From assembly GCA_001795385.1 (NCBI GenBank), contig MGOU01000010.1:203-64202 (forward strand): a DNA stretch of 64,000 bases. Reading direction: 5' to 3'. A program made the translations under genes and the position numbers. Below the pieces are notes generated by a model. It saw only the letters and a list, made by a program, of their open reading frames with translations, made no database searches and had not been told where the DNA came from. This DNA comes from Clostridiales bacterium GWD2_32_19 (lineage in GTDB: Bacteria > Bacillota > Clostridia > Lachnospirales > UBA12420). Shown here in pieces: positions 1-64,000 of the stretch; position 1 is the first letter of the stretch; each line of letters opens with the position of its first letter.

Positions 1-47
1 AGTGACATCATAAACATATAAAAATAATGATTTCAGGAGGAAGTAAA

Positions 48-224
48 TGAATAGGAAAATAAAGGCAACGGTTATTTCAGGAACGATTTTAGTATCTGGA
101 GTATTAGGTGCAGTGGGATTAGTTGGGGAAGTAAGTAAAGCAGATGATTTAGCTAAACAACAGTTTGGGATATATTTGAGGGATAAAGAAAAATGCAGGA
201 TAAGCAAATTGATCCTAATTTAAA
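48..224 (+). CDS. small predicted membrane-anchored protein (58 aa), absent from ORF track
   Basis: ATG at 48 follows aggagg (34-39). It translates to MNRKIKATVISGTILVSGVLGAVGLVGEV..., with one hydrophobic helix. Its 3' end overlaps the ATG at 193 by 32 nt in another frame. Confidence 0.3.
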
Positions 225-1239
225 GTTAAGTATTGTCGTAGAAAATCATAATAATGGAGTACATATAGATGATACTTTAAAATCTATTATTAATAACGTT
301 TCTGATGAGTATAATTATGAAACAATAGTGGTTGATTATAACTCTACTGATGATAGTAAAAATGATGTACATAAATATACAAAAGGCATATCAAATAATA
401 AGACAATATGCTTGAAAGAAAATGAGAGTAGCCTTGGTAAGGGTTTAAATGAAGCAGTAAAAGCTGCGAAGGGCGAGAAAATACTCTTTTTAGGGCCAGG
501 GAGTGAATTGACTAATAATATCAATGGACTTATAGAGGAGGCAGACAGTACTAAAGCACTGGTTACGATTGGTGGGATTCTTTATTCAGATGGCGAACAG
601 CCTTATGGGTCGGATGAACTAATGAATAAAACAAGTGAAAATACTAATGCAGTACAAACAACTGAAATATTCGGAAGAAGCTCACATGAAGGGATATTAT
701 TTGATACCGAGTTTATTAGTGAAAATATTCGATTTCCAGAGATTGGCGCCGTTGATAACTTTGCAGGTGTATTCCCAGCATATTATATGGCGGAAAATAA
801 AATAAGAATTGCTTGCGAACCAGTTGAAATTATTAAAAAAAGTATAGATGTTAGAAAGTACAAAAAAAATTTAGGTCTTTTTGGATGGCTAGCAGATATC
901 AAGTACGAGAATGCGGTACTAAAAGAAAATGGCAAAGAATTCGCACCTAAGGCTTGGAGTAGATACATAAGGACGATGCTTGGACAGTTAGGACAAAATA
1001 TAGGATATGCAGCTAAAAGCATATGGAATGGTGACGAACAAAAAGAGGTAGAGCTGGATAGCATGTTGCCTTGGAGTGGAAATGATGAAACAAGAGAAGC
1101 GATTGAAGTGAGAGGAATTCTAGATAATAGCCAGGATTATGGATATATGGGTGAAACAGAATTTGTGAAGAATTATAACATAGGTGACAAAAAACTAGAA
1201 AGTCAATTTTCAGAAGTAGAGGAAGCACAGAGTATATAG
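193..1239 (+). CDS. family 2 glycosyltransferase-like protein with long C-terminal extension
   Basis: N-terminus LSIVVENHNNG...ETIVVDYNSTDDS...ILFLGPGSEL fits the GT2 (GT-A fold) pattern. The C-terminal half was not recognised. Confidence 0.65.
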   Translation: MQDKQIDPNLKLSIVVENHNNGVHIDDTLKSIINNVSDEYNYETIVVDYNSTDDSKNDVHKYTKGISNNKTICLKENESSLGKGLNEAVKAAKGEKILFLGPGSELTNNINGLIEEADSTKALVTIGGILYSDGEQPYGSDELMNKTSENTNAVQTTEIFGRSSHEGILFDTEFISENIRFPEIGAVDNFAGVFPAYYMAENKIRIACEPVEIIKKSIDVRKYKKNLGLFGWLADIKYENAVLKENGKEFAPKAWSRYIRTMLGQLGQNIGYAAKSIWNGDEQKEVELDSMLPWSGNDETREAIEVRGILDNSQDYGYMGETEFVKNYNIGDKKLESQFSEVEEAQSI

Positions 1240-1257
1240 ACAAGCTATTTGGATAAT

Positions 1258-1311
1258 AAAAACACTTTCATTTATTGTTTGAATTTTGAACAATAAATGA
1301 AAGTGTTTTTT
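1258..1311 (+). terminator. rho-independent terminator
   Basis: 19-bp stem aacactttcatttattgtt / aacaataaatgaaagtgtt followed by a T-run. Confidence 0.8.
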
Positions 1312-1648
1312 ACATTCTACTGTGATTATAGACAACAAAAATATAATTGACTATTAGATATAAAAAATACAATTAGTTACTAGAATTAATCATTTAAAAT
1401 GAAACTATTGACATATTTTGTTATAAAGTATAAAATTACTTTGATTAATAATATTTTATAAAGAACAATTTGCGTCTATCTTCTTTTTATTAGAATGACC
1501 TCATATAAATGAAAGTTATAGAGTAGCATTTGCAGGGATATCGAATCAGAAGAAGTATTTTTTAAAATTTATGTTAAATGAAAACAATAAGATAACAAAA
1601 TTCTAAGTAATATTATTTTAAATAAGAGGAAAGCAAGGGGGATAAGTA

Positions 1649-2158
1649 ATGATAGATATAAGAGAATTAACAGTTGATAACACAAGTGAATTTTATAGTC
1701 TGGTATTGGAAAGCTCAAAAGAAGTTCCTAATAATTTTAGTTATACATATGAAGAGATTAAAGAAATGTCAACAGAAGAATTTACGAAGAAGTTTTTAAT
1801 AAAAAAAAGTGTAGACGATTTTGTACTTGGAGCATTTGAACAAGAAAAAATGCTGGGCTTTATACAGCTTAAAACTTCTAAAAGAGATAGATTAAAACAT
1901 AAAGGAGAAGTTTCAAAGTTATATATTTCTAGCAACAACAGGGGAAAAGGTGTTGCAAAGAAATTATTAGAAAAATTAATACAAATAGCAAAAAAGATAG
2001 AAGGATTAGAACAGTTAAACTTAATGGTAGTAAGTGAAAATATACAAGCAATAAATTTATATCTTAAGTGTGGATTTAGGATATATGGAATAGAAAAGAA
2101 CAGTATGAAGTTTGAGAATATATATACCGATGCGTTATGTATGCAACTATTCGTGTAA
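1649..2158 (+). CDS. GNAT family N-acetyltransferase
   Basis: 169 aa with the acetyl-CoA motif NRGKGVAKKLLEKLI and a GNAT-like length and layout. Confidence 0.85.
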   Translation: MIDIRELTVDNTSEFYSLVLESSKEVPNNFSYTYEEIKEMSTEEFTKKFLIKKSVDDFVLGAFEQEKMLGFIQLKTSKRDRLKHKGEVSKLYISSNNRGKGVAKKLLEKLIQIAKKIEGLEQLNLMVVSENIQAINLYLKCGFRIYGIEKNSMKFENIYTDALCMQLFV

Positions 2159-2319
2159 TTGCTTAATTAATTAAGGAGTATTAACATAAATGAATACATA
2201 GAAATAGAAACTTGAATATTTTGAAAAAAATCCAGTTAGAAGTACTTAAGATAAAAAATAAATAATATGGTATTATTTTATAAGTTTAATAAATAAAAAA
2301 CCATAAGGGGATAAAATTT

Positions 2320-3021
2320 ATGAATTTGCAGATAGAACAAATAAAATTAAACGCCATATTAACTGGAGATATAAAGAAAGATGTAGAAAATCTATTGAAT
2401 ATATATGGGTGTTCACGTATTGCTGAACATTCAAGAAATGTAGCAGAACAAAGTAAAATATTAGCGTTAAAATTTAACTATGATTTAAGAAAAGCCGAAA
2501 TTGCTGGGTATCTACATGATATTAGTGGGATTATTCCTAATAGCGAGAGAGTAAATGTAGCTGAAAAATTAAATATTGAAATATTGAAAGAAGAAAGAGA
2601 GTTTCCGTTGATATTACACCAAAAGATTTCTGGAGTTATATCAAAAGAAGTTTTCAAAATAGATGATGTGGAGATAATTAATGCCATATCGTGTCATACC
2701 ACATTAAAGAAAGAACCCTCAAAATTAGATTTAATCTTATTTGTAGCTGACAAAATAGCATGGGATCAAGAAGGGAAACCACCATATATAAATGAAGTTT
2801 TAATTGGAATTGATAGTTCATTAGAACAAGGTGCGTATGAATATATAAAATATTTAATTGATAGGAAAGAAGAGTTAAAAGTAGTTCATCCTATTTTGAT
2901 AGATGCATATGAATTTTTAAAAAGAGAGGTTAGTGTTATGAATAACCATATAGTTGATTATGTATATAAAATAGTTGAAGATGAAGCGAAAAAAGATAAG
3001 AGTTTTATTGATTCGAAATGA
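2320..3021 (+). CDS. HD-domain phosphohydrolase (YqeK-like)
   Basis: H...HD signature: EHSRNVAEQS...AGYLHDISG...CHTT...FVADKIAWD. Confidence 0.7.
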   Translation: MNLQIEQIKLNAILTGDIKKDVENLLNIYGCSRIAEHSRNVAEQSKILALKFNYDLRKAEIAGYLHDISGIIPNSERVNVAEKLNIEILKEEREFPLILHQKISGVISKEVFKIDDVEIINAISCHTTLKKEPSKLDLILFVADKIAWDQEGKPPYINEVLIGIDSSLEQGAYEYIKYLIDRKEELKVVHPILIDAYEFLKREVSVMNNHIVDYVYKIVEDEAKKDKSFIDSK

Positions 3022-3109
3022 TACTAGATTGGCATGGTTTTTTAGTAACAAACAAAATGATGATTAAGTTTATGAACCTACTATATAGAAGCAATAGGAG
3101 GAAAAAGTT

Positions 3110-3553
3110 ATGGAGCATATTATATTCATGAATAAGAAAACGGATGATTTTCTAAAGAGGATAGTGACAGGAGAAAAGCCTATTGAGTCGAGGTGGTATA
3201 AGCACAAATACGCACCTTGGGATAGAATCAAGGCGGGCGAGACTGTATATTTTAAAAATTCAGGGGAAAAAGTAACTGTTCGGGCAGTAGTAAAAGAAAT
3301 AATGCAATTTGAAAATCTGGATGAAGAAAAGATAGAAAAAATATGGAATGCTTATGGGAAAGAGATAAACCCTATTACGAAAGACATGAAATCTACGATA
3401 GGGCTGGAAAAGGCGAAGCCATACAAATATTGTGTTTTAGTCTGGGTTAAAGATGTAAAAGAAATAGAGCCATTTGCGATAGACAAAACGGGATACGGGA
3501 ATATGGCGGCGTGGATAGTAGTTGATGATGTGAATAAAATTAGGGTGAAATAG
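3110..3553 (+). CDS. ASCH (PUA-like) domain protein
   Basis: IVTGEKPIESRW matches the ASCH GxKxxExR motif; the length is 147 aa. Confidence 0.65.
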   Translation: MEHIIFMNKKTDDFLKRIVTGEKPIESRWYKHKYAPWDRIKAGETVYFKNSGEKVTVRAVVKEIMQFENLDEEKIEKIWNAYGKEINPITKDMKSTIGLEKAKPYKYCVLVWVKDVKEIEPFAIDKTGYGNMAAWIVVDDVNKIRVK

Positions 3554-3749
3554 AATATAAACCTGTTTGTTCCATTGGAAATTCTAATCCAAAATATGCA
3601 TAGGAATAAAGTCTAATATGCGTTTTTTGCTAATATGATTTATATTCATGATGTAAAGAGAAGGGTTCAAAAGATAAAAAATCAAGTAATATTAAAAGGT
3701 AAGAATGAAGTATTAACAGATGATTAGTAAGCGGTAGAATAAAACACCT

Positions 3750-5309
3750 TCATAATTGGAGGTGTTCTTGTTGCATTTCTTTTTCTTGCATTATACAATG
3801 TATAAGAAGTGGATCTAGCCCTTGCAGTTCTGATTCTTGCTGTTTTTGGCTTTCAGGTTTATCTACTTGCCAATATGGAAGATTTCCTTGATAGTCAAAG
3901 GGTGTAAGAATATTAAGATCTGTTGAATGTGATACACTAATTTTTTCAACATTTGAGCCCATTATATTGTTTAAATTGTAAAAATCTTTATGTGCTTCAG
4001 GCATATCATTGTTTAAGTCTTCACATGTCTGAAATAAGCTAGTAAAATAATTACTTAAAGCGGAAGCAACCATAGAAGGATCTTTATCTTTATTTAAATA
4101 ATTTACTACAGCTCCTGCATTTATTAAAAAATTATTCGAACCTAAATTATTATTTCCTGTATTTGTTTCTTTATCAGGATTTGATAAGAAGATATCATTA
4201 ATGTCAAATTTATTTTCTGTGGCAATTGCGGTTAAAAAGTATAATGCATCACCTATTTCATTTCTTAATAATACTTTTGTAGCAAGCTCTCTACCGTATT
4301 TTTTGTAATATTCTTTTGAATCAGTTAGAGTAATAATTTTCAAAGAGCTTTTAATAAAACTGTGTTCTAAGAAGGTTGTTTTGTTGTCACAATTTATTTT
4401 TGTTCTTTCAACTTCTTTTTGATATTCACTAAAAGTGATGTCAGGATATTTTGATGCCATTGCACTAACGCATGCAGCTGATACATTAACATCTCTTGGT
4501 ACAATAAAATGAGAGGAAATTCTCGAAAAATATTCTCTTTTATCAAATTCATTAGGATATATTTCACGCGTAATGCGATAATTATCTTTTAATATATGTT
4601 CAAGTACCCCATTTTCTTGAATTATAGTTGGATCATAATCAACAATCAAACGACCAATAAAGGTCGTATATGCGATAATGTCTCCAATTTCTTGAATGGT
4701 AGCTAGCTTATCATTACTGCTTATACATTCAATTAATTCCGCTACTTCTGTAAAAAGCTGTTGGGAATGATATGAGGCATTGTTCTTTTTATCGAAATTA
4801 CAGATAAACTCTTCATATTCACGATATGTCTTTATTGGCGTATATGTTCCAGCTAATATATCTTTATATTTTTTACCCAAATTAGATTTTGGATCTGATT
4901 CTTCACTATGCTCTTGTTTTTTTGAAGCCTCATCATTTTTAAAACGTTCTTCTGTAAATGGACCTCTATAACCAAGCTTAATAAGATTGCAATTGGCAGC
5001 GTCTAGTAAAGATGAGCCATGTTCGCTTGCAATAGCTTCTGCAAAAAACATTATATTTCCAAGCGATAAAAAAACTTCAGTTTTTTCATCGCTTGTTAAC
5101 TCAGTAGCTGATTCATAAAAAAATTTTCTATCTTTTTCTTGTGCATTAATTAACATATATTTTTGAGCAATTTTACTCACTTCTGCAAACATACAAATAA
5201 GGAAGAAATTAAGATGTTCTTCTTTAGATATAGTTTTAGATTTTTTATAATCAACAAACATAGAATAGTCTTCAGGCGTGAATCCCATAGCTCTCACTTT
5301 CCTTTCCAT
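3750..5309 (-). CDS. protein with three tandem MazG-like (all-alpha NTP pyrophosphohydrolase-like) repeats
   Basis: Three internal repeats each open like a MazG domain (FTPEDYSMF, TYREYEEF, TFSEYQKEVERT). The second has ExxE (EVAELIE) plus ExxD (EIGDII), and the third has EIGDALYF. Confidence 0.55.
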   Translation of the reverse strand: MERKVRAMGFTPEDYSMFVDYKKSKTISKEEHLNFFLICMFAEVSKIAQKYMLINAQEKDRKFFYESATELTSDEKTEVFLSLGNIMFFAEAIASEHGSSLLDAANCNLIKLGYRGPFTEERFKNDEASKKQEHSEESDPKSNLGKKYKDILAGTYTPIKTYREYEEFICNFDKKNNASYHSQQLFTEVAELIECISSNDKLATIQEIGDIIAYTTFIGRLIVDYDPTIIQENGVLEHILKDNYRITREIYPNEFDKREYFSRISSHFIVPRDVNVSAACVSAMASKYPDITFSEYQKEVERTKINCDNKTTFLEHSFIKSSLKIITLTDSKEYYKKYGRELATKVLLRNEIGDALYFLTAIATENKFDINDIFLSNPDKETNTGNNNLGSNNFLINAGAVVNYLNKDKDPSMVASALSNYFTSLFQTCEDLNNDMPEAHKDFYNLNNIMGSNVEKISVSHSTDLNILTPFDYQGNLPYWQVDKPESQKQQESELQGLDPLLIHCIMQEKEMQQEHLQL

Positions 5310-5474
5310 ACATCTAGTAAAATTATATCATAAAATTCAAATTATGTCAATAAATGTAAAAATAGAAAACTTCATCTATAGAAAATGTAAATTAAAATAT
5401 ATTTAGAGGTTCTCAGTAAATGCTGAAAACCTTTTTTTGACTAATTATTATTTTTATCATAATATATTTTCCAA

Positions 5475-5519
5475 GTGATATCATATTTATATAATCTGCA
5501 TTATTTTTTGTGATATCAT
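5475..5519. promoter_or_regulatory. two identical palindromic boxes gtgatatcat bracketing a tataat hexamer
   Basis: gtgatatcat occurs at 5475-5484 and 5510-5519 (core tgatatca is an 8-bp palindrome), with tataat between them. Confidence 0.3.
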
Positions 5520-5773
5520 TGCACTGAATTGTTGTATTTATGTGGTTATTGTTATTTGTTTCTGTCCTTAATCTAAATCAAGGGGTAGATGCGAAGATAA
5601 AATTAGGTTTCAAAAGTAAATTGAGTTTTAAGCAGAAAGCAGTAATAATTGCGATGTTAAATAGAATAAAAAACATGTATATGAGTTATTTTACAAAATA
5701 ATGCAAGTATAAATATGGTAAATACATTTTCAATAACAGTTTAACTATTTCGTCGAAAAATGTCGTAAAATGA

Positions 5774-5802
5774 TTGACGAATGTCGAATATTGTGTTAAA
5801 AT
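5774..5802 (+). promoter_or_regulatory. sigma-A type promoter for the MCP operon
   Basis: TTGACG (5774-5779), 17-nt spacer, tgt-TAAAAT (extended -10, 5794-5802). Confidence 0.6.
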
Positions 5803-5887
5803 TAATCATATAAAATATAAACTACAGTTAAATGTTTTGATATGTAACTTAGAAAGGAGGTTGCATTTATATTAAAAGGGAGGTTAG

Positions 5888-6955
5888 ATGATGAACTATT
5901 TTATTGCAATTATTATCGTTTTTTTTGCAGTAATTATTACACGACAATTCTATAAAAGTAAAGCAAGTACATATAAGAAGTTAACCGAGCAAGCGGAGTT
6001 AAAAAACAAGGAGATACTCACGGGTATAAATGGTTGTCTTGAAAAGGTTATGAAGGACAATTCTGCAATCAGTGAAAAATTAATGCTAGATATTTTTGAT
6101 TTAATTTCTAATGTAGAAAGTATTAATAATAAGATAAGTAATATTCATGCTGAAAGTGGAAGCATTTCAAATTCTTTTGAAGTAATAGCATTAAGTTTTT
6201 CAGATTCATCTAATGCTAATCAGGTTACGGCAACAGATATTTGTGAAATATCTTCACGGTTAAAGGAAACAATTTCATTAGCTGAGAAGAACGAAGCACT
6301 AGCATCTGAAGCAAAACCACATTTGGCGCAAATAGAGGGAATATTATCCAATACGGAGGTTTTAACTGATAAGTTAAGTCAAAATGCCGTAGAAATAAGT
6401 AGCATTGTTGATACAATTAAAGGGATCACTGAGAAAACAAATCTTTTGGCTTTGAACGCAGCAATAGAAGCAGCACGTGCAGGTGAACAAGGGAGAGGCT
6501 TTGCTGTTGTTGCAGATGAGATAAGAAAGTTAGCAGATAGTAGTAATAAATCTGCAAAGAAAATTGAAGAGCTTATAAAAAACAATCAAGAATCAATAGT
6601 GAACACAGTTAATTATGTTTCTGAAATTAAACTTAATATTGAAAAAGAAGTCTTTTGTATTGATGAACGATTTGAACAAACTAGAAAAACGACTGAAAAG
6701 GTACTCAGTATAAATAACAAGATTGAAAATATTGCAGCGTATACGGAAGAGCAATCTGCTACATCTGAAGAGGTATACGCTACCACAGAACAAATAAATA
6801 ATAAGAGCCAATCTATTGTTAATTCGGTGAAACAAGTTAACGAAAATATTGAAGTACAACTTAAAATTATTCGAGCTCTTGATGATATTCCTATAAAGCT
6901 AAATGATTCATCCGAAGAAATATTCAAACTAATAAAACAAATAAAATCATCATAA
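5888..6955 (+). CDS. methyl-accepting chemotaxis protein, single N-terminal TM, no obvious sensor domain
   Basis: Highly conserved MCP signalling hairpin [34 protein letters not shown]. The only hydrophobic helix is at aa 4-20. Confidence 0.9.
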
Positions 6956-6974
6956 GAATGAGGGGGTAACTATT

Positions 6975-7250
6975 ATGTCTAAACAAAACTGTTGGGAATA
7001 TAAAAATTGTGGAAGGAATCCAGGGGGAGCAAAAGTAGCAGAAATGGGTGTTTGTCCAGCTGCCACTGATGCATCACTTAATAAATGCAATGATGGAGAT
7101 AACGGGGGCAGGATGTGCTGGGCAATAGCAGGAACATTTTGTGGTGGGAAAGTTCAAGGGAGCTTTGCAGAGAAACAATCTTCATGTTTAGGATGTGAAT
7201 TTTTTAAAAAAGTAAAAGAAGAAGAAGAGGGCAAATTTAAATTAAAATAA
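6975..7250 (+). CDS. small Cys-rich 'two-CW'-type protein (91 aa, 8 Cys)
   Basis: Motifs NCWEYKNCG, MCWAIAGTFCGG and CLGCEFF. It starts 20 nt after the MCP stop behind gaggggg, and a shared terminator follows. Confidence 0.7.
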   Translation: MSKQNCWEYKNCGRNPGGAKVAEMGVCPAATDASLNKCNDGDNGGRMCWAIAGTFCGGKVQGSFAEKQSSCLGCEFFKKVKEEEEGKFKLK

Positions 7251-7334
7251 AATGGCAGACTAGTGAAATATACTATTTACATAGGAAAATTATATATAAG
7301 AAAGGAATTATCAAGAGAATTAAATAACAATTTA

Positions 7335-7385
7335 AAACACCCTTTATTTAGTGTTTTTGAACATTAAATAAAGGGTGTTTTTTAT
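7335..7385 (+). terminator. rho-independent terminator
   Basis: aaacaccctttattta / taaataaagggtgttt stem followed by a T-run. Confidence 0.8.
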
Positions 7386-7446
7386 TTAGATTTATAAGCT
7401 TTTTAAAGTATTGTTTTGCGTGTTAGATTACATTGGATTTTAATTT

Positions 7447-7601
7447 CTTAGGGTCAATTCCCCGCAGCTCTGCTGCGTGCGTCCTGTCATTGCGAGGTAC
7501 GAAGCAATCTTGTACTTAAGCTAAAGGAGAGATTGCTTCGTAAAAAGATGCTCGCAATGACAAATAGATACCCCGCAGCTTTGCTGCGGGGAGAATTCAT
7601 T
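7447..7601. repeat. nested-palindrome repeat, family 1, copy A (divergent)
   Basis: Outer ccccgcagc...gctgcgggg, middle gtcattgcgag...ctcgcaatgac, inner gaagcaatct...agattgcttc. Confidence 0.85.
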
Positions 7602-7769
7602 AAGTGTAAAATACAATAACACATAAAAAGTGAAATAAAGTATTGTTAAACACTAAAAAATATGATAAAATACACATAAAAGTAGCCTTTTAAATAGCTA
7701 AAATACTATAAGATATAAGGGTTTTTGGATTCAGAAACAGGCTAAATTATACTAAGGAGGAGAAGTAAA

Positions 7770-9593
7770 ATGAAGAAAATAATTAGTTTGCTGTATGTAG
7801 TATCGTTTATGATAATGTTAATTAATCAAACATCTTTTGCGGATGGAATGGTATTCTCACCACCGACAGGCCCTGCTACGCAAATTGAGGTGATACCCGA
7901 GGAAGAGCAATATTGTTTCATTAACTATAACCAAGATTCACAAAGTATGTTTTTGAGCATTGATTTAAAGACAGAGAATGATAAAAAATCAGTTTGGATA
8001 TTTCCGGTACCAGCAGAGCCTAAAGATGTAATAATGAATGTAATAGATGCGCAGTTTTCCATATCGGGGACTGAAGTAAATGATGCTGCAAAGGATAAAA
8101 TAGAAAAGGTAAAGGATGGCATGTTAGCTACACAAATATACCCATTGCTATTTGAGGATGATGACAATAATTGGGGATACAAATCATATGACGGAATGTC
8201 TGCTATGGGCATCATGACGGATGATAGTAGTATAAACGAAACACAGGGAGTCACAGTATACGAGCAAATAGATAAGATGGGGACGAGGACAGAGTTAATT
8301 ACAGCTGTTGATGAAATGAGTATAAAAAAGTACTTAGAAAGTAATGGGGTATATATAAATGAAAAGATATTAAATAGCTTAAAACAATACATAGGACAAA
8401 AATCAACATTCGTGGTTTCTTGGATAACTGATGAAAATCAGTATAATGAGGAATTGCAAATAACTGATAGTGATTCGTTATATACTACACAAGGTAATAA
8501 AAAAGTGGGAGTAAATGTTGTTTTTCCAGCTAAAGAATTATATTTTCCATTGAAACTTACATCCATTTATGATAGTGTTATCGTTCCAGCGAACATTTAT
8601 GTTGTAGGACATGTTAGTCCAAAGCCATACAGTAAGTTAGAACAGTATCTGGAAACTGAGTATTACATTGATGGAAGTATAGATATAAATTCATCTGACG
8701 ATAAAATGAAAGATATTATGTTGTTAAAAAATGTAAATTTAAGCGGTATGGACTATACAAAAATAACAATTAATTCACCTTCGAAAATTTTATCAGAAGA
8801 TTTAATGATAAATAAAGAATCTCCAATTAAAGTTAGTTTTCTTAAATTTATTGCGGTGAATTCATTATTGTTTGGAATATTGTCAGTAATTATTATTTCG
8901 ATTTTATTATCAATCATTTTAGGAAAAGTATTATACAAACAAAATATATCTTTTAAAAGACTTATTATAATAGGGGCAAGCAACATTTTTTCAATAATAG
9001 GGGTAGCTGCTAGTAGTTTTTTAATTTTAAAAGAAGAAGTAAGCAATGAAAGTAAAATGGTAAAGGATAAAGTAAAAGAATTTAGCATAAGTGCAGAAAA
9101 AATATCGATTTGTGGTATTATGGGATTGGTTATTTTTATAATTGCAGTAATATTATCAAGCCAGTCATATTATAGAACAGAAGAATTTGTTGGAATTCCT
9201 CTGGTAGTATTATATTTTATTTCATTAATATTCTTAAGTATAGAAAAGCAGACTATAGAGGTAGGAGATGCGACTAATAAATATATTATATTTGATGTAA
9301 AGAAGATGATTTATGGATTCTTAGTATATATATGTAGCATTATATTTTGTATAGTTGTTTTACAAATTCGTAGTAGTAGCGGAGGAGTAATTATAAGTAC
9401 ATTAATAGCTTTTGCTGTTGTTTTAGTTACTATGGTATTTGTTAATAAATTGCTCAATAAGTTTACGAAGATTGGAATTATTATATTAAATAAAACAAGT
9501 TATTTGAAATTAATATTTCCTGTATTATTTAGTATAGGATTTGTAATAAGTGTTCTTGTATTTTTAGGTTTGATAAATCTACTAATTAAATAG
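7770..9593 (+). CDS. secreted/membrane protein: signal peptide, ~340-aa extracytoplasmic domain, ~7 C-terminal TM helices
   Basis: N-terminal MKKIISLLYVVSFMIMLINQTSFA is followed by a hydrophilic domain and then repeated hydrophobic stretches. The family was not recognised with confidence. Confidence 0.7.
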   Translation: MKKIISLLYVVSFMIMLINQTSFADGMVFSPPTGPATQIEVIPEEEQYCFINYNQDSQSMFLSIDLKTENDKKSVWIFPVPAEPKDVIMNVIDAQFSISGTEVNDAAKDKIEKVKDGMLATQIYPLLFEDDDNNWGYKSYDGMSAMGIMTDDSSINETQGVTVYEQIDKMGTRTELITAVDEMSIKKYLESNGVYINEKILNSLKQYIGQKSTFVVSWITDENQYNEELQITDSDSLYTTQGNKKVGVNVVFPAKELYFPLKLTSIYDSVIVPANIYVVGHVSPKPYSKLEQYLETEYYIDGSIDINSSDDKMKDIMLLKNVNLSGMDYTKITINSPSKILSEDLMINKESPIKVSFLKFIAVNSLLFGILSVIIISILLSIILGKVLYKQNISFKRLIIIGASNIFSIIGVAASSFLILKEEVSNESKMVKDKVKEFSISAEKISICGIMGLVIFIIAVILSSQSYYRTEEFVGIPLVVLYFISLIFLSIEKQTIEVGDATNKYIIFDVKKMIYGFLVYICSIIFCIVVLQIRSSSGGVIISTLIAFAVVLVTMVFVNKLLNKFTKIGIIILNKTSYLKLIFPVLFSIGFVISVLVFLGLINLLIK

Positions 9594-9642
9594 AAAGATA
9601 GAGTGTATAAGTATAAAGACTTATTGCTGTTGTTAATATATA

Positions 9643-9698
9643 AAAAACGCTTTTGTTTGTTGTTAGAACTTTGAATAATAAACAAAAGTGTTTTTTAT
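9643..9698 (+). terminator. rho-independent terminator
   Basis: aaaacgcttttgttt / aaacaaaagtgtttt stem followed by a T-run. Confidence 0.75.
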
Positions 9699-9796
9699 TT
9701 ACATTTTTTCTGTAAAAATGTTGACTTTAGTGGCAAAATAGGATATATTAAGTATATGTTTTTAAAAAAGTGGATATGGATGGGGGATATAGAAAG

Positions 9797-10927
9797 ATGC
9801 TTTCGCAAGGAGATTTATATGGTAATTTTGTAATAAACATGTTAGAACTTCAAAGAGAAGTTGCTAAAATGAATATTATAATAGATCGTGACACTGAAAA
9901 GGTGCTCAGGATAACACAAATAGATATAGAAGATATGATAACAACATTAAATGAGGAATTAAATACTAACTTTGTTGAAAAATTATTTAGTGGATTTTCT
10001 AAAAAAAATAGAGGGAAGAAAGAAAAAAGTCTAAGTGTTTTAATGAATTTGGTTAATCTTATTAATAATCACAATGCACTTAATACAGAAAAGTTGAGAA
10101 TGGAAATGGATTTGGCAGAGAAAAATGAGGAACTTGATAATCTAAAAGAAAAAGTAATCATAGAGCAGGAAGAAAATTATCTAAATGATGTTAAGATAAA
10201 TGGATTCACAACAATAGGAAACATTGTAAATATATTAGAAGTTAAGTCAAAAGTAGTGCAAAAAGATACAGAAGTTATGATGCTGAATGAAGAGTTTGCT
10301 AAAATAGGATTATTATATATAAATGAGATAATGCCTTTAGGAAGTTATGATGTAAAGGAGAAGGCAATTAAACATTTATTTAATGAAATAGTTAGACAAT
10401 GCACTAATGAAGCTAAGAGTAAGATTCAAAATGAAAAGAGTATAGGTGAAAAAACAGTGCTTGAAGTACTTAGCGAAAATTTGCAGTATGATTTGAGTAT
10501 GTCGATACTAGATAGCGTGAAATTAGAAATGATGGGTTGGAAGACTCTAATATATAAAGAACTTTTTGCAACAACTGGTTGGAATGAGCCATTTAAGAGT
10601 GAAGGTTTTGGATATGATAAAAATACAGATATGATAGATGCGGGAACTACATCTGCATTAAGTGTTATTCAAGTTGAAGTGTGTGATAGAATGGAAGAGT
10701 TAAATAGAAGAATTATGAAAATATTGCCTTTATCGGAATGTCAAAGAAAAGATTTATTTTTGTTACAAGGTAGCGAATACATAAAAAAACATGGTTTTCA
10801 TGACGAATATACGATAGAAGACTTGAAGAAATATGTAATACTTTCAAAAGGAATAAGTGATGTAAAAGTAATGGTAAGAATGGGAAAAGAGATAGAAAGT
10901 CAGATAGAAGAACAACAATTAGCATAG
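9797..10927 (+). CDS. hypothetical cytoplasmic protein with coiled-coil-like N-terminal half
   Basis: The ORF track starts at GTG 9770. I prefer ATG 9797, which lies 10 nt after ggggga. The promoter is TTGACT-N17-TATATT at 9721-9749. No motif was recognised. Confidence 0.6.
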   Translation: MLSQGDLYGNFVINMLELQREVAKMNIIIDRDTEKVLRITQIDIEDMITTLNEELNTNFVEKLFSGFSKKNRGKKEKSLSVLMNLVNLINNHNALNTEKLRMEMDLAEKNEELDNLKEKVIIEQEENYLNDVKINGFTTIGNIVNILEVKSKVVQKDTEVMMLNEEFAKIGLLYINEIMPLGSYDVKEKAIKHLFNEIVRQCTNEAKSKIQNEKSIGEKTVLEVLSENLQYDLSMSILDSVKLEMMGWKTLIYKELFATTGWNEPFKSEGFGYDKNTDMIDAGTTSALSVIQVEVCDRMEELNRRIMKILPLSECQRKDLFLLQGSEYIKKHGFHDEYTIEDLKKYVILSKGISDVKVMVRMGKEIESQIEEQQLA

Positions 10928-11000
10928 CATAATCACTCACATTTTATGTGGGTGATTATTGTTTGAAAGAAAAATGAAAGAAAAAAATACTGAAAAATAC

Positions 11001-11029
11001 TTGTCAAGTTTAGAAAATTATGGTATAAT
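11001..11029 (+). promoter_or_regulatory. sigma-A promoter of the rpsF operon
   Basis: TTGTCA, 17-nt spacer, tgg-TATAAT (extended -10). Confidence 0.7.
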
Positions 11030-11035
11030 GTCATA

Positions 11036-11095
11036 GTTATGTAGTTCCTTGCTCTTTTCAAGAGTGAAAAGGGCCATGAGACCAAAAGGAGGTGT
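11036..11095 (+). promoter_or_regulatory. possible structured rpsF 5' leader
   Basis: ccttgctcttttcaagagtgaaaaggg forms a nested hairpin just before the SD. An S6:S18-binding leader is known in Firmicutes (from memory), but identity was not verified. Confidence 0.3.
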
Positions 11096-11100
11096 AAAAG

Positions 11101-11610
11101 ATGAACAAATACGAATTAGGGGTTATCCTAAAACCAATTTTAACAGCAGAAGAAAAACTTGTACAAGTTGAGAAAGTAAAGTCATTTATTACAAAAGTTG
11201 AGGGCGTTATTACAAACGTTGAAGACTGGGGTAAAAGGATACTTGCTTACGAAATCAAGAAGTTTAAAGAAGGTTATTATGTTATTATTAAGTTCACTAG
11301 TGAAAAAGATGTAGTAGCAAAAATAGAAAACGAATGCAAATTATCTGATGTAGTTATAAGACATATGATAGTTGTAGACGATGTGGTAGAAGAAGTAATA
11401 AAGAAGAGACCACCAAGAAAACCTAGACCAGACTTTAAAAAACCGTTTGTTAGAAGAGATAAAAACGATAGAAATGATAGACCAGTTAGAACTGACAGAC
11501 CAGTTAGAACAGAGTTTAAACCTGCAACAACTGAAGTAAAAGCTGTAGAAACAGAAGTTAAGGCTGTAGAAGCAGAAACTAAAACTGTAACAACAGAAAA
11601 TCAAGAATAA
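11101..11610 (+). CDS. rpsF: 30S ribosomal protein S6 with ~70-aa repetitive C-terminal extension
   Basis: MNKYELGVILKP...WGKRILAYEIKKFKEGYY is S6. The tail contains DRPVRT x2 and TEVKAVE x2-3. Confidence 0.9.
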   Translation: MNKYELGVILKPILTAEEKLVQVEKVKSFITKVEGVITNVEDWGKRILAYEIKKFKEGYYVIIKFTSEKDVVAKIENECKLSDVVIRHMIVVDDVVEEVIKKRPPRKPRPDFKKPFVRRDKNDRNDRPVRTDRPVRTEFKPATTEVKAVETEVKAVEAETKTVTTENQE

Positions 11611-11635
11611 TTTTTTTGGCTTGGAGGTGTAGATA

Positions 11636-12070
11636 ATGAATAAAGTGATGTTAATGGGAAGGTTATCAAAAGATCCTGAAGTTAGATATTCAAGTGCTGC
11701 AGAACCTGTAGCAGTAGCAAGATACTCTTTAGCAGTAAGTAGAAGATATAAAAAAGATGGAGCACAAGATGTTGACTTTATAAATATCGTAGCTTTTGGT
11801 GCTAATGGAGAATTTGCTGAGAAATATTTAAAAAAGGGACAAATGATTGCCATTTCTGGAAGACTTCAAGTAAGAAACTGGGAAGACCAGACAGGAAATA
11901 AAAGAGTTTCAACAGAAGTAATTGTAGAAGACCAATATTTTGCTGAAAGCAAAGGTTCTTCTGATTCTAGAAGAAGCGAATCAACAACTTCAAATAATAA
12001 TAAATCAGAAAATGATAATGGATTTTATCCAACGGATGAAAACATAGAAGATGATAATTTACCATTTTAG
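11636..12070 (+). CDS. ssb: single-stranded DNA-binding protein
   Basis: OB-fold N-terminus MNKVMLMGRLSKDPEVRY and acidic tail ...DDNLPF. Confidence 0.95.
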   Translation: MNKVMLMGRLSKDPEVRYSSAAEPVAVARYSLAVSRRYKKDGAQDVDFINIVAFGANGEFAEKYLKKGQMIAISGRLQVRNWEDQTGNKRVSTEVIVEDQYFAESKGSSDSRRSESTTSNNNKSENDNGFYPTDENIEDDNLPF

Positions 12071-12176
12071 CGTTAGTTGTTCAGGACATGGTTCTGAACC
12101 TATTAATGACTATTATACTACTAGTTTTAGAGTGAAAAAGCTAGTGCAGTTAAAGTAGGAAGGAGGTTTATAAAAA

Positions 12177-12419
12177 ATGGAACCAAAACAACAGCAAAAG
12201 AGAATGATGAAGAAAAGAAAAAAGATTTGTAATTTTTGCTTAAATGAAACAAATAGTTTAGATTATAAAGATTTAAATAAGATAAAGAAATTTATATCTG
12301 AAAGAGGTAAAATATTACCTAGAAGAGTTACAGGAAATTGTGCTAAACATCAAAGACTAGTTACAACGGCGATTAAAAGAGCTAGAATAATGGCGTTACT
12401 TAGTTTCGTAGAAGAATAA
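12177..12419 (+). CDS. rpsR: 30S ribosomal protein S18
   Basis: CNFC...DYKD...[18 protein letters not shown]...KHQR. Confidence 0.95.
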
Positions 12420-12506
12420 AAATAAACTGCCCTGTACTCAATGCGACATATTATGAGTTTTGCTCATGACAAGCTGAGTATAGGCAGTTTTAATTTGTAA
12501 TTATTT

Positions 12507-12670
12507 TTAATCCCTTTGGGTTTAATTCCCCGTCGGCTTGCCGCGTTCTTGTCATTGCGAGGAGGTTCTTTCGACGAAGCAATCTCGTTTTTGAAAGATG
12601 AGATTGCTTTGCAAAAAACGCTCGCAATGACAACATGATACCCTGTCGGCTTGCCACGAGGAGATTCATT
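12507..12670. repeat. nested-palindrome repeat, family 1, copy B
   Basis: Near-identical to copies C and D: ttaatccctttgggtttaattccccgtcggcttgcc...gtcattgcgagg...gaagcaatctc...ctcgcaatgac...ggagattcatt. Confidence 0.9.
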
Positions 12671-12871
12671 AATGAACGAACCGACCCTGAAACACATAAA
12701 AAAGCGAGACAATGGAATTTGAATGAATTATTTGAAAAAAAATTCTAAAAATAATATCTATATATTGCTTTTTTTTGATTTATTTGGTATTATATAGGAA
12801 TAGAACAATAACTAATAATCAGTTATTGTTAAGAGATAGAGAAATTTCAAAATAAAGATAGGAGGACTAAG

Positions 12872-13669
12872 ATGGGTGAAGTAATAGTTATAACTTCAGG
12901 AAAAGGTGGAGTAGGTAAGACTACTACATCTGCTAATTTAGGGATGGGACTCGCACAATCAGATAAAAAAGTAGTTCTTATTGATGCGGACATAGGACTT
13001 AGAAATCTAGATGTTGTAATGGGGCTAGAAAACAGAATAGTATATGATCTGGTAGATGTTGTGGAAGGTCGTTGTAAGACAAAACAAGCTCTTATAAAAG
13101 ATAAAAGATGTCCAAACTTATACTTGTTACCATCTGCACAAACACGTGATAAGACAGCAGTGAATCCAGAGCAAATGAAAAAGCTTACAGCAGAACTAAA
13201 AGAAGAGTTTGATTATGTAATTGTTGACTGTCCAGCAGGTATTGAGCAGGGATTTAAGAATGCTATTGCTGGTGCTGATAGAGCTATAGTGGTAACAACG
13301 CCAGAAGTATCAGCTGTAAGAGATGCTGACAGAATAATAGGTTTACTAGAAGCAAATGAAATAAAGGCACCTTCACTTATAATAAATAGAATAAGAATGA
13401 ATATGGTTAAAAAAGGTGAAATGATGTCAATAGAAGATGTTATGGAAATACTCGCAATAGGCATTATAGGTGTAGTTCCAGATGACGAGTACATAGTTGT
13501 TTCTACAAACCAAGGTGAGCCTGCGATTTTAGATAACAGTTCTTTAGCAGGACAAGCATATAGAAATATAGTTCAAAGACTATTAGGTAATGATGTGCCA
13601 TTAATGGATCTTGAAAATACGAATAAATTTATTACAAAAATAAAAAAATTCTTTAAAATCATTAAATAG
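12872..13669 (+). CDS. minD: septum site-determining ATPase MinD
   Basis: Deviant Walker A SGKGGVGKTT and a C-terminal amphipathic helix KIKKFFKIIK. Confidence 0.95.
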   Translation: MGEVIVITSGKGGVGKTTTSANLGMGLAQSDKKVVLIDADIGLRNLDVVMGLENRIVYDLVDVVEGRCKTKQALIKDKRCPNLYLLPSAQTRDKTAVNPEQMKKLTAELKEEFDYVIVDCPAGIEQGFKNAIAGADRAIVVTTPEVSAVRDADRIIGLLEANEIKAPSLIINRIRMNMVKKGEMMSIEDVMEILAIGIIGVVPDDEYIVVSTNQGEPAILDNSSLAGQAYRNIVQRLLGNDVPLMDLENTNKFITKIKKFFKIIK

Positions 13670-13684
13670 AAAGGAGTATAGATA

Positions 13685-13978
13685 ATGTTTGATATTATAA
13701 AATTTTTAAATTTCAGTACAAAGAAAGAAAAATCTTCTGGTAGTGTAGCAAAAGATAGGTTAAAACTTGTTTTAGTTCATGATCGTTCAAACTGCTCTTC
13801 TGAAATATTAGAAAAGATAAGGGCTGATATTATGGAAGTAATATCAAAATATATGGATATAGATACAGAAGGTTTAGACATACAAATAAGTGAAACAAAA
13901 AGCACTCAAAATGATAGAAATGTTCCAGTACTTTATGCTAATATTCCTATTAAAGGAATGAGGAAATTAGAAGAATAA
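13685..13978 (+). CDS. minE: cell division topological specificity factor MinE
   Basis: AKDRLKLVLVHDR motif; position immediately after minD. Confidence 0.9.
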   Translation: MFDIIKFLNFSTKKEKSSGSVAKDRLKLVLVHDRSNCSSEILEKIRADIMEVISKYMDIDTEGLDIQISETKSTQNDRNVPVLYANIPIKGMRKLEE

Positions 13979-13982
13979 TATG

Positions 13983-14016
13983 AAAGAACTCGCGAAATTT
14001 TGCGAGTTCTTTTTTA
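13983..14016 (+). terminator. rho-independent terminator
   Basis: aagaactcgc / gcgagttctt stem followed by a T-run. Confidence 0.8.
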
Positions 14017-14120
14017 GTTTGAAATATTTTTTCATATTTGCACTTGTAATTAATCCCAAAATAGAGTAAAATATAGGTTGAAGGATAGATTATTAAGACG
14101 CAGAAGGGATTGAATAAAAT

Positions 14121-15263
14121 ATGATGTTTCAGAGGATAAAACATATAGATAAAGTAATACTTGGACTAATACTTTTTTTAGTTGCTATAAGTATAATCGC
14201 TATAACTAGTGCCACAAGAGCAAATATAACAGGAGATTATTCATATGTTATTAAGCAATGTATGTGGTTTGGAATAGGATTTGTGGCTATGTTATTTATT
14301 ATAGTATATGATTTTAGTCAATTTGATGAAAACTTTAGAATGTTTGGTGCAATTGTAATATATTTTTTAAATATAGCACTACTTGTGTTTGTTTTGTTCA
14401 TAGGAACAACAGCGAAAGGAGCCGAAAGGTGGATTGAAATAGTAGGGTTTAGATTCCAACCATCAGAATTTGCAAAGGTAATTATGATTTTTTGTATTGC
14501 TGTTTTTTTGAGTAAGAGTGCGGAGAACATAAATAAAATATGGGTACTAGCTATAAATTTAATATTACTCGCTATACCTATGATACTTATTATAATACAA
14601 CCTTCATTATCAACAAGCCTCGTTTTTATAGCTATTTTTGCTGCGCAGATATTTGTTGCAGATATAGATTATAAATACATAATCTTTGGGGTAGTGCTAG
14701 TAGTTTTATTGCTTTTTGCTCTTAGACTTGATGCAAAACAGGAAGATCCAATATTTTTAAGAGATTATCAAGCAAAAAGAATATTGGCCCTTTTTGAACC
14801 GGATAAATATCAAAAAGAAGAAGCATATCAAACTAGAAAGTCTGTGGAAGCTATCGGTTCAGGGCAGCTAGCTGGTAAAGGCATATATAAAGGAAATTTA
14901 AACAAAGCCGAGTACTTACCAGAACCACACACTGACTTTATATTTTCTATAATAGCTGAAGAATCAGGATTTTTGATGTGTGCAATGATAATTATTATTT
15001 ATGCACTATTAATATATAGAATTGTTGACATTGCTTTAAGAGTGTCAGATAAATTTAAAAAATATCTTGTAGTTGGGGTTGCTGCTATGATTGCATTTCA
15101 AGCGTTTGTAAACATAGGTGTTGTTAGTGGCATGTTACCTAGTACGGGTATGCCACTGCCTTTTCTAAGCTATGGTGGGAGTTCTATGATAACAAACATG
15201 ATAGCGATTGGTATGGTTTTAAATTTGGATACAAGCAGTAAAAATAGATATATGTTAATTTAA
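14121..15263 (+). CDS. rodA: FtsW/RodA/SpoVE family peptidoglycan polymerase (RodA-like by context)
   Basis: Polytopic membrane protein with QPSEFAK, PEPHTDFIF and LPFLSYGGSS motifs, located downstream of minDE. Confidence 0.85.
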   Translation: MMFQRIKHIDKVILGLILFLVAISIIAITSATRANITGDYSYVIKQCMWFGIGFVAMLFIIVYDFSQFDENFRMFGAIVIYFLNIALLVFVLFIGTTAKGAERWIEIVGFRFQPSEFAKVIMIFCIAVFLSKSAENINKIWVLAINLILLAIPMILIIIQPSLSTSLVFIAIFAAQIFVADIDYKYIIFGVVLVVLLLFALRLDAKQEDPIFLRDYQAKRILALFEPDKYQKEEAYQTRKSVEAIGSGQLAGKGIYKGNLNKAEYLPEPHTDFIFSIIAEESGFLMCAMIIIIYALLIYRIVDIALRVSDKFKKYLVVGVAAMIAFQAFVNIGVVSGMLPSTGMPLPFLSYGGSSMITNMIAIGMVLNLDTSSKNRYMLI

Positions 15264-15332
15264 TCAATTTGATAAGGACGGACTCATCTGGGTATTTATT
15301 ACTAAAGAAATTAATAATAAGGAGGTGTATAT

Positions 15333-16373
15333 GTGTTTGATTTTTTAAATCGAAATAAAACTAAGACTCAAATAATGGAACTTAATTATTCTAGGGAAAG
15401 TGATATATTGCAAGAAATAAATAGGATAGCTTTTAAAACCAAAGATTTAACAGAAGCCAACAAAATAATAGCAGATATACTATCAAAATACTATAATATA
15501 GAATATTGCAGTTTGTTTTTATATAGTTCAGGTAAAATGAATATTAGTTATACAAATATAGATAAAAGTTGCCGGAATGAAATAGAAAAGTTCGTAAATG
15601 AAATGTATCACGAAAGGTTTTTCGATGAAAAAGAAGATATAGATGCGTATATAATTAAGTCTGAAAATGGTTTGCAATATCCTACAGCAGAAGAAAGAAG
15701 AATTGTTCATATGATGTTTATACCACTTATTCTTGATCAAGTATTAGGCGGAATAATGATAGAAAACACGTCGAATGATATGGATGAATTAGAATATGAA
15801 TTTTTTCAAGTTGTAATTGATAATATATCAATAATAATTCAAAACTTATTATATTTTAAACAAATCATTGATAATTCAAATATTGATGGACTTACAAACA
15901 TATACAATCGATATTATCTAAATTCACATTTGAGTAGGCAAATAGAAATATTTTCAGAGAAGACAGGAATATTTTCAATAACAATGGTTGATATTGATCA
16001 TTTTAAAATATTTAATGATAACTATGGGCATTTGCATGGGGATAAGGTTTTAAGAGCAGTTGCACAATACATTAAAGACAATATAAGAGAAATAGATACT
16101 GTATATAGATATGGTGGAGAGGAATTCATAATAGACATGCCAAATTTACAAGCTAGTGATGCTTTTAATAAGATTGAGAGTATTCGAGAAGGAATATCAA
16201 ACATGGAAGTTTACACTGATGATGGGCATTTGACTAGAGTAACTGCTAGTTTTGGAATAGCTGAATTCCCCACGGTAAGTGATTCTATGAATGGTTTAAT
16301 AGAGTGTGCTGACAAATCACTCTATGTAGCTAAAGAATCAGGAAGAAATCAAACAGTGATTTATAAAATATAG
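15333..16373 (+). CDS. diguanylate cyclase (GGDEF) with GAF-like N-terminal domain
   Basis: GTG start after aggaggtg; active-site RYGGEEF; DGLTNIYNRYY linker. Confidence 0.9.
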   Translation: MFDFLNRNKTKTQIMELNYSRESDILQEINRIAFKTKDLTEANKIIADILSKYYNIEYCSLFLYSSGKMNISYTNIDKSCRNEIEKFVNEMYHERFFDEKEDIDAYIIKSENGLQYPTAEERRIVHMMFIPLILDQVLGGIMIENTSNDMDELEYEFFQVVIDNISIIIQNLLYFKQIIDNSNIDGLTNIYNRYYLNSHLSRQIEIFSEKTGIFSITMVDIDHFKIFNDNYGHLHGDKVLRAVAQYIKDNIREIDTVYRYGGEEFIIDMPNLQASDAFNKIESIREGISNMEVYTDDGHLTRVTASFGIAEFPTVSDSMNGLIECADKSLYVAKESGRNQTVIYKI

Positions 16374-16428
16374 ATGTTGCAGGGCTGAGTAAATAATCAA
16401 TAAATAATAATAGAAAGGAGAACATATA

Positions 16429-18633
16429 ATGGATTTATTAAAGGGACTTAATGATAAACAAAAAGAAGCAGTACTACACATGGAGGGATCGCTTTTGATC
16501 CTGGCAGGCGCAGGGAGTGGAAAAACAAAAGTTTTGACAAATAGGATAGCATATCTAATACAAGAAAAGAAGGCATTGCCATCTGAAATTTTAGCGATTA
16601 CATTTACAAATAAAGCAGCAAGTGAGATGAAAGAAAGAGTAGAAAAATTAGTTGGTAAGGATTCAAAAGATATATGGATAAGTACTTTTCATTCTATGTG
16701 TGTTAGAATACTAAGACAAACAATACATAATATTGGCTATACTAATCAATTTACTATTTATGATGCAGATGATCAAAAGAAATTGGTAAGTGAAGTAATA
16801 AAAGAGCTAGGGTATGATGATAAGATATATCCTTCAAAAAAAGCATTGAATATGATAAGCACACAAAAAAATGATTTTATTACTCCTGAGCAATATGAAA
16901 ATCAGATGCTTGGAGACTTTGTTGGAACAAAATACGCTAATATATATCGATTATATCAAGAAAAGCTTGAGAAAAATAATAGCTTAGATTTTGACGATTT
17001 AATTTTCAAAACTATACAAGTTCTAAAAGGATATCCAGAAGTTGGTGGATATTATCAAGAAAGGTTTAAGTATATACTTGTTGATGAATACCAAGATACT
17101 AATAATTCACAGTTTATTTTAATAGAAACATTGGGATTAAAACATAGAAATGTTTGCGTTGTAGGTGACCCTGACCAAAGTATTTATAAATGGAGAGGCG
17201 CGAACATAAGGAATATTTTAGATTTTGAAACTAATTTTGAAGAATCAAAAACGATAATGCTTGAAGAAAACTATAGATGTACAAAGGTAATATTAGATGC
17301 TGCAAACGAAGTAATTAAAAACAATTGTAATAGAAGAGAAAAAAGTTTATGGACGATGAATGATGAAGGTGAAAAGATAGTAATATACAATGCTCTTGAT
17401 GACAGGGATGAAGGTAATTTCGTTGCAAATACAATAATAAGAGAAGTAGAGGCAGGCAACGAGGACTATAATAGTTTTGCGATACTTTACAGAACCAATG
17501 CACAATCGCGTGTTTTAGAAGAGGCCTTTATAAACAAAAACATACCGTATCAACTTTTTGGCGGAGTTAAATTTTATGAAAGAAAAGAGATAAAAGATAT
17601 TTTGTCTTACTTAAAGCTTATTATAAATTCGAGGGATAATATAGCTTTAGACAGAATTATAAATGTACCAAGAAGAGGCATAGGAGATACTAGCATAGAC
17701 AGGATTGCAGCGTATGCAAAAGAGAATAAAAAGAGTATGTATGAGGCACTGCTTGTAATAAATGAAATTAGTGAACTTAGAAATGCAGCTATTAAAATTG
17801 CAGGATTTACTGAGATTATTGAAAGTATAAAAGAAAATATTGAAAGTAAAAAAATAGCAGAAATAGTTGAGATGATAATAGATAAAACATCATATATAAA
17901 TGTTCTAAAAGCTGAAGGTACAGATGAAGCAAGGGATAGAATAGAAAATATATACCAATTTATTGCAAAAGCACAGGAATATGATGAAACTAGAGAGGAA
18001 GGAACACTGTCAAACTTTTTGGAAGAAGTATCACTTGTAGCAGATATAGATAATTATGAGGAGAAGAATAATTCTGTTAAACTTATGACTTTACACAGCG
18101 CAAAAGGACTTGAGTTCCCTCATGTATTTATTTCAGGAGTGGAAGAGGGAATATTTCCAAGTTATATGAGTTTGAGTAGTGATGATGGGGATGAACAAGA
18201 AGAAGAAAGAAGAATTTGCTATGTTGGTATAACAAGAGCTAGGAAACAGTTATATATAACTTACGCAAATGCAAGAAGACAGTTTGGCAAAACAGTGTTT
18301 AATACACCATCTAGGTTTCTTGCTGAGATACCAGATGAATACAAAAACGATTTAAGTATTAAAAGGGATGAAGTTAAAGAGAAGACAAAAAAACCAAAAA
18401 AAGAAGTTAAAAAATACACCAACTTTTCGACAACAAATTATAATATATTGGTGACTCCAACCAATGTTGATATGGATTTTAAAGTAGGAGATAGTGTAGA
18501 ACACGATAGATTTGGACATGGAGTAATAGATGCTGCAAGACCAGCAGGTGCAGATTATGAACTTACGATAAACTTTGAAATACTTGGGGTAAAAAAACTA
18601 ATGAGTAAATTTGCAAATTTAAAGAAAATATAA
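16429..18633 (+). CDS. pcrA: ATP-dependent DNA helicase PcrA/UvrD family
   Basis: AGAGSGKTKVLT Walker A, VDEYQDTN, and 734 aa in length. Confidence 0.9.
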   Translation: MDLLKGLNDKQKEAVLHMEGSLLILAGAGSGKTKVLTNRIAYLIQEKKALPSEILAITFTNKAASEMKERVEKLVGKDSKDIWISTFHSMCVRILRQTIHNIGYTNQFTIYDADDQKKLVSEVIKELGYDDKIYPSKKALNMISTQKNDFITPEQYENQMLGDFVGTKYANIYRLYQEKLEKNNSLDFDDLIFKTIQVLKGYPEVGGYYQERFKYILVDEYQDTNNSQFILIETLGLKHRNVCVVGDPDQSIYKWRGANIRNILDFETNFEESKTIMLEENYRCTKVILDAANEVIKNNCNRREKSLWTMNDEGEKIVIYNALDDRDEGNFVANTIIREVEAGNEDYNSFAILYRTNAQSRVLEEAFINKNIPYQLFGGVKFYERKEIKDILSYLKLIINSRDNIALDRIINVPRRGIGDTSIDRIAAYAKENKKSMYEALLVINEISELRNAAIKIAGFTEIIESIKENIESKKIAEIVEMIIDKTSYINVLKAEGTDEARDRIENIYQFIAKAQEYDETREEGTLSNFLEEVSLVADIDNYEEKNNSVKLMTLHSAKGLEFPHVFISGVEEGIFPSYMSLSSDDGDEQEEERRICYVGITRARKQLYITYANARRQFGKTVFNTPSRFLAEIPDEYKNDLSIKRDEVKEKTKKPKKEVKKYTNFSTTNYNILVTPTNVDMDFKVGDSVEHDRFGHGVIDAARPAGADYELTINFEILGVKKLMSKFANLKKI

Positions 18634-18695
18634 TAAAAAATCATTTCAAGTAAGCTAGAGAACTACTGAAAAAGTGAACTTCTCTTACTAACAAA

Positions 18696-18743
18696 TAAAA
18701 AATACTGTCCTACACTCAATCTGAGTACAAGACAGTATTTTAT
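18696..18743. terminator. bidirectional terminator between pcrA and the ferredoxin gene
   Basis: aatactgtc / gacagtatt stem flanked by an A-run and a T-run. Confidence 0.65.
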
Positions 18744-18750
18744 AATATAC

Positions 18751-18924
18751 TTATTCAGCCTTTTTTGGTGCTTCTACTGGGCAAACATCAGCACATGCCC
18801 CACATTCTATGCATTGGCTAGCATCTATAACATATTTCTCTTTACCTTCTGCTATGCAACTAACTGGACATTCAGCTGCACAAGCTCCACAGCTTATACA
18901 ATCTTCATTAATAAAATATGCCAA
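18751..18924 (-). CDS. clostridial-type 2x[4Fe-4S] ferredoxin (57 aa)
   Basis: Two CxxCxxCxxxCP motifs. I place the start at TTG 18922-18924 behind ggaggtg, giving M-AYFINEDC. The tracked 73-aa version has no RBS. Confidence 0.85.
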   Translation of the reverse strand: MAYFINEDCISCGACAAECPVSCIAEGKEKYVIDASQCIECGACADVCPVEAPKKAE

Positions 18925-19114
18925 TTTTACACACCTCCATTTATCGATTACAGTGCACAATATATAATGCACAATTATTAAAACTATAGATAGATTTTAT
19001 TATATTTTTTAAAATAAGTCAAGAGAAAGCAAAGTAATTTTAAAAAAAACGACAGTTTTACATTTTTTTATACAAAAGTCTTTTAAATTTTATTTTTATA
19101 TGATAAAATAAGTT

Positions 19115-19278
19115 TTAATCTCTTTGGGTTTAATTCCCCGTCGGCTTGCCGTGTTCTTGTCATTGCGAGGAGGTTCTTTCGACGAAGCAATCTCGTTTTT
19201 GAAAGATAAGATTGCTTCGCAAAAAACGCTCGCAATGACAATATGATACCCCGTCGGCTTGCCACGGGGAGATTCATT
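19115..19278. repeat. nested-palindrome repeat, family 1, copy C
   Basis: Same architecture as copy B; it ends 19 nt before the rsmE ATG. Confidence 0.9.
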
Positions 19279-19296
19279 TAGGAAGGAGTAGATATT

Positions 19297-20034
19297 ATGC
19301 CCAAATTTTTTATAGATGAGAATCAGATAAATGGAGATAATATTGTAATTACAGGAGAAGATGTAAAACATATAAAGGTATTTAGATGTAAGTTAGATGA
19401 TATTATTACCTTGTGTCATATGGAAAGATATGATTACGAATGCAAAATTATTCAAATTGATGCAGATAAAGTGATAGCAAGGATAGTGAATAAAAAAGAA
19501 ATTAATTCGGAAGCTAAAACAAATGTTACAATATACCAAGGACTTGCAAAGAGCGACAAAATGGAGTATATTATACAAAAAGCTGTTGAGCTAGGTGTAA
19601 ATAGAATTGTACCTTTGATAACGAAAAATACAGTAGTAAAAATAGATGATATTAAGAAAGAAGAGAGAAAGTTAGAAAGATGGAATAAAATATCAGAAGC
19701 AGCTGCAAAACAAGCAGGAAGAGGAATGATACCAAAAGTTGATAGAATAATGACCCTAGATGAAGCAATTGCTGATAATAAAGATAACGACTTGAAAATT
19801 TTATTATATGAAAATGAAAAAAAGTTGACAATTCATCAAATATTTGATATAAGTATAGAGTACAAGAATATAAGTGTTTTTATAGGTCCTGAAGGCGGAC
19901 TACAAGAATCAGAAGTAAAGAAAGCAAAAGAAAACGATATAAAGGTAATAACGCTAGGAAATAGGATACTTAGAACAGAGACAGTCAGTATAGTAATACT
20001 TGCTATTATAATGTATAATATGGGGGAGATATAA
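19297..20034 (+). CDS. rsmE: 16S rRNA (uracil1498-N3)-methyltransferase RsmE
   Basis: MPKFFIDE...GEDVKHIKVFR N-terminus and the C-terminal SPOUT motif FIGPEGG...LGNRILRTET. Confidence 0.9.
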   Translation: MPKFFIDENQINGDNIVITGEDVKHIKVFRCKLDDIITLCHMERYDYECKIIQIDADKVIARIVNKKEINSEAKTNVTIYQGLAKSDKMEYIIQKAVELGVNRIVPLITKNTVVKIDDIKKEERKLERWNKISEAAAKQAGRGMIPKVDRIMTLDEAIADNKDNDLKILLYENEKKLTIHQIFDISIEYKNISVFIGPEGGLQESEVKKAKENDIKVITLGNRILRTETVSIVILAIIMYNMGEI

Positions 20035-20403
20035 ATGTCAGAATTAAAGGTAGTAATAGTAGATGATGCGATGTTTATGAGAACGGTACTTAAAAACTTA
20101 TTGCTAGAAGAAAATATAGAAGTTATAGGCGAAGCAAGTAATGGGCTTGAAGCAATTGAGATGGCTATGGAAAAGAAACCAGATATTATGACGCTCGATA
20201 TAACAATGCCAGAGCTTGATGGTATAAGTGCTATACCTAGGATACTAGAGGCGAGTCCCAATACTAAGATAATAATGGTATCTGCTATGGGACAACAAGG
20301 TATGGTTATAGATGCGATTAAAAAAGGTGCAAAAGATTTCATAACAAAACCATTCGAAAAATCTAGAGTTTTACAAGCGATAAAGAAAGTAATGGAATTA
20401 TAA
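20035..20403 (+). CDS. single-domain CheY-like response regulator
   Basis: VVIVDDAMFMR...DIMTLDITMPELDG...KDFITKPF; the ATG abuts the rsmE stop. Confidence 0.85.
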   Translation: MSELKVVIVDDAMFMRTVLKNLLLEENIEVIGEASNGLEAIEMAMEKKPDIMTLDITMPELDGISAIPRILEASPNTKIIMVSAMGQQGMVIDAIKKGAKDFITKPFEKSRVLQAIKKVMEL

Positions 20404-20453
20404 AAGGAAAAGTGCAAGCAGTGAGCTTGCATTTTTTGATTTAGGGGGTAACT

Positions 20454-23400
20454 ATGAGTATACAATTTGTTTTTGGCCTTTCGGGAACGGGAAAAACTGA
20501 GTATCTAATAGATAAAGTTACTAATTTAGGCTACGAACAAAAGATTTTTTATATTGTTCCTGAGCCGGAAGTTATTTGCATGCAAAAGAAAATTATAGCA
20601 CATAAGAAGTCAAAGGGTCTAATTAATATAGAAGTTTTAAGTTTTGAAAAACTGATCTATAGGGTTTTTGAAGAAGTTGGGCTATATAGAGAAAATAAAA
20701 TAGACAAGCTTCAAAACAGCATGTTAATTACAAAAATTTTATTAGAAAATAAAAAGCTTAATATTAATAAGAATTATATAACCGAAATGTGTAAAGTTAT
20801 TTCAGAGTTTATTAAATATAATATAGGGCCAGAGTTTTTAGAAAATAAAATAAAGGGACTAAGAGATCAAAATGAAGAGCTATTTTATAAAATAAGTGAA
20901 ATAAAAAAGATATATGAAAGCTATTTAATTCATACAGATAATCTAAATATGATACCTGAACAAAGCATTGAACTTATTATAGATAAAATAAATGAAGTAG
21001 AGATTATAAATAATGCAGTATTTTGTATAGATGAATTTTATGATTTTTCTCCGTTTCAACTTGAAATAATAAAAGCACTCTTAAATATTAGCAAGCATAT
21101 GTATATGACATTGCCTATGGAAGCAAAATCTGATAAGAAGTTTGCTTCCATAGTGAAAACAATAGGGGATTTAAAGTATTTTTGCATAGTTAAAAATATA
21201 AAGGTTGAAGATGATATTTATTTAAAACAAAATAAGAGATATGAAAGAATACAAGATATTGCGCATCTTGAGAAGAATTTTTTAAGAGATAAGGTTGAAA
21301 AATTTGATGGTGACCCTATTAATGTTTGCTGCTCGTCAGCCTCAAATGTCTATGAAGAAGTGGAATATGTAACTATGGAAGTTTTAAAGCTTGTGCATAG
21401 TGGAAATTATAGATATAAGGACATAGCTATTGCGTATAGTAATCAAGGTTCATATAAAGATGAACTTTTAAAAGTCTTAAACGATAGTAGAATACCAGTG
21501 TCGTTTATTTATAAAGATAACATTACGAATTATTCGCTCGTAAGGTTTGTTTTGACTGTATTTGAAGTTTTGAAAAATGATTTTGATCATGAAAGTGTTA
21601 ACAAATATTTAAAAACTAACTACGCCAACATATCCGAAGATGATGCATCGCAATTAGACAAATACATACTTTCATATGGTATAAAAGGCTATGAAACTTG
21701 GGTGAAAGATAAGTGGAATTATGAATATATGAATAAGTATAGTCAAGATAAAGACGGTGAAAGTATAAATATATTTAAAAATAAAGTTATTGAGCCTTTT
21801 GTGAACCTAAATAATAAGCTTGAAACAAATGAGATTAAAACAGTTGAAAAATATACTTTATATTTATATGAGTTTTTAGAAGAAGTAGGTGTACCAGAGA
21901 AAGTCAAGGATAAGTATAATCACGAAATATATGGAGAATACAACATAAAGCTTATTCAAGTTTGGAACCAGCTAGTACAAGCTTTAGATAGTATAATTAA
22001 AGTAGTAGGGAAAGAAGAAGTCACAATAGAACAGTACATGAGCATACTTGATATTGCAATTAATAATATAACAGATGATGAGAAAAATGATTTTATAGAT
22101 GCTGCTTTGGTGGAAGATGTTAAGAAAATCATGGTATCTGATAAGAAAGTGCTATTTTTATTAGGTGTAAATGATGGATACATCCCCGAAAAAAAATCTT
22201 TTGCAGGGTTACTTAATAGAGAAGAACGAGATTTTCTTTATGAAGTAGGGATAAATATCGAGAGATATAATGAAGACAAGATATATGAGGAACAAATACA
22301 ATTATATACTACGACAATGAAAGCTGAGGAAAAGGTGTATTTTTCATATGCGTTGCAAGACACTGAAGGGAAAAGCATAAACCCAGCAATGTTTATAAAT
22401 AAGCTTAAAAAAATGTTTGAGAAATTGATTATATCAAAATATGAAAAGATTGAGAATAAAACCGATGGAAAGAGTACATGTTCAAAAGAAATGTATAAGC
22501 TTACAAGCGATGTGGTGGGTACACTTTACCCGGGAGATATCAGGATGAGTGCCACGAGCCTACAAGATTATGCCATGTGCCCATTTAAATTTTTTGCTAA
22601 GTATAATTTAAAGGCTCTAGAGAAACAAGTATATAGATTACAAAACCTTGATATTGGAAAGCTCTATCATGCTATACTAAATATGTTTTTTGAAAAGATA
22701 AATGCGGAAGATATAGATATAGCTGATCTTAATGAAGAAAAAATTAGAATAATATTAGATGAATTAATTTGTGAGTACATAATGGAAAATAATATTTTTA
22801 GTGCAAACTCAAAATATAAGTTTATAACATCAAGCTTGAAAAATATACTGTTAAAATCGATAAAGGTGATGACGGAGCATATAAATGCTGGAGATTTTGC
22901 TCCTACTTATTTTGAACTTGGATTTAGTACCGATGGTATACTAAAACCCCTTAAGATAGATATTGATAATGGAAAACAAATAATAATGAACGGTAAAATA
23001 GATAGAGTTGATTTGCTCAAAAGAGATGGAAAAACATATGTGAAAGTCATTGATTACAAATCAGGCAATATGAAATTTGATATAGAGGATGTAAACGATA
23101 ATGTGAATATGCAACTGGTTTTATATATGATGGCGATACTTGAAGATAAAGGGTTTGCAAAAGATTCTGAAGTATTACCAGCAGGTGTATTTTACTTTAA
23201 GATAGGCAATAAAAAAATAAAACTAGAAGATTCGAATATTGATAATATAGAAGATCTGTTAAAGAAAAAATATAAAATGTCTGGACTTATAATTGGAGAT
23301 AAAGATATGGCGAAGTCCATGGATAAAGAGATGGAAGCCAAATCAAATATAATACCAGTAGAATTTAAAAAAGATGGAGAACTTACAAAAAAGTCTAGTG

Positions 23401-23573
23401 TAACTGGAGTGGAAGAATTCTATAAGATAATTGAGCAGATGAAGGAAAACATAACTCAGATTGGAAAAGAAATATTAGAAGGCAATGTAGAAGCAAAGCC
23501 ATACAAAAAAGGAAGCATAAAAGCATGTGAATACTGTGAGTATAAAGATATATGTGGTATTGATGTGCGTTAG
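20454..23573 (+). CDS. addB: helicase-nuclease AddAB subunit B (AddB/RexB type with Fe-S cluster)
   Basis: N-terminal GLSGTGKT, nuclease motif GKIDRVD...VIDYKSG, and 4 Cys (CPFKFF ... CEYCEYKDIC). Confidence 0.8.
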   Translation: MSIQFVFGLSGTGKTEYLIDKVTNLGYEQKIFYIVPEPEVICMQKKIIAHKKSKGLINIEVLSFEKLIYRVFEEVGLYRENKIDKLQNSMLITKILLENKKLNINKNYITEMCKVISEFIKYNIGPEFLENKIKGLRDQNEELFYKISEIKKIYESYLIHTDNLNMIPEQSIELIIDKINEVEIINNAVFCIDEFYDFSPFQLEIIKALLNISKHMYMTLPMEAKSDKKFASIVKTIGDLKYFCIVKNIKVEDDIYLKQNKRYERIQDIAHLEKNFLRDKVEKFDGDPINVCCSSASNVYEEVEYVTMEVLKLVHSGNYRYKDIAIAYSNQGSYKDELLKVLNDSRIPVSFIYKDNITNYSLVRFVLTVFEVLKNDFDHESVNKYLKTNYANISEDDASQLDKYILSYGIKGYETWVKDKWNYEYMNKYSQDKDGESINIFKNKVIEPFVNLNNKLETNEIKTVEKYTLYLYEFLEEVGVPEKVKDKYNHEIYGEYNIKLIQVWNQLVQALDSIIKVVGKEEVTIEQYMSILDIAINNITDDEKNDFIDAALVEDVKKIMVSDKKVLFLLGVNDGYIPEKKSFAGLLNREERDFLYEVGINIERYNEDKIYEEQIQLYTTTMKAEEKVYFSYALQDTEGKSINPAMFINKLKKMFEKLIISKYEKIENKTDGKSTCSKEMYKLTSDVVGTLYPGDIRMSATSLQDYAMCPFKFFAKYNLKALEKQVYRLQNLDIGKLYHAILNMFFEKINAEDIDIADLNEEKIRIILDELICEYIMENNIFSANSKYKFITSSLKNILLKSIKVMTEHINAGDFAPTYFELGFSTDGILKPLKIDIDNGKQIIMNGKIDRVDLLKRDGKTYVKVIDYKSGNMKFDIEDVNDNVNMQLVLYMMAILEDKGFAKDSEVLPAGVFYFKIGNKKIKLEDSNIDNIEDLLKKKYKMSGLIIGDKDMAKSMDKEMEAKSNIIPVEFKKDGELTKKSSVTGVEEFYKIIEQMKENITQIGKEILEGNVEAKPYKKGSIKACEYCEYKDICGIDVR

Positions 23574-23605
23574 ATAAAAAAGAAAGAAAGAAAGAAGGTG
23601 TAACT

Positions 23606-24394
23606 ATGAATATAGAAAATATGATTAAAATTGCAAAAGATGAAGATGAGAAAATATTTATGAAAAAGATGATAGATATATTTGAAAAGGTCTTAGAAAA
23701 AGGTTATGTACAGTTAACAAACTTTTTAGACCCTGGGCAGGTGTATTTACTCAAGTACATAGCAGGCACTTATAAAGATATAAATGTTAATATAACAGGT
23801 GGGTATAATCAAGCAGAAAGAGTACGGGTGGCCTTGGCACCTGAAATGCTTACATATTTAGAGTCTGACTTTGAGATAGAGACTTTAATGATAAAGTCTA
23901 ATAAATTTACAAGAGAGCTAAAACATAGAGATTTGTTAGGAAGCATACTTGGTTGTGGAGTGACTAGAGAGCAAATAGGTGATATAATAGTAACAGAGGA
24001 TAATGATGCATATTTATTTGTTACGAAAGGTATAGCAAAGTATTTGTTAGAGAATACAAGTAAAGTAGGAAGAGAGCATATAACTATTGAGAAGATTGAG
24101 GATTTTAATATAGAATCATTAAAAGTAAAGAAAGATATGATAGAGGAGACCATAATTTCGACTTCTCTGAGACTTGACAATGTAATATCAAGTGCATTTT
24201 TAATATCTAGAACAGTTGCAGGAGAACTTGTAGAACAAGAAAGAGTAAAGTTAAACCATAGACTAGAGGACAGAAAACATAAGGAAATAGAAGAAAAGGA
24301 TATGATTTCTGTTAGAGGTTATGGTAGATGCGTAATAATTAAAATAAAAGGCGAGACTAAAAAAGGACGAAGAGTGATAGAAATTGAAAAATAG
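23606..24394 (+). CDS. YlmH-like RNA-binding protein with C-terminal S4 domain
   Basis: LRLDNVISSAFLISRTVAGELVEQERVKLN is an S4-like segment, and size and layout match YlmH. Confidence 0.65.
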   Translation: MNIENMIKIAKDEDEKIFMKKMIDIFEKVLEKGYVQLTNFLDPGQVYLLKYIAGTYKDINVNITGGYNQAERVRVALAPEMLTYLESDFEIETLMIKSNKFTRELKHRDLLGSILGCGVTREQIGDIIVTEDNDAYLFVTKGIAKYLLENTSKVGREHITIEKIEDFNIESLKVKKDMIEETIISTSLRLDNVISSAFLISRTVAGELVEQERVKLNHRLEDRKHKEIEEKDMISVRGYGRCVIIKIKGETKKGRRVIEIEK

Positions 24395-24397
24395 TGA

Positions 24398-24426
24398 TTG
24401 ACATATGTTGTATATTGCTGTAAAAT
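24398..24426 (+). promoter_or_regulatory. sigma-A promoter of the valS leader
   Basis: TTGACA, 17-nt spacer, TAAAAT. Confidence 0.75.
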
Positions 24427-24432
24427 ACTAAT

Positions 24433-24745
24433 AATAAAAAACAGAGAAAGAGAAGAGTATGCTAATACTACTTTTAGAGAGGAAAATCCAGAGGCTGAAA
24501 GATTTTCTAAGGAAAGATTAGCAGAATGTAGCTCTGGAGTTTTTGGAAGAACGCAGCTAGTGAAATGTGCTAGTGGCTAGTAGAACCAACCGTATACCAG
24601 CGTTAATGGGAAATGAGAATTGTCAATTGCACATTTGAATTGTCAATTAATATAGGTGGTACCACGGGTAGAAACTCGTCCTAAGATAAAAATAAGATAT
24701 CAGTAGTTAGATATCAGATTTTATTTTAGGACGAGTTTTTTATTG
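24433..24745 (+). promoter_or_regulatory. T-box riboswitch leader (valS)
   Basis: T-box sequence aatataggtggtaccacggg at 24648-24668. The terminator is aaactcgtcctaagataaaa / ttttattttaggacgagttt followed by a T-run. Stem I has agaga elements, and the specifier region gaauguag contains GUA. Confidence 0.85.
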
Positions 24746-24783
24746 ACTTGACTTTTAACCTCCGAATGACAGGGAGGGAGAAG

Positions 24784-24855
24784 ATAATACTGATAAAATA
24801 TATTGAATATGAAGGGATAGTGTAGTATTTAGTACTATAAATATTTTACACTACC
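24784..24855 (+). repeat. family 2 hairpin repeat, copy 1 (long form), upstream of valS
   Basis: Core gggatagtgtagtatttagtactataaatattttacactacc at 24814-24855, with a 5' extension ataatactgataaaatatattgaata. It ends 24 nt before the ATG. Confidence 0.9.
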
Positions 24856-24878
24856 AATATAAGAAGGGAGAGATTTTA

Positions 24879-27524
24879 ATGAAAAAAGAGTTAGAAACAA
24901 AATATAATCCACAGGAGATGGAAGATAGAATTTATAAAAAATGGCAGGATGAAAAGTATTTTGAGGCAGTGGTTGACAAGAGCAAAAAACCCTACAGTAT
25001 AGTAATGCCACCACCAAATGTAACGGGGGTTTTACATATAGGGCACGCGCTTAACAATTCTTTACAAGACATACTTATAAGATGGAAAAGAATGCAGGGA
25101 TACTCTGTGCTTTGGGTACCTGGGACCGATCATGCTAGTATATCAACAGAGGTAAAAGTTGTTGATAAACTTTTAAAGGAAGGTATAAAGAAAACTGATA
25201 TAACAAGGGAAGAATTTTTAAAAGAAGCATGGGATTGGACTCATAAGTATGGGGGAACTATAGTTAGTCAATTAAGAAAGCTAGGGGTATCATGTGACTG
25301 GTCTCGTGAGAGATTTACAATGGACGAAATGTGTAGTAAAGCAGTACTTGAATCATTCGTTAAGCTTTATGAAAAAGGGTATATATATAGAGGTGAGAGG
25401 ATAACAAATTGGTGTCCACACTGTAAGACAACTATATCTGATGCAGAGGTAGAATATGAAGAGGTTGGGGGCAAATTTTATCATATAAAATATATGATAG
25501 AAGGAACTGATGAATTTCTACAAGTGGCTACAACAAGACCTGAGACAATGTTTGGAGATACTGCTGTAGCGGTAAATCCAAATGACACAAGATACAAAAA
25601 GTATGTTGGTAAAAATGTAATATTACCTATTACAAATAAAAAGATACCAGTAGTTGCTGACGAGCACGCAGATATGGAGTTTGGAACAGGTGTTGTCAAA
25701 ATAACTCCAGGGCATGATCTTAATGATTTTGAAGTAGGTAAAAGAAAAAAATTACCTATAGTTATATGTATAAATGACGATGGTACAATGAATAAAAACG
25801 CTATGCAATATGAGGGTATGGATAGATATGAATGTAGAAAACAAGTTGTAAAGGACCTTGAAACACAAGGACTGTTAGTTAAAGCAGAGGAGCACATTCA
25901 CAATGTAGGAACTCATGATAGATGTAAAATTGTTATTGAACCAATAGTTAAAATGCAATGGTTTGTAGCTATGGAAGAACTTGTAAAACCAGCAATAAGA
26001 GTAGTAAAAACAGATGAAGTACATTTCGTAACAGAAAGGTATGAAAAAATATATATGCACTGGCTAGAAAATATAAGAGACTGGTGTATATCAAGACAAC
26101 TTTGGTGGGGACACAGGATACCTGCTTACTATTGTGATGATTGTGGAGAGATTACTGTATCTATGACTACGCCAAGCAAGTGTAACAAATGTAGTAGTAG
26201 CAATTTAAAACAAGATGAAGATGTTCTTGATACATGGTTCAGCTCTGCATTATGGCCCTTCTCAACTATGGGATGGCCAGATAAAACAGAAGATTTGGAA
26301 TTTTTTTATCCTACAGATGTTTTGATAACAGGTCCTGATATAATATTCTTTTGGGTAGCTCGTATGGTGTTTTCAGGACTTGAATATATGGATAAAATAC
26401 CTTTTAAAGATGTGCTTATAAATGGTATTGTTCGTGACTCAGAAGGTAGAAAAATGAGTAAGTCACTAGGTAATGGTATTGATCCGATAGATGTTGTAGA
26501 AAAATATGGTGCTGATGCTATGAGGTTTATGCTTGTTAGCAATAACACACCAGGAAATGACATGAGATTCTATTGGGATAAGGTTGAAGCAAGTCGTAAT
26601 TTTGCAAACAAGATATGGAACGCGACAAGATTCATAATGATAAACATGGATGAAGAGATGTCAGATATAAATACAGAAAACCTCACCATATCGGATAAAT
26701 GGATATTATCTAGAGTAAATACACTTGCAAAAGAAGTAACAGAGAATATGGAAAAATATGATTTAGGAGTTGGAGCACAGAAAATACAAGACTTCTTGTG
26801 GAGCGAGTACTGCGACTGGTATGTAGAAATGGTAAAGCCAAGATTATATAATAAAGAGGATGAAACCCGACATGCAGCACTCTGGACACTAAAGACTGTA
26901 CTAATAAATGCATTGAAACTGCTACATCCATATATGCCTTTTATCACAGAAGAAATATTTACTACGCTTCAAGATACTGAGGAGACAATAGTACATGCTA
27001 AATGGCCGGAATACAATTTTAAATGGAATTTTGCGAGTGAAGAAGAACAAACAGAAATCATAAAAGATATAGTAAAAGGTATTAGAAATGCAAGACTAGA
27101 AAAGAATATAGTACCATCAAGAAAAATAAGGGCAGTGATAGTGACAGAGGATAGAACTCTTATGGATACAATAGAAAAACAAAAAGATATATTTAATATA
27201 CTTGTTAATACAAATGAGATAAGTGTTTTAACACAAAAAAATACAGATACAGACAATGCTATATCTATAATAGTAAAAAATGCAATCGTTTATTTACCAC
27301 TTAAAGGGCTTATAGATTTTGATCAGGAGATAGAAAGATTAGGTAAGGAAAAAGAAAGACTAGAAAAAGAAATAGAAAGAATAGATGTTAAATTAGCAAA
27401 CGAAGGTTTTGTAGCAAAAGCTCCAGCTAAAGTAATAGAGGAAGAAAAGGAAAAAAGGAATGGATACAAAAATATGTTAGGAAAAGTTTCGGAAGAGATA
27501 AAAAGTTTAGAAGTTAACAAATAG
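24879..27524 (+). CDS. valS: valine--tRNA ligase
   Basis: HIGHALN and KMSKS motifs, a C-terminal coiled coil, 881 aa. Confidence 0.97.
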   Translation: MKKELETKYNPQEMEDRIYKKWQDEKYFEAVVDKSKKPYSIVMPPPNVTGVLHIGHALNNSLQDILIRWKRMQGYSVLWVPGTDHASISTEVKVVDKLLKEGIKKTDITREEFLKEAWDWTHKYGGTIVSQLRKLGVSCDWSRERFTMDEMCSKAVLESFVKLYEKGYIYRGERITNWCPHCKTTISDAEVEYEEVGGKFYHIKYMIEGTDEFLQVATTRPETMFGDTAVAVNPNDTRYKKYVGKNVILPITNKKIPVVADEHADMEFGTGVVKITPGHDLNDFEVGKRKKLPIVICINDDGTMNKNAMQYEGMDRYECRKQVVKDLETQGLLVKAEEHIHNVGTHDRCKIVIEPIVKMQWFVAMEELVKPAIRVVKTDEVHFVTERYEKIYMHWLENIRDWCISRQLWWGHRIPAYYCDDCGEITVSMTTPSKCNKCSSSNLKQDEDVLDTWFSSALWPFSTMGWPDKTEDLEFFYPTDVLITGPDIIFFWVARMVFSGLEYMDKIPFKDVLINGIVRDSEGRKMSKSLGNGIDPIDVVEKYGADAMRFMLVSNNTPGNDMRFYWDKVEASRNFANKIWNATRFIMINMDEEMSDINTENLTISDKWILSRVNTLAKEVTENMEKYDLGVGAQKIQDFLWSEYCDWYVEMVKPRLYNKEDETRHAALWTLKTVLINALKLLHPYMPFITEEIFTTLQDTEETIVHAKWPEYNFKWNFASEEEQTEIIKDIVKGIRNARLEKNIVPSRKIRAVIVTEDRTLMDTIEKQKDIFNILVNTNEISVLTQKNTDTDNAISIIVKNAIVYLPLKGLIDFDQEIERLGKEKERLEKEIERIDVKLANEGFVAKAPAKVIEEEKEKRNGYKNMLGKVSEEIKSLEVNK

Positions 27525-27558
27525 GTATGTTCTCGATGCCCTAAAATAGGAGGATAAC

Positions 27559-28896
27559 ATGGATAAAAAATATTATATAATTTATAATAAAGAGAATGCA
27601 GAAGATATAAAGAAATTGGTTGTAGACTTTAAAAACATTGGGATGATAATTATTAGACAAGAGCTTGGGAAAAAAGAGAAGTTCGATTTGAAGAGCTTAA
27701 AGGTTCGTGAAAATGGGCAGAAAGAGATTGACGAAAACTCTGTACTTTTATTTTATATGGATAGCGATGTAGAACAAGTATCTATGCCAAAAGGTTATGA
27801 ACAGCATGCAATATACATATACAAGGGCGTAAAAGCAGGAAAAAAAGATAGTTCTTTATTATTAGATGAACTTTATGACAATTATTATAAAGACTTATTA
27901 CAAGCGTCAGAACCTGAAAAGGCTAATGAATATATAGAGCTTTTTAGGATAAAATCCATTCAAAACGATTTAGACAAAGATACAGAGTTATTGAAATTTT
28001 TAGATAAATATGGTGAAACTAAAAATTATTTGACACTTAAAGCAAATACAATATACCGCAGGAAGCAATTTAAAGAAGCGAGAGAACTGATGGATAAGGC
28101 ACTTACCATTACTTTAAATGATCCAAGGGAAAGCTTCGAATATGCTATATTATTAGAAGATTATTACGAAGAGTATGGCAAAGCTTGTAAGTACTACGAA
28201 AGAGCGATAGAGTTAGATAAAAAGTTTTATGAGGCATACTTTAATCTTGGAGTAATATATGCTAAACACTTTAATGACTATGTAAAGGCGGAGAAATATT
28301 ATGATATGCTAATAGAAGCAGATATCGCGGATGAGAAGGTATATTATAATAAAGCAATTATCATAATGAAGATAACAGGAAATGTAGAAGAAGCCATATG
28401 TTCATATAAAAAGGCTATAGAGATTGATCCTAAGCATTTTTCGGCATACAATAACTTAGCTAACTTGTACTTAAAAGAGCTTAACGACCCGGATAAAGCC
28501 AAGGAGTGCTACGAAAAAGCAATAGATATAACACCTCAAGATTTTGGAGTACATTTTAATCTTGGAAATATATACAAAAGTTGTTTTAATGACTATGAAA
28601 AAGCTAAAGAGTGTTATGAAAACTCGATAAAAGTAGAAGATAATATATATGCAAGAATGAATCTTGCTATTCTCCTTGAAGAAAATTTCGATGACTACAA
28701 TGGTGCAATAGAAAACTTAAATAAAGTGCTTGAATTCCAACCTAATAATATAACGATAATGAATCAAATCGCAAGTATATACGAACTTGTGAGTGACTAT
28801 GAAAATGCATTAAAATTTTATGAGAAGATACTTGAGTATAAAGTTGATGATGCCTCTGCAAAATATAATATGGCAAGAATGAGGCAAAAAATGTAG
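27559..28896 (+). CDS. TPR-repeat protein with unassigned ~130-aa N-terminal domain
   Basis: About 8 TPR-like units recur in the C-terminal two thirds (A..YE.AIE.D..., Y.NLG.IY). Confidence 0.75.
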   Translation: MDKKYYIIYNKENAEDIKKLVVDFKNIGMIIIRQELGKKEKFDLKSLKVRENGQKEIDENSVLLFYMDSDVEQVSMPKGYEQHAIYIYKGVKAGKKDSSLLLDELYDNYYKDLLQASEPEKANEYIELFRIKSIQNDLDKDTELLKFLDKYGETKNYLTLKANTIYRRKQFKEARELMDKALTITLNDPRESFEYAILLEDYYEEYGKACKYYERAIELDKKFYEAYFNLGVIYAKHFNDYVKAEKYYDMLIEADIADEKVYYNKAIIIMKITGNVEEAICSYKKAIEIDPKHFSAYNNLANLYLKELNDPDKAKECYEKAIDITPQDFGVHFNLGNIYKSCFNDYEKAKECYENSIKVEDNIYARMNLAILLEENFDDYNGAIENLNKVLEFQPNNITIMNQIASIYELVSDYENALKFYEKILEYKVDDASAKYNMARMRQKM

Positions 28897-28949
28897 AGAG
28901 TAGAAATATGTAAAAAAATAGAAAAAAGAGTTGACAAATGAAGTTTTTT

Positions 28950-28992
28950 CTGATAAATTAATATATTGTAGCATAATAAATTAATTTATCAG
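28950..28992 (+). promoter_or_regulatory. 13-bp perfect inverted repeat abutting the SD of the acetate-transporter gene
   Basis: ctgataaattaat (28950-28962) pairs with attaatttatcag (28980-28992), and the 3' arm runs directly into the aggagg SD. Confidence 0.35.
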
Positions 28993-29001
28993 GAGGATAA
29001 C

Positions 29002-29619
29002 ATGAATACAAATCAAACACAAGATGTTAAAGTAGTAAATGCAGATCCATCAGCATTAGGATTGTTTGGACTTGCAATGGTAACATTAGTAGCTTCATCT
29101 CAAAAACTTGGTATTACAGACGGGACTGCCTTTATACTGCCATGGGCAATTTTTTTGGGGGGATTTGCACAATTATTTGCATGTATCAATGATTCAAAGA
29201 GACAAAATGTTTTTGGAACAGTAGCATTCGGGGGATACGCGTTTTTCTGGTTCGGGGTAGCAGCTTCTTGGCTTATCCAAGCAGGAGTATTTGGACAAGA
29301 ATTAGCTAGTAAAGTGGATCCAAAACAGTTAGGCGTTGCATTTGTAGGATATTTAATATTCTCAATATTTATGACAATAGGTGCTATGGAAACTAATAAA
29401 GTATTATTTGTTATATTATTTTTCATCGATTTATTGTTTATAGGACTTGCGGCAACATCTTTCAACATTATGCCTGAAGTAGCCCATAAATTAGCAGCAT
29501 ATTCAGAGATGATTATTGCAGTATTATCTTTTTATGCTTCAGCAGCAGCAGTGTTAAATGCTCATTTTGGGAAGATATTTTTACCAACTGGCAAAGCATT
29601 TGGAATATTTAAGAAGTAA
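29002..29619 (+). CDS. GPR1/FUN34/YaaH (AceTr/SatP) family acetate-succinate transporter
   Basis: NADPSALGLFGLAMVT N-terminal signature, 6 TM helices, 205 aa. Confidence 0.85.
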   Translation: MNTNQTQDVKVVNADPSALGLFGLAMVTLVASSQKLGITDGTAFILPWAIFLGGFAQLFACINDSKRQNVFGTVAFGGYAFFWFGVAASWLIQAGVFGQELASKVDPKQLGVAFVGYLIFSIFMTIGAMETNKVLFVILFFIDLLFIGLAATSFNIMPEVAHKLAAYSEMIIAVLSFYASAAAVLNAHFGKIFLPTGKAFGIFKK

Positions 29620-29748
29620 TTTTAATTACAAAATATTACAAATAAATAACAAATTATAATCGTAAGATAATTAACAGAATAAGAATTTTAAATTACCAAT
29701 ATAGAAGAGCAGAGGAAAACAGCTTGAAGTAAGGACATAATTAAATAT

Positions 29749-29789
29749 GAAAAAAACAGCATATGTTTTTGAAACAATGCTGTTTTTTC
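29749..29789. terminator. bidirectional terminator
   Basis: aaaaacagcat / atgctgttttt stem between convergent genes. Confidence 0.75.
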
Positions 29790-29810
29790 ATGCTTTAATT
29801 AGGGGGATAA

Positions 29811-30212
29811 TTAAACTGCATTTCTTACTATTGCAACTATTTTATCAATTGGGATGTCAACTACCGAACCAATATTGAAAATGAAGCCTCTATCGCATTT
29901 TCTATCAGGGTCAGGGCATCCACCGCCTCTTCTTCCACCATAGCCTAGGCCACCATAACCGTCATAACCTCTGCCATAGTTGCCATAGTCTCCACATCCA
30001 CCCCTTGAGCATCCGTTTCCTAAAGCGCATCCAGGAGCAGGGCCGATACATGTAGTTATTCTTATAAAACATGGGTTAACTTTTATAATTACACCTGTGA
30101 ATCCACAACCAGATTGTCCTCCGCTTTCAGTAAATATTGTTACTGTTTCACCAATTTGATCGACCAAGTGGTCTACGAGTTTTACATCGCAACAAAAATT
30201 ATTATCTGACAT
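29811..30212 (-). CDS. Cys/Gly/Tyr-rich protein, probable spore coat-type structural protein
   Basis: 133 aa with 13 Cys. The central low-complexity region is GCSRGGCGDYGNYGRGYDGYGGLGYGGRRGGGC, flanked by beta-rich segments. It has a strong SD (aagggaggg) and a sigma-K-like promoter upstream. Confidence 0.6.
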   Translation of the reverse strand: MSDNNFCCDVKLVDHLVDQIGETVTIFTESGGQSGCGFTGVIIKVNPCFIRITTCIGPAPGCALGNGCSRGGCGDYGNYGRGYDGYGGLGYGGRRGGGCPDPDRKCDRGFIFNIGSVVDIPIDKIVAIVRNAV

Positions 30213-30227
30213 ATTAAGCCCTCCCTT

Positions 30228-30265
30228 ATATTATATAGTAGGATTTTAATCCTACTATATAATAT
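30228..30265. promoter_or_regulatory. 38-bp perfect palindrome overlapping the candidate -10 of the Cys/Gly-rich gene
   Basis: atattatatagtaggatt-tt-aatcctactatataatat, with 18-bp arms and no mismatch. Confidence 0.6.
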
Positions 30266-30285
30266 GAACAAGCTATAAAATGTGT
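30258..30285 (-). promoter_or_regulatory. sigma-K-like promoter (AC-N17-CATATTATA)
   Basis: The minus strand reads ac-(17 nt)-catattata, matching the B. subtilis sigma-K consensus AC-N16/17-CATAnnnTA (from memory). Confidence 0.4.
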
Positions 30286-30363
30286 TACAGCTTGTCTAAA
30301 ATACTTATTTAAAAATGGTTTTGATAAATAAAAAATAATTAATCAAAAATTTTCATAAATTCA

Positions 30364-30392
30364 TTGACAAAAATAAAGAAATAGAATATAAT
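30364..30392 (+). promoter_or_regulatory. consensus sigma-A promoter for the DUF134-trx operon
   Basis: TTGACA, 17-nt spacer, TATAAT, followed by the palindrome tgcatatgca (30394-30403). Confidence 0.75.
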
Positions 30393-30424
30393 ATGCATAT
30401 GCACAAAATACCAGGAGGTATAAA

Positions 30425-30703
30425 ATGCCAAGGAATAAAAAAGAGAAAAACTGTAGATGTTTAGAGGGTGAAATATGCTACTCGCCGATAGACAAAAAGG
30501 GAATAGAAGGTGAAATAAACCTTATAGAACTCGCTGAATTTGAAGCAATGAGGTTATGTGATCTTGAAGGTAAAAGTCAGATAGAAGCCGGAACTATAAT
30601 GAACATTTCACGGGGTACGGTGCAGAGATTACTAGAGATAGGGCGCAAAAAAGTAATAGATTCACTACTTAACTATAAATGCATAAAAGTTAAGAAATTA
30701 TAA
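30425..30703 (+). CDS. DUF134/UPF0251 family putative DNA-binding protein
   Basis: MPRNKKEKNCR...EFEAMRLCDLEGKSQIEAGTIMNISRGTVQRLL has a sigma-70 region-4-like HTH typical of DUF134. Confidence 0.75.
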   Translation: MPRNKKEKNCRCLEGEICYSPIDKKGIEGEINLIELAEFEAMRLCDLEGKSQIEAGTIMNISRGTVQRLLEIGRKKVIDSLLNYKCIKVKKL

Positions 30704-30722
30704 AATAAAAGGAGGAATAAAG

Positions 30723-31037
30723 ATGGTAAAGGTATTAGATAGTACAAATTTTGATTCAGCAATTAATACGGGTGTAACGATAGTTGATTTCTACGCAGAT
30801 TGGTGTGGGCCATGTAAGATGATGGGGCCAGTTATGGAAAATATATCAGATGAAGTTGAAAATGTGAGCGTATGCAAGGTAAATGTTGATAAGGCCAATG
30901 ATATTGCAGCGAAATACAATGTAATGAGCATTCCTACATTTATTATATTTAAAGACGGTAATCAGGTAGAAACTTTTAAAGGTGCAATGCCGAAAGAGAT
31001 GATTACAAGCAAGTTAAATAAGTTCATAAATCAGTAA
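30723..31037 (+). CDS. trxA: thioredoxin
   Basis: WCGPCK active site, 104 aa. Confidence 0.95.
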   Translation: MVKVLDSTNFDSAINTGVTIVDFYADWCGPCKMMGPVMENISDEVENVSVCKVNVDKANDIAAKYNVMSIPTFIIFKDGNQVETFKGAMPKEMITSKLNKFINQ

Positions 31038-31058
31038 TCAGTAATCAGTAATCAGTAT
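31031..31058 (+). repeat. 7-bp tandem repeat (tcagtaa x3 plus tcagtat) starting in the trx stop codon
   Basis: Direct reading: tcagtaatcagtaatcagtaatcagtat. Confidence 0.9.
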
Positions 31059-31210
31059 TTGAAAATGCACATGTCCAAGGTGTGTATTTTTATGTTAAGA
31101 ATTAACTATTTATATTTCAAAAGCATAAAAATTATAGAATTTACTATAAATGCATAATATAGAAAACAAGACATAAATATGTAGTAACTATAAATCGCAG
31201 GAGGTAGAAC

Positions 31211-31393
31211 ATGAAATTAGTAGTTAAAAAAGATAGATGCCCCCAGAATCATCCATGTCCATCAATTAGAGTATGTCCAGTAAATGCATTAAAGCAGAAA
31301 GGATATTCAGCACCAGAAGTGGATCAAGAGGTGTGTATAAAATGTGGCAAGTGTGTCAAGTATTGCCCAATGAAAGCGTTGGTATTAGAATAA
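31211..31393 (+). CDS. small 4Fe-4S cluster-binding protein (60 aa)
   Basis: CIKCGKCVKYCP plus CPQNHPCPSIRVCP. Confidence 0.7.
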   Translation: MKLVVKKDRCPQNHPCPSIRVCPVNALKQKGYSAPEVDQEVCIKCGKCVKYCPMKALVLE

Positions 31394-31491
31394 AATAAAC
31401 CACAAAATATCATGATAAACTTATAAACTCCAAAGTATGATGTTTGCTGAAAAATTGACTAAACTCTAGTATAGGGTTGGTCAATTATTAT

Positions 31492-31645
31492 AAACAATGA
31501 AGTTTATAATAACTCTACAATGACGATCTTATCAGTAGATAAAGTATTGGAAAAAATAATTTATATGATATATTTAATATTCTCTTTCGAAAATAAAGAG
31601 GATATTTTTTGTGTAAAAAATTCTTTCATTTCACTTAATTGTTCT
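31492..31645. repeat. ~150-bp direct repeat, copy 1 (ABC-exporter 3'-end remnant plus genuine splB 3' end)
   Basis: Aligns with 34691-34839 at roughly 85% identity by eye. 31492-31543 mimics the last codons of the ABC gene, with a 1-nt deletion. Confidence 0.8.
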
Positions 31646-32568
31646 TTTGTGTAAACATACTTTCCATAGCCGAATTGACCGTATTTAAATTTCCTTTCAT
31701 CTTCATTCATGGGTAATGTTGTGTTTGGAAAGACATTTAATATTTTATTTTTGGCTGTTATTGTATATCTATGAGAAATAACTTCGAAGGATATATCATG
31801 TTTATAATTTTTTGGTACTTTAGCTGATAATTCATCAATAAGTTCAGAGTAATCCGTTTTCCAATCATCATACAAAAACACAGGTGCAATTATGAATCCA
31901 GATGGATAACCTGCATTCATAATCTTTTGGCTAGCTTCGATACGTCTTGACTTTGAGGGAGTGGAATGCTCGTATGCACTTATGATTTTGTCAGTATTAA
32001 TGCTAAATCTTATGGTCGTGTGGTTGTTATGATCAAGAGTAAGAAGTGTATCTACATCGGTATATTTTGTAACAAATCGGAACAGGCCATTTTTTTCTTT
32101 TGCAAAGAAATTGATTGTTCTCTCAAGTATATTTGTATAAGGCTCAACAGGGATTGGGTCAGAAGTTGCTGAACCTTCAAATATAGTTATATTGTCACTT
32201 TTGGCTATATACTTTTTCGCATTATCTAATATATCATCAACATTAACAAAGACCTTTGTATATGGTTTGTCTCCTAATTTGGTATTTAAATAACAATATT
32301 CACATTGTCCTGTACATCCAGATATGAGGGGAAGTTGGTAATCAGCCGAAGGTTTACATGTCTCGAACTTAGATACTCGTTTTACCCCGACAACTAATGT
32401 TTGTTTACCCTCTTTATATTTTAGAGCAGGATTATCATTTGCTTGAAAATGAACTCTATTATCTATTATAATGTCTACATTTTTATCTTTAAATTTATCA
32501 TATATTTTCTGACCTATCGCGTATTCTAATGCTTTCTTTTCAAAGAAAATTCTTTTTGGAACAAACAT
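31561..32568 (-). CDS. splB: spore photoproduct lyase (radical SAM)
   Basis: CTGQCEYCYL (CxxxCxxC) and collinear similarity to B. subtilis SplB (FVP...ALEY, RFVTK, GYP.GFI.APV). The start is moved to ATG 32566-32568 behind aggaggga, because the tracked 415-aa form adds an implausible N-terminus. Confidence 0.9.
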   Translation of the reverse strand: MFVPKRIFFEKKALEYAIGQKIYDKFKDKNVDIIIDNRVHFQANDNPALKYKEGKQTLVVGVKRVSKFETCKPSADYQLPLISGCTGQCEYCYLNTKLGDKPYTKVFVNVDDILDNAKKYIAKSDNITIFEGSATSDPIPVEPYTNILERTINFFAKEKNGLFRFVTKYTDVDTLLTLDHNNHTTIRFSINTDKIISAYEHSTPSKSRRIEASQKIMNAGYPSGFIIAPVFLYDDWKTDYSELIDELSAKVPKNYKHDISFEVISHRYTITAKNKILNVFPNTTLPMNEDERKFKYGQFGYGKYVYTKEQLSEMKEFFTQKISSLFSKENIKYII

Positions 32569-32682
32569 ATGATCCCTCCTTTTTGTACTAGTATAACCTG
32601 AAAATTTAAAAATAGTTGGTGTGGAGTTTATTCTTATAATATTACATAAAATTAACAAAAAATGACAAATTACAGTAAAATA

Positions 32683-32711
32683 TTGACAAAATAATGAAAT
32701 AGACATATAAT
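32683..32711 (+). promoter_or_regulatory. perfect consensus sigma-A promoter upstream of the ABC exporter
   Basis: TTGACA (32683-32688), 17-nt spacer, TATAAT (32706-32711). Confidence 0.75.
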
Positions 32712-32739
32712 AATTTAAAATACATAAGAGAAAGTGTCT

Positions 32740-32817
32740 ATGATGATTAATTTTGTGAATGATACTAGAAATGAATATGTAAGTTATATTGTAGATACTA
32801 ATTGTCAAGTTTTATAG
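32740..32817 (+). CDS. candidate 25-aa leader peptide
   Basis: ATGATG... translates to MMINFVNDTRNEYVSYIVDTNCQVL. It lies between the consensus promoter and a hairpin plus T6. The SD is weak (agagaaag). Confidence 0.3.
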   Translation: MMINFVNDTRNEYVSYIVDTNCQVL

Positions 32818-32860
32818 AGTTACTTTTATTTTGAAAAATAAAATAAAATAATATATAAAT

Positions 32861-32892
32861 GGTACCGTGTCTATGTAGGTACGGTGTTTTTT
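32861..32892 (+). terminator. candidate attenuator/terminator
   Basis: ggtaccgtgtctatgtaggtacggtg followed by tttttt; the stem is ~8 bp including G-U pairs. Confidence 0.45.
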
Positions 32893-32909
32893 GATTGGCA
32901 ATTATTAGT

Positions 32910-32951
32910 GGGATAGTGTAGTATTTAGTACTATGAATATTTTACACTACC
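32910..32951 (+). repeat. family 2 hairpin repeat, copy 2, upstream of the ABC exporter
   Basis: gggatagtgtagtatttagtactatgaatattttacactacc; ends 24 nt before the ATG. Confidence 0.9.
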
Positions 32952-32974
32952 AGTAGTGAAGAGAGGGTGACTTA

Positions 32975-34741
32975 ATGAAAGATTTAGAAAATGAAGAAAA
33001 GAAGTTTACGAAAGAAGAAACAATAGGTCTAGTAAAAAAAATATGGGTATACATGAGTAAATATAAAAAACTTGTTGTTATTATATTAACTATGACAACG
33101 ATAATGAGTTTTTTACAAATATTTAATGCATTAATTTGGGCTAAAGGGTTAGCAAATTTAATAAAAAATGATTTTAAAATGTTTATTATGTATTTTATAT
33201 TATTTGCTATATTGTGGGTAATAGATACAATATTTGTTTTAATAAATAATAATTCATATGCAAGATTTGAGAGTAACTTTATAACAGATATAAAAAGGGA
33301 AATGTATGAGAAGGTATTGAATGTAGGAGTAAATATCTTTGATAATAAAAAGAGTGGAGAAATAATAAATAAGGTATCTTCAGAGCCAAATATTGTAATT
33401 AACAATTTAAAACAAATATTTAGTATATTTGTGGGATTATTAACAGCAGCAGGGGTTGTAGTTTTCGCCTATATTTTATGTCCTCCAATAGGGATGTATT
33501 ATTTGATAGCTTTAACCATTACTTATATATTGTTTAAGCAAAATGGAGTAAAGATTAAAAAGATACAAAATAGTATAAAAAGATCAGATGATAAAGTAGT
33601 AAGTATATTAAACCAGAGTATACAAGGGATAAGAGAAGTGAAAGGATTAGGAATAAAGGAGAGTATATTGTCGAAGTTTATAGTTTATTTATATGTATTA
33701 AGAAAAAAACAATTAAAAAATACATATATAACAATAAGCTTCGATATAAGTATTTCGATTCTAAAGGTAATTACAATAGTGAGTATTCTTATTACTGGTG
33801 GGTGGTATGTATACACAGGAAAACTTGCATTAGAATATTTTTTAGTAATAGATGGTTGCACATGGTTTGCATTGCAGCAATTTGATAAAATATCATCACT
33901 AAATCAATTAGTACAAGGATTGAATGTGTCGTTAACTAGAATATTTGAGGTTCTTGATGATGATGTATACACAATTGAAAAGTTTGGAGACAAAAATGTA
34001 GAGAATGTATACGGACAAATTGAAATCAAAGATTTATCATTTGCGTACGACAACAATAGTAAAGTACTAGAAAAAGTAAATATACATATACCAAAGAATA
34101 AAAAGATAGCTATAGTAGGAAAAAGCGGAAGTGGAAAAAGTACATTGTTTAGTCTTTTACTTAGGTTTTATGACTACGAAGAGGGCGAGATATTAATCGA
34201 TGGAATAAACATAAAAGAATTTACTGAGGAGTCTTTAAGAAAACATATATCGGTTATAAGACAGGAGCCGTTTTTATTTAATTCTACAATAAAAGAAAAT
34301 CTAGCTATGGTAAAACCAGATGCAATATTGGATGAAATAAGGGAATCATGTAAAATTGCATATATTGATGAGTATATAATGAATTTGCCGAAGCAGTATG
34401 ATACATTAATAGGAGAAGGCGGAGTAAACCTATCTGGTGGACAGAAGCAAAGATTAGCAATAGCAAGAGCAATGCTAAAAAAATCGAAGATTATGCTATT
34501 TGACGAAGCAACGAGTGCACTTGATAATGAATCACAATATAATGTGAAAAAAGCTATTGATGAAGTAGCAAGAGAGCATACAGTAATCATAATAGCTCAT
34601 AGGCTCTCAACCGTAATAGATTGCGATGAGATGATACTGCTTGACAGCGGAAAAGTTGTAGCAAGAGGTACGCACGATGATTTGATTAAAAACAGTGAAG
34701 TTTATAATAAACTATACAATGTCGATCTTATCAATGGATAA
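32975..34741 (+). CDS. ABC exporter, fused permease/ATPase (MsbA/multidrug type)
   Basis: 6-TM N-terminal half, Walker A GKSGSGKST, signature LSGGQKQR, Walker B IMLFDEATSALD. Confidence 0.9.
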   Translation: MKDLENEEKKFTKEETIGLVKKIWVYMSKYKKLVVIILTMTTIMSFLQIFNALIWAKGLANLIKNDFKMFIMYFILFAILWVIDTIFVLINNNSYARFESNFITDIKREMYEKVLNVGVNIFDNKKSGEIINKVSSEPNIVINNLKQIFSIFVGLLTAAGVVVFAYILCPPIGMYYLIALTITYILFKQNGVKIKKIQNSIKRSDDKVVSILNQSIQGIREVKGLGIKESILSKFIVYLYVLRKKQLKNTYITISFDISISILKVITIVSILITGGWYVYTGKLALEYFLVIDGCTWFALQQFDKISSLNQLVQGLNVSLTRIFEVLDDDVYTIEKFGDKNVENVYGQIEIKDLSFAYDNNSKVLEKVNIHIPKNKKIAIVGKSGSGKSTLFSLLLRFYDYEEGEILIDGINIKEFTEESLRKHISVIRQEPFLFNSTIKENLAMVKPDAILDEIRESCKIAYIDEYIMNLPKQYDTLIGEGGVNLSGGQKQRLAIARAMLKKSKIMLFDEATSALDNESQYNVKKAIDEVAREHTVIIIAHRLSTVIDCDEMILLDSGKVVARGTHDDLIKNSEVYNKLYNVDLING

Positions 34742-34839
34742 AGCCGTTGACAAAACAATTTATATGATATAAAAAATATTCTCTTTAAAATAAAGAGGAT
34801 ATTTTTATGTTAAAAGTCCTTCATTTCACTTAATTGTTC
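34691..34839. repeat. ~150-bp direct repeat, copy 2 (genuine ABC 3' end plus splB 3'-end remnant)
   Basis: See copy 1. The minus strand of 34762-34839 reads EQLSEMKDF*, a truncated echo of the splB C-terminus EQLSEMKEFF... Confidence 0.8.
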
Positions 34840-34840
34840 C

Positions 34841-34887
34841 TATAGTTTCAACAAGTTTTTAAAAACTTGTTGAAACTATACAATTTT
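34841..34887 (+). terminator. 40-bp perfect palindrome followed by a T-run
   Basis: tatagtttcaacaagttttt|aaaaacttgttgaaactata, then caattttttt. Confidence 0.7.
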
Positions 34888-34985
34888 TTTGTTATAATAA
34901 AATTTAATATGGATGAAATTGCTAATACAAAAGTGTAAAATACTTATTTTTAAAAAGATAAAATAAGATAATGTGGAGAGTGGAT

Positions 34986-36815
34986 ATGAATAGGGTGCAA
35001 AAAAAACAAAATAATAAAAAAGGATTTACATTATTAGAACTAATTGCAGTATTAGTAATATTAGCAATAATTTCAATGATAGCAGTACCATTATTCATGA
35101 ACAAAAGTGTGGCAGCAAAACAAATAGCACATAATGAAAATGTTAGAATATTATTCTCACAAGGGCAAGCGTATTTAGTAAAAGAAAAAGTAAGTTTTCC
35201 ACAAGTTAATATAATAGATGATATGGTAGCAAAAGGATACATAAAGGAAATACCTGATAACCCACTAGGAGGTGCCCCTTATATTGTAGCGGTAAATGAT
35301 AGTGGAGTAATAACAGTAACACCAGAGATGGTAGAAGTAACAGGGGTGATTGTTGAGGAGTTAGATACTATTGTACCAACAGTAGTAATAACAGCAAATA
35401 CACTAGATTCGACATCAGAATCAATCATCACATACACAATGGAATTCAGTGAAAATATTATAGAGTTTGGCACAGAAGATGTAGTAGTAACAAATGGAAC
35501 AAAAGGTATATTTACCGCAGTAGACCAAAAAATATATACATTGGTAGTAACAAACAGCGGACCATGTACCCAAACAGTAACAGTAAATGAAGGAGTATGT
35601 ACAGATGAAGTAGGGAACAACAATGTAAGTGGAAGCAAGAGCATAATAATAACAGCGCTAATATATAATGGAACACATAATATCCCAAAACTCGTAACGG
35701 GAATGACACCAGTAAAATGGGTAGGAACCACAGAAACAGAAACAATATCAACAGACCCACTCTGGTACCTATATAATGGAGACATAGAAAGCACAGTAGG
35801 TGGTACACAATACACAGCAGATAAATGGGCAAATGTAAAATTAGTAGATGGAAGTTTATTTGTATGGATACCAAGATACACATACAATATAAAAGAAAGT
35901 GGCGGGACAAGTAAAATATGGATAAAATATAGTAATGGAACGATAGACGACACAAGTTTAAATGCAGCAAATAGTAACACACCATTTAAGGTACATCCAG
36001 CCTTTAACTTTGGGGGTAAACAACTAACAGGAATATGGGTAGCTAAATTTGAAGCGAGTAATAATGGAAGTGGTAAAGTACAGGTGAGACCTGGAATAGT
36101 GAGTTGGACAGGTATAGGTGTAGATGCTATATTTACAGCATGTAGAGCAATGCAAAACGCTAGTAACCCATATGGAATAAGCACAGATACAAATGTAATA
36201 GATACGCACATGATGAAAAATAACGAATGGGCAGCAGTGGCATATCTCACGGAAGCTATAAGAGATAGAAATGAAATAGAAATGAATAGTGATAATAACT
36301 GCTATACAGGTGGAAGTAGTACAGTTACAACAGTATATGGAGCAAATGTAGTGCAAGGTAATACAGGAAATGTATACGCAATATATGACCTAAGTGGTGG
36401 AGCTTGGGAATATGCTGCGAGTTATGTACAAAATCATGATGTACCAGGGGATGGAGTAGAAAACTATGATTTTGGATATCTAGTAACATATGCAAATAGC
36501 TTAATAAGTGCAGTAACAGACTATAAAAATGAGCTAACAGGAGCATTTGACGGAACACAGGAAACAGCATATAATGTGACATCAACACAAACAGATGGAA
36601 TGGCACTACATGAAATAGCGGACTCATTTTCATTAACTAGTACGTTCCAAGGATACGGTGATTATCAATCGTTTGCGTATAGTATGTTTCCAGTTTTCAT
36701 TCGCGGTGGGTGCTATAGTAATACTGGTTCTGCGGGTGTATTCGCGTATATGAGTACCAGCGGAGCAGGTAATACTACTCGTTCTTTCCGTCCTGTGTTA
36801 ATAGGGTTTGAGTAA
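34986..36815 (+). CDS. modular type IV pilin-like protein: prepilin signal/pilin head, Ig-like domain, FGE-sulfatase (SUMF1)-like domain
   Basis: KKG|FTLLELIAVLVILAIISMIAVP is a class III signal with E5. The FGE-like C-terminus shows GIWVAKFEAS, VSWTGIGVDAIFTACRAM, NNEWAAVAYL, YDLSGGAWEYAASYV and FIRGGCY...SFRPVL. The start is chosen at ATG 34986 after ggagag. Confidence 0.75.
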   Translation: MNRVQKKQNNKKGFTLLELIAVLVILAIISMIAVPLFMNKSVAAKQIAHNENVRILFSQGQAYLVKEKVSFPQVNIIDDMVAKGYIKEIPDNPLGGAPYIVAVNDSGVITVTPEMVEVTGVIVEELDTIVPTVVITANTLDSTSESIITYTMEFSENIIEFGTEDVVVTNGTKGIFTAVDQKIYTLVVTNSGPCTQTVTVNEGVCTDEVGNNNVSGSKSIIITALIYNGTHNIPKLVTGMTPVKWVGTTETETISTDPLWYLYNGDIESTVGGTQYTADKWANVKLVDGSLFVWIPRYTYNIKESGGTSKIWIKYSNGTIDDTSLNAANSNTPFKVHPAFNFGGKQLTGIWVAKFEASNNGSGKVQVRPGIVSWTGIGVDAIFTACRAMQNASNPYGISTDTNVIDTHMMKNNEWAAVAYLTEAIRDRNEIEMNSDNNCYTGGSSTVTTVYGANVVQGNTGNVYAIYDLSGGAWEYAASYVQNHDVPGDGVENYDFGYLVTYANSLISAVTDYKNELTGAFDGTQETAYNVTSTQTDGMALHEIADSFSLTSTFQGYGDYQSFAYSMFPVFIRGGCYSNTGSAGVFAYMSTSGAGNTTRSFRPVLIGFE

Positions 36816-36885
36816 TCCTAGACCTTGGTATTTTCAAAGCAGTATTAAACAGTGTAAAGCAGAAAAATAAAGAAAAAATAAATGA

Positions 36886-36920
36886 AAAATGACATATATA
36901 TAATATATGTCATTTTTCGT
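36886..36920 (+). terminator. rho-independent terminator
   Basis: aaaaatgacatatat / atatatgtcattttt. Confidence 0.75.
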
Positions 36921-37012
36921 TAAAAAAAATATCTATTGTGTTGAAATATCTATGAAAGTGGTATATAATGTAAGTATATTTGAACAACATAAGAAAGGGG
37001 CAAAAGACATAT

Positions 37013-39139
37013 ATGGAAGTGGCTAGAAAATTACTTAAGCAGTACTTTGGATATGATGAGTTTAGAAAAGGACAAAAAGATATAATAGAAAGCATTTTAA
37101 ATAAAAAAGATGTAATGGGTATTATGCCAACGGGTGGTGGTAAATCTATATGTTTTCAGATACCAGCACTTATATTTGAAGGTGTTACGATAGTGATATC
37201 ACCACTTATATCGCTTATGAAAGACCAAGTAGATTCATTGAATATAGTAGGAATACCTGCTACATTTATTAATAGTTCATTATCTACAACGGAGTATAGA
37301 AATAGAATGATGGCTATACAAAACAACAAATATAAAATCATATATGTTGCACCTGAAAGACTTGAAAGTGAGGCATTTATAGCCTCAATGAAGAGGATAA
37401 ACATATCTCAAATAGCCATAGATGAGGCTCATTGCGTATCACACTGGGGGCATGATTTTAGAAAAAGCTATATAAAGATAAAAGATTTTATTGATATTTT
37501 TAGTATTAGACCTATAATTACAGCATTTACAGCTACTGCGACAGAAGAAGTAAAAAAAGATATTACAGTGCAGTTAGGACTTAAATCTCCTAATATCACA
37601 ATAACAGGTTTTGACCGAGAAAACCTAAAATTGATTATAGTGAGAAATGCTAGCAAACAAAAGTTTATAGTAAGTTACATAGAAGAAAATAAACATGTTT
37701 CGGGTATAATATATTGTGCTACAAGAAAAGAAACTGACAAATTACACACTTTGCTTAGCAAATTAGGGTATAGTGTGGGGAAATATCATGCCGGAATGAG
37801 TGAAAGTTCGAGAGAAAAGAGTCAGGAAGATTTTTTGTATGATAACAAAAGCATTATGATAGCTACCAATGCTTTCGGTATGGGGATAGATAAGTCTAAT
37901 ATACGTTATGTTATACATAATAATATGCCAAAAAATCTGGAAGCATATTATCAAGAAATAGGTAGAGCGGGTCGTGATGGTGAGAAGAGCGAGTGCGTAT
38001 TGCTGTTTGGAAGTCAAGATATAATACTTCAAAAATACTTTATTGAAGAGCTTGGAGATAGCTCAGAAGCTGTAAAGCAAAACAAATACGAGCAACTCCA
38101 AAGAATGATAGATTATTCATATACTACAAGCTGCCTAAGAAAGCATGTTTTAAATTATTTTGGAGAGGAACGTGCGGATGAAAAATGTGATAACTGTAGC
38201 AATTGTAGTGATTATTTAGAAAAGAAGGATATGACGATAGAGGCTCAAAAAATATTATCATGTGTATATAGAATGAACCAGCGTTTTGGAACAAACATAG
38301 TGACAAAAGTACTCAAAGGTTCACACGCACAGCAAACAGATTCATTTAGGGAGTTATCTACATTTGGAATCATGAAAGAATGTGCAGTGAACGATATAAA
38401 AGAATATATAAATGTACTAATAGCAGACGGATATTTGAAAATGGAGGGTGACAAGTACCCTATAATAAAACTTACAGAGAATTCTGCAAAAATTTTAAAA
38501 GAAAATGATAAGGTATACATACAAACCATAAAACACAAAGAAGTGTCAGAAAATGAGGGACTGTTCGAGATATTAAGACAACTTAGAAAAGAAATTTCGG
38601 TAGAAGAAAATGTACCGCCATTTGTTGTATTTAGTGATGCAACACTCAAAGAAATGTCGAGTAGATATCCAATAAGTAAGGCACAGATTTTGAATATATC
38701 TGGAGTGGGAGAAGTAAAATATGAAAAATATGGAGAAAGATTTATAGATGAGATAAAAGCATATATACATAACAATAATTTAGACATAGATAATATGAAA
38801 TCAGATACTAAAACTTATACTTCACATAAAATAAAAGAAACAAATAAAGAAGCCAGCTACATCACAACAGCAAACCTATATTTAAACCTTAGAGATATGG
38901 ATGCAGTAGTCAAAGAGCGAAATCTAAAGCCAATGACAATACAGGATCATATAATATCTGCATACATGGAAGGATTTCAATTAGACATAAATGAGTTTAT
39001 TCCTAAAGGACAAGAAAGTTTTGTACTTGAAGCAATCAAAAAGGTAGGCACAGAAAAGTTAAGGCCGATAAAAGATCTACTACCAGAGGATGTAAGCTAC
39101 CTAACAATAAAGGCAGTAATAGCAAAACATAAGTTATAA
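37013..39139 (+). CDS. recQ: ATP-dependent DNA helicase RecQ
   Basis: MPTGGGKS, DEAHCVSHWGHDFR, a Zn-binding Cys cluster (CDNCSNC), and an HRDC-like region. ATG 37013 is preferred over the tracked TTG 36980. Confidence 0.92.
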   Translation: MEVARKLLKQYFGYDEFRKGQKDIIESILNKKDVMGIMPTGGGKSICFQIPALIFEGVTIVISPLISLMKDQVDSLNIVGIPATFINSSLSTTEYRNRMMAIQNNKYKIIYVAPERLESEAFIASMKRINISQIAIDEAHCVSHWGHDFRKSYIKIKDFIDIFSIRPIITAFTATATEEVKKDITVQLGLKSPNITITGFDRENLKLIIVRNASKQKFIVSYIEENKHVSGIIYCATRKETDKLHTLLSKLGYSVGKYHAGMSESSREKSQEDFLYDNKSIMIATNAFGMGIDKSNIRYVIHNNMPKNLEAYYQEIGRAGRDGEKSECVLLFGSQDIILQKYFIEELGDSSEAVKQNKYEQLQRMIDYSYTTSCLRKHVLNYFGEERADEKCDNCSNCSDYLEKKDMTIEAQKILSCVYRMNQRFGTNIVTKVLKGSHAQQTDSFRELSTFGIMKECAVNDIKEYINVLIADGYLKMEGDKYPIIKLTENSAKILKENDKVYIQTIKHKEVSENEGLFEILRQLRKEISVEENVPPFVVFSDATLKEMSSRYPISKAQILNISGVGEVKYEKYGERFIDEIKAYIHNNNLDIDNMKSDTKTYTSHKIKETNKEASYITTANLYLNLRDMDAVVKERNLKPMTIQDHIISAYMEGFQLDINEFIPKGQESFVLEAIKKVGTEKLRPIKDLLPEDVSYLTIKAVIAKHKL

Positions 39140-39207
39140 TACTGATAAAATATATTGAATAAAAAGGGATAGTGTAGTATTTAGTACTATAAATATTTTA
39201 CACTACC
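39136..39207 (+). repeat. family 2 hairpin repeat, copy 3 (long form), overlapping the recQ stop
   Basis: ataatactgataaaatatattgaata...gggatagtgtagtatttagtactataaatattttacactacc. Confidence 0.9.
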
Positions 39208-39223
39208 TAATGGAGATGGAGGG

Positions 39224-39844
39224 ATGAATATGGAAAATAACATAATAGATGGAAAATTTATAGGTGAACTTAATAACAACCCCGACATTACAAAATATAA
39301 TCAGTTAAAAGAGGTATTACAAAAACGATTTAACACTAATATTAAAATGTGTTTAGGAGTTTTAGAAAAGCATAAAGAAGAATTAGCAGAGCAAGATGGT
39401 TATCTTACAGTAGAGGACGAAATCGAAAGTCAATTTTTAGATATAACTTTCGATAGTATAGAAAATAATTACATAATATATTATTCGCAAGAAATAGAAG
39501 GAGATTATAATGAATTTACAGCAGTAATATCGATATCAACCAAAATAAAAGTTGAGGAAGATTATGTCCCAATATGTGATGGTAGAATATTAGATGGATT
39601 GGTTCAAGTAAAATCTGAGTTAGATGGCATAAAATCTGAATATTATGAAGTAAATCTTAGGAAAGTAGATTTAGAGACTGCAGAGCATATATTTAGCATG
39701 AAAAAACTAAGTGATCAAACCCCTGATCTAGTTAAGGAAGTACCTTATTTAGTAAGAATAGAAGATCCTTTCAATTCTGTGCTACAAGAAATGAGCGATG
39801 TCCCTATATATGATTTAACAATGTATTGCTTGCCAGAATTATAA
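39224..39844 (+). CDS. acidic hypothetical protein (206 aa; alternative start ATG 39230)
   Basis: ORF preceded by ggagatggaggg; no motif recognised. Confidence 0.6.
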   Translation: MNMENNIIDGKFIGELNNNPDITKYNQLKEVLQKRFNTNIKMCLGVLEKHKEELAEQDGYLTVEDEIESQFLDITFDSIENNYIIYYSQEIEGDYNEFTAVISISTKIKVEEDYVPICDGRILDGLVQVKSELDGIKSEYYEVNLRKVDLETAEHIFSMKKLSDQTPDLVKEVPYLVRIEDPFNSVLQEMSDVPIYDLTMYCLPEL

Positions 39845-39854
39845 CAATGTAATA

Positions 39855-39892
39855 TAAATAGAAGGACAGATTATCCAATCTGTCCTTCTATT
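39855..39892. terminator. bidirectional terminator
   Basis: aaatagaaggacagatt / aatctgtccttctattt, 17-bp arms. Confidence 0.8.
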
Positions 39893-41271
39893 TATATGGT
39901 TTTTACCTGTGAAGCCATGTGTGCATCGTGTTTGTGGCCAAGGTGTTTCAGTTCTTTATATATCCATATTGCTGTTACGATTGATGCCAAAAAGTCGGCT
40001 ACGGGACCAGCCATTATTATTCCATGAATCCCAAAAAATAATGGAAGAATTAAAACAGCTGGTATAAGGAAAATCAGTTGGCGTGATAGACTGAGGAATG
40101 CAGATTGTTTTGGTTTACCCACTGCGGTAAAGTAATTTGCACCTACAATTTGAAAGCCTATAATAGGTAACATTATGAAGAATACTCTTAATGCATAAAC
40201 AGTAAACTCGATTAGTTCAGGATTTGTTTTATTAAAAAGCAGCACTATTGGTACAGTGAAAACTTCAACAATTATAAATCCTATAACTGATAATGTAGTA
40301 GCACCAAATATGGCTAATTTGAATGCTTCTTGTACTCTATCATATTTTTTTGCTCCATAGTTAAATCCTATAATCGGCTGAGAGCCTTGGTTTATCCCTA
40401 TAACAGGCATAAGCATAAGAGCTTGAAGGCTTGTAACTATACCCATTCCTGTTATTGCGATGTTACCGCCATATTGTATTAAACTTTTATTAAATATAAT
40501 ACTAACAAGGCTTGCTGCTAACTGCATTAAAAATGGAGCAGATCCAAGAGCGACAATTTTAGTAATGATGGCTTTATTTGGAACAATATTTGCAACTCTT
40601 ATTTTAAGTGAACTTTTCTTTGAAAAGAAATAACTTAGAACCCATGCAGCAGAACAGGCTTGAGCTAGTACGGTAGCTAAAGCAGAACCACCTACGCCCA
40701 TTCCGAAACCAAATATAAATATTGTACAAAATACTACATTAAGAAAAGCCCCTAAAAGCATAGTATACATAGCCATTCTTGGATTTCCTTCACCACGGAT
40801 GAAGACATTTAAACCAAAGCTAATAGCATGAAATATAGTACCTAGGAGTATAATGTGCATAAATTCTTTTGCGTAAGGTAAAATTTCTTTAGTAACTCCT
40901 AATGCTTGTAATAACGGGTCCAAAAAAACTAATCCCAAAACGGTTATTGATAATGAAGTTAGAATTAATAAGAATACTGCATTACCTAAAATATGTTCAG
41001 CCTCTTCTTTTTTGTTTTGTCCTAACCTTATAGAAACAAGTGAATTAGCACCCATGCCGATAAGTACCATAAAAGCAAAAGTTGCAAGCATAACAGGAAA
41101 GCATATAGTTATTCCAGCTATACCTAAATCACCCGAAATACTATTGCCAACAAAAATTCTGTCAACCACATTATATAGGGCATTTACAAGCATTCCAATA
41201 ATTGCAGGAATGGAGAATTTTATTAGTAAAGATGATATTTTTGCTTCGCTTAATTGCTTTGAATGTTCCAT
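39892..41271 (-). CDS. MATE family efflux transporter
   Basis: 459 aa, 12 TM helices, N-terminus LLIKFSIPAIIGMLVNALYNVVDRIFVG typical of MATE. Confidence 0.88.
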   Translation of the reverse strand: MEHSKQLSEAKISSLLIKFSIPAIIGMLVNALYNVVDRIFVGNSISGDLGIAGITICFPVMLATFAFMVLIGMGANSLVSIRLGQNKKEEAEHILGNAVFLLILTSLSITVLGLVFLDPLLQALGVTKEILPYAKEFMHIILLGTIFHAISFGLNVFIRGEGNPRMAMYTMLLGAFLNVVFCTIFIFGFGMGVGGSALATVLAQACSAAWVLSYFFSKKSSLKIRVANIVPNKAIITKIVALGSAPFLMQLAASLVSIIFNKSLIQYGGNIAITGMGIVTSLQALMLMPVIGINQGSQPIIGFNYGAKKYDRVQEAFKLAIFGATTLSVIGFIIVEVFTVPIVLLFNKTNPELIEFTVYALRVFFIMLPIIGFQIVGANYFTAVGKPKQSAFLSLSRQLIFLIPAVLILPLFFGIHGIIMAGPVADFLASIVTAIWIYKELKHLGHKHDAHMASQVKTI

Positions 41272-41467
41272 TTGTCTACCTCATTTCTCTAAACATTAGT
41301 TTTGCACAGTATATAACATAATATTACAAAAATCTTACAATGTCAATTATTTTTTAAAAATGGAACATAAAAATTATTGTATTAGAAATGAATATATGGT
41401 AGAATAATGATTAGTAATAAAGGAAAAATTTATGAAGATACTATATATAAATGGAGGATGAAGACGA

Positions 41468-42304
41468 ATGATAGAACTAGGGAAGATGCAATATTTGAAA
41501 ATAGATAAAATGGGACCGATTGGTTTATTGCTTATATCAGAGGATAACAGCCGCGAGGATGTACTACTTCCAGCTGAGCAAGTGCCTACTGGAGGGGTAC
41601 AAGTTGGAGATGAGATTGAGGTGTTTGTATATAAAGATACTAATGATGATTTAACAGCCACAACACAAAAACCAAAGTTAGAGGTTGGTGAAATAGATTA
41701 TTTAAATGTAGTTGATCTAACACAAGTAGGAGCATTTCTTGATTGGGGTCTTAAAAAAGACTTATTTATACCGTACACAGAACAAAAAGGAAAATTGGTA
41801 AAAAATGAAAAATACTTGGTTGGATTATATATAGATAAAAGTGATAGGATATGTGCGACTATGTATATCGACAATGTACTAAAAAGTGACTCTCCATATC
41901 AAAAAAATGATAAAGCAGAAGGGTTTATATATGATATAAAGGAAGACATGGGAGCATTTGTAGCAGTAGATAGGAAGTACCACGGACTTATACCAAAAAG
42001 TGAATTATACAAATACTATAGCTTAGGTGATGAAGTGGAAGTTAGGATAACTAATGTAAGAGAAGATGGAAAGCTAGATCTCAGTCTAAGAGAAAAGGCA
42101 TATTTACAGATGGATATGGATGCAGAAACAATAATGGAACGATTAAATAATAATGATGGTATACTGAATTTAAATGACAATAGCTCTCCTGAAAATATAA
42201 AGTTGCAACTAAACATAAGTAAGAAAGCCTTTAAAAGGGCAGTAGGAACTTTACTCAAAAATGGAAAGATTGAGTTTGTCGATGATGGCATAAAATTAGT
42301 GTGA
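41468..42304 (+). CDS. cvfB: S1-domain RNA-binding protein (CvfB/YitL family)
   Basis: MIELGKMQYLKIDK...LLPAEQVP...GDEIEVFVYKD and repeated S1-like segments. Confidence 0.7.
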   Translation: MIELGKMQYLKIDKMGPIGLLLISEDNSREDVLLPAEQVPTGGVQVGDEIEVFVYKDTNDDLTATTQKPKLEVGEIDYLNVVDLTQVGAFLDWGLKKDLFIPYTEQKGKLVKNEKYLVGLYIDKSDRICATMYIDNVLKSDSPYQKNDKAEGFIYDIKEDMGAFVAVDRKYHGLIPKSELYKYYSLGDEVEVRITNVREDGKLDLSLREKAYLQMDMDAETIMERLNNNDGILNLNDNSSPENIKLQLNISKKAFKRAVGTLLKNGKIEFVDDGIKLV

Positions 42305-42317
42305 TAGGAGAAAAGAA

Positions 42318-42509
42318 ATGAATGGAAAGAATAGAAGTGATGTAAAAATAGGAACGCATGTTCAAATTGTACAAAAACAAGATCAGCGTTCTGGAAAGCT
42401 AACGGATGGAACGGTTGAGAGGATTTTGACTAATAGTCTAACTCATCCACATGGAATAAAAGTTCAATTAGTCGGTGGGATTGTAGGAAGAGTGCAGAAC
42501 ATTATTTAA
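42318..42509 (+). CDS. ywbE: YwbE family small protein
   Basis: VQIVQKQDQRSGKLTDGTVERILTNS..HPHGIKV.L..G..GRV. Confidence 0.75.
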   Translation: MNGKNRSDVKIGTHVQIVQKQDQRSGKLTDGTVERILTNSLTHPHGIKVQLVGGIVGRVQNII

Positions 42510-42542
42510 TGTGAGATATGAGACAAATATGTTGAATATAAA

Positions 42543-42584
42543 GGGATAGTGTAGTATTTAGTACTATAAATATTTTACACTATC
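42543..42584 (+). repeat. family 2 hairpin repeat, copy 4
   Basis: gggatagtgtagtatttagtactataaatattttacactatc; ends 24 nt before the ATG at 42608. Confidence 0.9.
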
Positions 42585-42607
42585 ACATAAACCAAGGGGG
42601 AATATAT

Positions 42608-42826
42608 ATGTCAGAAATCAAATTTGAAATAACTAAGGAAATAGCGGTTTTGTCTGAAAGAGCTGGTGGGTGGACGAAAGAGATTAATATGGTTAGTTGG
42701 AATGATAGACCAGCCAAGTATGATATAAGGGAATGGACGACAGATCATGATAAGATGGGTAAAGGGATTACAATAAGTGAGGAAGAGATGATAGAATTAA
42801 AGAGGGCACTGGATAATTTAAAATAA
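42608..42826 (+). CDS. YdbC/PC4-like single-stranded nucleic-acid-binding protein
   Basis: FEITKEIAVLSE..GGWTKEINMVSWNDRPAKYDIREW. Confidence 0.7.
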   Translation: MSEIKFEITKEIAVLSERAGGWTKEINMVSWNDRPAKYDIREWTTDHDKMGKGITISEEEMIELKRALDNLK

Positions 42827-42901
42827 ATTTTGATAAAAAACAGTACTCATATCGAAATGCCCTATCAGTATGACATATAGAGGAAGTTTGGAGGAATTGA
42901 C

Positions 42902-43759
42902 TTGTATATAGTTTTATCATTAATTTCGGGAATTTTATTAGGTTTTTTTTATATAGCAAAAAAACAGGTCCTGAAAAATAACGATGTTATTGCAGTTTTG
43001 GCTACATATACAGTTATAAATCTCCTAATAAACTTAATAGACTATAAAATTGCATTTGAGATAGATAAGAAAATTTTAATATATATATTTATAAAAGCAG
43101 TTATTATATATATAGGTTGGATTTTATCAGGAAAAGCAATAAAAGAGCTACCACTTAGCATTTCTAGTCCATTAGGTATACTGTCCCCAGTGTTTACAGT
43201 AATTATAGGTATTTTGATACTCCATGAGAAATTGGGATATTCGCAGATTGCAGGGGTACTAATAATATTTGCGGGCTATTACTTTATAGGAAAAGTAGGT
43301 AAAGAAGAGGTAAACGATATATTTAAAAACAAATATGTTTATTATATGGCGATTGCTATGTCTATTGGAGCCATAAGTGCTACAATAGATAAGGTGCTTT
43401 TGAAGGAAGTTAAAGTTGAGCAATTACAATTTTGGTTTTACTTATTTATGGCTGTTTTATATGTAATTACAATTTTAATAATGAATGGTATCAACAAATA
43501 TAAAAATAAACCACTTATAAAATTTGAATTTACTTATATGATTGTTGTTGTGAGTGTGTTACTGTATTTGGCAGATAAGATATATTTTTATGCAGTAAAG
43601 CTTCCAGATAGCAGCATATCTATAGTTATGCCGCTTAGGTATGTATCTATAATTATATCTACTATAGTAGGAGGTATAATATTTAAGGAACAAAACATAA
43701 GCTTAAAGTTTAAATATATGATAGGAATTGCAATAGGGATAATTTTGATATTTATCTGA
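42902..43759 (+). CDS. EamA/DMT family transporter
   Basis: 10-TM layout, 285 aa, TTG start. Confidence 0.7.
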   Translation: MYIVLSLISGILLGFFYIAKKQVLKNNDVIAVLATYTVINLLINLIDYKIAFEIDKKILIYIFIKAVIIYIGWILSGKAIKELPLSISSPLGILSPVFTVIIGILILHEKLGYSQIAGVLIIFAGYYFIGKVGKEEVNDIFKNKYVYYMAIAMSIGAISATIDKVLLKEVKVEQLQFWFYLFMAVLYVITILIMNGINKYKNKPLIKFEFTYMIVVVSVLLYLADKIYFYAVKLPDSSISIVMPLRYVSIIISTIVGGIIFKEQNISLKFKYMIGIAIGIILIFI

Positions 43760-44432
43760 GTTTATCTAAATCAACAATACTTACTCTTTGTCTATCGAAG
43801 GTTATCATTCCTTCATCCCTCATCCGACAGAGCTCACGAGACATTGAAGAACGGGATACATTTAGAAAATCAGCGAGGTCATTGCGATTATGAGGCAAGG
43901 TAAAGGATGGATTGCCTGCCTTTTTATATTCATCCAAAATATAAGTAACCAGCTTTTGTCTCATACTTTTTATAGTGAGGTAGTCTACCTTTTTATTTAG
44001 CATGAGTACTTTTTTTGATAGTATTTCAAGTAAATTTTTTATTAGAATATTATGGTGAGAGCAGGTGTTTTCACATTGCCCTGGTATTTTTTCTTTAGGT
44101 ATGTACATGATTTTTGTATTTTCTATTGATAAAATTGATACAGGATATATGGCTTTATCCATGAATATTAGGGCTTCACCAAAAATATCACCTTGTTTTA
44201 GGATTCCTATTAAAGAGCTACTTCCAGAGTAGCTTTCTTTTATTAAAGATATAGAACCTTGAAGTACTACAGATAGATATCTCGCGGTGTCTCCCCGTAA
44301 AACGATATACTCGCTTTTAGTATAATCTTTTATAACTGGATTTAAGCAGGTTAGAAGACCTTCCAATTTTTTTGTTGAAATATTTGCAAATAGTTGGTTT
44401 TGGGATAATATTTTTATATAATCTTTAAACAT
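43752..44432 (-). CDS. Crp/Fnr family transcriptional regulator
   Basis: cNMP-binding-like N-terminus and C-terminal HTH RNDLADFLNVSRSSMSRELCRMRDEGMI. Confidence 0.88.
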   Translation of the reverse strand: MFKDYIKILSQNQLFANISTKKLEGLLTCLNPVIKDYTKSEYIVLRGDTARYLSVVLQGSISLIKESYSGSSSLIGILKQGDIFGEALIFMDKAIYPVSILSIENTKIMYIPKEKIPGQCENTCSHHNILIKNLLEILSKKVLMLNKKVDYLTIKSMRQKLVTYILDEYKKAGNPSFTLPHNRNDLADFLNVSRSSMSRELCRMRDEGMITFDRQRVSIVDLDKLR

Positions 44433-44449
44433 AGTTTGTTTTCTCCTTT

Positions 44450-44465
44450 TGTAGCTATAGCAACA
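44450..44465. promoter_or_regulatory. candidate Crp/Fnr-type operator
   Basis: tgtagctatagcaaca is palindromic at 7 of 8 pairs (TGT-N10-ACA) and lies in the divergent intergenic region. Confidence 0.4.
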
Positions 44466-44533
44466 GACTTTTGAACATTATTATATTATAATATGAACAT
44501 AAAGTCAATAACAGATGAAAGGGGATGTTTTTT

Positions 44534-45247
44534 ATGTTAAGGAATATAATAAAGATTGATGCAGATAAATGTAATGGTTGTGGACTTTGTGTAAGTGCAT
44601 GTCATGAAGGAGCACTACAATTAATAGATGGTAAGGCAAAACTTATGTCTGAGTCATATTGTGATGGGTTAGGTGATTGCTTGCCAGAATGTCCAGTGGG
44701 TGCGATAATTATAGAAGAAAGGGAAGCCGCTGTATATGACGAGGAAGCTGTGAAACAACACATAGAGAGTAAGAAAGAGGAAGTAAAACCTCTTGCGTGC
44801 GGTTGTCCAGGCACTCATTCGAGAAGTATAGAAAGGAAATTACACAAAGTAGAGTCAAAGCAAGAAAATACTAAGGTGGAATCAGAACTTAGACAGTGGC
44901 CTTGCCAGATTAAGCTTGTACCAGTAAATGCGCCGTATTTTGAAAATGCAAATTTGCTAATAGCGGCAGACTGTACAGCATATGCTTATGCTAATATTCA
45001 TAATGATTTTATGAGAAATAAGATTACTATAATTGGCTGTCCAAAGCTTGATGAAGGAGACTATGCTGATAAATTGACACAAATACTTGAGAATAATAAT
45101 ATAAAGAGTGTTACGGTATTGAGGATGGAAGTACCATGTTGTGGAGGTTTAGCACATGCAGCAAAATGTGCACTTATAAATTGTGGAAAAATGATTCCGT
45201 GGAGTATTGTGACTATAGGGACGGATGGAAGTGTGATAGAGGATTAA
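44534..45247 (+). CDS. 4Fe-4S dicluster domain protein with Cys-rich C-terminal domain
   Basis: CNGCGLCVSAC and CDGLGDCLPECP. ATG 44534 is preferred because aaagggg lies 9 nt upstream; the tracked start is 44525. Confidence 0.8.
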   Translation: MLRNIIKIDADKCNGCGLCVSACHEGALQLIDGKAKLMSESYCDGLGDCLPECPVGAIIIEEREAAVYDEEAVKQHIESKKEEVKPLACGCPGTHSRSIERKLHKVESKQENTKVESELRQWPCQIKLVPVNAPYFENANLLIAADCTAYAYANIHNDFMRNKITIIGCPKLDEGDYADKLTQILENNNIKSVTVLRMEVPCCGGLAHAAKCALINCGKMIPWSIVTIGTDGSVIED

Positions 45248-45285
45248 AGAAAAAACCTAATTATTTAGGTTTTTTTCTTTAATCC
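45241..45285 (+). terminator. rho-independent terminator with ~20-bp stem
   Basis: ggattaaagaaaaaacctaa / ttaggtttttttctttaatcc. Confidence 0.8.
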
Positions 45286-45512
45286 TTAACTATATATATT
45301 GTTATTACGAGAAGGAATGAAAAAGTAATTTCGCGTTCTTTACTGAGACACATAGACTAATAGTAAAGATAGTCTCTTTCTTTTTAAAAGCCCAAAAAGA
45401 AACAAAAAGCCTTTTTCACCCTAAATCCCGCTAGGGACTTTGCTCACAAACTTTTGCTACTCCGCTATCGCGTCACACGCACGATTGCGAGTAAGGAGCT
45501 TTGCGAATTTAT

Positions 45513-45568
45513 TTAAAAGATTAAAAGATTAAAAGATTAAAAGATTAAAAAGATAAAAGATTAAAATA
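45513..45568. repeat. 8-bp microsatellite (ttaaaaga x4 perfect, then 3 degenerate units)
   Basis: Direct reading: ttaaaagattaaaagattaaaagattaaaagattaaaaagataaaagattaaaata. Confidence 0.9.
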
Positions 45569-45639
45569 ATTAAACTTGATAAGTTTAATTATTTTTGATA
45601 TGATAGTACAAAGATAAAAAGTTATATGAGGTGATGTTA

Positions 45640-46920
45640 GTGGAAAGAGATTTATATGTGAGTGTTTCGGATTTAAATAAATATATAAAAGATAGATTGA
45701 AGTCAGATGAAGCTCTTATGAATGTGTTTATAAGAGGAGAAATCTCCAATTTTAAAGATCATTTTAGGGGGCATTATTATTTTAGTATAAAAGATGAAGG
45801 TTCTAAGATTGATGCAGTTATGTTTTCAAATAAAAATAAATATTTAAATTTTAAACCGCGTGATGGTATGAAAGTTTTAGTTGTAGGAGCTATAGATGTA
45901 TATGAGGTCACAGGCTCTTACCAAATATATGTTGAGATTATGGAAGAGGATGGACTAGGAAATCTACATATGAAATTTGAAAAGTTAAAAGAAAAACTTG
46001 CAAATGAGGGACTTTTTGATGTAGTGCATAAGAAGGAAATACCAAAATTTCCACATACGATAGGGATCGTAACTGCACCAACGGGCGCGGCAGTAAAAGA
46101 CATATTAAGTACCATCGAAAGAAGGAACCCTGCTACAAAGACTATAATTTTTCCTACACTGGTTCAAGGAGAAGGCGCAAAAGAAAGCATAGCACTTCAA
46201 ATAGAGAGAGCACAAAACTACGATATAGATGTACTAATTGTCGGTCGTGGAGGTGGCTCTATTGAGGATTTGTGGGCATTTAATGAGGAAATAGTAGCTA
46301 GAGCAATATATAACTCCAAAATACCTATTATATCAGCTGTAGGCCATGAGATAGATTTCACGATAGCTGATTTTGTAGCTGACATGAGAGCACCGACTCC
46401 AACAGGAGCAGCAGAAATGGCAGTACCTAATGTGTTAGATGTATTAGAGAACTTGGAGCAAATGAATACCAGGATGACAAACAGTATGAAGAATACGATT
46501 AAGACATATATGACAAAGCTAGAAACACTAACAAATTCTAGAGTTTTGACAAAACCTATGGAAATGTATGCATTAAAAGAACAACAGCTCGATAATATAT
46601 TGGAGAGATTTAGAGTAGGATTTATTAATTATTATAATACTAAAAATAATAATATTGATTACTTGATTGACAAATTAAACATGCTGAGCCCTCTAAATAG
46701 TTTGAAAAGGGGATATTCTTTTACAACATTAGAAGACGGAAATATGCTCAAGTCGGTGAATAATGTAAGAATAGGAGAAAGAGTTACTATAGAAGTAGTT
46801 GATGGCAAACTTTCAGCGATAGTAGGAGCCACGCATATGGGTAGTAAAGCATTAGAAGGCAGAAAAAAGGTCAAGATAAAAGGTGAAAATATAGACGATA
46901 TACAATTAAAATTAGAATAG
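45640..46920 (+). CDS. xseA: exodeoxyribonuclease VII large subunit
   Basis: VSDLNKYIK...ISNFKDH..GHYYFSIKD OB-fold N-terminus and ARGGGS-like GRGGGSIEDLW. The start is ambiguous (GTG 45631, ATG 45634 or GTG 45640). Confidence 0.9.
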   Translation: MERDLYVSVSDLNKYIKDRLKSDEALMNVFIRGEISNFKDHFRGHYYFSIKDEGSKIDAVMFSNKNKYLNFKPRDGMKVLVVGAIDVYEVTGSYQIYVEIMEEDGLGNLHMKFEKLKEKLANEGLFDVVHKKEIPKFPHTIGIVTAPTGAAVKDILSTIERRNPATKTIIFPTLVQGEGAKESIALQIERAQNYDIDVLIVGRGGGSIEDLWAFNEEIVARAIYNSKIPIISAVGHEIDFTIADFVADMRAPTPTGAAEMAVPNVLDVLENLEQMNTRMTNSMKNTIKTYMTKLETLTNSRVLTKPMEMYALKEQQLDNILERFRVGFINYYNTKNNNIDYLIDKLNMLSPLNSLKRGYSFTTLEDGNMLKSVNNVRIGERVTIEVVDGKLSAIVGATHMGSKALEGRKKVKIKGENIDDIQLKLE

Positions 46921-46922
46921 AA

Positions 46923-46964
46923 AGGATAGTGTAGTATTTAGTACTATAAATATTTTACACTACC
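46923..46964 (+). repeat. family 2 hairpin repeat, copy 5, between xseA and xseB
   Basis: aggatagtgtagtatttagtactataaatattttacactacc; ends 24 nt before the ATG at 46988. Confidence 0.9.
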
Positions 46965-46987
46965 ATAGAAAGGAAGGAGATATAAGA

Positions 46988-47209
46988 ATGGAAAAGGAAA
47001 CGACATTTGAAAGTTCTTTAAAAGAGCTTGAAGGTATAGTGAAAAAGCTAGAAACAGGGGATGTAGAACTTGACAAGGCGATGGAATATTTTAAAAAAGG
47101 GGTAGAACTGTCTAAGTTTTGTCATGATAAGCTAACTGCGACTGAAGAAAGTGTAAATAAGATTTTAGCTGAAAATGGAGATTTAATAAAGTTTGCAATC
47201 AAGAACTAA
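46988..47209 (+). CDS. xseB: exodeoxyribonuclease VII small subunit
   Basis: FESSLKELEGIVKKLETGDVELDKAMEYFKKG. Confidence 0.92.
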   Translation: MEKETTFESSLKELEGIVKKLETGDVELDKAMEYFKKGVELSKFCHDKLTATEESVNKILAENGDLIKFAIKN

Positions 47210-47225
47210 TGATCGGGGTGAAGAA

Positions 47226-47825
47226 GTGGAACATTATTTTACTGAAAATACTGAAGTAGAGCATAATATAAAAGAAATGAAATTTGAGATAAATTATGAG
47301 AAATTTAGTTTTTCAACTGATAATGCAGTATTTTCTAAGGCTAGGGTTGATTTTGGTTCTGAACTTTTAATAAAGACAGTACTTAACGAAGAAACTAAAC
47401 CTGATAGTATACTGGATGTTGGTTGTGGATATGGGCCTATAGGGATAACTCTTGCTAGGTTTTATTTTGACGCTATTGTATGTATGTGTGATATAAATAA
47501 TAGAGCAATTGATTTGGCCCACGCTAATATAAAGAAAAACGACATAAAAAATGCAGAAGCGATAAATTCTAATATATATGGAGATATTAAAGGAAAGTAT
47601 GAACTCATAGTAACTAACCCACCTATAAGAGCAGGCAAAAAGGTTGTACATGAGATACTTGAAAAAGCGAAAGAACATCTAAAAGTAAACGGCAAAATAT
47701 ATGCAGTAATACAAAAGAAGCAAGGAGCAGAAAGTGCAAAAAAGAAACTAGAAGTAGCATTTGGAAACTGTGAGATAGTAGAAAAAAAGGCAGGTTTCTG
47801 GATACTCAGAAGCGTGAGAAACTGA
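47226..47825 (+). CDS. class I SAM-dependent methyltransferase (RsmC/YbxB-like small MTase domain)
   Basis: ILDVGCGYGPIGITLA (motif I) and NPPIRAGK (motif IV). A GTG start at 47226 after ggggtgaag is preferred over the tracked start at 47193. Confidence 0.8.
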   Translation: MEHYFTENTEVEHNIKEMKFEINYEKFSFSTDNAVFSKARVDFGSELLIKTVLNEETKPDSILDVGCGYGPIGITLARFYFDAIVCMCDINNRAIDLAHANIKKNDIKNAEAINSNIYGDIKGKYELIVTNPPIRAGKKVVHEILEKAKEHLKVNGKIYAVIQKKQGAESAKKKLEVAFGNCEIVEKKAGFWILRSVRN

Positions 47826-47910
47826 AATCTAAGAATAAACTTAAAACTACTTGAAAAAAAATGGATTATATGTTAATATTTCTTATATAATACTATTAGA
47901 ACAAAACAAG

Positions 47911-47935
47911 TTTGTACTTTGTTATTTGTACTTTG
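47911..47935 (+). repeat. family 3 direct repeat tttgtactttg x2 just upstream of the HIT gene SD
   Basis: tttgtactttg at 47911-47921 and 47925-47935. Confidence 0.85.
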
Positions 47936-47951
47936 AATTGGGGGTGATTGG

Positions 47952-48362
47952 GTGCAGGAAGAAGGATGTATATTTTGTAAAATAGTAAATGGTGAGATAC
48001 CAAGTATTACTGTGTATGAAGATGAGGAATTTAAGGTTATTTTTGATAAGTTTCCAGCAAATAATGGACATATGCTTGTTATACCCAAAGAGCATATTGA
48101 AAATATATTTGAAATAAGTGATGAGAAAGCAGCGAGAGCATTTGCTGTCGTTTCAGAGATGGCTAAGAAAATGCAGAAAAACCTTGAGTTTGAAGGTTTG
48201 AACATAGTTCAAAATAATGGCAGTGTAGCCGGACAGAGTGTGTTTCACTTTCATATCCACTTAATACCGAGGTATAAAGATGATGGAGTTAATGTTAGTT
48301 GGGAAAGTAAACAAGCAAATGATCAAGAATTAGAAGAGATTAAAAGGAGGATATACAAATGA
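47952..48362 (+). CDS. HIT family nucleotide hydrolase
   Basis: HFHIHLIP histidine triad and N-terminal CIFCKI. Confidence 0.9.
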   Translation: MQEEGCIFCKIVNGEIPSITVYEDEEFKVIFDKFPANNGHMLVIPKEHIENIFEISDEKAARAFAVVSEMAKKMQKNLEFEGLNIVQNNGSVAGQSVFHFHIHLIPRYKDDGVNVSWESKQANDQELEEIKRRIYK

Positions 48363-48772
48363 TGGTAGAAAATTTTATGACTAAAGAAGTGAAGTGTGTA
48401 GTAACTGAGGACAATATATTAAAAGCAGCAAAAATAATGGCAGAACTAAACATTGGTTGTGTACCAGTAAAAAATAATGATAAAGTAATAGGAATGGTAA
48501 CAGATAGAGATATCGTTATTAGGGGACTTGCATCTGATAAAGATTTATCAAAAATAAAATGTGAAGATGTAATGAGTCATACAGTTATGAGTATAGATAA
48601 AAATGAAAGTGCAGGAGTAGCTTTGAAATTTATGGCAGAACATAAAATAAGAAGACTTATGGTTACTGATAATGGTGAATTAGCTGGTGTTATTTCAATT
48701 GGAGACATTGCTGATAGTGAATTTTCTGTTGAAGACATAGGGAGAACGCTTTCAAAAATAAGTGAGAAATAA
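48359..48772 (+). CDS. CBS domain pair protein
   Basis: Two CBS-like units (MTKEV..V....ILKAAKIM.E.NIGCVPV; VMSHTVMSID...KIRRLMVTDNGELAGVISIGDI). Confidence 0.85.
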   Translation: MMVENFMTKEVKCVVTEDNILKAAKIMAELNIGCVPVKNNDKVIGMVTDRDIVIRGLASDKDLSKIKCEDVMSHTVMSIDKNESAGVALKFMAEHKIRRLMVTDNGELAGVISIGDIADSEFSVEDIGRTLSKISEK

Positions 48773-48813
48773 AGAGTAACACAAGATTACAATTATAATT
48801 GGAGGAGATTTAT

Positions 48814-49518
48814 ATGGATTTTAATAACATGAATAATATGAATAACAATAATAATCATGGTGTTTATCAAACAAGTTTTTCAGGTATTATGAATAAAGTG
48901 TATGGAATAATGTTTTTAGGTCTTTTGCTTACAGCAGGAATTGCATATGCAGTATCGAGTAGTCCTACAATGATGAATTTAATATATGAGAATATGGTAT
49001 TATTAATAGTACTAATAGTAGTTGAATTAGGACTTGTATGGTACCTATCGAGTAGAGTTCTTGAGATGAGTAGTGGTAAGGCAATGTTTATGTTTGGACT
49101 ATATTCTGCACTTAATGGAATTACATTAGCATATATATTTATAGTATATGATTTGGGTGCAATATATATGGCATTCTTCACAACAGCGATAACATTTGGA
49201 GTTATGAGTGTTTATGGATATTTTACTAAAACAGATTTGACTGGTATAGGTAAGATACTATTTTTTGGACTTATAGGTATAATAATAGCAAGTGTAGTTA
49301 ATATGTTTGTAGGAAGTTCACAAGTGAATTTATATATAAGTTATGCAGGTGTTATAATATTTTTAGGACTTACAGCGTATGATACACAAAAAATTAAAGA
49401 AGTATACTCTCAAGTTCCAAATGAAAATGTTGCAGTACTTGGAGCATTAACTCTGTATTTAGATTTTATTAACTTATTCCTAATGTTACTTAGAATATTT
49501 GGTATGAATAAAGATTGA
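48814..49518 (+). CDS. Bax inhibitor-1/YccA family membrane protein
   Basis: 7-TM layout with the C-terminal motif GALTLYLDFINLFLMLLRIFG. ATG 48814 after ggagg is preferred. Confidence 0.85.
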   Translation: MDFNNMNNMNNNNNHGVYQTSFSGIMNKVYGIMFLGLLLTAGIAYAVSSSPTMMNLIYENMVLLIVLIVVELGLVWYLSSRVLEMSSGKAMFMFGLYSALNGITLAYIFIVYDLGAIYMAFFTTAITFGVMSVYGYFTKTDLTGIGKILFFGLIGIIIASVVNMFVGSSQVNLYISYAGVIIFLGLTAYDTQKIKEVYSQVPNENVAVLGALTLYLDFINLFLMLLRIFGMNKD

Positions 49519-49555
49519 AAAACTGCAATAATTAATTTAAGAGGAGACTTTTGTT

Positions 49556-50629
49556 ATGAACAAAATAATATTTACTGGTGGTGGAACTGCTGGGCATGTA
49601 GTGCCTAATATGGTTCTAATATCAGAACTTAGTAAAGAAGGTTGGGATATAAACTATATAGGTAGTGAAAATGGTATGGAAAGAGAGCTTATAGAAAAGA
49701 TGGGCACACCATATCATGCCATAGCTACAGGAAAGCTTAGGAGATATTTTGATGTAAAAAACTTTACAGACCCATTTAAAGTAATAAAGGGAGTATTTGA
49801 AGCAGTAGGAGTGATAAGAAAAATAAAGCCAGATATCCTTTTCTCTAAGGGTGGATTTGTCTCTGTACCTGCAGTACTTGCTGGATGGTTAAATGGAGTA
49901 CCTGTCATTATACATGAATCTGACATGACACCAGGGCTTGCAAACAAAATATCAATGGCATTTTCAAAAAAAGTATGTGTTAACTTTCCAGAAACTCTAA
50001 GTTACATAGGCAAAAATAAAGCAGTGCTCACAGGAACACCAATGAGAGAAGAACTATTTAAAGGAAGCAAATTAAAAGGGTTTGAAATTTGTGAATTTAA
50101 TAAAGAAAAACCAGTTCTATTACTTATAGGTGGTAGCCAGGGTTCAAAAAAATTAAATAGTATTCTAAGGGACGGAATAAATGAGTTACTTGAAAAGTTT
50201 CAAATTGTGCATTTATGTGGAAAAGGCAATATTGACAAAGAACTAAGTAGTATAAATAGCTACAAACAGTTTGAATATTTAACAGATGAGTTAACACACA
50301 TATTTGCGATTACAGATATTGTTGTATCAAGAGCAGGAGCTAATACAATATATGAATTATTACAACTACAAAAACCAAATATTTTAATACCACTATCTGC
50401 AAAATCAAGTAGAGGCGATCAAATATTAAATGCAAAATCATTTCAAAAGCAGGGCTTTAGCATAGTTCTTGATGAGGATGAAATTACTACAAAAGATTTT
50501 GTGAACAAAATCTACGAACTTTATGATAATAGAGAAATATATATAAATAATATGAAGAAAAGTACATTGAAAGATGGAAAAGATGCAATTATCAGTTTAA
50601 TAAAACAAGAATCAAAAAAATCGAGCTAA
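49556..50629 (+). CDS. murG: undecaprenyldiphospho-muramoylpentapeptide beta-N-acetylglucosaminyltransferase
   Basis: GGGTAGHVVP N-terminus and the ...GGSQGS... and SRAGANTI motifs. Confidence 0.92.
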   Translation: MNKIIFTGGGTAGHVVPNMVLISELSKEGWDINYIGSENGMERELIEKMGTPYHAIATGKLRRYFDVKNFTDPFKVIKGVFEAVGVIRKIKPDILFSKGGFVSVPAVLAGWLNGVPVIIHESDMTPGLANKISMAFSKKVCVNFPETLSYIGKNKAVLTGTPMREELFKGSKLKGFEICEFNKEKPVLLLIGGSQGSKKLNSILRDGINELLEKFQIVHLCGKGNIDKELSSINSYKQFEYLTDELTHIFAITDIVVSRAGANTIYELLQLQKPNILIPLSAKSSRGDQILNAKSFQKQGFSIVLDEDEITTKDFVNKIYELYDNREIYINNMKKSTLKDGKDAIISLIKQESKKSS

Positions 50630-50644
50630 TGCTCGATTTTTTTG
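50613..50644. terminator. bidirectional terminator overlapping the murG stop
   Basis: A-run, atcgagc-taat-gctcgat, T-run. Confidence 0.7.
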
Positions 50645-50645
50645 A

Positions 50646-51890
50646 TTACATATATCTTCTACTTCTAAGTCTTGGTCGACATGAACGACAACCTGAAAAA
50701 TCATCCTTATCGTCGTCATCAAGATTAAAAGCAGATACAGCAGTTTTATAAGGTTCTCTTCTGCCGTTACAATTTATACAGTCTTCGTTACAACCACAAC
50801 CAAACTCACAATCATAACCACACATATTATCTTCGGTTATAAAGTGTTTGCCCTTTTCGCAGAAAATATCTTCCTCATATTCATCAGGCATATATAAATC
50901 ATTCTCGGGTAACATTTCATCATTTTCGTAAGCACCTCTCACATCCATGTTAGGTGAAACATTATTTTGGTAAGCACCGCTCACATCCATGTTAGGTGAA
51001 ACATTGTTTTGGTAAGCACCGCTCACATCCATGTTAGGTGAAACATTATTTTGATAAGCACCTCTTACATCCATGTTAGGTGAAACATTATTTTGATAAG
51101 CACCTCTTACATCCATGTTAGGTGAAACATTGTTTTCGTAAGCACCTCTTACATCCATATTAGGTGAAACATTGTTTTCGTAAGCACCTCTCACATCCAT
51201 GTTAGGTGAAACATTGTTTTGGTAAGCACCTCTCACATTCATATTAGGTGAAATATTATTTTCATAATTATCTCCCATGAAAAGAGGTTCGAAATCTTCA
51301 TCTTCCATGTCAAAATCATTTTCTATTGGTAGCTCTTTGTTTACACCTAGAACATTATTATCGTTTTCCATTGCTCTGTAGCTTATACAGAACCTTTTGT
51401 AATAGTTTTCAAGAATGTTATAATGCATAATTTCAGCTCTCAATATGGTGGTAAGTATCGTCTTAATGCGTGTATCTGCTATCTCACTTATTAATTTTCT
51501 ATATCCGTCAATACCAGCTTTTTTTAGAGACATATCAGATTTTAACATATCACAAATATTTTTCTTATAATCTACCAATTTAGCAGACCAATACTCTGAT
51601 TTATGATTGCTATATTTATACTCAGGGTCACCACCAAGCGTTATAATTAAGTCAGCAAGGATGTGCATATGTTCCATATCATCAACGTGTATTTCTTCTA
51701 CATCTTCTGCTAAATCTTTATTAACATCCTCATAAAAGTTTAAATGATACATATATTGCATAACCAGTGTAAGCTCGCTTACTTCACCAGCATAAATATT
51801 CATTAACATATCAGCATAATCTCTGTTTAAATCCATGGTATTTGCTTCTGGATTTATAGGTTTATTATTTGAAGTATAGTTGTCATACAT
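50646..51890 (-). CDS. ferritin-like diiron-motif domain, 8 x 14-aa tandem repeats and a Cys-rich tail (spore coat-like)
   Basis: N-terminal E(36/39), E73xxH76, E136 and E153xxH156 ligand pattern (GEVSE, MEHMH, LISE, AEIMH). Repeats are NNVSPNMDVRGAYQ/E x8. The tail has CEFGCGCNEDCINC and GCRSC. Confidence 0.7.
   Translation of the reverse strand: MYDNYTSNNKPINPEANTMDLNRDYADMLMNIYAGEVSELTLVMQYMYHLNFYEDVNKDLAEDVEEIHVDDMEHMHILADLIITLGGDPEYKYSNHKSEYWSAKLVDYKKNICDMLKSDMSLKKAGIDGYRKLISEIADTRIKTILTTILRAEIMHYNILENYYKRFCISYRAMENDNNVLGVNKELPIENDFDMEDEDFEPLFMGDNYENNISPNMNVRGAYQNNVSPNMDVRGAYENNVSPNMDVRGAYENNVSPNMDVRGAYQNNVSPNMDVRGAYQNNVSPNMDVSGAYQNNVSPNMDVSGAYQNNVSPNMDVRGAYENDEMLPENDLYMPDEYEEDIFCEKGKHFITEDNMCGYDCEFGCGCNEDCINCNGRREPYKTAVSAFNLDDDDKDDFSGCRSCRPRLRSRRYM
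50925..51260 (-). repeat. 42-bp in-frame tandem repeat, 8 copies
   Basis: The unit ggtgaaacattrttttsgtaagcaccgctcacatccatgtta recurs head to tail. Copies differ at a few positions, giving R/S and Q/E changes. Confidence 0.95.
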
Positions 51891-51981
51891 AAAAAATCCC
51901 CCCCTTTAATATGTTACCAGATACCGATACCACACGATAGTTGCAAAAATTTTAATGGTATTTGGTATTCGATTATCATTA

Positions 51982-52008
51982 TATAATATGTTAAATTATC
52001 AAAAATGT
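51982..52008 (-). promoter_or_regulatory. sigma-K-like promoter (AC-N16-CATATTATA)
   Basis: The minus strand reads ac-(16 nt)-catattata, about 90 nt upstream of the ATG at 51890. Confidence 0.35.
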
Positions 52009-52012
52009 TTAC

Positions 52013-52045
52013 CAATAAAAAAGCATCTCACTAAATGAGAGATGC
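52013..52045 (-). terminator. rho-independent terminator of the small Cys-rich gene
   Basis: The minus strand reads gcatctctcatttagtgagatgc followed by ttttttatt. Confidence 0.7.
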
Positions 52046-52057
52046 AGATGGGTATAT

Positions 52058-52234
52058 TTAATAATTATAATAATTGCCTCTAGCAAAAGGACAAGATGGA
52101 CGATATCTAATATCAATCTGATTGCAGTTAAAACAACAACAGTCATTAGGCCACACTAAACCAAAACTGGGATTAAGACCTTTAGTGCCTCTGCAACAGC
52201 CGCAACCTATATAATGTAAACCTAAAACATACAT
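52058..52234 (-). CDS. untracked 58-aa Cys-rich protein
   Basis: ggaggtgaaatt-ATG; hand translation MYVLGLHYIGCGCCRGTKGLNPSFGLVWPNDCCCFNCNQIDIRYRPSCPFARGNYYNY* (9 Cys); it has its own terminator. Confidence 0.65.
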   Translation of the reverse strand: MYVLGLHYIGCGCCRGTKGLNPSFGLVWPNDCCCFNCNQIDIRYRPSCPFARGNYYNY

Positions 52235-52308
52235 AATTTCACCTCCGAATTAGGGAATCAATTTAATGAATATGCTTGTACATATAGAGGGGGAATATCC
52301 TCTTACTA

Positions 52309-52336
52309 TATTATATGAAATAGGAGGTGAGAATGT
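52309..52336 (-). promoter_or_regulatory. sigma-K-like promoter (AC-N17-CATATAATA)
   Basis: The minus strand reads ac-(17 nt)-catataata, about 75 nt upstream of the ATG at 52234. Confidence 0.35.
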
Positions 52337-52491
52337 GAATATAGGGCATAGTTGAAATAAAATAATAATAAAAGATGATAAAAATTCAAAAATATAAAAT
52401 CATTAGTATGAAATACTAAAAAATGGTTATATTAATAGTAGTATAATTTTTAAAAATTGTGCATTATGCATTGAATACGAGGTGAATAAAT

Positions 52492-52806
52492 ATGACACAG
52501 CATCTTACAGCTGAAACATTTAATACGGAAGTAATGAATTCATCAGAACCAGTACTTGTGGATTTTTATGCTACATGGTGTGGCCCTTGCAAAATGATGG
52601 CTCCAGTGATAGAAGAACTAGCAGAAGAATTAAAAGGTGAAGCAAAAATATTCAAAGTAGACATAGACAAAGCACAAGAACTAGCTAGAAGATATAGCAT
52701 AATGAGCGTTCCAACATTTATGATATTTAAAGATGGAGAGGTAAAGGATCAAGTATTAGGTGCAGTACCAAAACAACAATTAGCGGATAAAATAAAGAAT
52801 AGTTAA
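52492..52806 (+). CDS. trxA: thioredoxin (second paralogue)
   Basis: WCGPCK active site, 104 aa. Confidence 0.95.
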   Translation: MTQHLTAETFNTEVMNSSEPVLVDFYATWCGPCKMMAPVIEELAEELKGEAKIFKVDIDKAQELARRYSIMSVPTFMIFKDGEVKDQVLGAVPKQQLADKIKNS

Positions 52807-52836
52807 CGGTGGCTATAAACAGCACCGTTTTTTTAT
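52804..52836 (+). terminator. rho-independent terminator
   Basis: aacggtg...caccgtt followed by ttttttt. Confidence 0.7.
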
Positions 52837-52850
52837 TTACTAGGAAAGTC

Positions 52851-52888
52851 CTCCGATTTGTCATTGCGAGGAACGAAGCAATCTCGTA
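52851..52888. repeat. family 1 repeat, half-copy E
   Basis: cctccgatttgtcattgcgaggaacgaagcaatctcg; only the left half is present. Confidence 0.7.
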
Positions 52889-52981
52889 TTTTCAAGCATA
52901 AAAATAAAAACGTGCTGGTTAAATTCATTTTTTATTATGTTTTTTGTAAGTTATAATATTGAAAAAAATGCATTTTTTTAC

Positions 52982-53009
52982 TTGCAAAAAATATATTTAA
53001 TGGTATAAT
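52982..53009 (+). promoter_or_regulatory. sigma-A promoter of the fab cluster
   Basis: TTGCAA, 16-nt spacer, tgg-TATAAT (extended -10). Confidence 0.65.
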
Positions 53010-53022
53010 AGAAAATATAAAA

Positions 53023-53039
53023 TAGTTTGATAGTCAAAC
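53023..53039. promoter_or_regulatory. FabT-type palindromic operator candidate 1
   Basis: tagtttgatagtcaaac contains GTTTGA-tag-TCAAAC (6+3+6 perfect) between the -10 and the fabI SD. Confidence 0.55.
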
Positions 53040-53061
53040 ATAATTTGGAGGTAAGGGCACA

Positions 53062-53832
53062 ATGAGTAAATTATTGGAGAATAAAAACATTATAATTATG
53101 GGAGTAAGAAATAAATGGAGTATTGCATGGGGTATTGCAGAGAAGGCAGCAAAAGAGGGGGCAAACTTGATATTTACATGCCAGTCAGATAGGTCGATAG
53201 AGATGACTAATAAGCTTATCAGTGAACTAGGGAATTTTGAGGTTATAGATTGTAATGTGTCATCAGATGAGAGTATAGAAAATGCATTTAGTATAATAAA
53301 AGAAAAGTATGGTATTATTCATGGTGTAGTACATGCGGTGGCTCATGCAAAAACAGAAGATTTGCAGAATGATTTTGTAATGACATCTAGGGATGGATTT
53401 TTGCATGCCCTTAATATAAGTGCATACTCACTTGTAGGAGTAACTAGATGTGCTAAAGAACTAATGACAGAAGGCGGAAGTATAGTAACACTTACATATC
53501 TTGGTTCAGAAAAGGTAATAAAAAATTATAATGTAATGGGTGTAGCTAAAGCAGCACTTGAGTGTAGTGTAAGATATTTGGCGAATGACCTTGGACGAGA
53601 TAATATAAAAGTAAATGCCATATCAGCAGGTCCGATTAAGACACTTGCTGCAAAAGGAATAAAAGATTTTAACACAATACTTGACATAGTTGAAGAAAAG
53701 GCACCACTAAGAAAAAATGTAACAATAGAAGATGTAGGAAACACAGCAACATATCTACTAAGTGAATTATCGACTGGGGTAACAGGTGAAGTAATACATT
53801 TAGATAGTGGATATAGTATAATGGGTCTGTGA
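53062..53832 (+). CDS. fabI: enoyl-[acyl-carrier-protein] reductase (NADH), FabI
   Basis: IIIMGVRNKWSIAWGIAEKA N-terminus and the SDR-like Y/K region ...YNVMGVAKAALE. Confidence 0.9.
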   Translation: MSKLLENKNIIIMGVRNKWSIAWGIAEKAAKEGANLIFTCQSDRSIEMTNKLISELGNFEVIDCNVSSDESIENAFSIIKEKYGIIHGVVHAVAHAKTEDLQNDFVMTSRDGFLHALNISAYSLVGVTRCAKELMTEGGSIVTLTYLGSEKVIKNYNVMGVAKAALECSVRYLANDLGRDNIKVNAISAGPIKTLAAKGIKDFNTILDIVEEKAPLRKNVTIEDVGNTATYLLSELSTGVTGEVIHLDSGYSIMGL

Positions 53833-53868
53833 ACAATGCATAATTAAAAGACAAAGTCGGTGGGTTGT

Positions 53869-54318
53869 ATGAAAAGTGAAGAGGTTAATACGCTTAATGA
53901 ATTGTTAGTTAAAAATTTTAAAGATATTTTAAGAACAGAAGAAAAGGTTTTAAATGATAAGGAAGAAACGAAAGAATTATCAATGAATGAGATACATACC
54001 CTTGAAATAATAGGAATAGATGGGCAATTAATAATGAGTGAGATATCTAGAAAATTAAGAATAACGATAAGCACTTTATCAATAACTATTAGTAGACTCC
54101 TAAAAAAAGGATATATTAAAAAAGTAAAATCAGATATTGATAGAAGGGCGATAAAAATAGGTCTTACAGGAAAAGGAATAATAGCGTTTAAAGCACACGA
54201 GCAGTTTCATAAAGAAATGATAGATGCTGTAATAAAAGAATTATCGATTGACGAATTCAAAGTAATAATTGAATTTTTAGGTAGAATAAATAAGTTTTTT
54301 TCTAATAAGTACAAGTAA
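53869..54318 (+). CDS. MarR family regulator (FabT-like by context)
   Basis: Winged-helix segment MSEISRKLRITISTLSITISRLLKKGYIKKVKSDIDRRA. ATG 53869 is preferred over the tracked GTG 53860. Confidence 0.8.
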   Translation: MKSEEVNTLNELLVKNFKDILRTEEKVLNDKEETKELSMNEIHTLEIIGIDGQLIMSEISRKLRITISTLSITISRLLKKGYIKKVKSDIDRRAIKIGLTGKGIIAFKAHEQFHKEMIDAVIKELSIDEFKVIIEFLGRINKFFSNKYK

Positions 54319-54339
54319 AATGATTGTAAGGAGAATATT

Positions 54340-55314
54340 ATGATAAAAAACATTAAGATAATAGGATATGGTAGTTGCACCCCATCAAATGTGGTAACAA
54401 ATCATGATTTGTCTGAGATTATTGATACTACAGACGAATGGATTTCAAAAAGAACAGGTATAAAAGAACGAAGAATATCTAAAGGTGAATCAACCTCGAG
54501 TTTAGCAATAGCTGCAGCAAAGAAAGCTTTGAATGTAGCTGGTATAACAGCGGCAGAGTTAGATTTAATAATAGTTGCGACTTCTACACCTGATTGTTTT
54601 TTTCCATCAACAGGATGTATTGTTCAGAGTGAGATAGGTGCTATAAATGCCACCAGCTTTGATTTAGCAGGAGCCTGCACTGGTTTTGTATATGCAACTG
54701 ATGTTGCAATACAATACCTGAAGACGGGTAGATTTAAAAGAGCTTTGGTTATCGGTGCAGAAGTTATGTCAAAGATTATTGATTGGAATGACAGGGGAAC
54801 TGCAATATTATTTGGTGATGGAGCAGGAGCTATAGTGATAACGACAACTGATGAAAAGAAAATAACAGAGGTATATACTAAATCAGATGGCACAAAATCT
54901 GAGGTATTAAAACTCCCAGCTGTACCAATAATAGATATGTATGATAATGTAAAAGTGATAGATAGAAGTATAATGACTATGAATGGGCAAGAAGTTTTCA
55001 AATTTGCATGTAATGTAATAATTGAAACCATAGATGAGTTAATTTCAAAATCAAATATTAAGCTAGAAGATGTTGATTATATTGTTTTACATCAAGCAAA
55101 CAGTAGAATAATAGAATATGTTTCAAATAAAGTAAATATTAATATAGAAAAGTTTTTTATGAATCTAGACAAGTATGGAAATACATCTGCTGCAAGCATA
55201 CCGATAGCCTTAGATGAAATGTATGGGAAAAACATGCTGAAATCAGGACAAAAACTGATGTTAATTGGTTTTGGTGGAGGGCTTACTTGGGGAGGAATAT
55301 TACTCGAATTATAA
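54340..55314 (+). CDS. fabH: 3-oxoacyl-ACP synthase III
   Basis: Active-site AGACTGF, HQAN and GNTSAASIP. Confidence 0.95.
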   Translation: MIKNIKIIGYGSCTPSNVVTNHDLSEIIDTTDEWISKRTGIKERRISKGESTSSLAIAAAKKALNVAGITAAELDLIIVATSTPDCFFPSTGCIVQSEIGAINATSFDLAGACTGFVYATDVAIQYLKTGRFKRALVIGAEVMSKIIDWNDRGTAILFGDGAGAIVITTTDEKKITEVYTKSDGTKSEVLKLPAVPIIDMYDNVKVIDRSIMTMNGQEVFKFACNVIIETIDELISKSNIKLEDVDYIVLHQANSRIIEYVSNKVNINIEKFFMNLDKYGNTSAASIPIALDEMYGKNMLKSGQKLMLIGFGGGLTWGGILLEL

Positions 55315-55433
55315 AATTTATTATTTATTTTGTAAAAAAAGTAAAAAAATAGTTGACAATTTGCAAAAAAAAATATAAAGTATAGTATGTAAATACCATA
55401 TTTTATTATATATTATTCAAGGGGGCTTATAAA

Positions 55434-55664
55434 ATGATATACGACAAAATCAAGGAAATAATAATTGATCAATTAGGAGTAAATGGGGAAGAAATAACAA
55501 TGGAAGCAAGTTTTACTGATGATCTGGGTGCAGATTCATTAGATGTTTTCCAAATAGTTATGGCTATTGAGGAAGAATTCGATATGGAAGTAGCAGAAAA
55601 TGATGCAGAAAAGATAAAGACTGTTGGCGACGCTGTAAAATATATTGAATCAAAAACTGAGTAA
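55434..55664 (+). CDS. acpP: acyl carrier protein
   Basis: DLGADSLD phosphopantetheine attachment site. Confidence 0.95.
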
Positions 55665-55680
55665 TTGAATACTTTATATT

Positions 55681-55712
55681 AAAAGGTCAAGTACACAGGT
55701 ATTTGGCCTTTT
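55681..55712 (+). terminator. hairpin plus T-run after acpP (partial terminator or attenuator)
   Basis: aaaggtcaa...ttggccttt followed by tatat. Confidence 0.45.
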
Positions 55713-55723
55713 ATATGTAAAAA

Positions 55724-55740
55724 TAGTTTGCATGTCAAAG
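55724..55740. promoter_or_regulatory. FabT-type operator candidate 2
   Basis: tagtttgcatgtcaaag shares aaTAGTTTG-N-GTCAAA with box 1 and lies 22 nt upstream of the fabK ATG. Confidence 0.5.
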
Positions 55741-55761
55741 TAGTTTTAGAGGAGGACAAAA

Positions 55762-56697
55762 ATGAAAAATTCAAGAATAACAGATATGTTTGGTGTAAAA
55801 TACCCAATACTACAAGGTGCAATGGCTTGGATAGCGGATAGTTCTCTTGCAGCAGCGGTTTCAAATGCTGGGGGACTAGGCATTATAGCTGGCGGTAATG
55901 CACCAGTTGATATTGTAAGAGAGGAAATAAAGAAAGCAAAGAAACTTACAGATAAACCATTTGGATTAAATATAATGCTTCTTAGTCCTTTTGCTGATGA
56001 TATAGCAAAGCTTGCATGTGAAGAAAAATTAGCATTTGTAACAACAGGAGCAGGAAACCCAAGCAAATATATGGAAATGTGGAAAGCAGCAGGAATAAAA
56101 GTAATCCCGGTAGTTCCATCAGTAGCATTAGCCATAGGTATGGAAAGAATAGGGGCAGATGCTGTAATTGCTGAAGGACTTGAAGGTGGAGGACATATTG
56201 GTAAATTGACAACAATGGTACTAATACCACAAGTTGTGGATGCAGTGAGTATACCTGTAATAGCCGCAGGGGGAATTGGAGACGGTCGAGGAATAGCAGC
56301 AGCAAAGATGCTAGGAGCGGATTGTGTACAAATTGGTACTAGATTTTTAGTAGCAAAAGAATGTACAGTACATATAAATTACAAAGAAAAAGTATTAAAA
56401 GCAACAGATATTGATACAGTTGAAACAGGACGATGCACAGGACACCCAGTAAGAGTACTTAGAAATCCATTATCAAGAATGATGATGAAAATGGAATCAG
56501 AAATGGACGATAAATCAGCGGCAATAGAATTTGAAAAGATGGGTTTAGGAACATTGCAATTGGCGGCTCGTGGAGGAGATGTTCAAAACGGATCAATAAT
56601 GGCAGGACAAATAGCTGGGATGGTTCACAAAGAGCAAACAGCTAAGGAAATGATAGAAGAAATGGTAGATGAGGCATATAAATTATTAAATATATAA
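55762..56697 (+). CDS. fabK: enoyl-[acyl-carrier-protein] reductase II, FabK (FMN, NPD family)
   Basis: YPILQGAMAWIADSSLAAAVSNAGGLGIIAGG and IAAGGIGDGRG. Confidence 0.9.
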   Translation: MKNSRITDMFGVKYPILQGAMAWIADSSLAAAVSNAGGLGIIAGGNAPVDIVREEIKKAKKLTDKPFGLNIMLLSPFADDIAKLACEEKLAFVTTGAGNPSKYMEMWKAAGIKVIPVVPSVALAIGMERIGADAVIAEGLEGGGHIGKLTTMVLIPQVVDAVSIPVIAAGGIGDGRGIAAAKMLGADCVQIGTRFLVAKECTVHINYKEKVLKATDIDTVETGRCTGHPVRVLRNPLSRMMMKMESEMDDKSAAIEFEKMGLGTLQLAARGGDVQNGSIMAGQIAGMVHKEQTAKEMIEEMVDEAYKLLNI

Positions 56698-56725
56698 ATA
56701 CTTATATGAATAATGTGTGTTGAAA

Positions 56726-56843
56726 TCTCCTCTAGCTGTCATTGCGAGAAGGAATAACGAAGCAATCTCGTCTTTTATTGAATGAAATACTGAGATTGCT
56801 TCGTCGAGAAGAACACTCTCGCTCGCAATGACAGGCTGGGAGA
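56726..56843. repeat. family 1 repeat, variant copy F, between fabK and fabD
   Basis: tctcctctagctgtcattgcgag...cgaagcaatctcg...gagattgcttcg...ctcgcaatgacaggctgggaga. Confidence 0.85.
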
Positions 56844-56887
56844 ACTATTCACTATCCACTATTACCTACTAAAACGGAGGATTTCAT

Positions 56888-57829
56888 ATGAGAAAAATAG
56901 CATTTTTATTTGCAGGTCAAGGGGCACAGTATATTGGAATGGGTAAAGAATTGTATGAAAACTATTCTGAAGCCAGAGATGTTTTTGATATTGCAAATGA
57001 AGTTTTAGACATAGATGTAAATGAGTTATGCTTCAATGGACCCAAAGAGGAACTTGATATAACTAAAAATACACAGCCAACTGTGCTTACTACGAGTATT
57101 GCAGCACTTAGGGTGTTAGTAAAAAATAATATAAAGCCTGATGTAGTTGCAGGACTAAGTTTAGGCGAATATGGAGCATTAGTATGTAGTGGAGTTTTGG
57201 AGTTTAAAGATGCAGTAAAATTAGTACAAAAAAGAGGCAAGTATATGGAAGAGGCGTTGCCAAACGGTGTAGGAAGTATGGCAGCTATTATAGGATTAGA
57301 AAGAGAAAAGATAGTGCAGGTATGTGAATGTTTAAGCACAGAAGGATTTGTAACACCAGCAAACTATAATTGCCCAGGGCAAGTTGTTATTGCAGGTGAA
57401 ACTGCTATGATTGATAAGGCATGTGAAGCTATGAAAGAGGCAGGAGCAAAAATTGCTATGAAACTACCAGTAAGTAGTGCATTTCATACTAAAATGCTAC
57501 AAGACGCAGCAGATAAACTGAAAGTTGAGTTAGAGAACATAAATATAAATAATATGAAAATTCCGGTTATAACAAATGTTACAGCCGATTACATAGAAGA
57601 TATTAAAGAAGTGAAAGAAATTCTAGTTAAACAAGTGACTAGTCCAGTTTTGTGGGAAGACACCATAAAAAGGATGATAGATGATGGCGTAGACACATTT
57701 ATCGAGATAGGCCCAGGTAAAACATTATCAGGGTTTGTAAAAAAGATAGATAAAACGAAAACTATACTTAATGTGGAAGATGGAGCTTCGTTAGAAAAGA
57801 CGATGGAAGAATTGAAAAAATTAAAATAA
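56888..57829 (+). CDS. fabD: malonyl CoA-ACP transacylase
   Basis: FLFAGQGAQ and GLSLGEY. Confidence 0.95.
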   Translation: MRKIAFLFAGQGAQYIGMGKELYENYSEARDVFDIANEVLDIDVNELCFNGPKEELDITKNTQPTVLTTSIAALRVLVKNNIKPDVVAGLSLGEYGALVCSGVLEFKDAVKLVQKRGKYMEEALPNGVGSMAAIIGLEREKIVQVCECLSTEGFVTPANYNCPGQVVIAGETAMIDKACEAMKEAGAKIAMKLPVSSAFHTKMLQDAADKLKVELENININNMKIPVITNVTADYIEDIKEVKEILVKQVTSPVLWEDTIKRMIDDGVDTFIEIGPGKTLSGFVKKIDKTKTILNVEDGASLEKTMEELKKLK

Positions 57830-57883
57830 GAGGATAGGGGGCATGTTTTGGCCTAAGTATTCGATTATAAAGGAGCGAGGTTT

Positions 57884-58624
57884 ATGTTGGAAGATAAAGT
57901 AGCTGTAGTTACTGGAGCGAGTAGTGGGATAGGTAGAGAGATAGCATTGACTTTAGCTTTAAAAGGTGCTAAAATAGTAGTAAATTATAGGGGAAATGAT
58001 GAGGAAGCAAATAAGGTTGTATTAGATATTGAAAACGCAGGATCAAAAGCAATAGCAGTTAAGGGTGATGTGAGTAAAGCTACAGATATGGAAAAACTTA
58101 TAAAAACAGCCGTTAGTACATTTGGAAAAGTAGATATACTAGTAAATAATGCGGGAATAACCAAAGATAATCTACTACTTAAGATGACGGATGAACAGTT
58201 TAGTGATGTAATAGATATAAATTTAAAAGGAACTTTTAACTGTACAAAAGCGGTTACAAAATACATGTTAAAACAAAGAAGTGGGAAAATAATAAACATA
58301 GCATCAGTAATAGGTATAGTTGGAAATGCAGGGCAATCTAATTATGCAGCGAGTAAGGCAGGAATTATTGGTTTCACAAAATCAGTAGCGAAAGAACTTG
58401 CATCAAGAGGCATAACAGCAAATGCAGTAGCACCTGGATTTATAAGAACTAAAATGACAGATATACTTTCAGAAGATGTAAAACAGGAAATATTAAAAAA
58501 CATACCACTAAAGAAATTCGGAGAGGCACAAGATGTTGCAAAGATAGTAGCGTATTTAGCATCAGATGATGCAAATTACATAACAGGTCAAGTAATAAAC
58601 ATAGATGGCGGAATGGTAATGTAA
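57884..58624 (+). CDS. fabG: 3-oxoacyl-ACP reductase
   Basis: VTGASSGIG, NNAGIT, YAASKAG. Confidence 0.95.
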   Translation: MLEDKVAVVTGASSGIGREIALTLALKGAKIVVNYRGNDEEANKVVLDIENAGSKAIAVKGDVSKATDMEKLIKTAVSTFGKVDILVNNAGITKDNLLLKMTDEQFSDVIDINLKGTFNCTKAVTKYMLKQRSGKIINIASVIGIVGNAGQSNYAASKAGIIGFTKSVAKELASRGITANAVAPGFIRTKMTDILSEDVKQEILKNIPLKKFGEAQDVAKIVAYLASDDANYITGQVINIDGGMVM

Positions 58625-58648
58625 ATTAAATAAAACGGAGGGAAAAAA

Positions 58649-59884
58649 ATGAAAAGAGTTGTAATAACAGGACTTGGGGCGATTACTCCACTAGGTAACG
58701 ATGTAGATACTTTTTGGGATAATATTAAACAAAATAAATGTGCGATAGAGAATATCACTAAATTTGATATTACAGACTATAAGACAAAGCTTGCAGCAGA
58801 AGTAAAAGACTTTGAAGTTGAGAAGTATATTGATAAAAAAGAAGCAAAAAGATTAGACCAGTTTTCTCACTATGCTATTGCAGCGGCAAAACAGGCATTA
58901 GAAGATTCTAAGGTAGTTGTAGAAGATGTAGATGTAAATAGATTTGGAGTGTATATTGGTTCAGGGATTGGGGGTATGTCTACTTGGGAAGATGAAAGTA
59001 GAAACCTAATTCAAAAGGGAAACAAGAGAATTTCTCCATTTTTCATACCAATGACGATAGGCAATATGGCAGCAGGGAATGTTGCTATAGCGGTAGGCGC
59101 AAAAGGGCCTTGCCTTTCTATCGTAACAGCTTGTGCAACAGGTACGCATAGCATAGGTGAAGCGTATAGACTTATAAAATCAGGTGGCGCAGATGTTATG
59201 CTTGCTGGAGGTTCAGAGTCTTCTATTACTCAAATGGGTATTGCAGGGTTCGAGGCACTTAGAGCTTTAAGCTTTAGTCACGACAAAGATAGAGCATCTA
59301 TTCCTTTCGATAACGAAAGAGATGGTTTCGTAATGGGTGAAGGAGCAGGAGTTATAGTGCTTGAAAACCTTGAATTTGCGCAAAGTCGCGGAGCAAGGAT
59401 ATATGGTGAGTTAGTTGGATATGGTTCTACATGTGATGCATATCATATGACTTCTCCAGCACCAGAAGGAGAAGGCGCTGCAAGGGCTATGCAAGTAGCA
59501 ATAAGTGATGCAGGAATAAGCAAAGAAAGTATAGACTATATAAATGCACACGGAACGAGTACAAAATATAATGATGAAAACGAAACAAAAGCTATAAAAG
59601 CTGTTTTTGGGGAGCATGCGTATAAACTAGCAGTTAGCTCTACGAAGTCAATGATAGGTCACTTACTTGGAGCAGCAGGTGGAGTAGAAGCTGTAATATG
59701 TGCAAAAGCTATAGTTGATGGATTTATGCCTGCTACGATAAACTATAGAGAAAAAGACCCAGAATGTGATTTGGATTATATACCAAATATAGGTAGGGAA
59801 AAGGAAGTAAATTGTGTAATGTCAAATTCTCTTGGATTTGGTGGTCACAATGCATGTATAATAATTAAAAAATTTACAGAATAA
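58649..59884 (+). CDS. fabF: 3-oxoacyl-ACP synthase II
   Basis: Active-site ACATG, HGTST and GHLLGAAG. Confidence 0.95.
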
Positions 59885-59913
59885 ATTGCAAATTTGAGAC
59901 GGAGGCGAAAGTA

Positions 59914-60378
59914 TTGGATATAAAAGAAATAAATGAGCTTATTGATAAAATAAACGAGTCAAAATTAACAGAGTTTAGGTATGAAACTGAGAATCTTAAT
60001 TTAGTGATAAAGAAAGAAAAAGCAGAGGTTACATATGAGGAAAGTCACACAGCACAAAAGATGATTCCACAGGTTGCTGTAAATACAATATTAGCATCGG
60101 AACAAACAACAAATGTGGTACCTGTACAAGAAGAAAACCAAGATCATATAGTTAAATCACCTATCGTTGGTACATATTATGCAGCAGCAAATGCAAAAGC
60201 AGAAGCGTTTGTAAAAGTAGGCGATAAAGTAAAAAAAGGTGATGTTTTATGTATAATAGAAGCAATGAAACTCATGAATGAAATAGAATCAGAAGCAACA
60301 GGAGAAATCATAGATATTCTTGTGAAAAATGCACAGATGGTAGAATACGGACAACCATTATTTGTAGTAAAAGAGTAG
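59914..60378 (+). CDS. accB: acetyl-CoA carboxylase biotin carboxyl carrier protein
   Basis: EAMKLMNEIE biotinylation motif; TTG start. Confidence 0.9.
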   Translation: MDIKEINELIDKINESKLTEFRYETENLNLVIKKEKAEVTYEESHTAQKMIPQVAVNTILASEQTTNVVPVQEENQDHIVKSPIVGTYYAAANAKAEAFVKVGDKVKKGDVLCIIEAMKLMNEIESEATGEIIDILVKNAQMVEYGQPLFVVKE

Positions 60379-60442
60379 TCGAAGCAAAGCTTGGACTACT
60401 ATGTTTGTATGAACTGCTGTGTTAATGTATTAGGGTAATAGT

Positions 60443-60606
60443 TTAATCTCTTTGGGTTTAATTCCCCGTCGGCTTGCCGCGTTCTTGTCATTGCGAGGAG
60501 GTTCTTTCGACGAAGCAATCTCGTTTTTGAAAGATGAGATTGCTTCGCAAAAAACGCTCGCAATGACAACATGATACCCCGTCGGCTTGCCATGGGGAGG
60601 TTCATT
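60443..60606. repeat. family 1 repeat, copy D, between accB and fabZ
   Basis: Near-identical to copies B and C. Confidence 0.9.
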
Positions 60607-60684
60607 GTTCTCCCCTGCAAAAGGGAGGAACCAAAGGCACAATTCTTAGCAAATATATTTAGAATAAAATAAGAGGTGATATAA

Positions 60685-61107
60685 ATGTTAAATATAATGG
60701 AAATTCAACAGATAATTCCTCATAGACATCCATTTTTACTAGTGGATAAGGCTGAAATAGATGAAGCTAATAATAAAGCGATTGGTTATAAAAATGTAAC
60801 AATCAATGAGCATTTTTTCATTGGGCATTTTCCAGGAAATCCAGTAATGCCAGGTGTTCTTATAATAGAAGCACTTGCTCAAGTAGGAGCAATATATATA
60901 TTAAGCAAAGAAGCATTCAAAGGTAAAACAGCATATTTTGGTGCTATAAATAATGCCAGATTTAAAAGAATGGTTGTTCCAGGGGATGTTTTAAAACTAG
61001 AAATTGAGATAATAAAGATGAAAGGTCCAGTAGGAATAGGGCACGCAGTAGCCACAGTAGATGGTGAACTAGCTGCAGAAGCCGAATTGACATTTGTAAT
61101 AAAATAG
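60685..61107 (+). CDS. fabZ: 3-hydroxyacyl-ACP dehydratase
   Basis: [11 protein letters not shown] and [19 protein letters not shown]. Confidence 0.95.
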
Positions 61108-61196
61108 ATAGCAGAAAAAAAACAGATATTGCTCCATTGCTTTAGAGCGGATGGGTCGTGTCAGCTATTTGATATCTAAACGAAGGAGTGAAGAAC

Positions 61197-62546
61197 ATGT
61201 TTAAAAAAATACTTATTGCTAATCGCGGAGAGATTGCGATAAGAATAATAAGAGCCTGTAGGGAAATGGGTATTGAAACAGTGGCTGTTTATTCAAAGGT
61301 GGATAAAGATGCTTTGCATACACAAATGGCTGATGAGGCGATATGCATAGGTGAAGCAGCTTCACAAGATAGTTATTTAAATATACAAAACATACTTAGT
61401 GCGACTATTCTTTCTGGTGCAGAAGCAATACACCCAGGTTTTGGATTTTTATCTGAAAACAGTAGGTTTGCAAGGATGTGCCAGGAATGCAACATAAAAT
61501 TTATAGGACCAAAACCAGAAGTAATTGATAAAATGGGAAATAAATCAAAAGCTAGAGAAATAATGAAGCAAGCTGGTATCAGTGTAGTACCTGGATCAGA
61601 AGGCATAGTGCTAGATGGCTATGAAGCATTAAAGCTAGCAGATAAAATAGGATATCCAGTTATGATTAAAGCTTCAGCAGGTGGTGGCGGAAGAGGCATG
61701 AGGCTTGCTAGACAAAGGGAAGAGTTTTTGAAATTGTTTGACACTGCCCAAACAGAAGCCAAAATAGGATTTGGAGACCCATCTATGTATGTAGAAAAAT
61801 TCATAGAAAACCCAAAACACATAGAAATTCAAATACTAGCCGATGAACACGGCAATGTAATACATTTAGGTGAAAGAGACTGTTCTATCCAAAGAAGACA
61901 TCAAAAGATGATTGAGGAAGCACCGTCAGTGCTTTTAGATGAAGTTCTAAGAAAGAAAATGGGTGAAACTGCGGTAAGAGCTGCCAGGACTGTAAAATAT
62001 CAGAATGCAGGTACTATAGAGTTTTTAGTAGATAAAAATAAAAATTTCTATTTTATGGAGATGAACACAAGAATTCAGGTGGAACATCCAATAACAGAAA
62101 TGATAACAGGAATCGATATAGTTAAAGAACAAATACTGATAGCAACAGGAAAAAAACTTGAAATTATGCAAAAAGATGTTAAAATAAATGGTCATGCAAT
62201 AGAATGTAGAATAAATGCAGAGGATCCAGAGCATAACTTTAGACCATCACCAGGAAAGATAGAAAACATGCATATTCCAGGGGGCTTAGGCGTTAGAGTG
62301 GACAGTGCTATTTATAATGGATACACAATTCCACCCAATTACGATTCAATGCTCACAAAGCTTATTGTTCACGCTAAAACAAGAACAGAAGCAATAGCAA
62401 AAATGAAGAGAGCACTGAGTGAGTTTATAGTAGATGGAGTAAAGACAAATATAGACTTTCACTTCCAAATTTTAAATAATGAAATGTTTAAAAATGGAAC
62501 ATATGACACAGGTTTTATTGAGCATATGAAGGAAGGAATTAGATGA
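61197..62546 (+). CDS. accC: acetyl-CoA carboxylase biotin carboxylase subunit
   Basis: [18 protein letters not shown] and an ATP-grasp region [11 protein letters not shown] 61197 is preferred over GTG 61188. Confidence 0.95.
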
Positions 62547-62640
62547 CAAAGTACAAAGTGCAAAGTGAAAATGGCAAAGAAAAAGAATATAGATGGATAG
62601 TTTTTAAATTTGTACTTTGAACCTTGTTCTTTGTACTTTG
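62547..62640. repeat. family 3 repeats in the accC-accD spacer (inverted plus two direct copies)
   Basis: caaagtacaaag (62547-62558) is the reverse complement of ctttgtactttg (62629-62640). tttgtactttg also occurs at 62609-62619. Confidence 0.85.
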
Positions 62641-62659
62641 AAAACCGGAGGTTTTATAT

Positions 62660-63529
62660 ATGGGAATGTTTAGTTCGAAAAAATACATTACACTTGATAT
62701 AAGGAAACATATTGAGACAAGCGATAAGTCAGAAGATAAGGAATATAAGCCTTATATACCTAATGGTATGTGGGTTAAATGTCCTGAGTGCGGAATGACT
62801 TTATATAAGGAAGATCTTGAAAAGGGAAATTTGGTTTGTATTCATTGTCACTCACATTTGAGGATGGGAGTTGCAGAGAGGATAAAACTTATAATAGATG
62901 AGGGTACATTTGAAGAAATTGATAGAAATATAGAAAGTGATAATCCGCTTAATTTTACTGATTACGATATAAAAAAATATCAAAATAAAACAGGACTTAA
63001 GTCAGCGGTAGTAACAGGAAAAGGAAATATAAATAAACACCCAATTATGGTAGCTATTATGGAGTTTGGATTTAAGGGTGGCAGCATGTCAGTGGCCGAA
63101 GGTGAAAAAATAACTAGAGCTATTGAAAAGGCGACTGCTGAAAAACTGCCGATTATTATATTCACTGCATCAGGTGGAGCAAGGATGGAAGAAGGGATAT
63201 TCTCTCTTATGCAAATGGCTAAAACGAGTGCAGCGCTTGCAAGGCATAGCCAAGCAGGACTGTTATACATAACTGTACTTACCGACCCAACAACAGGAGG
63301 AATTACAGCAAGTTTTGCAATGCTTGGAGATATTATACTTGCAGAACCAGGAACTCTAGTCGGATTTGCTGGAAAACGCGTAATAGAACAGACTATCAAA
63401 CAACAGTTGCCTAATGGATTTCAGACATCAGAGTTCTTATTAGAACATGGATTTATAGATAAAATAGTACCAAGAGGCGAACTTAAAACAACGATTGGGA
63501 AAATATTAGAAATGCATAAGATAGATTAG
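62660..63529 (+). CDS. accD: acetyl-CoA carboxylase carboxyltransferase beta subunit
   Basis: Zn ribbon CPECG...CIHC and GGSMS. Confidence 0.95.
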   Translation: MGMFSSKKYITLDIRKHIETSDKSEDKEYKPYIPNGMWVKCPECGMTLYKEDLEKGNLVCIHCHSHLRMGVAERIKLIIDEGTFEEIDRNIESDNPLNFTDYDIKKYQNKTGLKSAVVTGKGNINKHPIMVAIMEFGFKGGSMSVAEGEKITRAIEKATAEKLPIIIFTASGGARMEEGIFSLMQMAKTSAALARHSQAGLLYITVLTDPTTGGITASFAMLGDIILAEPGTLVGFAGKRVIEQTIKQQLPNGFQTSEFLLEHGFIDKIVPRGELKTTIGKILEMHKID

Positions 63530-63544
63530 AAGGATGTGGTTTAC

Positions 63545-64000
63545 ATGAATAAAGTGTGGAGTAAAGTTGAGCTTGCGAGACATGCAGACAGACCAGCAGC
63601 TCTTGATTATATAAATATAATATTTACTGATTTTATAGAGCTACACGGAGATAGGCTATTTGCGGATGACAAGGCTTTTGTATGTGGTATCGCGAAGTTT
63701 AACGACCAGCCTGTAACAATCATAGCGCAACAAAAAGGAAGAAATACAAAAGAAAAAATAGAGAGAAACTTTGCTATGCCTCATCCAGAGGGATATAGAA
63801 AGGCACTTAGGTTTATGAAACAGGCAGAGAAATTTAAGCGTCCGATTATTTGTTTTGTAGATACGCCAGGAGCATTTTGTGGAATAGGAGCAGAAGAAAG
63901 AGGGCAAGGTGAAGCAATAGCGAGAAATTTACTAGAGATGTCGCAGCTAAAGGTGCCAGTAATTTCAATCATAATAGGTGAAGGTGGAAGTGGTGGAGCA
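63545..64000 (+). CDS. accA: acetyl-CoA carboxylase carboxyltransferase alpha subunit (5' partial, runs off the window)
   Basis: My translation: [23 protein letters not shown]...[23 protein letters not shown]...[11 protein letters not shown]. It is not in the ORF track because there is no stop within the window. Confidence 0.9.

What the first reader, a model, noticed from the sequence alone, without database searches (positions are those of the whole stretch)
50646..51890. Ferritin-like protein carrying 8 perfect-register 42-bp repeats and a Cys-rich tail
The first ~165 aa carry an E / ExxH / E / ExxH ligand pattern (GEVSE, MEHMH, LISE, AEIMH), typical of ferritin-like diiron four-helix bundles. 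Spore-coat CotJC is in this superfamily.

Next come 8 head-to-tail copies of NNVSPNMDVRGAYQ/E (nt 50925-51260). These differ only at a few nucleotides, giving R/S and Q/E changes. The tail is acidic and Cys-rich (CEKGKHF..CGYDCEFGCGCNEDCINC..GCRSCRPRLRSRRYM).

The near-identity of the repeats implies recent expansion and likely copy-number variation between strains. A CATATTATA box with AC 16 nt upstream suggests late mother-cell (sigma-K) expression. This points to a coat or exosporium component with a variable surface array.
Basis: partly seen in the sequence, partly recalled or inferred. Interest (0 to 1): 0.6.

Follow-up and report, generated by a model that had tools for sequence, protein, structure and literature searches.

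The report
Ferritin-like spore-coat candidate with repeat linker
This is a real, conserved gene from an uncultured spore-forming Clostridia bacterium that joins an altered ferritin-like domain to a repeat-filled acidic linker, a cysteine cluster and an arginine-rich tail; it is most likely a structural protein of the spore envelope, which makes it an unusual variant of a known kind and not a new kind of system.

Summary
The ORF (50646-51890, minus strand, 414 aa), the eight in-register 42-bp repeats (50925-51260) and the Cys-rich C-terminus are all real.

The N-terminal 20-175 aa form a ferritin-like four-helix bundle (Pfam PF00210 above threshold; AF2 pLDDT >90; Foldseek hits Mn catalase and bacterioferritin). 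The aligned metal-site positions read E39/D71/H74/K123/E153/H156, against E-E-H-E-E-H in 134 of 152 relatives.

The full architecture occurs in only four proteins, all from groundwater/sediment Clostridia assemblies. Each has a different repeat in the linker. N- and C-terminal parts are under purifying selection (dN/dS 0.15-0.31).

Spore association is indirect but consistent:
- The window encodes spore photoproduct lyase.
- A sigma-K-like promoter is conserved upstream.
- The same strict motif precedes two other Cys-rich ORFs in the window.
- The C. difficile relative CD2865 is sigma-E-dependent and was detected in spores.
- Other relatives carry LysM domains or Cys-rich repeat tails.

No copy-number variation was seen: the gene is identical in four independent assemblies.

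Verdict: a probable mother-cell-made spore-envelope protein and a new variant of a known kind. Moderate interest.

The parts
50646..51890 (-). Complete ORF, 414 aa plus stop codon
   Evidence: ORF list. An identical protein is annotated as hypothetical in Clostridiales MAG GCA_003518385.1 and in three other assemblies. dN/dS against orthologues is 0.15-0.31.
51366..51833 (-). Ferritin-like four-helix bundle (aa 20-175) with metal-site signature E39/D71/H74/K123/E153/H156
   Evidence: PF00210 at 35.1 bits, above GA. PDB phmmer hits 9viw and 8w1d. AF2 pLDDT >90 over aa 20-175. Foldseek hits KatB Mn catalase, bacterioferritins and DPSL. Site signature.
50865..51365 (-). Acidic, Asn/Met-rich linker predicted to be disordered (aa 176-342)
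   Evidence: pLDDT <50 with no secondary structure. Net charge about -24. Not alignable among the four orthologues, each of which has its own repeats.
50925..51260 (-). Eight in-frame 42-bp tandem repeats encoding NNVSPNMDV(R/S)GAY(Q/E), aa 211-322
   Evidence: TRF. Unit coordinates. Variable columns and pairwise distances. Longest exact internal repeat is 65 nt.
50763..50864 (-). Conserved Cys/His cluster FCEKGKHF-x8-CGYDCEFGCGCNEDCINC (aa 343-376). Invariant residues: C344, H349, C361, C365, C367, C374.
   Evidence: Alignments A1 and A2. dN/dS is 0.31. No Pfam or PDB family; the only matches are non-significant ones to metal-binding Cys motifs (E 0.5-0.7).
50649..50699 (-). Arg-rich C-terminal tail FSGCRSCRPRLRSRRYM (aa 398-414), net charge +6
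   Evidence: R402, R405, P406, R409, R411 and R412 are invariant in all four orthologues. Charge.
51982..52008 (-). Promoter-like element AC-N16-CATATTATA (sigma-K type). It also reads as sigma-A TAAACA-17-TATTAT.
   Evidence: Conserved in L001 and nearly in L008 against a diverged 5' UTR. The C. difficile sigma-K consensus is -35 AC with a -10 such as CATATAAT (PMC3789822).
51898..51907 (-). Shine-Dalgarno sequence AAAGGGGGGG, 7 nt upstream of the ATG
   Evidence: Sequence. Conserved in the orthologous loci.
50610..50647 (.). Bidirectional intrinsic terminator shared with the convergent murG-like gene
   Evidence: Terminator scan: 17-bp stem with T-runs on both sides.
52058..52234 (-). Conserved upstream companion ORF: a 58-aa Cys-rich protein (9 Cys) that forms its own transcription unit
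   Evidence: Homologous ORFs sit upstream of the orthologues in L001 and L008. It has its own AC-17-CATATAATA at 52336-52309. A terminator hairpin at 52045-52017 is read from the sequence. No family hit.

Best explanation
The gene most likely encodes a spore-envelope (coat or exosporium) structural protein made in the mother-cell cytoplasm of an uncultured endospore-forming Clostridia lineage.

Proposed roles of the four parts:
- The N-terminal ferritin-like bundle provides a stable, probably oligomerising core. It belongs to the same clostridial clade as C. difficile CD2865. Its dinuclear metal site has been remodelled by a coupled E71D and E123K change, so it probably no longer holds a canonical di-iron or di-manganese centre. 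It would then act structurally or as a one-metal site.
- An acidic disordered linker of about 165 aa acts as a spacer. Its length is set by lineage-specific repeat expansion, here 8 x 14 aa.
- The conserved Cys/His cluster cross-links the protein into the envelope, by disulfides or by a bound metal.
- The invariant Arg-rich tail docks onto an acidic partner.

Shown: the fold, the site substitutions, the repeats, purifying selection on both ends, the narrow distribution, synteny with a small Cys-rich ORF, and promoter-motif conservation.

Inferred: sporulation-specific expression, localisation, and the role of each module.
For: Host: spore photoproduct lyase lies in the same window.

Protein features:
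- There is no signal peptide or hydrophobic segment in the sequence (reading of the sequence). This fits assembly from the mother-cell cytoplasm.
- Both ends are under purifying selection (dN/dS 0.15 for the N-terminal domain, 0.31 for the C-terminal part against P0002), while the linker is replaced by different repeats in each orthologue.

Promoter evidence:
- A conserved AC-16-CATATTATA sits upstream in three species.
- The strict motif AC-N16/17-CATAT[AT]ATA occurs 4 times in the window against 0.66 expected.
- Three of those hits lie directly upstream of the three Cys-rich ORFs that have no family hit: the target, the 58-aa ORF and the 133-aa ORF.

Family evidence:
- P0180 (39% identity, E 1e-29) is the orthologue of C. 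difficile CD2865. The basis is 32/40 identity to the mapped CD2865 promoter in Table S7, an adjacent hydrolase like CD2864, and the name 'bacterioferritin [C. difficile]'.
- CD2865 is sigma-E-dependent, SpoIIID-repressed and detected in the spore proteome (PMC3789822).
- Other relatives carry an N-terminal LysM domain without a signal peptide (P0016, P0122; one cluster member is named SafA by its source).
- Others carry Cys-rich tandem-repeat tails ending in RRYYC (P0060), or N/Y/D-rich linkers with Arg-rich tails (P0095). Decorating the ferritin core with low-complexity tails is therefore a recurrent theme.
- Cys-rich self-assembling proteins are the known building blocks of clostridial spore surfaces (CdeC, CdeM, CsxA; PMC6101409, PMC7333573).
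Against: - There are no expression or proteomic data for this organism.
- The promoter also reads as a moderate sigma-A site. One of the four strict-motif hits (+32686) is a perfect sigma-A promoter, so the motif cannot separate the two sigma factors.
- CD2865 is sigma-E-dependent, not sigma-K-dependent, and has the canonical EEHEEH site.
- The neighbours are housekeeping genes (murG-like, Bax1-I, HIT, thioredoxin, fab genes), not sporulation genes.
- The most distant orthologue (L010) lacks both the small ORF and the motif.
- The C-terminal modules have no detectable homologue of known function.
Confidence: 0.5

Rival explanations
1. It is an oxidative-stress enzyme of vegetative or sporulating cells, built like a rubrerythrin. 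The ferritin-like domain would reduce peroxide or O2. The C-terminal Cys cluster would bind Fe or an Fe-S centre and pass electrons to it, with the neighbouring thioredoxin as part of the redox chain.
For: - PF02915 Rubrerythrin scores 23.4 bits against GA 22.8, and Mn-catalase and bacterioferritin are the best fold matches.
- A ferritin-like domain followed by a Cys-rich domain echoes rubrerythrin.
- A thioredoxin gene is the divergent neighbour in the window and in L010.
- The Cys motif weakly resembles Fe-S and Zn cluster motifs (E 0.5-0.7).
Against: - The helix-C glutamate, a metal ligand in every ferritin-like class, is replaced by Lys, and the bridging helix-B Glu by Asp.
- A disordered acidic linker of about 165 aa with variable repeats between the two redox centres is incompatible with the fixed electron-transfer geometry of rubrerythrins.
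- The Cys spacing (C-x3-C-x-C-x3-C-x2-C) is not two CxxC pairs, and there is no rubredoxin Pfam hit.
- Thioredoxin adjacency is absent in L008 and interrupted by four genes in L001.
Confidence: 0.2
2. It is a Dps-like nucleic-acid-binding protection protein. A ferritin-like oligomer would use its Arg-rich C-terminal tails to bind and compact DNA, as Dps proteins use Lys/Arg-rich tails.
For: - It has sequence and fold similarity to the DPS-like protein PA4880 (8w1d, E 2.8e-5).
- The tail is invariant and highly basic, RxCRPRLRSRRY.
- P0095 also ends in an Arg-rich tail.
Against: - NCBIfam Dps models score 14-17 bits against cut-offs of 158-250.
- The protein is strongly acidic overall (net about -57), and an acidic linker next to the tail would compete with DNA.
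- A mother-cell-type promoter would not place the protein in the forespore, where spore DNA is.
- The Cys cluster has no role in this model.
Confidence: 0.1
3. It is a cargo protein of a protein nanocompartment (encapsulin-type ferritin-like cargo), and the conserved C-terminal peptide acts as the targeting signal.
For: Relatives give weak NCBIfam hits to the EncB and encapsulin-associated ferritin families (25-41 bits). A conserved C-terminal peptide is the hallmark of such cargo.
Against: - All those hits fall far below the cut-offs of 90-125.
- No gene near the target gene in the window or in the three orthologous loci has a shell-protein annotation.
- By my recollection of the literature, known targeting peptides are hydrophobic/Gly-rich, not Arg-rich.
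Confidence: 0.03
4. It is not a functional feature: either an assembly artefact in a repeat region or a decaying gene with a runaway microsatellite-like expansion.
For: The array is known only from short-read metagenome assemblies. Only one population carries 8 copies.
Against: - The array is identical in four independent assemblies.
- The longest exact internal repeat is 65 nt, below the assembly k.
- There are no indels and the frame is intact.
- Both flanking domains are under purifying selection.
- The SD, promoter and terminator are conserved.
Confidence: 0.02

Closest known systems
C. difficile CD2865 ('putative bacterioferritin') and the ~170-aa clostridial ferritin-like clade
   Same: The N-domain is homologous to this clade. 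The P0180 orthologue shows 39% identity over 88% of the domain (E 1e-29), and about 600 representatives score E<1e-10. CD2865 is a mother-cell (sigma-E) gene whose product is found in spores (PMC3789822).
   Different: CD2865 is a stand-alone 177-aa domain with the canonical EEHEEH site and a sigma-E promoter. The window protein has EDHKEH, about 240 extra residues (linker, Cys cluster, Arg tail) and a sigma-K-like -35. The function of CD2865 itself is untested.
CotJC / CotCB / CotD manganese-catalase-type spore coat proteins
   Same: They are ferritin-like four-helix-bundle proteins built into the spore coat. The C. difficile cotCB and cotD operons are sigK-dependent. Mn catalase KatB is the best structural match.
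   Different: PF05067 scores below threshold (22.4 against 27), and NCBIfam Mn catalase reaches at most 20 bits against a cut-off of 350 in the orthologues. There is no cotJA/cotJB-type operon. The helix-C ligand is lost. CotJC-type proteins have no repeat linker or Cys tail.
Cysteine-rich spore-surface assembly proteins (CdeC, CdeM, CsxA, CotY/ExsY)
   Same: They are Cys-rich proteins of the spore surface that self-assemble and cross-link (PMC6101409, PMC7333573, PMC8546674). CdeC (CD1067) has a mapped sigma-K promoter. This would be the working analogy for the C-terminal Cys cluster and for the neighbouring 58-aa and 133-aa Cys-rich ORFs.
   Different: There is no detectable sequence similarity (no Pfam, NCBIfam or PDB hit). 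Those proteins have no ferritin-like domain.
Rubrerythrin
   Same: A ferritin-like domain is followed by a C-terminal Cys-rich metal-type motif. PF02915 is marginally above threshold.
   Different: The Cys spacing is different, a long disordered linker separates the two parts, and the dinuclear site is degenerate.
Repeat-bearing spore-surface proteins such as BclA collagen-like glycoproteins
   Same: Both have a low-complexity tandem-repeat region. bclA1-3 are in the sigma-K regulon of C. difficile. That repeat number differs between strains or lineages in BclA is my recollection, not something tested here.
   Different: The repeat here is a 14-aa N/D/M-rich unit, not GXX collagen. No glycosylation or surface exposure is shown.

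Membership tests
Ferritin-like superfamily (Pfam PF00210 / clan Ferritin) | Four-helix-bundle domain scoring above the family threshold | tested here: met
   PF00210 at 35.1 bits against GA 24.5. AF2 gives four long helices with pLDDT >90. Foldseek probability is 1.00 to bacterioferritins and Mn catalases.
Ferritin-like superfamily (diiron/dimanganese carboxylate proteins) | Complete E / ExxH / E / ExxH ligand set | tested here: not met
   The aligned positions read E39, D71xxH74, K123 and E153xxH156. 134 of 152 relatives read EEHEEH.
Manganese catalase / CotJC | PF05067 or NCBIfam Mn-catalase score at or above the cut-off | tested here: not met
   PF05067 scores 22.4 bits against GA 27 and covers only profile positions 18-83 of 284. 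NF052557 scores 18-20 bits against a cut-off of 350 in P0002 and P0003, gives no hit in P0004, and is not listed for the window protein.
Manganese catalase / CotJC | cotJA-cotJB-cotJC operon context | tested here: not met
   The upstream gene is an unrelated 58-aa Cys-rich ORF with its own terminator. No CotJB-like annotation appears in any of the four loci.
Rubrerythrin | Diiron domain plus a C-terminal rubredoxin-type Fe(Cys)4 domain with two CxxC pairs | tested here: not met
   PF02915 is marginal (23.4 against 22.8). There is no rubredoxin hit. The Cys spacing is C-x3-C-x-C-x3-C-x2-C.
Bacterioferritin / Dps / DPSL | Equivalog model score at or above the cut-off | tested here: not met
   TIGR00754 scores 17.8 against 125.6, NF040955 scores 17.1 against 250, and NF009990 scores 14.4 against 158.
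Clostridial CD2865-like ferritin-like clade (uncurated) | Significant full-domain similarity to clade members | tested here: met
   Profile hits at E 1e-37 to 1e-29 to Haloimpatiens, Peptococcaceae and Clostridioides proteins. There are 593 representatives at E<1e-10.
Clostridial CD2865-like ferritin-like clade (uncurated) | Mother-cell sporulation control and presence in spores | not testable with these tools
   This is known only for CD2865 (PMC3789822). For the window gene there is only a conserved promoter-like motif.
Encapsulin ferritin-like cargo | EncB / encapsulin-associated ferritin model above the cut-off, and an adjacent shell gene | tested here: not met
   There is no hit for the window protein. 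Relatives score 25-41 bits against cut-offs of 90-125. No neighbour has a shell-like annotation.
Cys-rich exosporium proteins (CdeC/CsxA/ExsY) | Sequence homology to a described family | tested here: not met
   The C-terminal part has no Pfam, NCBIfam or PDB match. The relation is an analogy only.

The most novel reading that the evidence does not exclude
The coupled E71D and E123K change would be a recurrent, convergent switch that turns a dinuclear-metal ferritin-like enzyme into a metal-poor structural building block. It is seen in 10 of 152 family representatives, and these are scattered among canonical neighbours in a crude NJ tree. In this lineage the block would be equipped with an expandable acidic repeat spacer, a metal- or disulfide-forming Cys knot and an Arg-rich docking tail. 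Together these would form a previously undescribed, non-collagen filament or nap element of the spore surface, co-produced with a dedicated 58-aa Cys-rich partner.
Probability: 0.2. Interest if true: 0.6.

Novelty: new variant of a known kind. Interest (0 to 1): 0.37.

Why it matters
Spore coats and exosporia of Clostridia outside the few model species are almost uncharted, and their proteins are hard to recognise by homology. This locus offers a concrete, testable candidate.
- It has a ferritin-like core related to a spore-associated C. difficile protein of unknown function (CD2865). Its metal site has been remodelled in a coupled, apparently recurrent way.
- It is fused to modules typical of self-assembling spore-surface proteins.
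- It illustrates a general pattern in this clade: the ferritin core is repeatedly decorated with LysM, Cys-rich, repeat or Arg-rich appendages. That pattern could guide annotation of coat proteins in uncultured spore formers and motivate work on CD2865.

The practical impact is modest, because the full architecture is confined to a few groundwater MAGs.

Tried and rejected
- A word-indexed profile search with the C-terminal module (A2) returned nothing, not even the four source proteins, so it is uninformative. It was replaced by back-translated pattern scans of GTDB genomes and JGI metagenomes, which found only the P0002 and P0003 lineages.
- AF2 with the 4-sequence alignment failed (mean pLDDT 35). 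It was repeated with 34 sequences. The N-domain became confident, but the rest stayed below 50, so nothing can be said about the fold of the Cys cluster.
- The afdb50 fold library was unavailable.
- The loose sigma-K pattern is not enriched. The strict-pattern hit at +32686 is a perfect sigma-A promoter.
- Genomic contexts of stand-alone relatives in Haloimpatiens and Peptococcaceae were uninformative, and simple sigma-factor pattern searches upstream of them gave nothing.
- Rfam finds nothing in or near the locus; the only hit in the window is a T-box at 24435-24686.
- The 5' UTR of the target has no significant structure (z = 0.0).
- PHROGs gives only a weak hit (24 bits) to a family of unknown function, so a phage origin was not pursued.
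- The encapsulin-cargo, Dps and rubrerythrin readings were considered and ranked low (see the rival explanations).
- The PDB profile search of the Cys module gave only non-significant matches, to the DIM-5 pre-SET Zn cluster and a 2Fe-2S ferredoxin (E 0.5-0.7).
Full report
OBSERVATION

The ORF at 50646-51890 on the minus strand is real and encodes 414 aa.
- A run of seven G (51898-51904) lies 7 nt upstream of the ATG.
- The gene ends in a bidirectional terminator (50610-50647) shared with the convergent murG-like glycosyltransferase gene.

Tandem Repeats Finder reports a 42-bp period with 8.2 copies, 93% matches, no indels and score 557.
- The eight units occupy exactly 51260-50925 (aa 211-322) and encode NNVSPNMDV(R/S)GAY(Q/E).
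- Eight of the 42 columns vary, four synonymous and four non-synonymous. Units differ pairwise by 1-6 nt.
- The longest exact internal repeat is 65 nt. That is shorter than the k-mers in the assembly names (k127, k141), so the array is resolvable from short reads.
- The same 414-aa protein is on 8 contigs read.
- In the four independent assemblies fetched, the gene DNA is 100% identical to the window. In three of them so is about 5 kb of locus.

The array is therefore real. The data give no sign of copy-number variation, but all these contigs probably come from one population.

THE N-TERMINAL DOMAIN

Evidence that it is ferritin-like:
- Pfam PF00210 (Ferritin) scores 35.1 bits against a gathering score of 24.5.
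- Rubrerythrin is marginal (23.4 against 22.8) and Mn_catalase is below threshold (22.4 against 27).
- No NCBIfam model comes near its cut-off.
- phmmer against PDB sequences finds a tandem 'bacterioferritin' (9viw, E 3e-9) and the DPS-like protein PA4880 (8w1d, E 3e-5).
- With a 34-sequence alignment, AlphaFold2 gives pLDDT >90 for aa 20-175 as a four-helix bundle. Everything after aa 180 stays below 50.
- Foldseek's best matches to this model are Anabaena KatB Mn catalase, bacterioferritins, DPSL and Thermus Mn catalase.

- In both PDB alignments, and in an alignment with 151 relatives from the exhaustive HMMER search, the canonical positions are E39, D71-x-x-H74, K123 and E153-x-x-H156.
- Of the 152 sequences, 134 read EEHEEH and 10 read EDHKEH, including the window protein and its three orthologues. 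Only two sequences carry one of the two changes alone. E-to-D on helix B and E-to-K on helix C are therefore coupled.
- In a crude neighbour-joining tree the six stand-alone EDHKEH proteins are scattered, each with canonical nearest neighbours. This hints at recurrent origin, but the tree is weak.
- I infer that the Lys occupies or neutralises one metal position, so the canonical dinuclear site is lost. This needs metal analysis.

THE REST OF THE PROTEIN
- Aa 176-342 are acidic (net about -24), rich in Asn and Met, and predicted to be disordered.
- This linker cannot be aligned among the four orthologues. P0002 has about two NNVxPxMDx units, P0003 has short MD(L/V/M) repeats, and P0004 has ARYPMEN(L/V) repeats. 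The lineage keeps an acidic spacer but not its sequence, and the 8-unit array expanded after the split from P0002.
- Aa 343-376 form a conserved Cys/His cluster. C344, H349, C361, C365, C367 and C374 are invariant.
- The last 13 residues form an invariant Arg-rich tail, RxCRPRLRSRRY.
- dN/dS against P0002 and P0003 is 0.15-0.20 for the N-domain and 0.31 for the C-terminal 92 aa. Both ends are under purifying selection.
- The C-terminal part has no Pfam, NCBIfam or PDB relative. Its only matches are non-significant ones to Zn- and Fe-S-binding Cys motifs.

DISTRIBUTION
- In a 5.8-billion-protein collection, only four proteins share the full architecture. All come from 'Clostridiales bacterium' MAGs or from metagenome assemblies, several labelled groundwater or sediment.
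- In the exhaustive search of 1.84 billion representatives, only P0002 and P0004 match beyond the N-domain among the best 150 hits.
- Pattern scans for the Cys module in 185,579 GTDB species genomes and in JGI metagenomes recover only the P0002 and P0003 lineages.
- The word-indexed search with the C-terminal profile returned nothing, not even the query proteins, and is uninformative.

CONTEXT
- In all four loci the gene is convergent with a murG-like GT28 gene, followed by Bax1-I and HIT genes. The upstream side varies.
- In three of four loci a small Cys-rich ORF lies directly upstream. In the window it is 52058-52234, 58 aa with 9 Cys. It has its own promoter-like element, SD and terminator hairpin.
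- The window also encodes spore photoproduct lyase (PF20903, 392 bits), so the host is an endospore former.

PROMOTER
- It is conserved in L001 and nearly so in L008, while the downstream 5' UTR of L008 is unrelated. That is a modest phylogenetic footprint.
- The loose pattern is not enriched in the window (6 observed, 8.7 expected).
- The strict form AC-N16/17-CATAT[AT]ATA occurs four times against 0.66 expected.
- Three of those hits sit directly upstream of three Cys-rich ORFs that have no family match: the target, the 58-aa ORF, and a 133-aa Cys/Gly-rich ORF at 29811-30212.
- The C. difficile sigma-K consensus is -35 AC with a -10 such as CATATAAT. Its -10 is very similar to that of sigma-E, which has ATA at -35 (PMC3789822).
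- Two caveats apply. The fourth strict hit is a perfect sigma-A promoter, TTGACA-17-TATAAT. The target's element also scores 9/12 as a sigma-A site.

FAMILY EVIDENCE FOR SPORE ASSOCIATION
- The N-domain's relatives are stand-alone proteins of about 170 aa. Those that carry a source name come from Clostridium, Haloimpatiens, Peptococcaceae, Heliorestis and Clostridioides.
- P0180 (177 aa, 39% identity) falls in a cluster that includes C. difficile proteins named 'bacterioferritin'.
- Its locus has an adjacent alpha/beta hydrolase gene.
- Its upstream region matches 32 of 40 positions of the mapped sigma-E promoter listed for CD2865 in Table S7 of Saujet et al. 2013.
- P0180 is therefore the CD2865 orthologue.
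- CD2865 is down-regulated in a sigE mutant (ratio 0.19), de-repressed in a spoIIID mutant (2.2), has a mapped sigma-E promoter, and is marked as detected in the spore proteome.

Other relatives carry appendages:
- P0016 and P0122 have an N-terminal LysM domain without a signal peptide. One cluster member is named SafA by its source.
- P0060 has six KDDHKKDDC repeats and a Cys-rich tail ending in RRYYC.
- P0095 has an N/Y/D-rich stretch followed by an Arg-rich tail.
- P0005 has a Cys-rich tail.
- P0045, P0055 and P0082 have repeat-rich N-termini.

Decorating this ferritin core with low-complexity, Cys-rich or peptidoglycan-binding modules is thus a recurrent theme. The window protein is one elaborate example of it.

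INTERPRETATION

The best-supported reading (about 0.5) is a mother-cell-made structural protein of the spore envelope.
- The remodelled ferritin-like bundle is the core.
- The acidic repeat region is an expandable spacer.
- The Cys/His cluster is a cross-linking or metal site.
- The Arg-rich tail is a docking peptide.
- The lack of any signal peptide fits assembly from the mother-cell cytoplasm.

Rival readings:
- A rubrerythrin-like redox enzyme (0.2). The lost helix-C ligand and the long disordered linker between the would-be redox centres count against it.
- A Dps-like nucleic-acid binder (0.1). Model scores and the very acidic bulk of the protein count against it.
- Encapsulin cargo (0.03).
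- An artefact or decaying gene (0.02).

COMPARISON AND NOVELTY
- It is a member of the ferritin-like superfamily by fold and by Pfam score.
- It is not a member of the Mn-catalase/CotJC, rubrerythrin, bacterioferritin, Dps or encapsulin-cargo families. For each, a defining feature was tested and not met.
- It works most like known Cys-rich, repeat-bearing spore-surface proteins (CdeC, CsxA, BclA) but is not homologous to them.

I rate it a new variant of a known kind. The architecture and the EDHKEH site are undescribed, but the biology it points to is familiar and the distribution is tiny. The most novel reading not excluded is a recurrent enzyme-to-scaffold switch that yields a non-collagen nap or filament element. 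I give that about 0.2.

Noticed in passing
window 52058-52234 (-), with promoter-like motif 52336-52309 and terminator hairpin 52045-52017: A 58-aa ORF with 9 Cys (MYVLGLHYIGCGCCRG...YRPSCPFARGNYYNY) is conserved directly upstream of the target in two other species (L001 55 aa, L008 54 aa). It has no family hit. Its leader carries a small 5' hairpin (AAGAGG..CCTCT) with compensatory changes in L001. It is a probable partner or co-regulated small spore protein.
   Followed up: partly
window 29811-30212 (-), motif at 30285-30258, hairpin about 30263-30236: A 133-aa Cys/Gly/Tyr-rich ORF with no family hit is preceded by the same strict AC-N17-CATATTATA motif. A perfect 12-bp 5' hairpin follows (-14.1 kcal/mol, z = -4.6). 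It looks like a second coat-protein candidate sharing a promoter-plus-leader-hairpin design with the 58-aa ORF.
   Followed up: partly
window 31561-32571 (-): Spore photoproduct lyase (PF20903, 392 bits) marks the host as an endospore former. The listed ORF (to 32808) starts too far upstream; the true start is near 32571.
   Followed up: yes
window 32686-32712 (+): A perfect sigma-A promoter (TTGACA-17-TATAAT) lies in the splB/ABC-transporter intergenic region. It also matches the strict 'sigma-K' pattern, which shows that the pattern alone cannot discriminate between sigma factors.
   Followed up: yes
window 24435-24686 (+): A T-box leader (RF00230, 112 bits) lies upstream of the valyl-tRNA synthetase gene (24879-27524).
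   Followed up: no
L010 about 7700-7900 (upstream of the P0004 orthologue): A GC-rich insert of about 150 nt sits in an otherwise AT-rich intergenic region, replacing the small Cys-rich ORF found in the other three loci. It has no Rfam match, and its nature is unknown.
   Followed up: partly
relatives P0027, P0034, P0079, P0108, P0121, P0122 (ferritin-like clade): The coupled E-to-D (helix B) and E-to-K (helix C) metal-site change recurs in six stand-alone relatives. Their nearest neighbours are canonical EEHEEH proteins, which suggests convergent remodelling of the site. This rests only on a crude NJ tree.
   Followed up: partly
L015 4900-5000 (Clostridioides sp., upstream of P0180): The upstream region matches the experimentally mapped sigma-E promoter of C. 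difficile CD2865 at 32 of 40 positions. This ties an uncharacterised 'bacterioferritin' of the C. difficile spore proteome to this ferritin-like clade.
   Followed up: yes
window 7770-9593 (+): A 607-aa protein has an N-terminal signal-like segment, a weak DUF2330 match (23 bits, below GA) and a long multi-pass membrane C-terminus. Its function is unknown.
   Followed up: no
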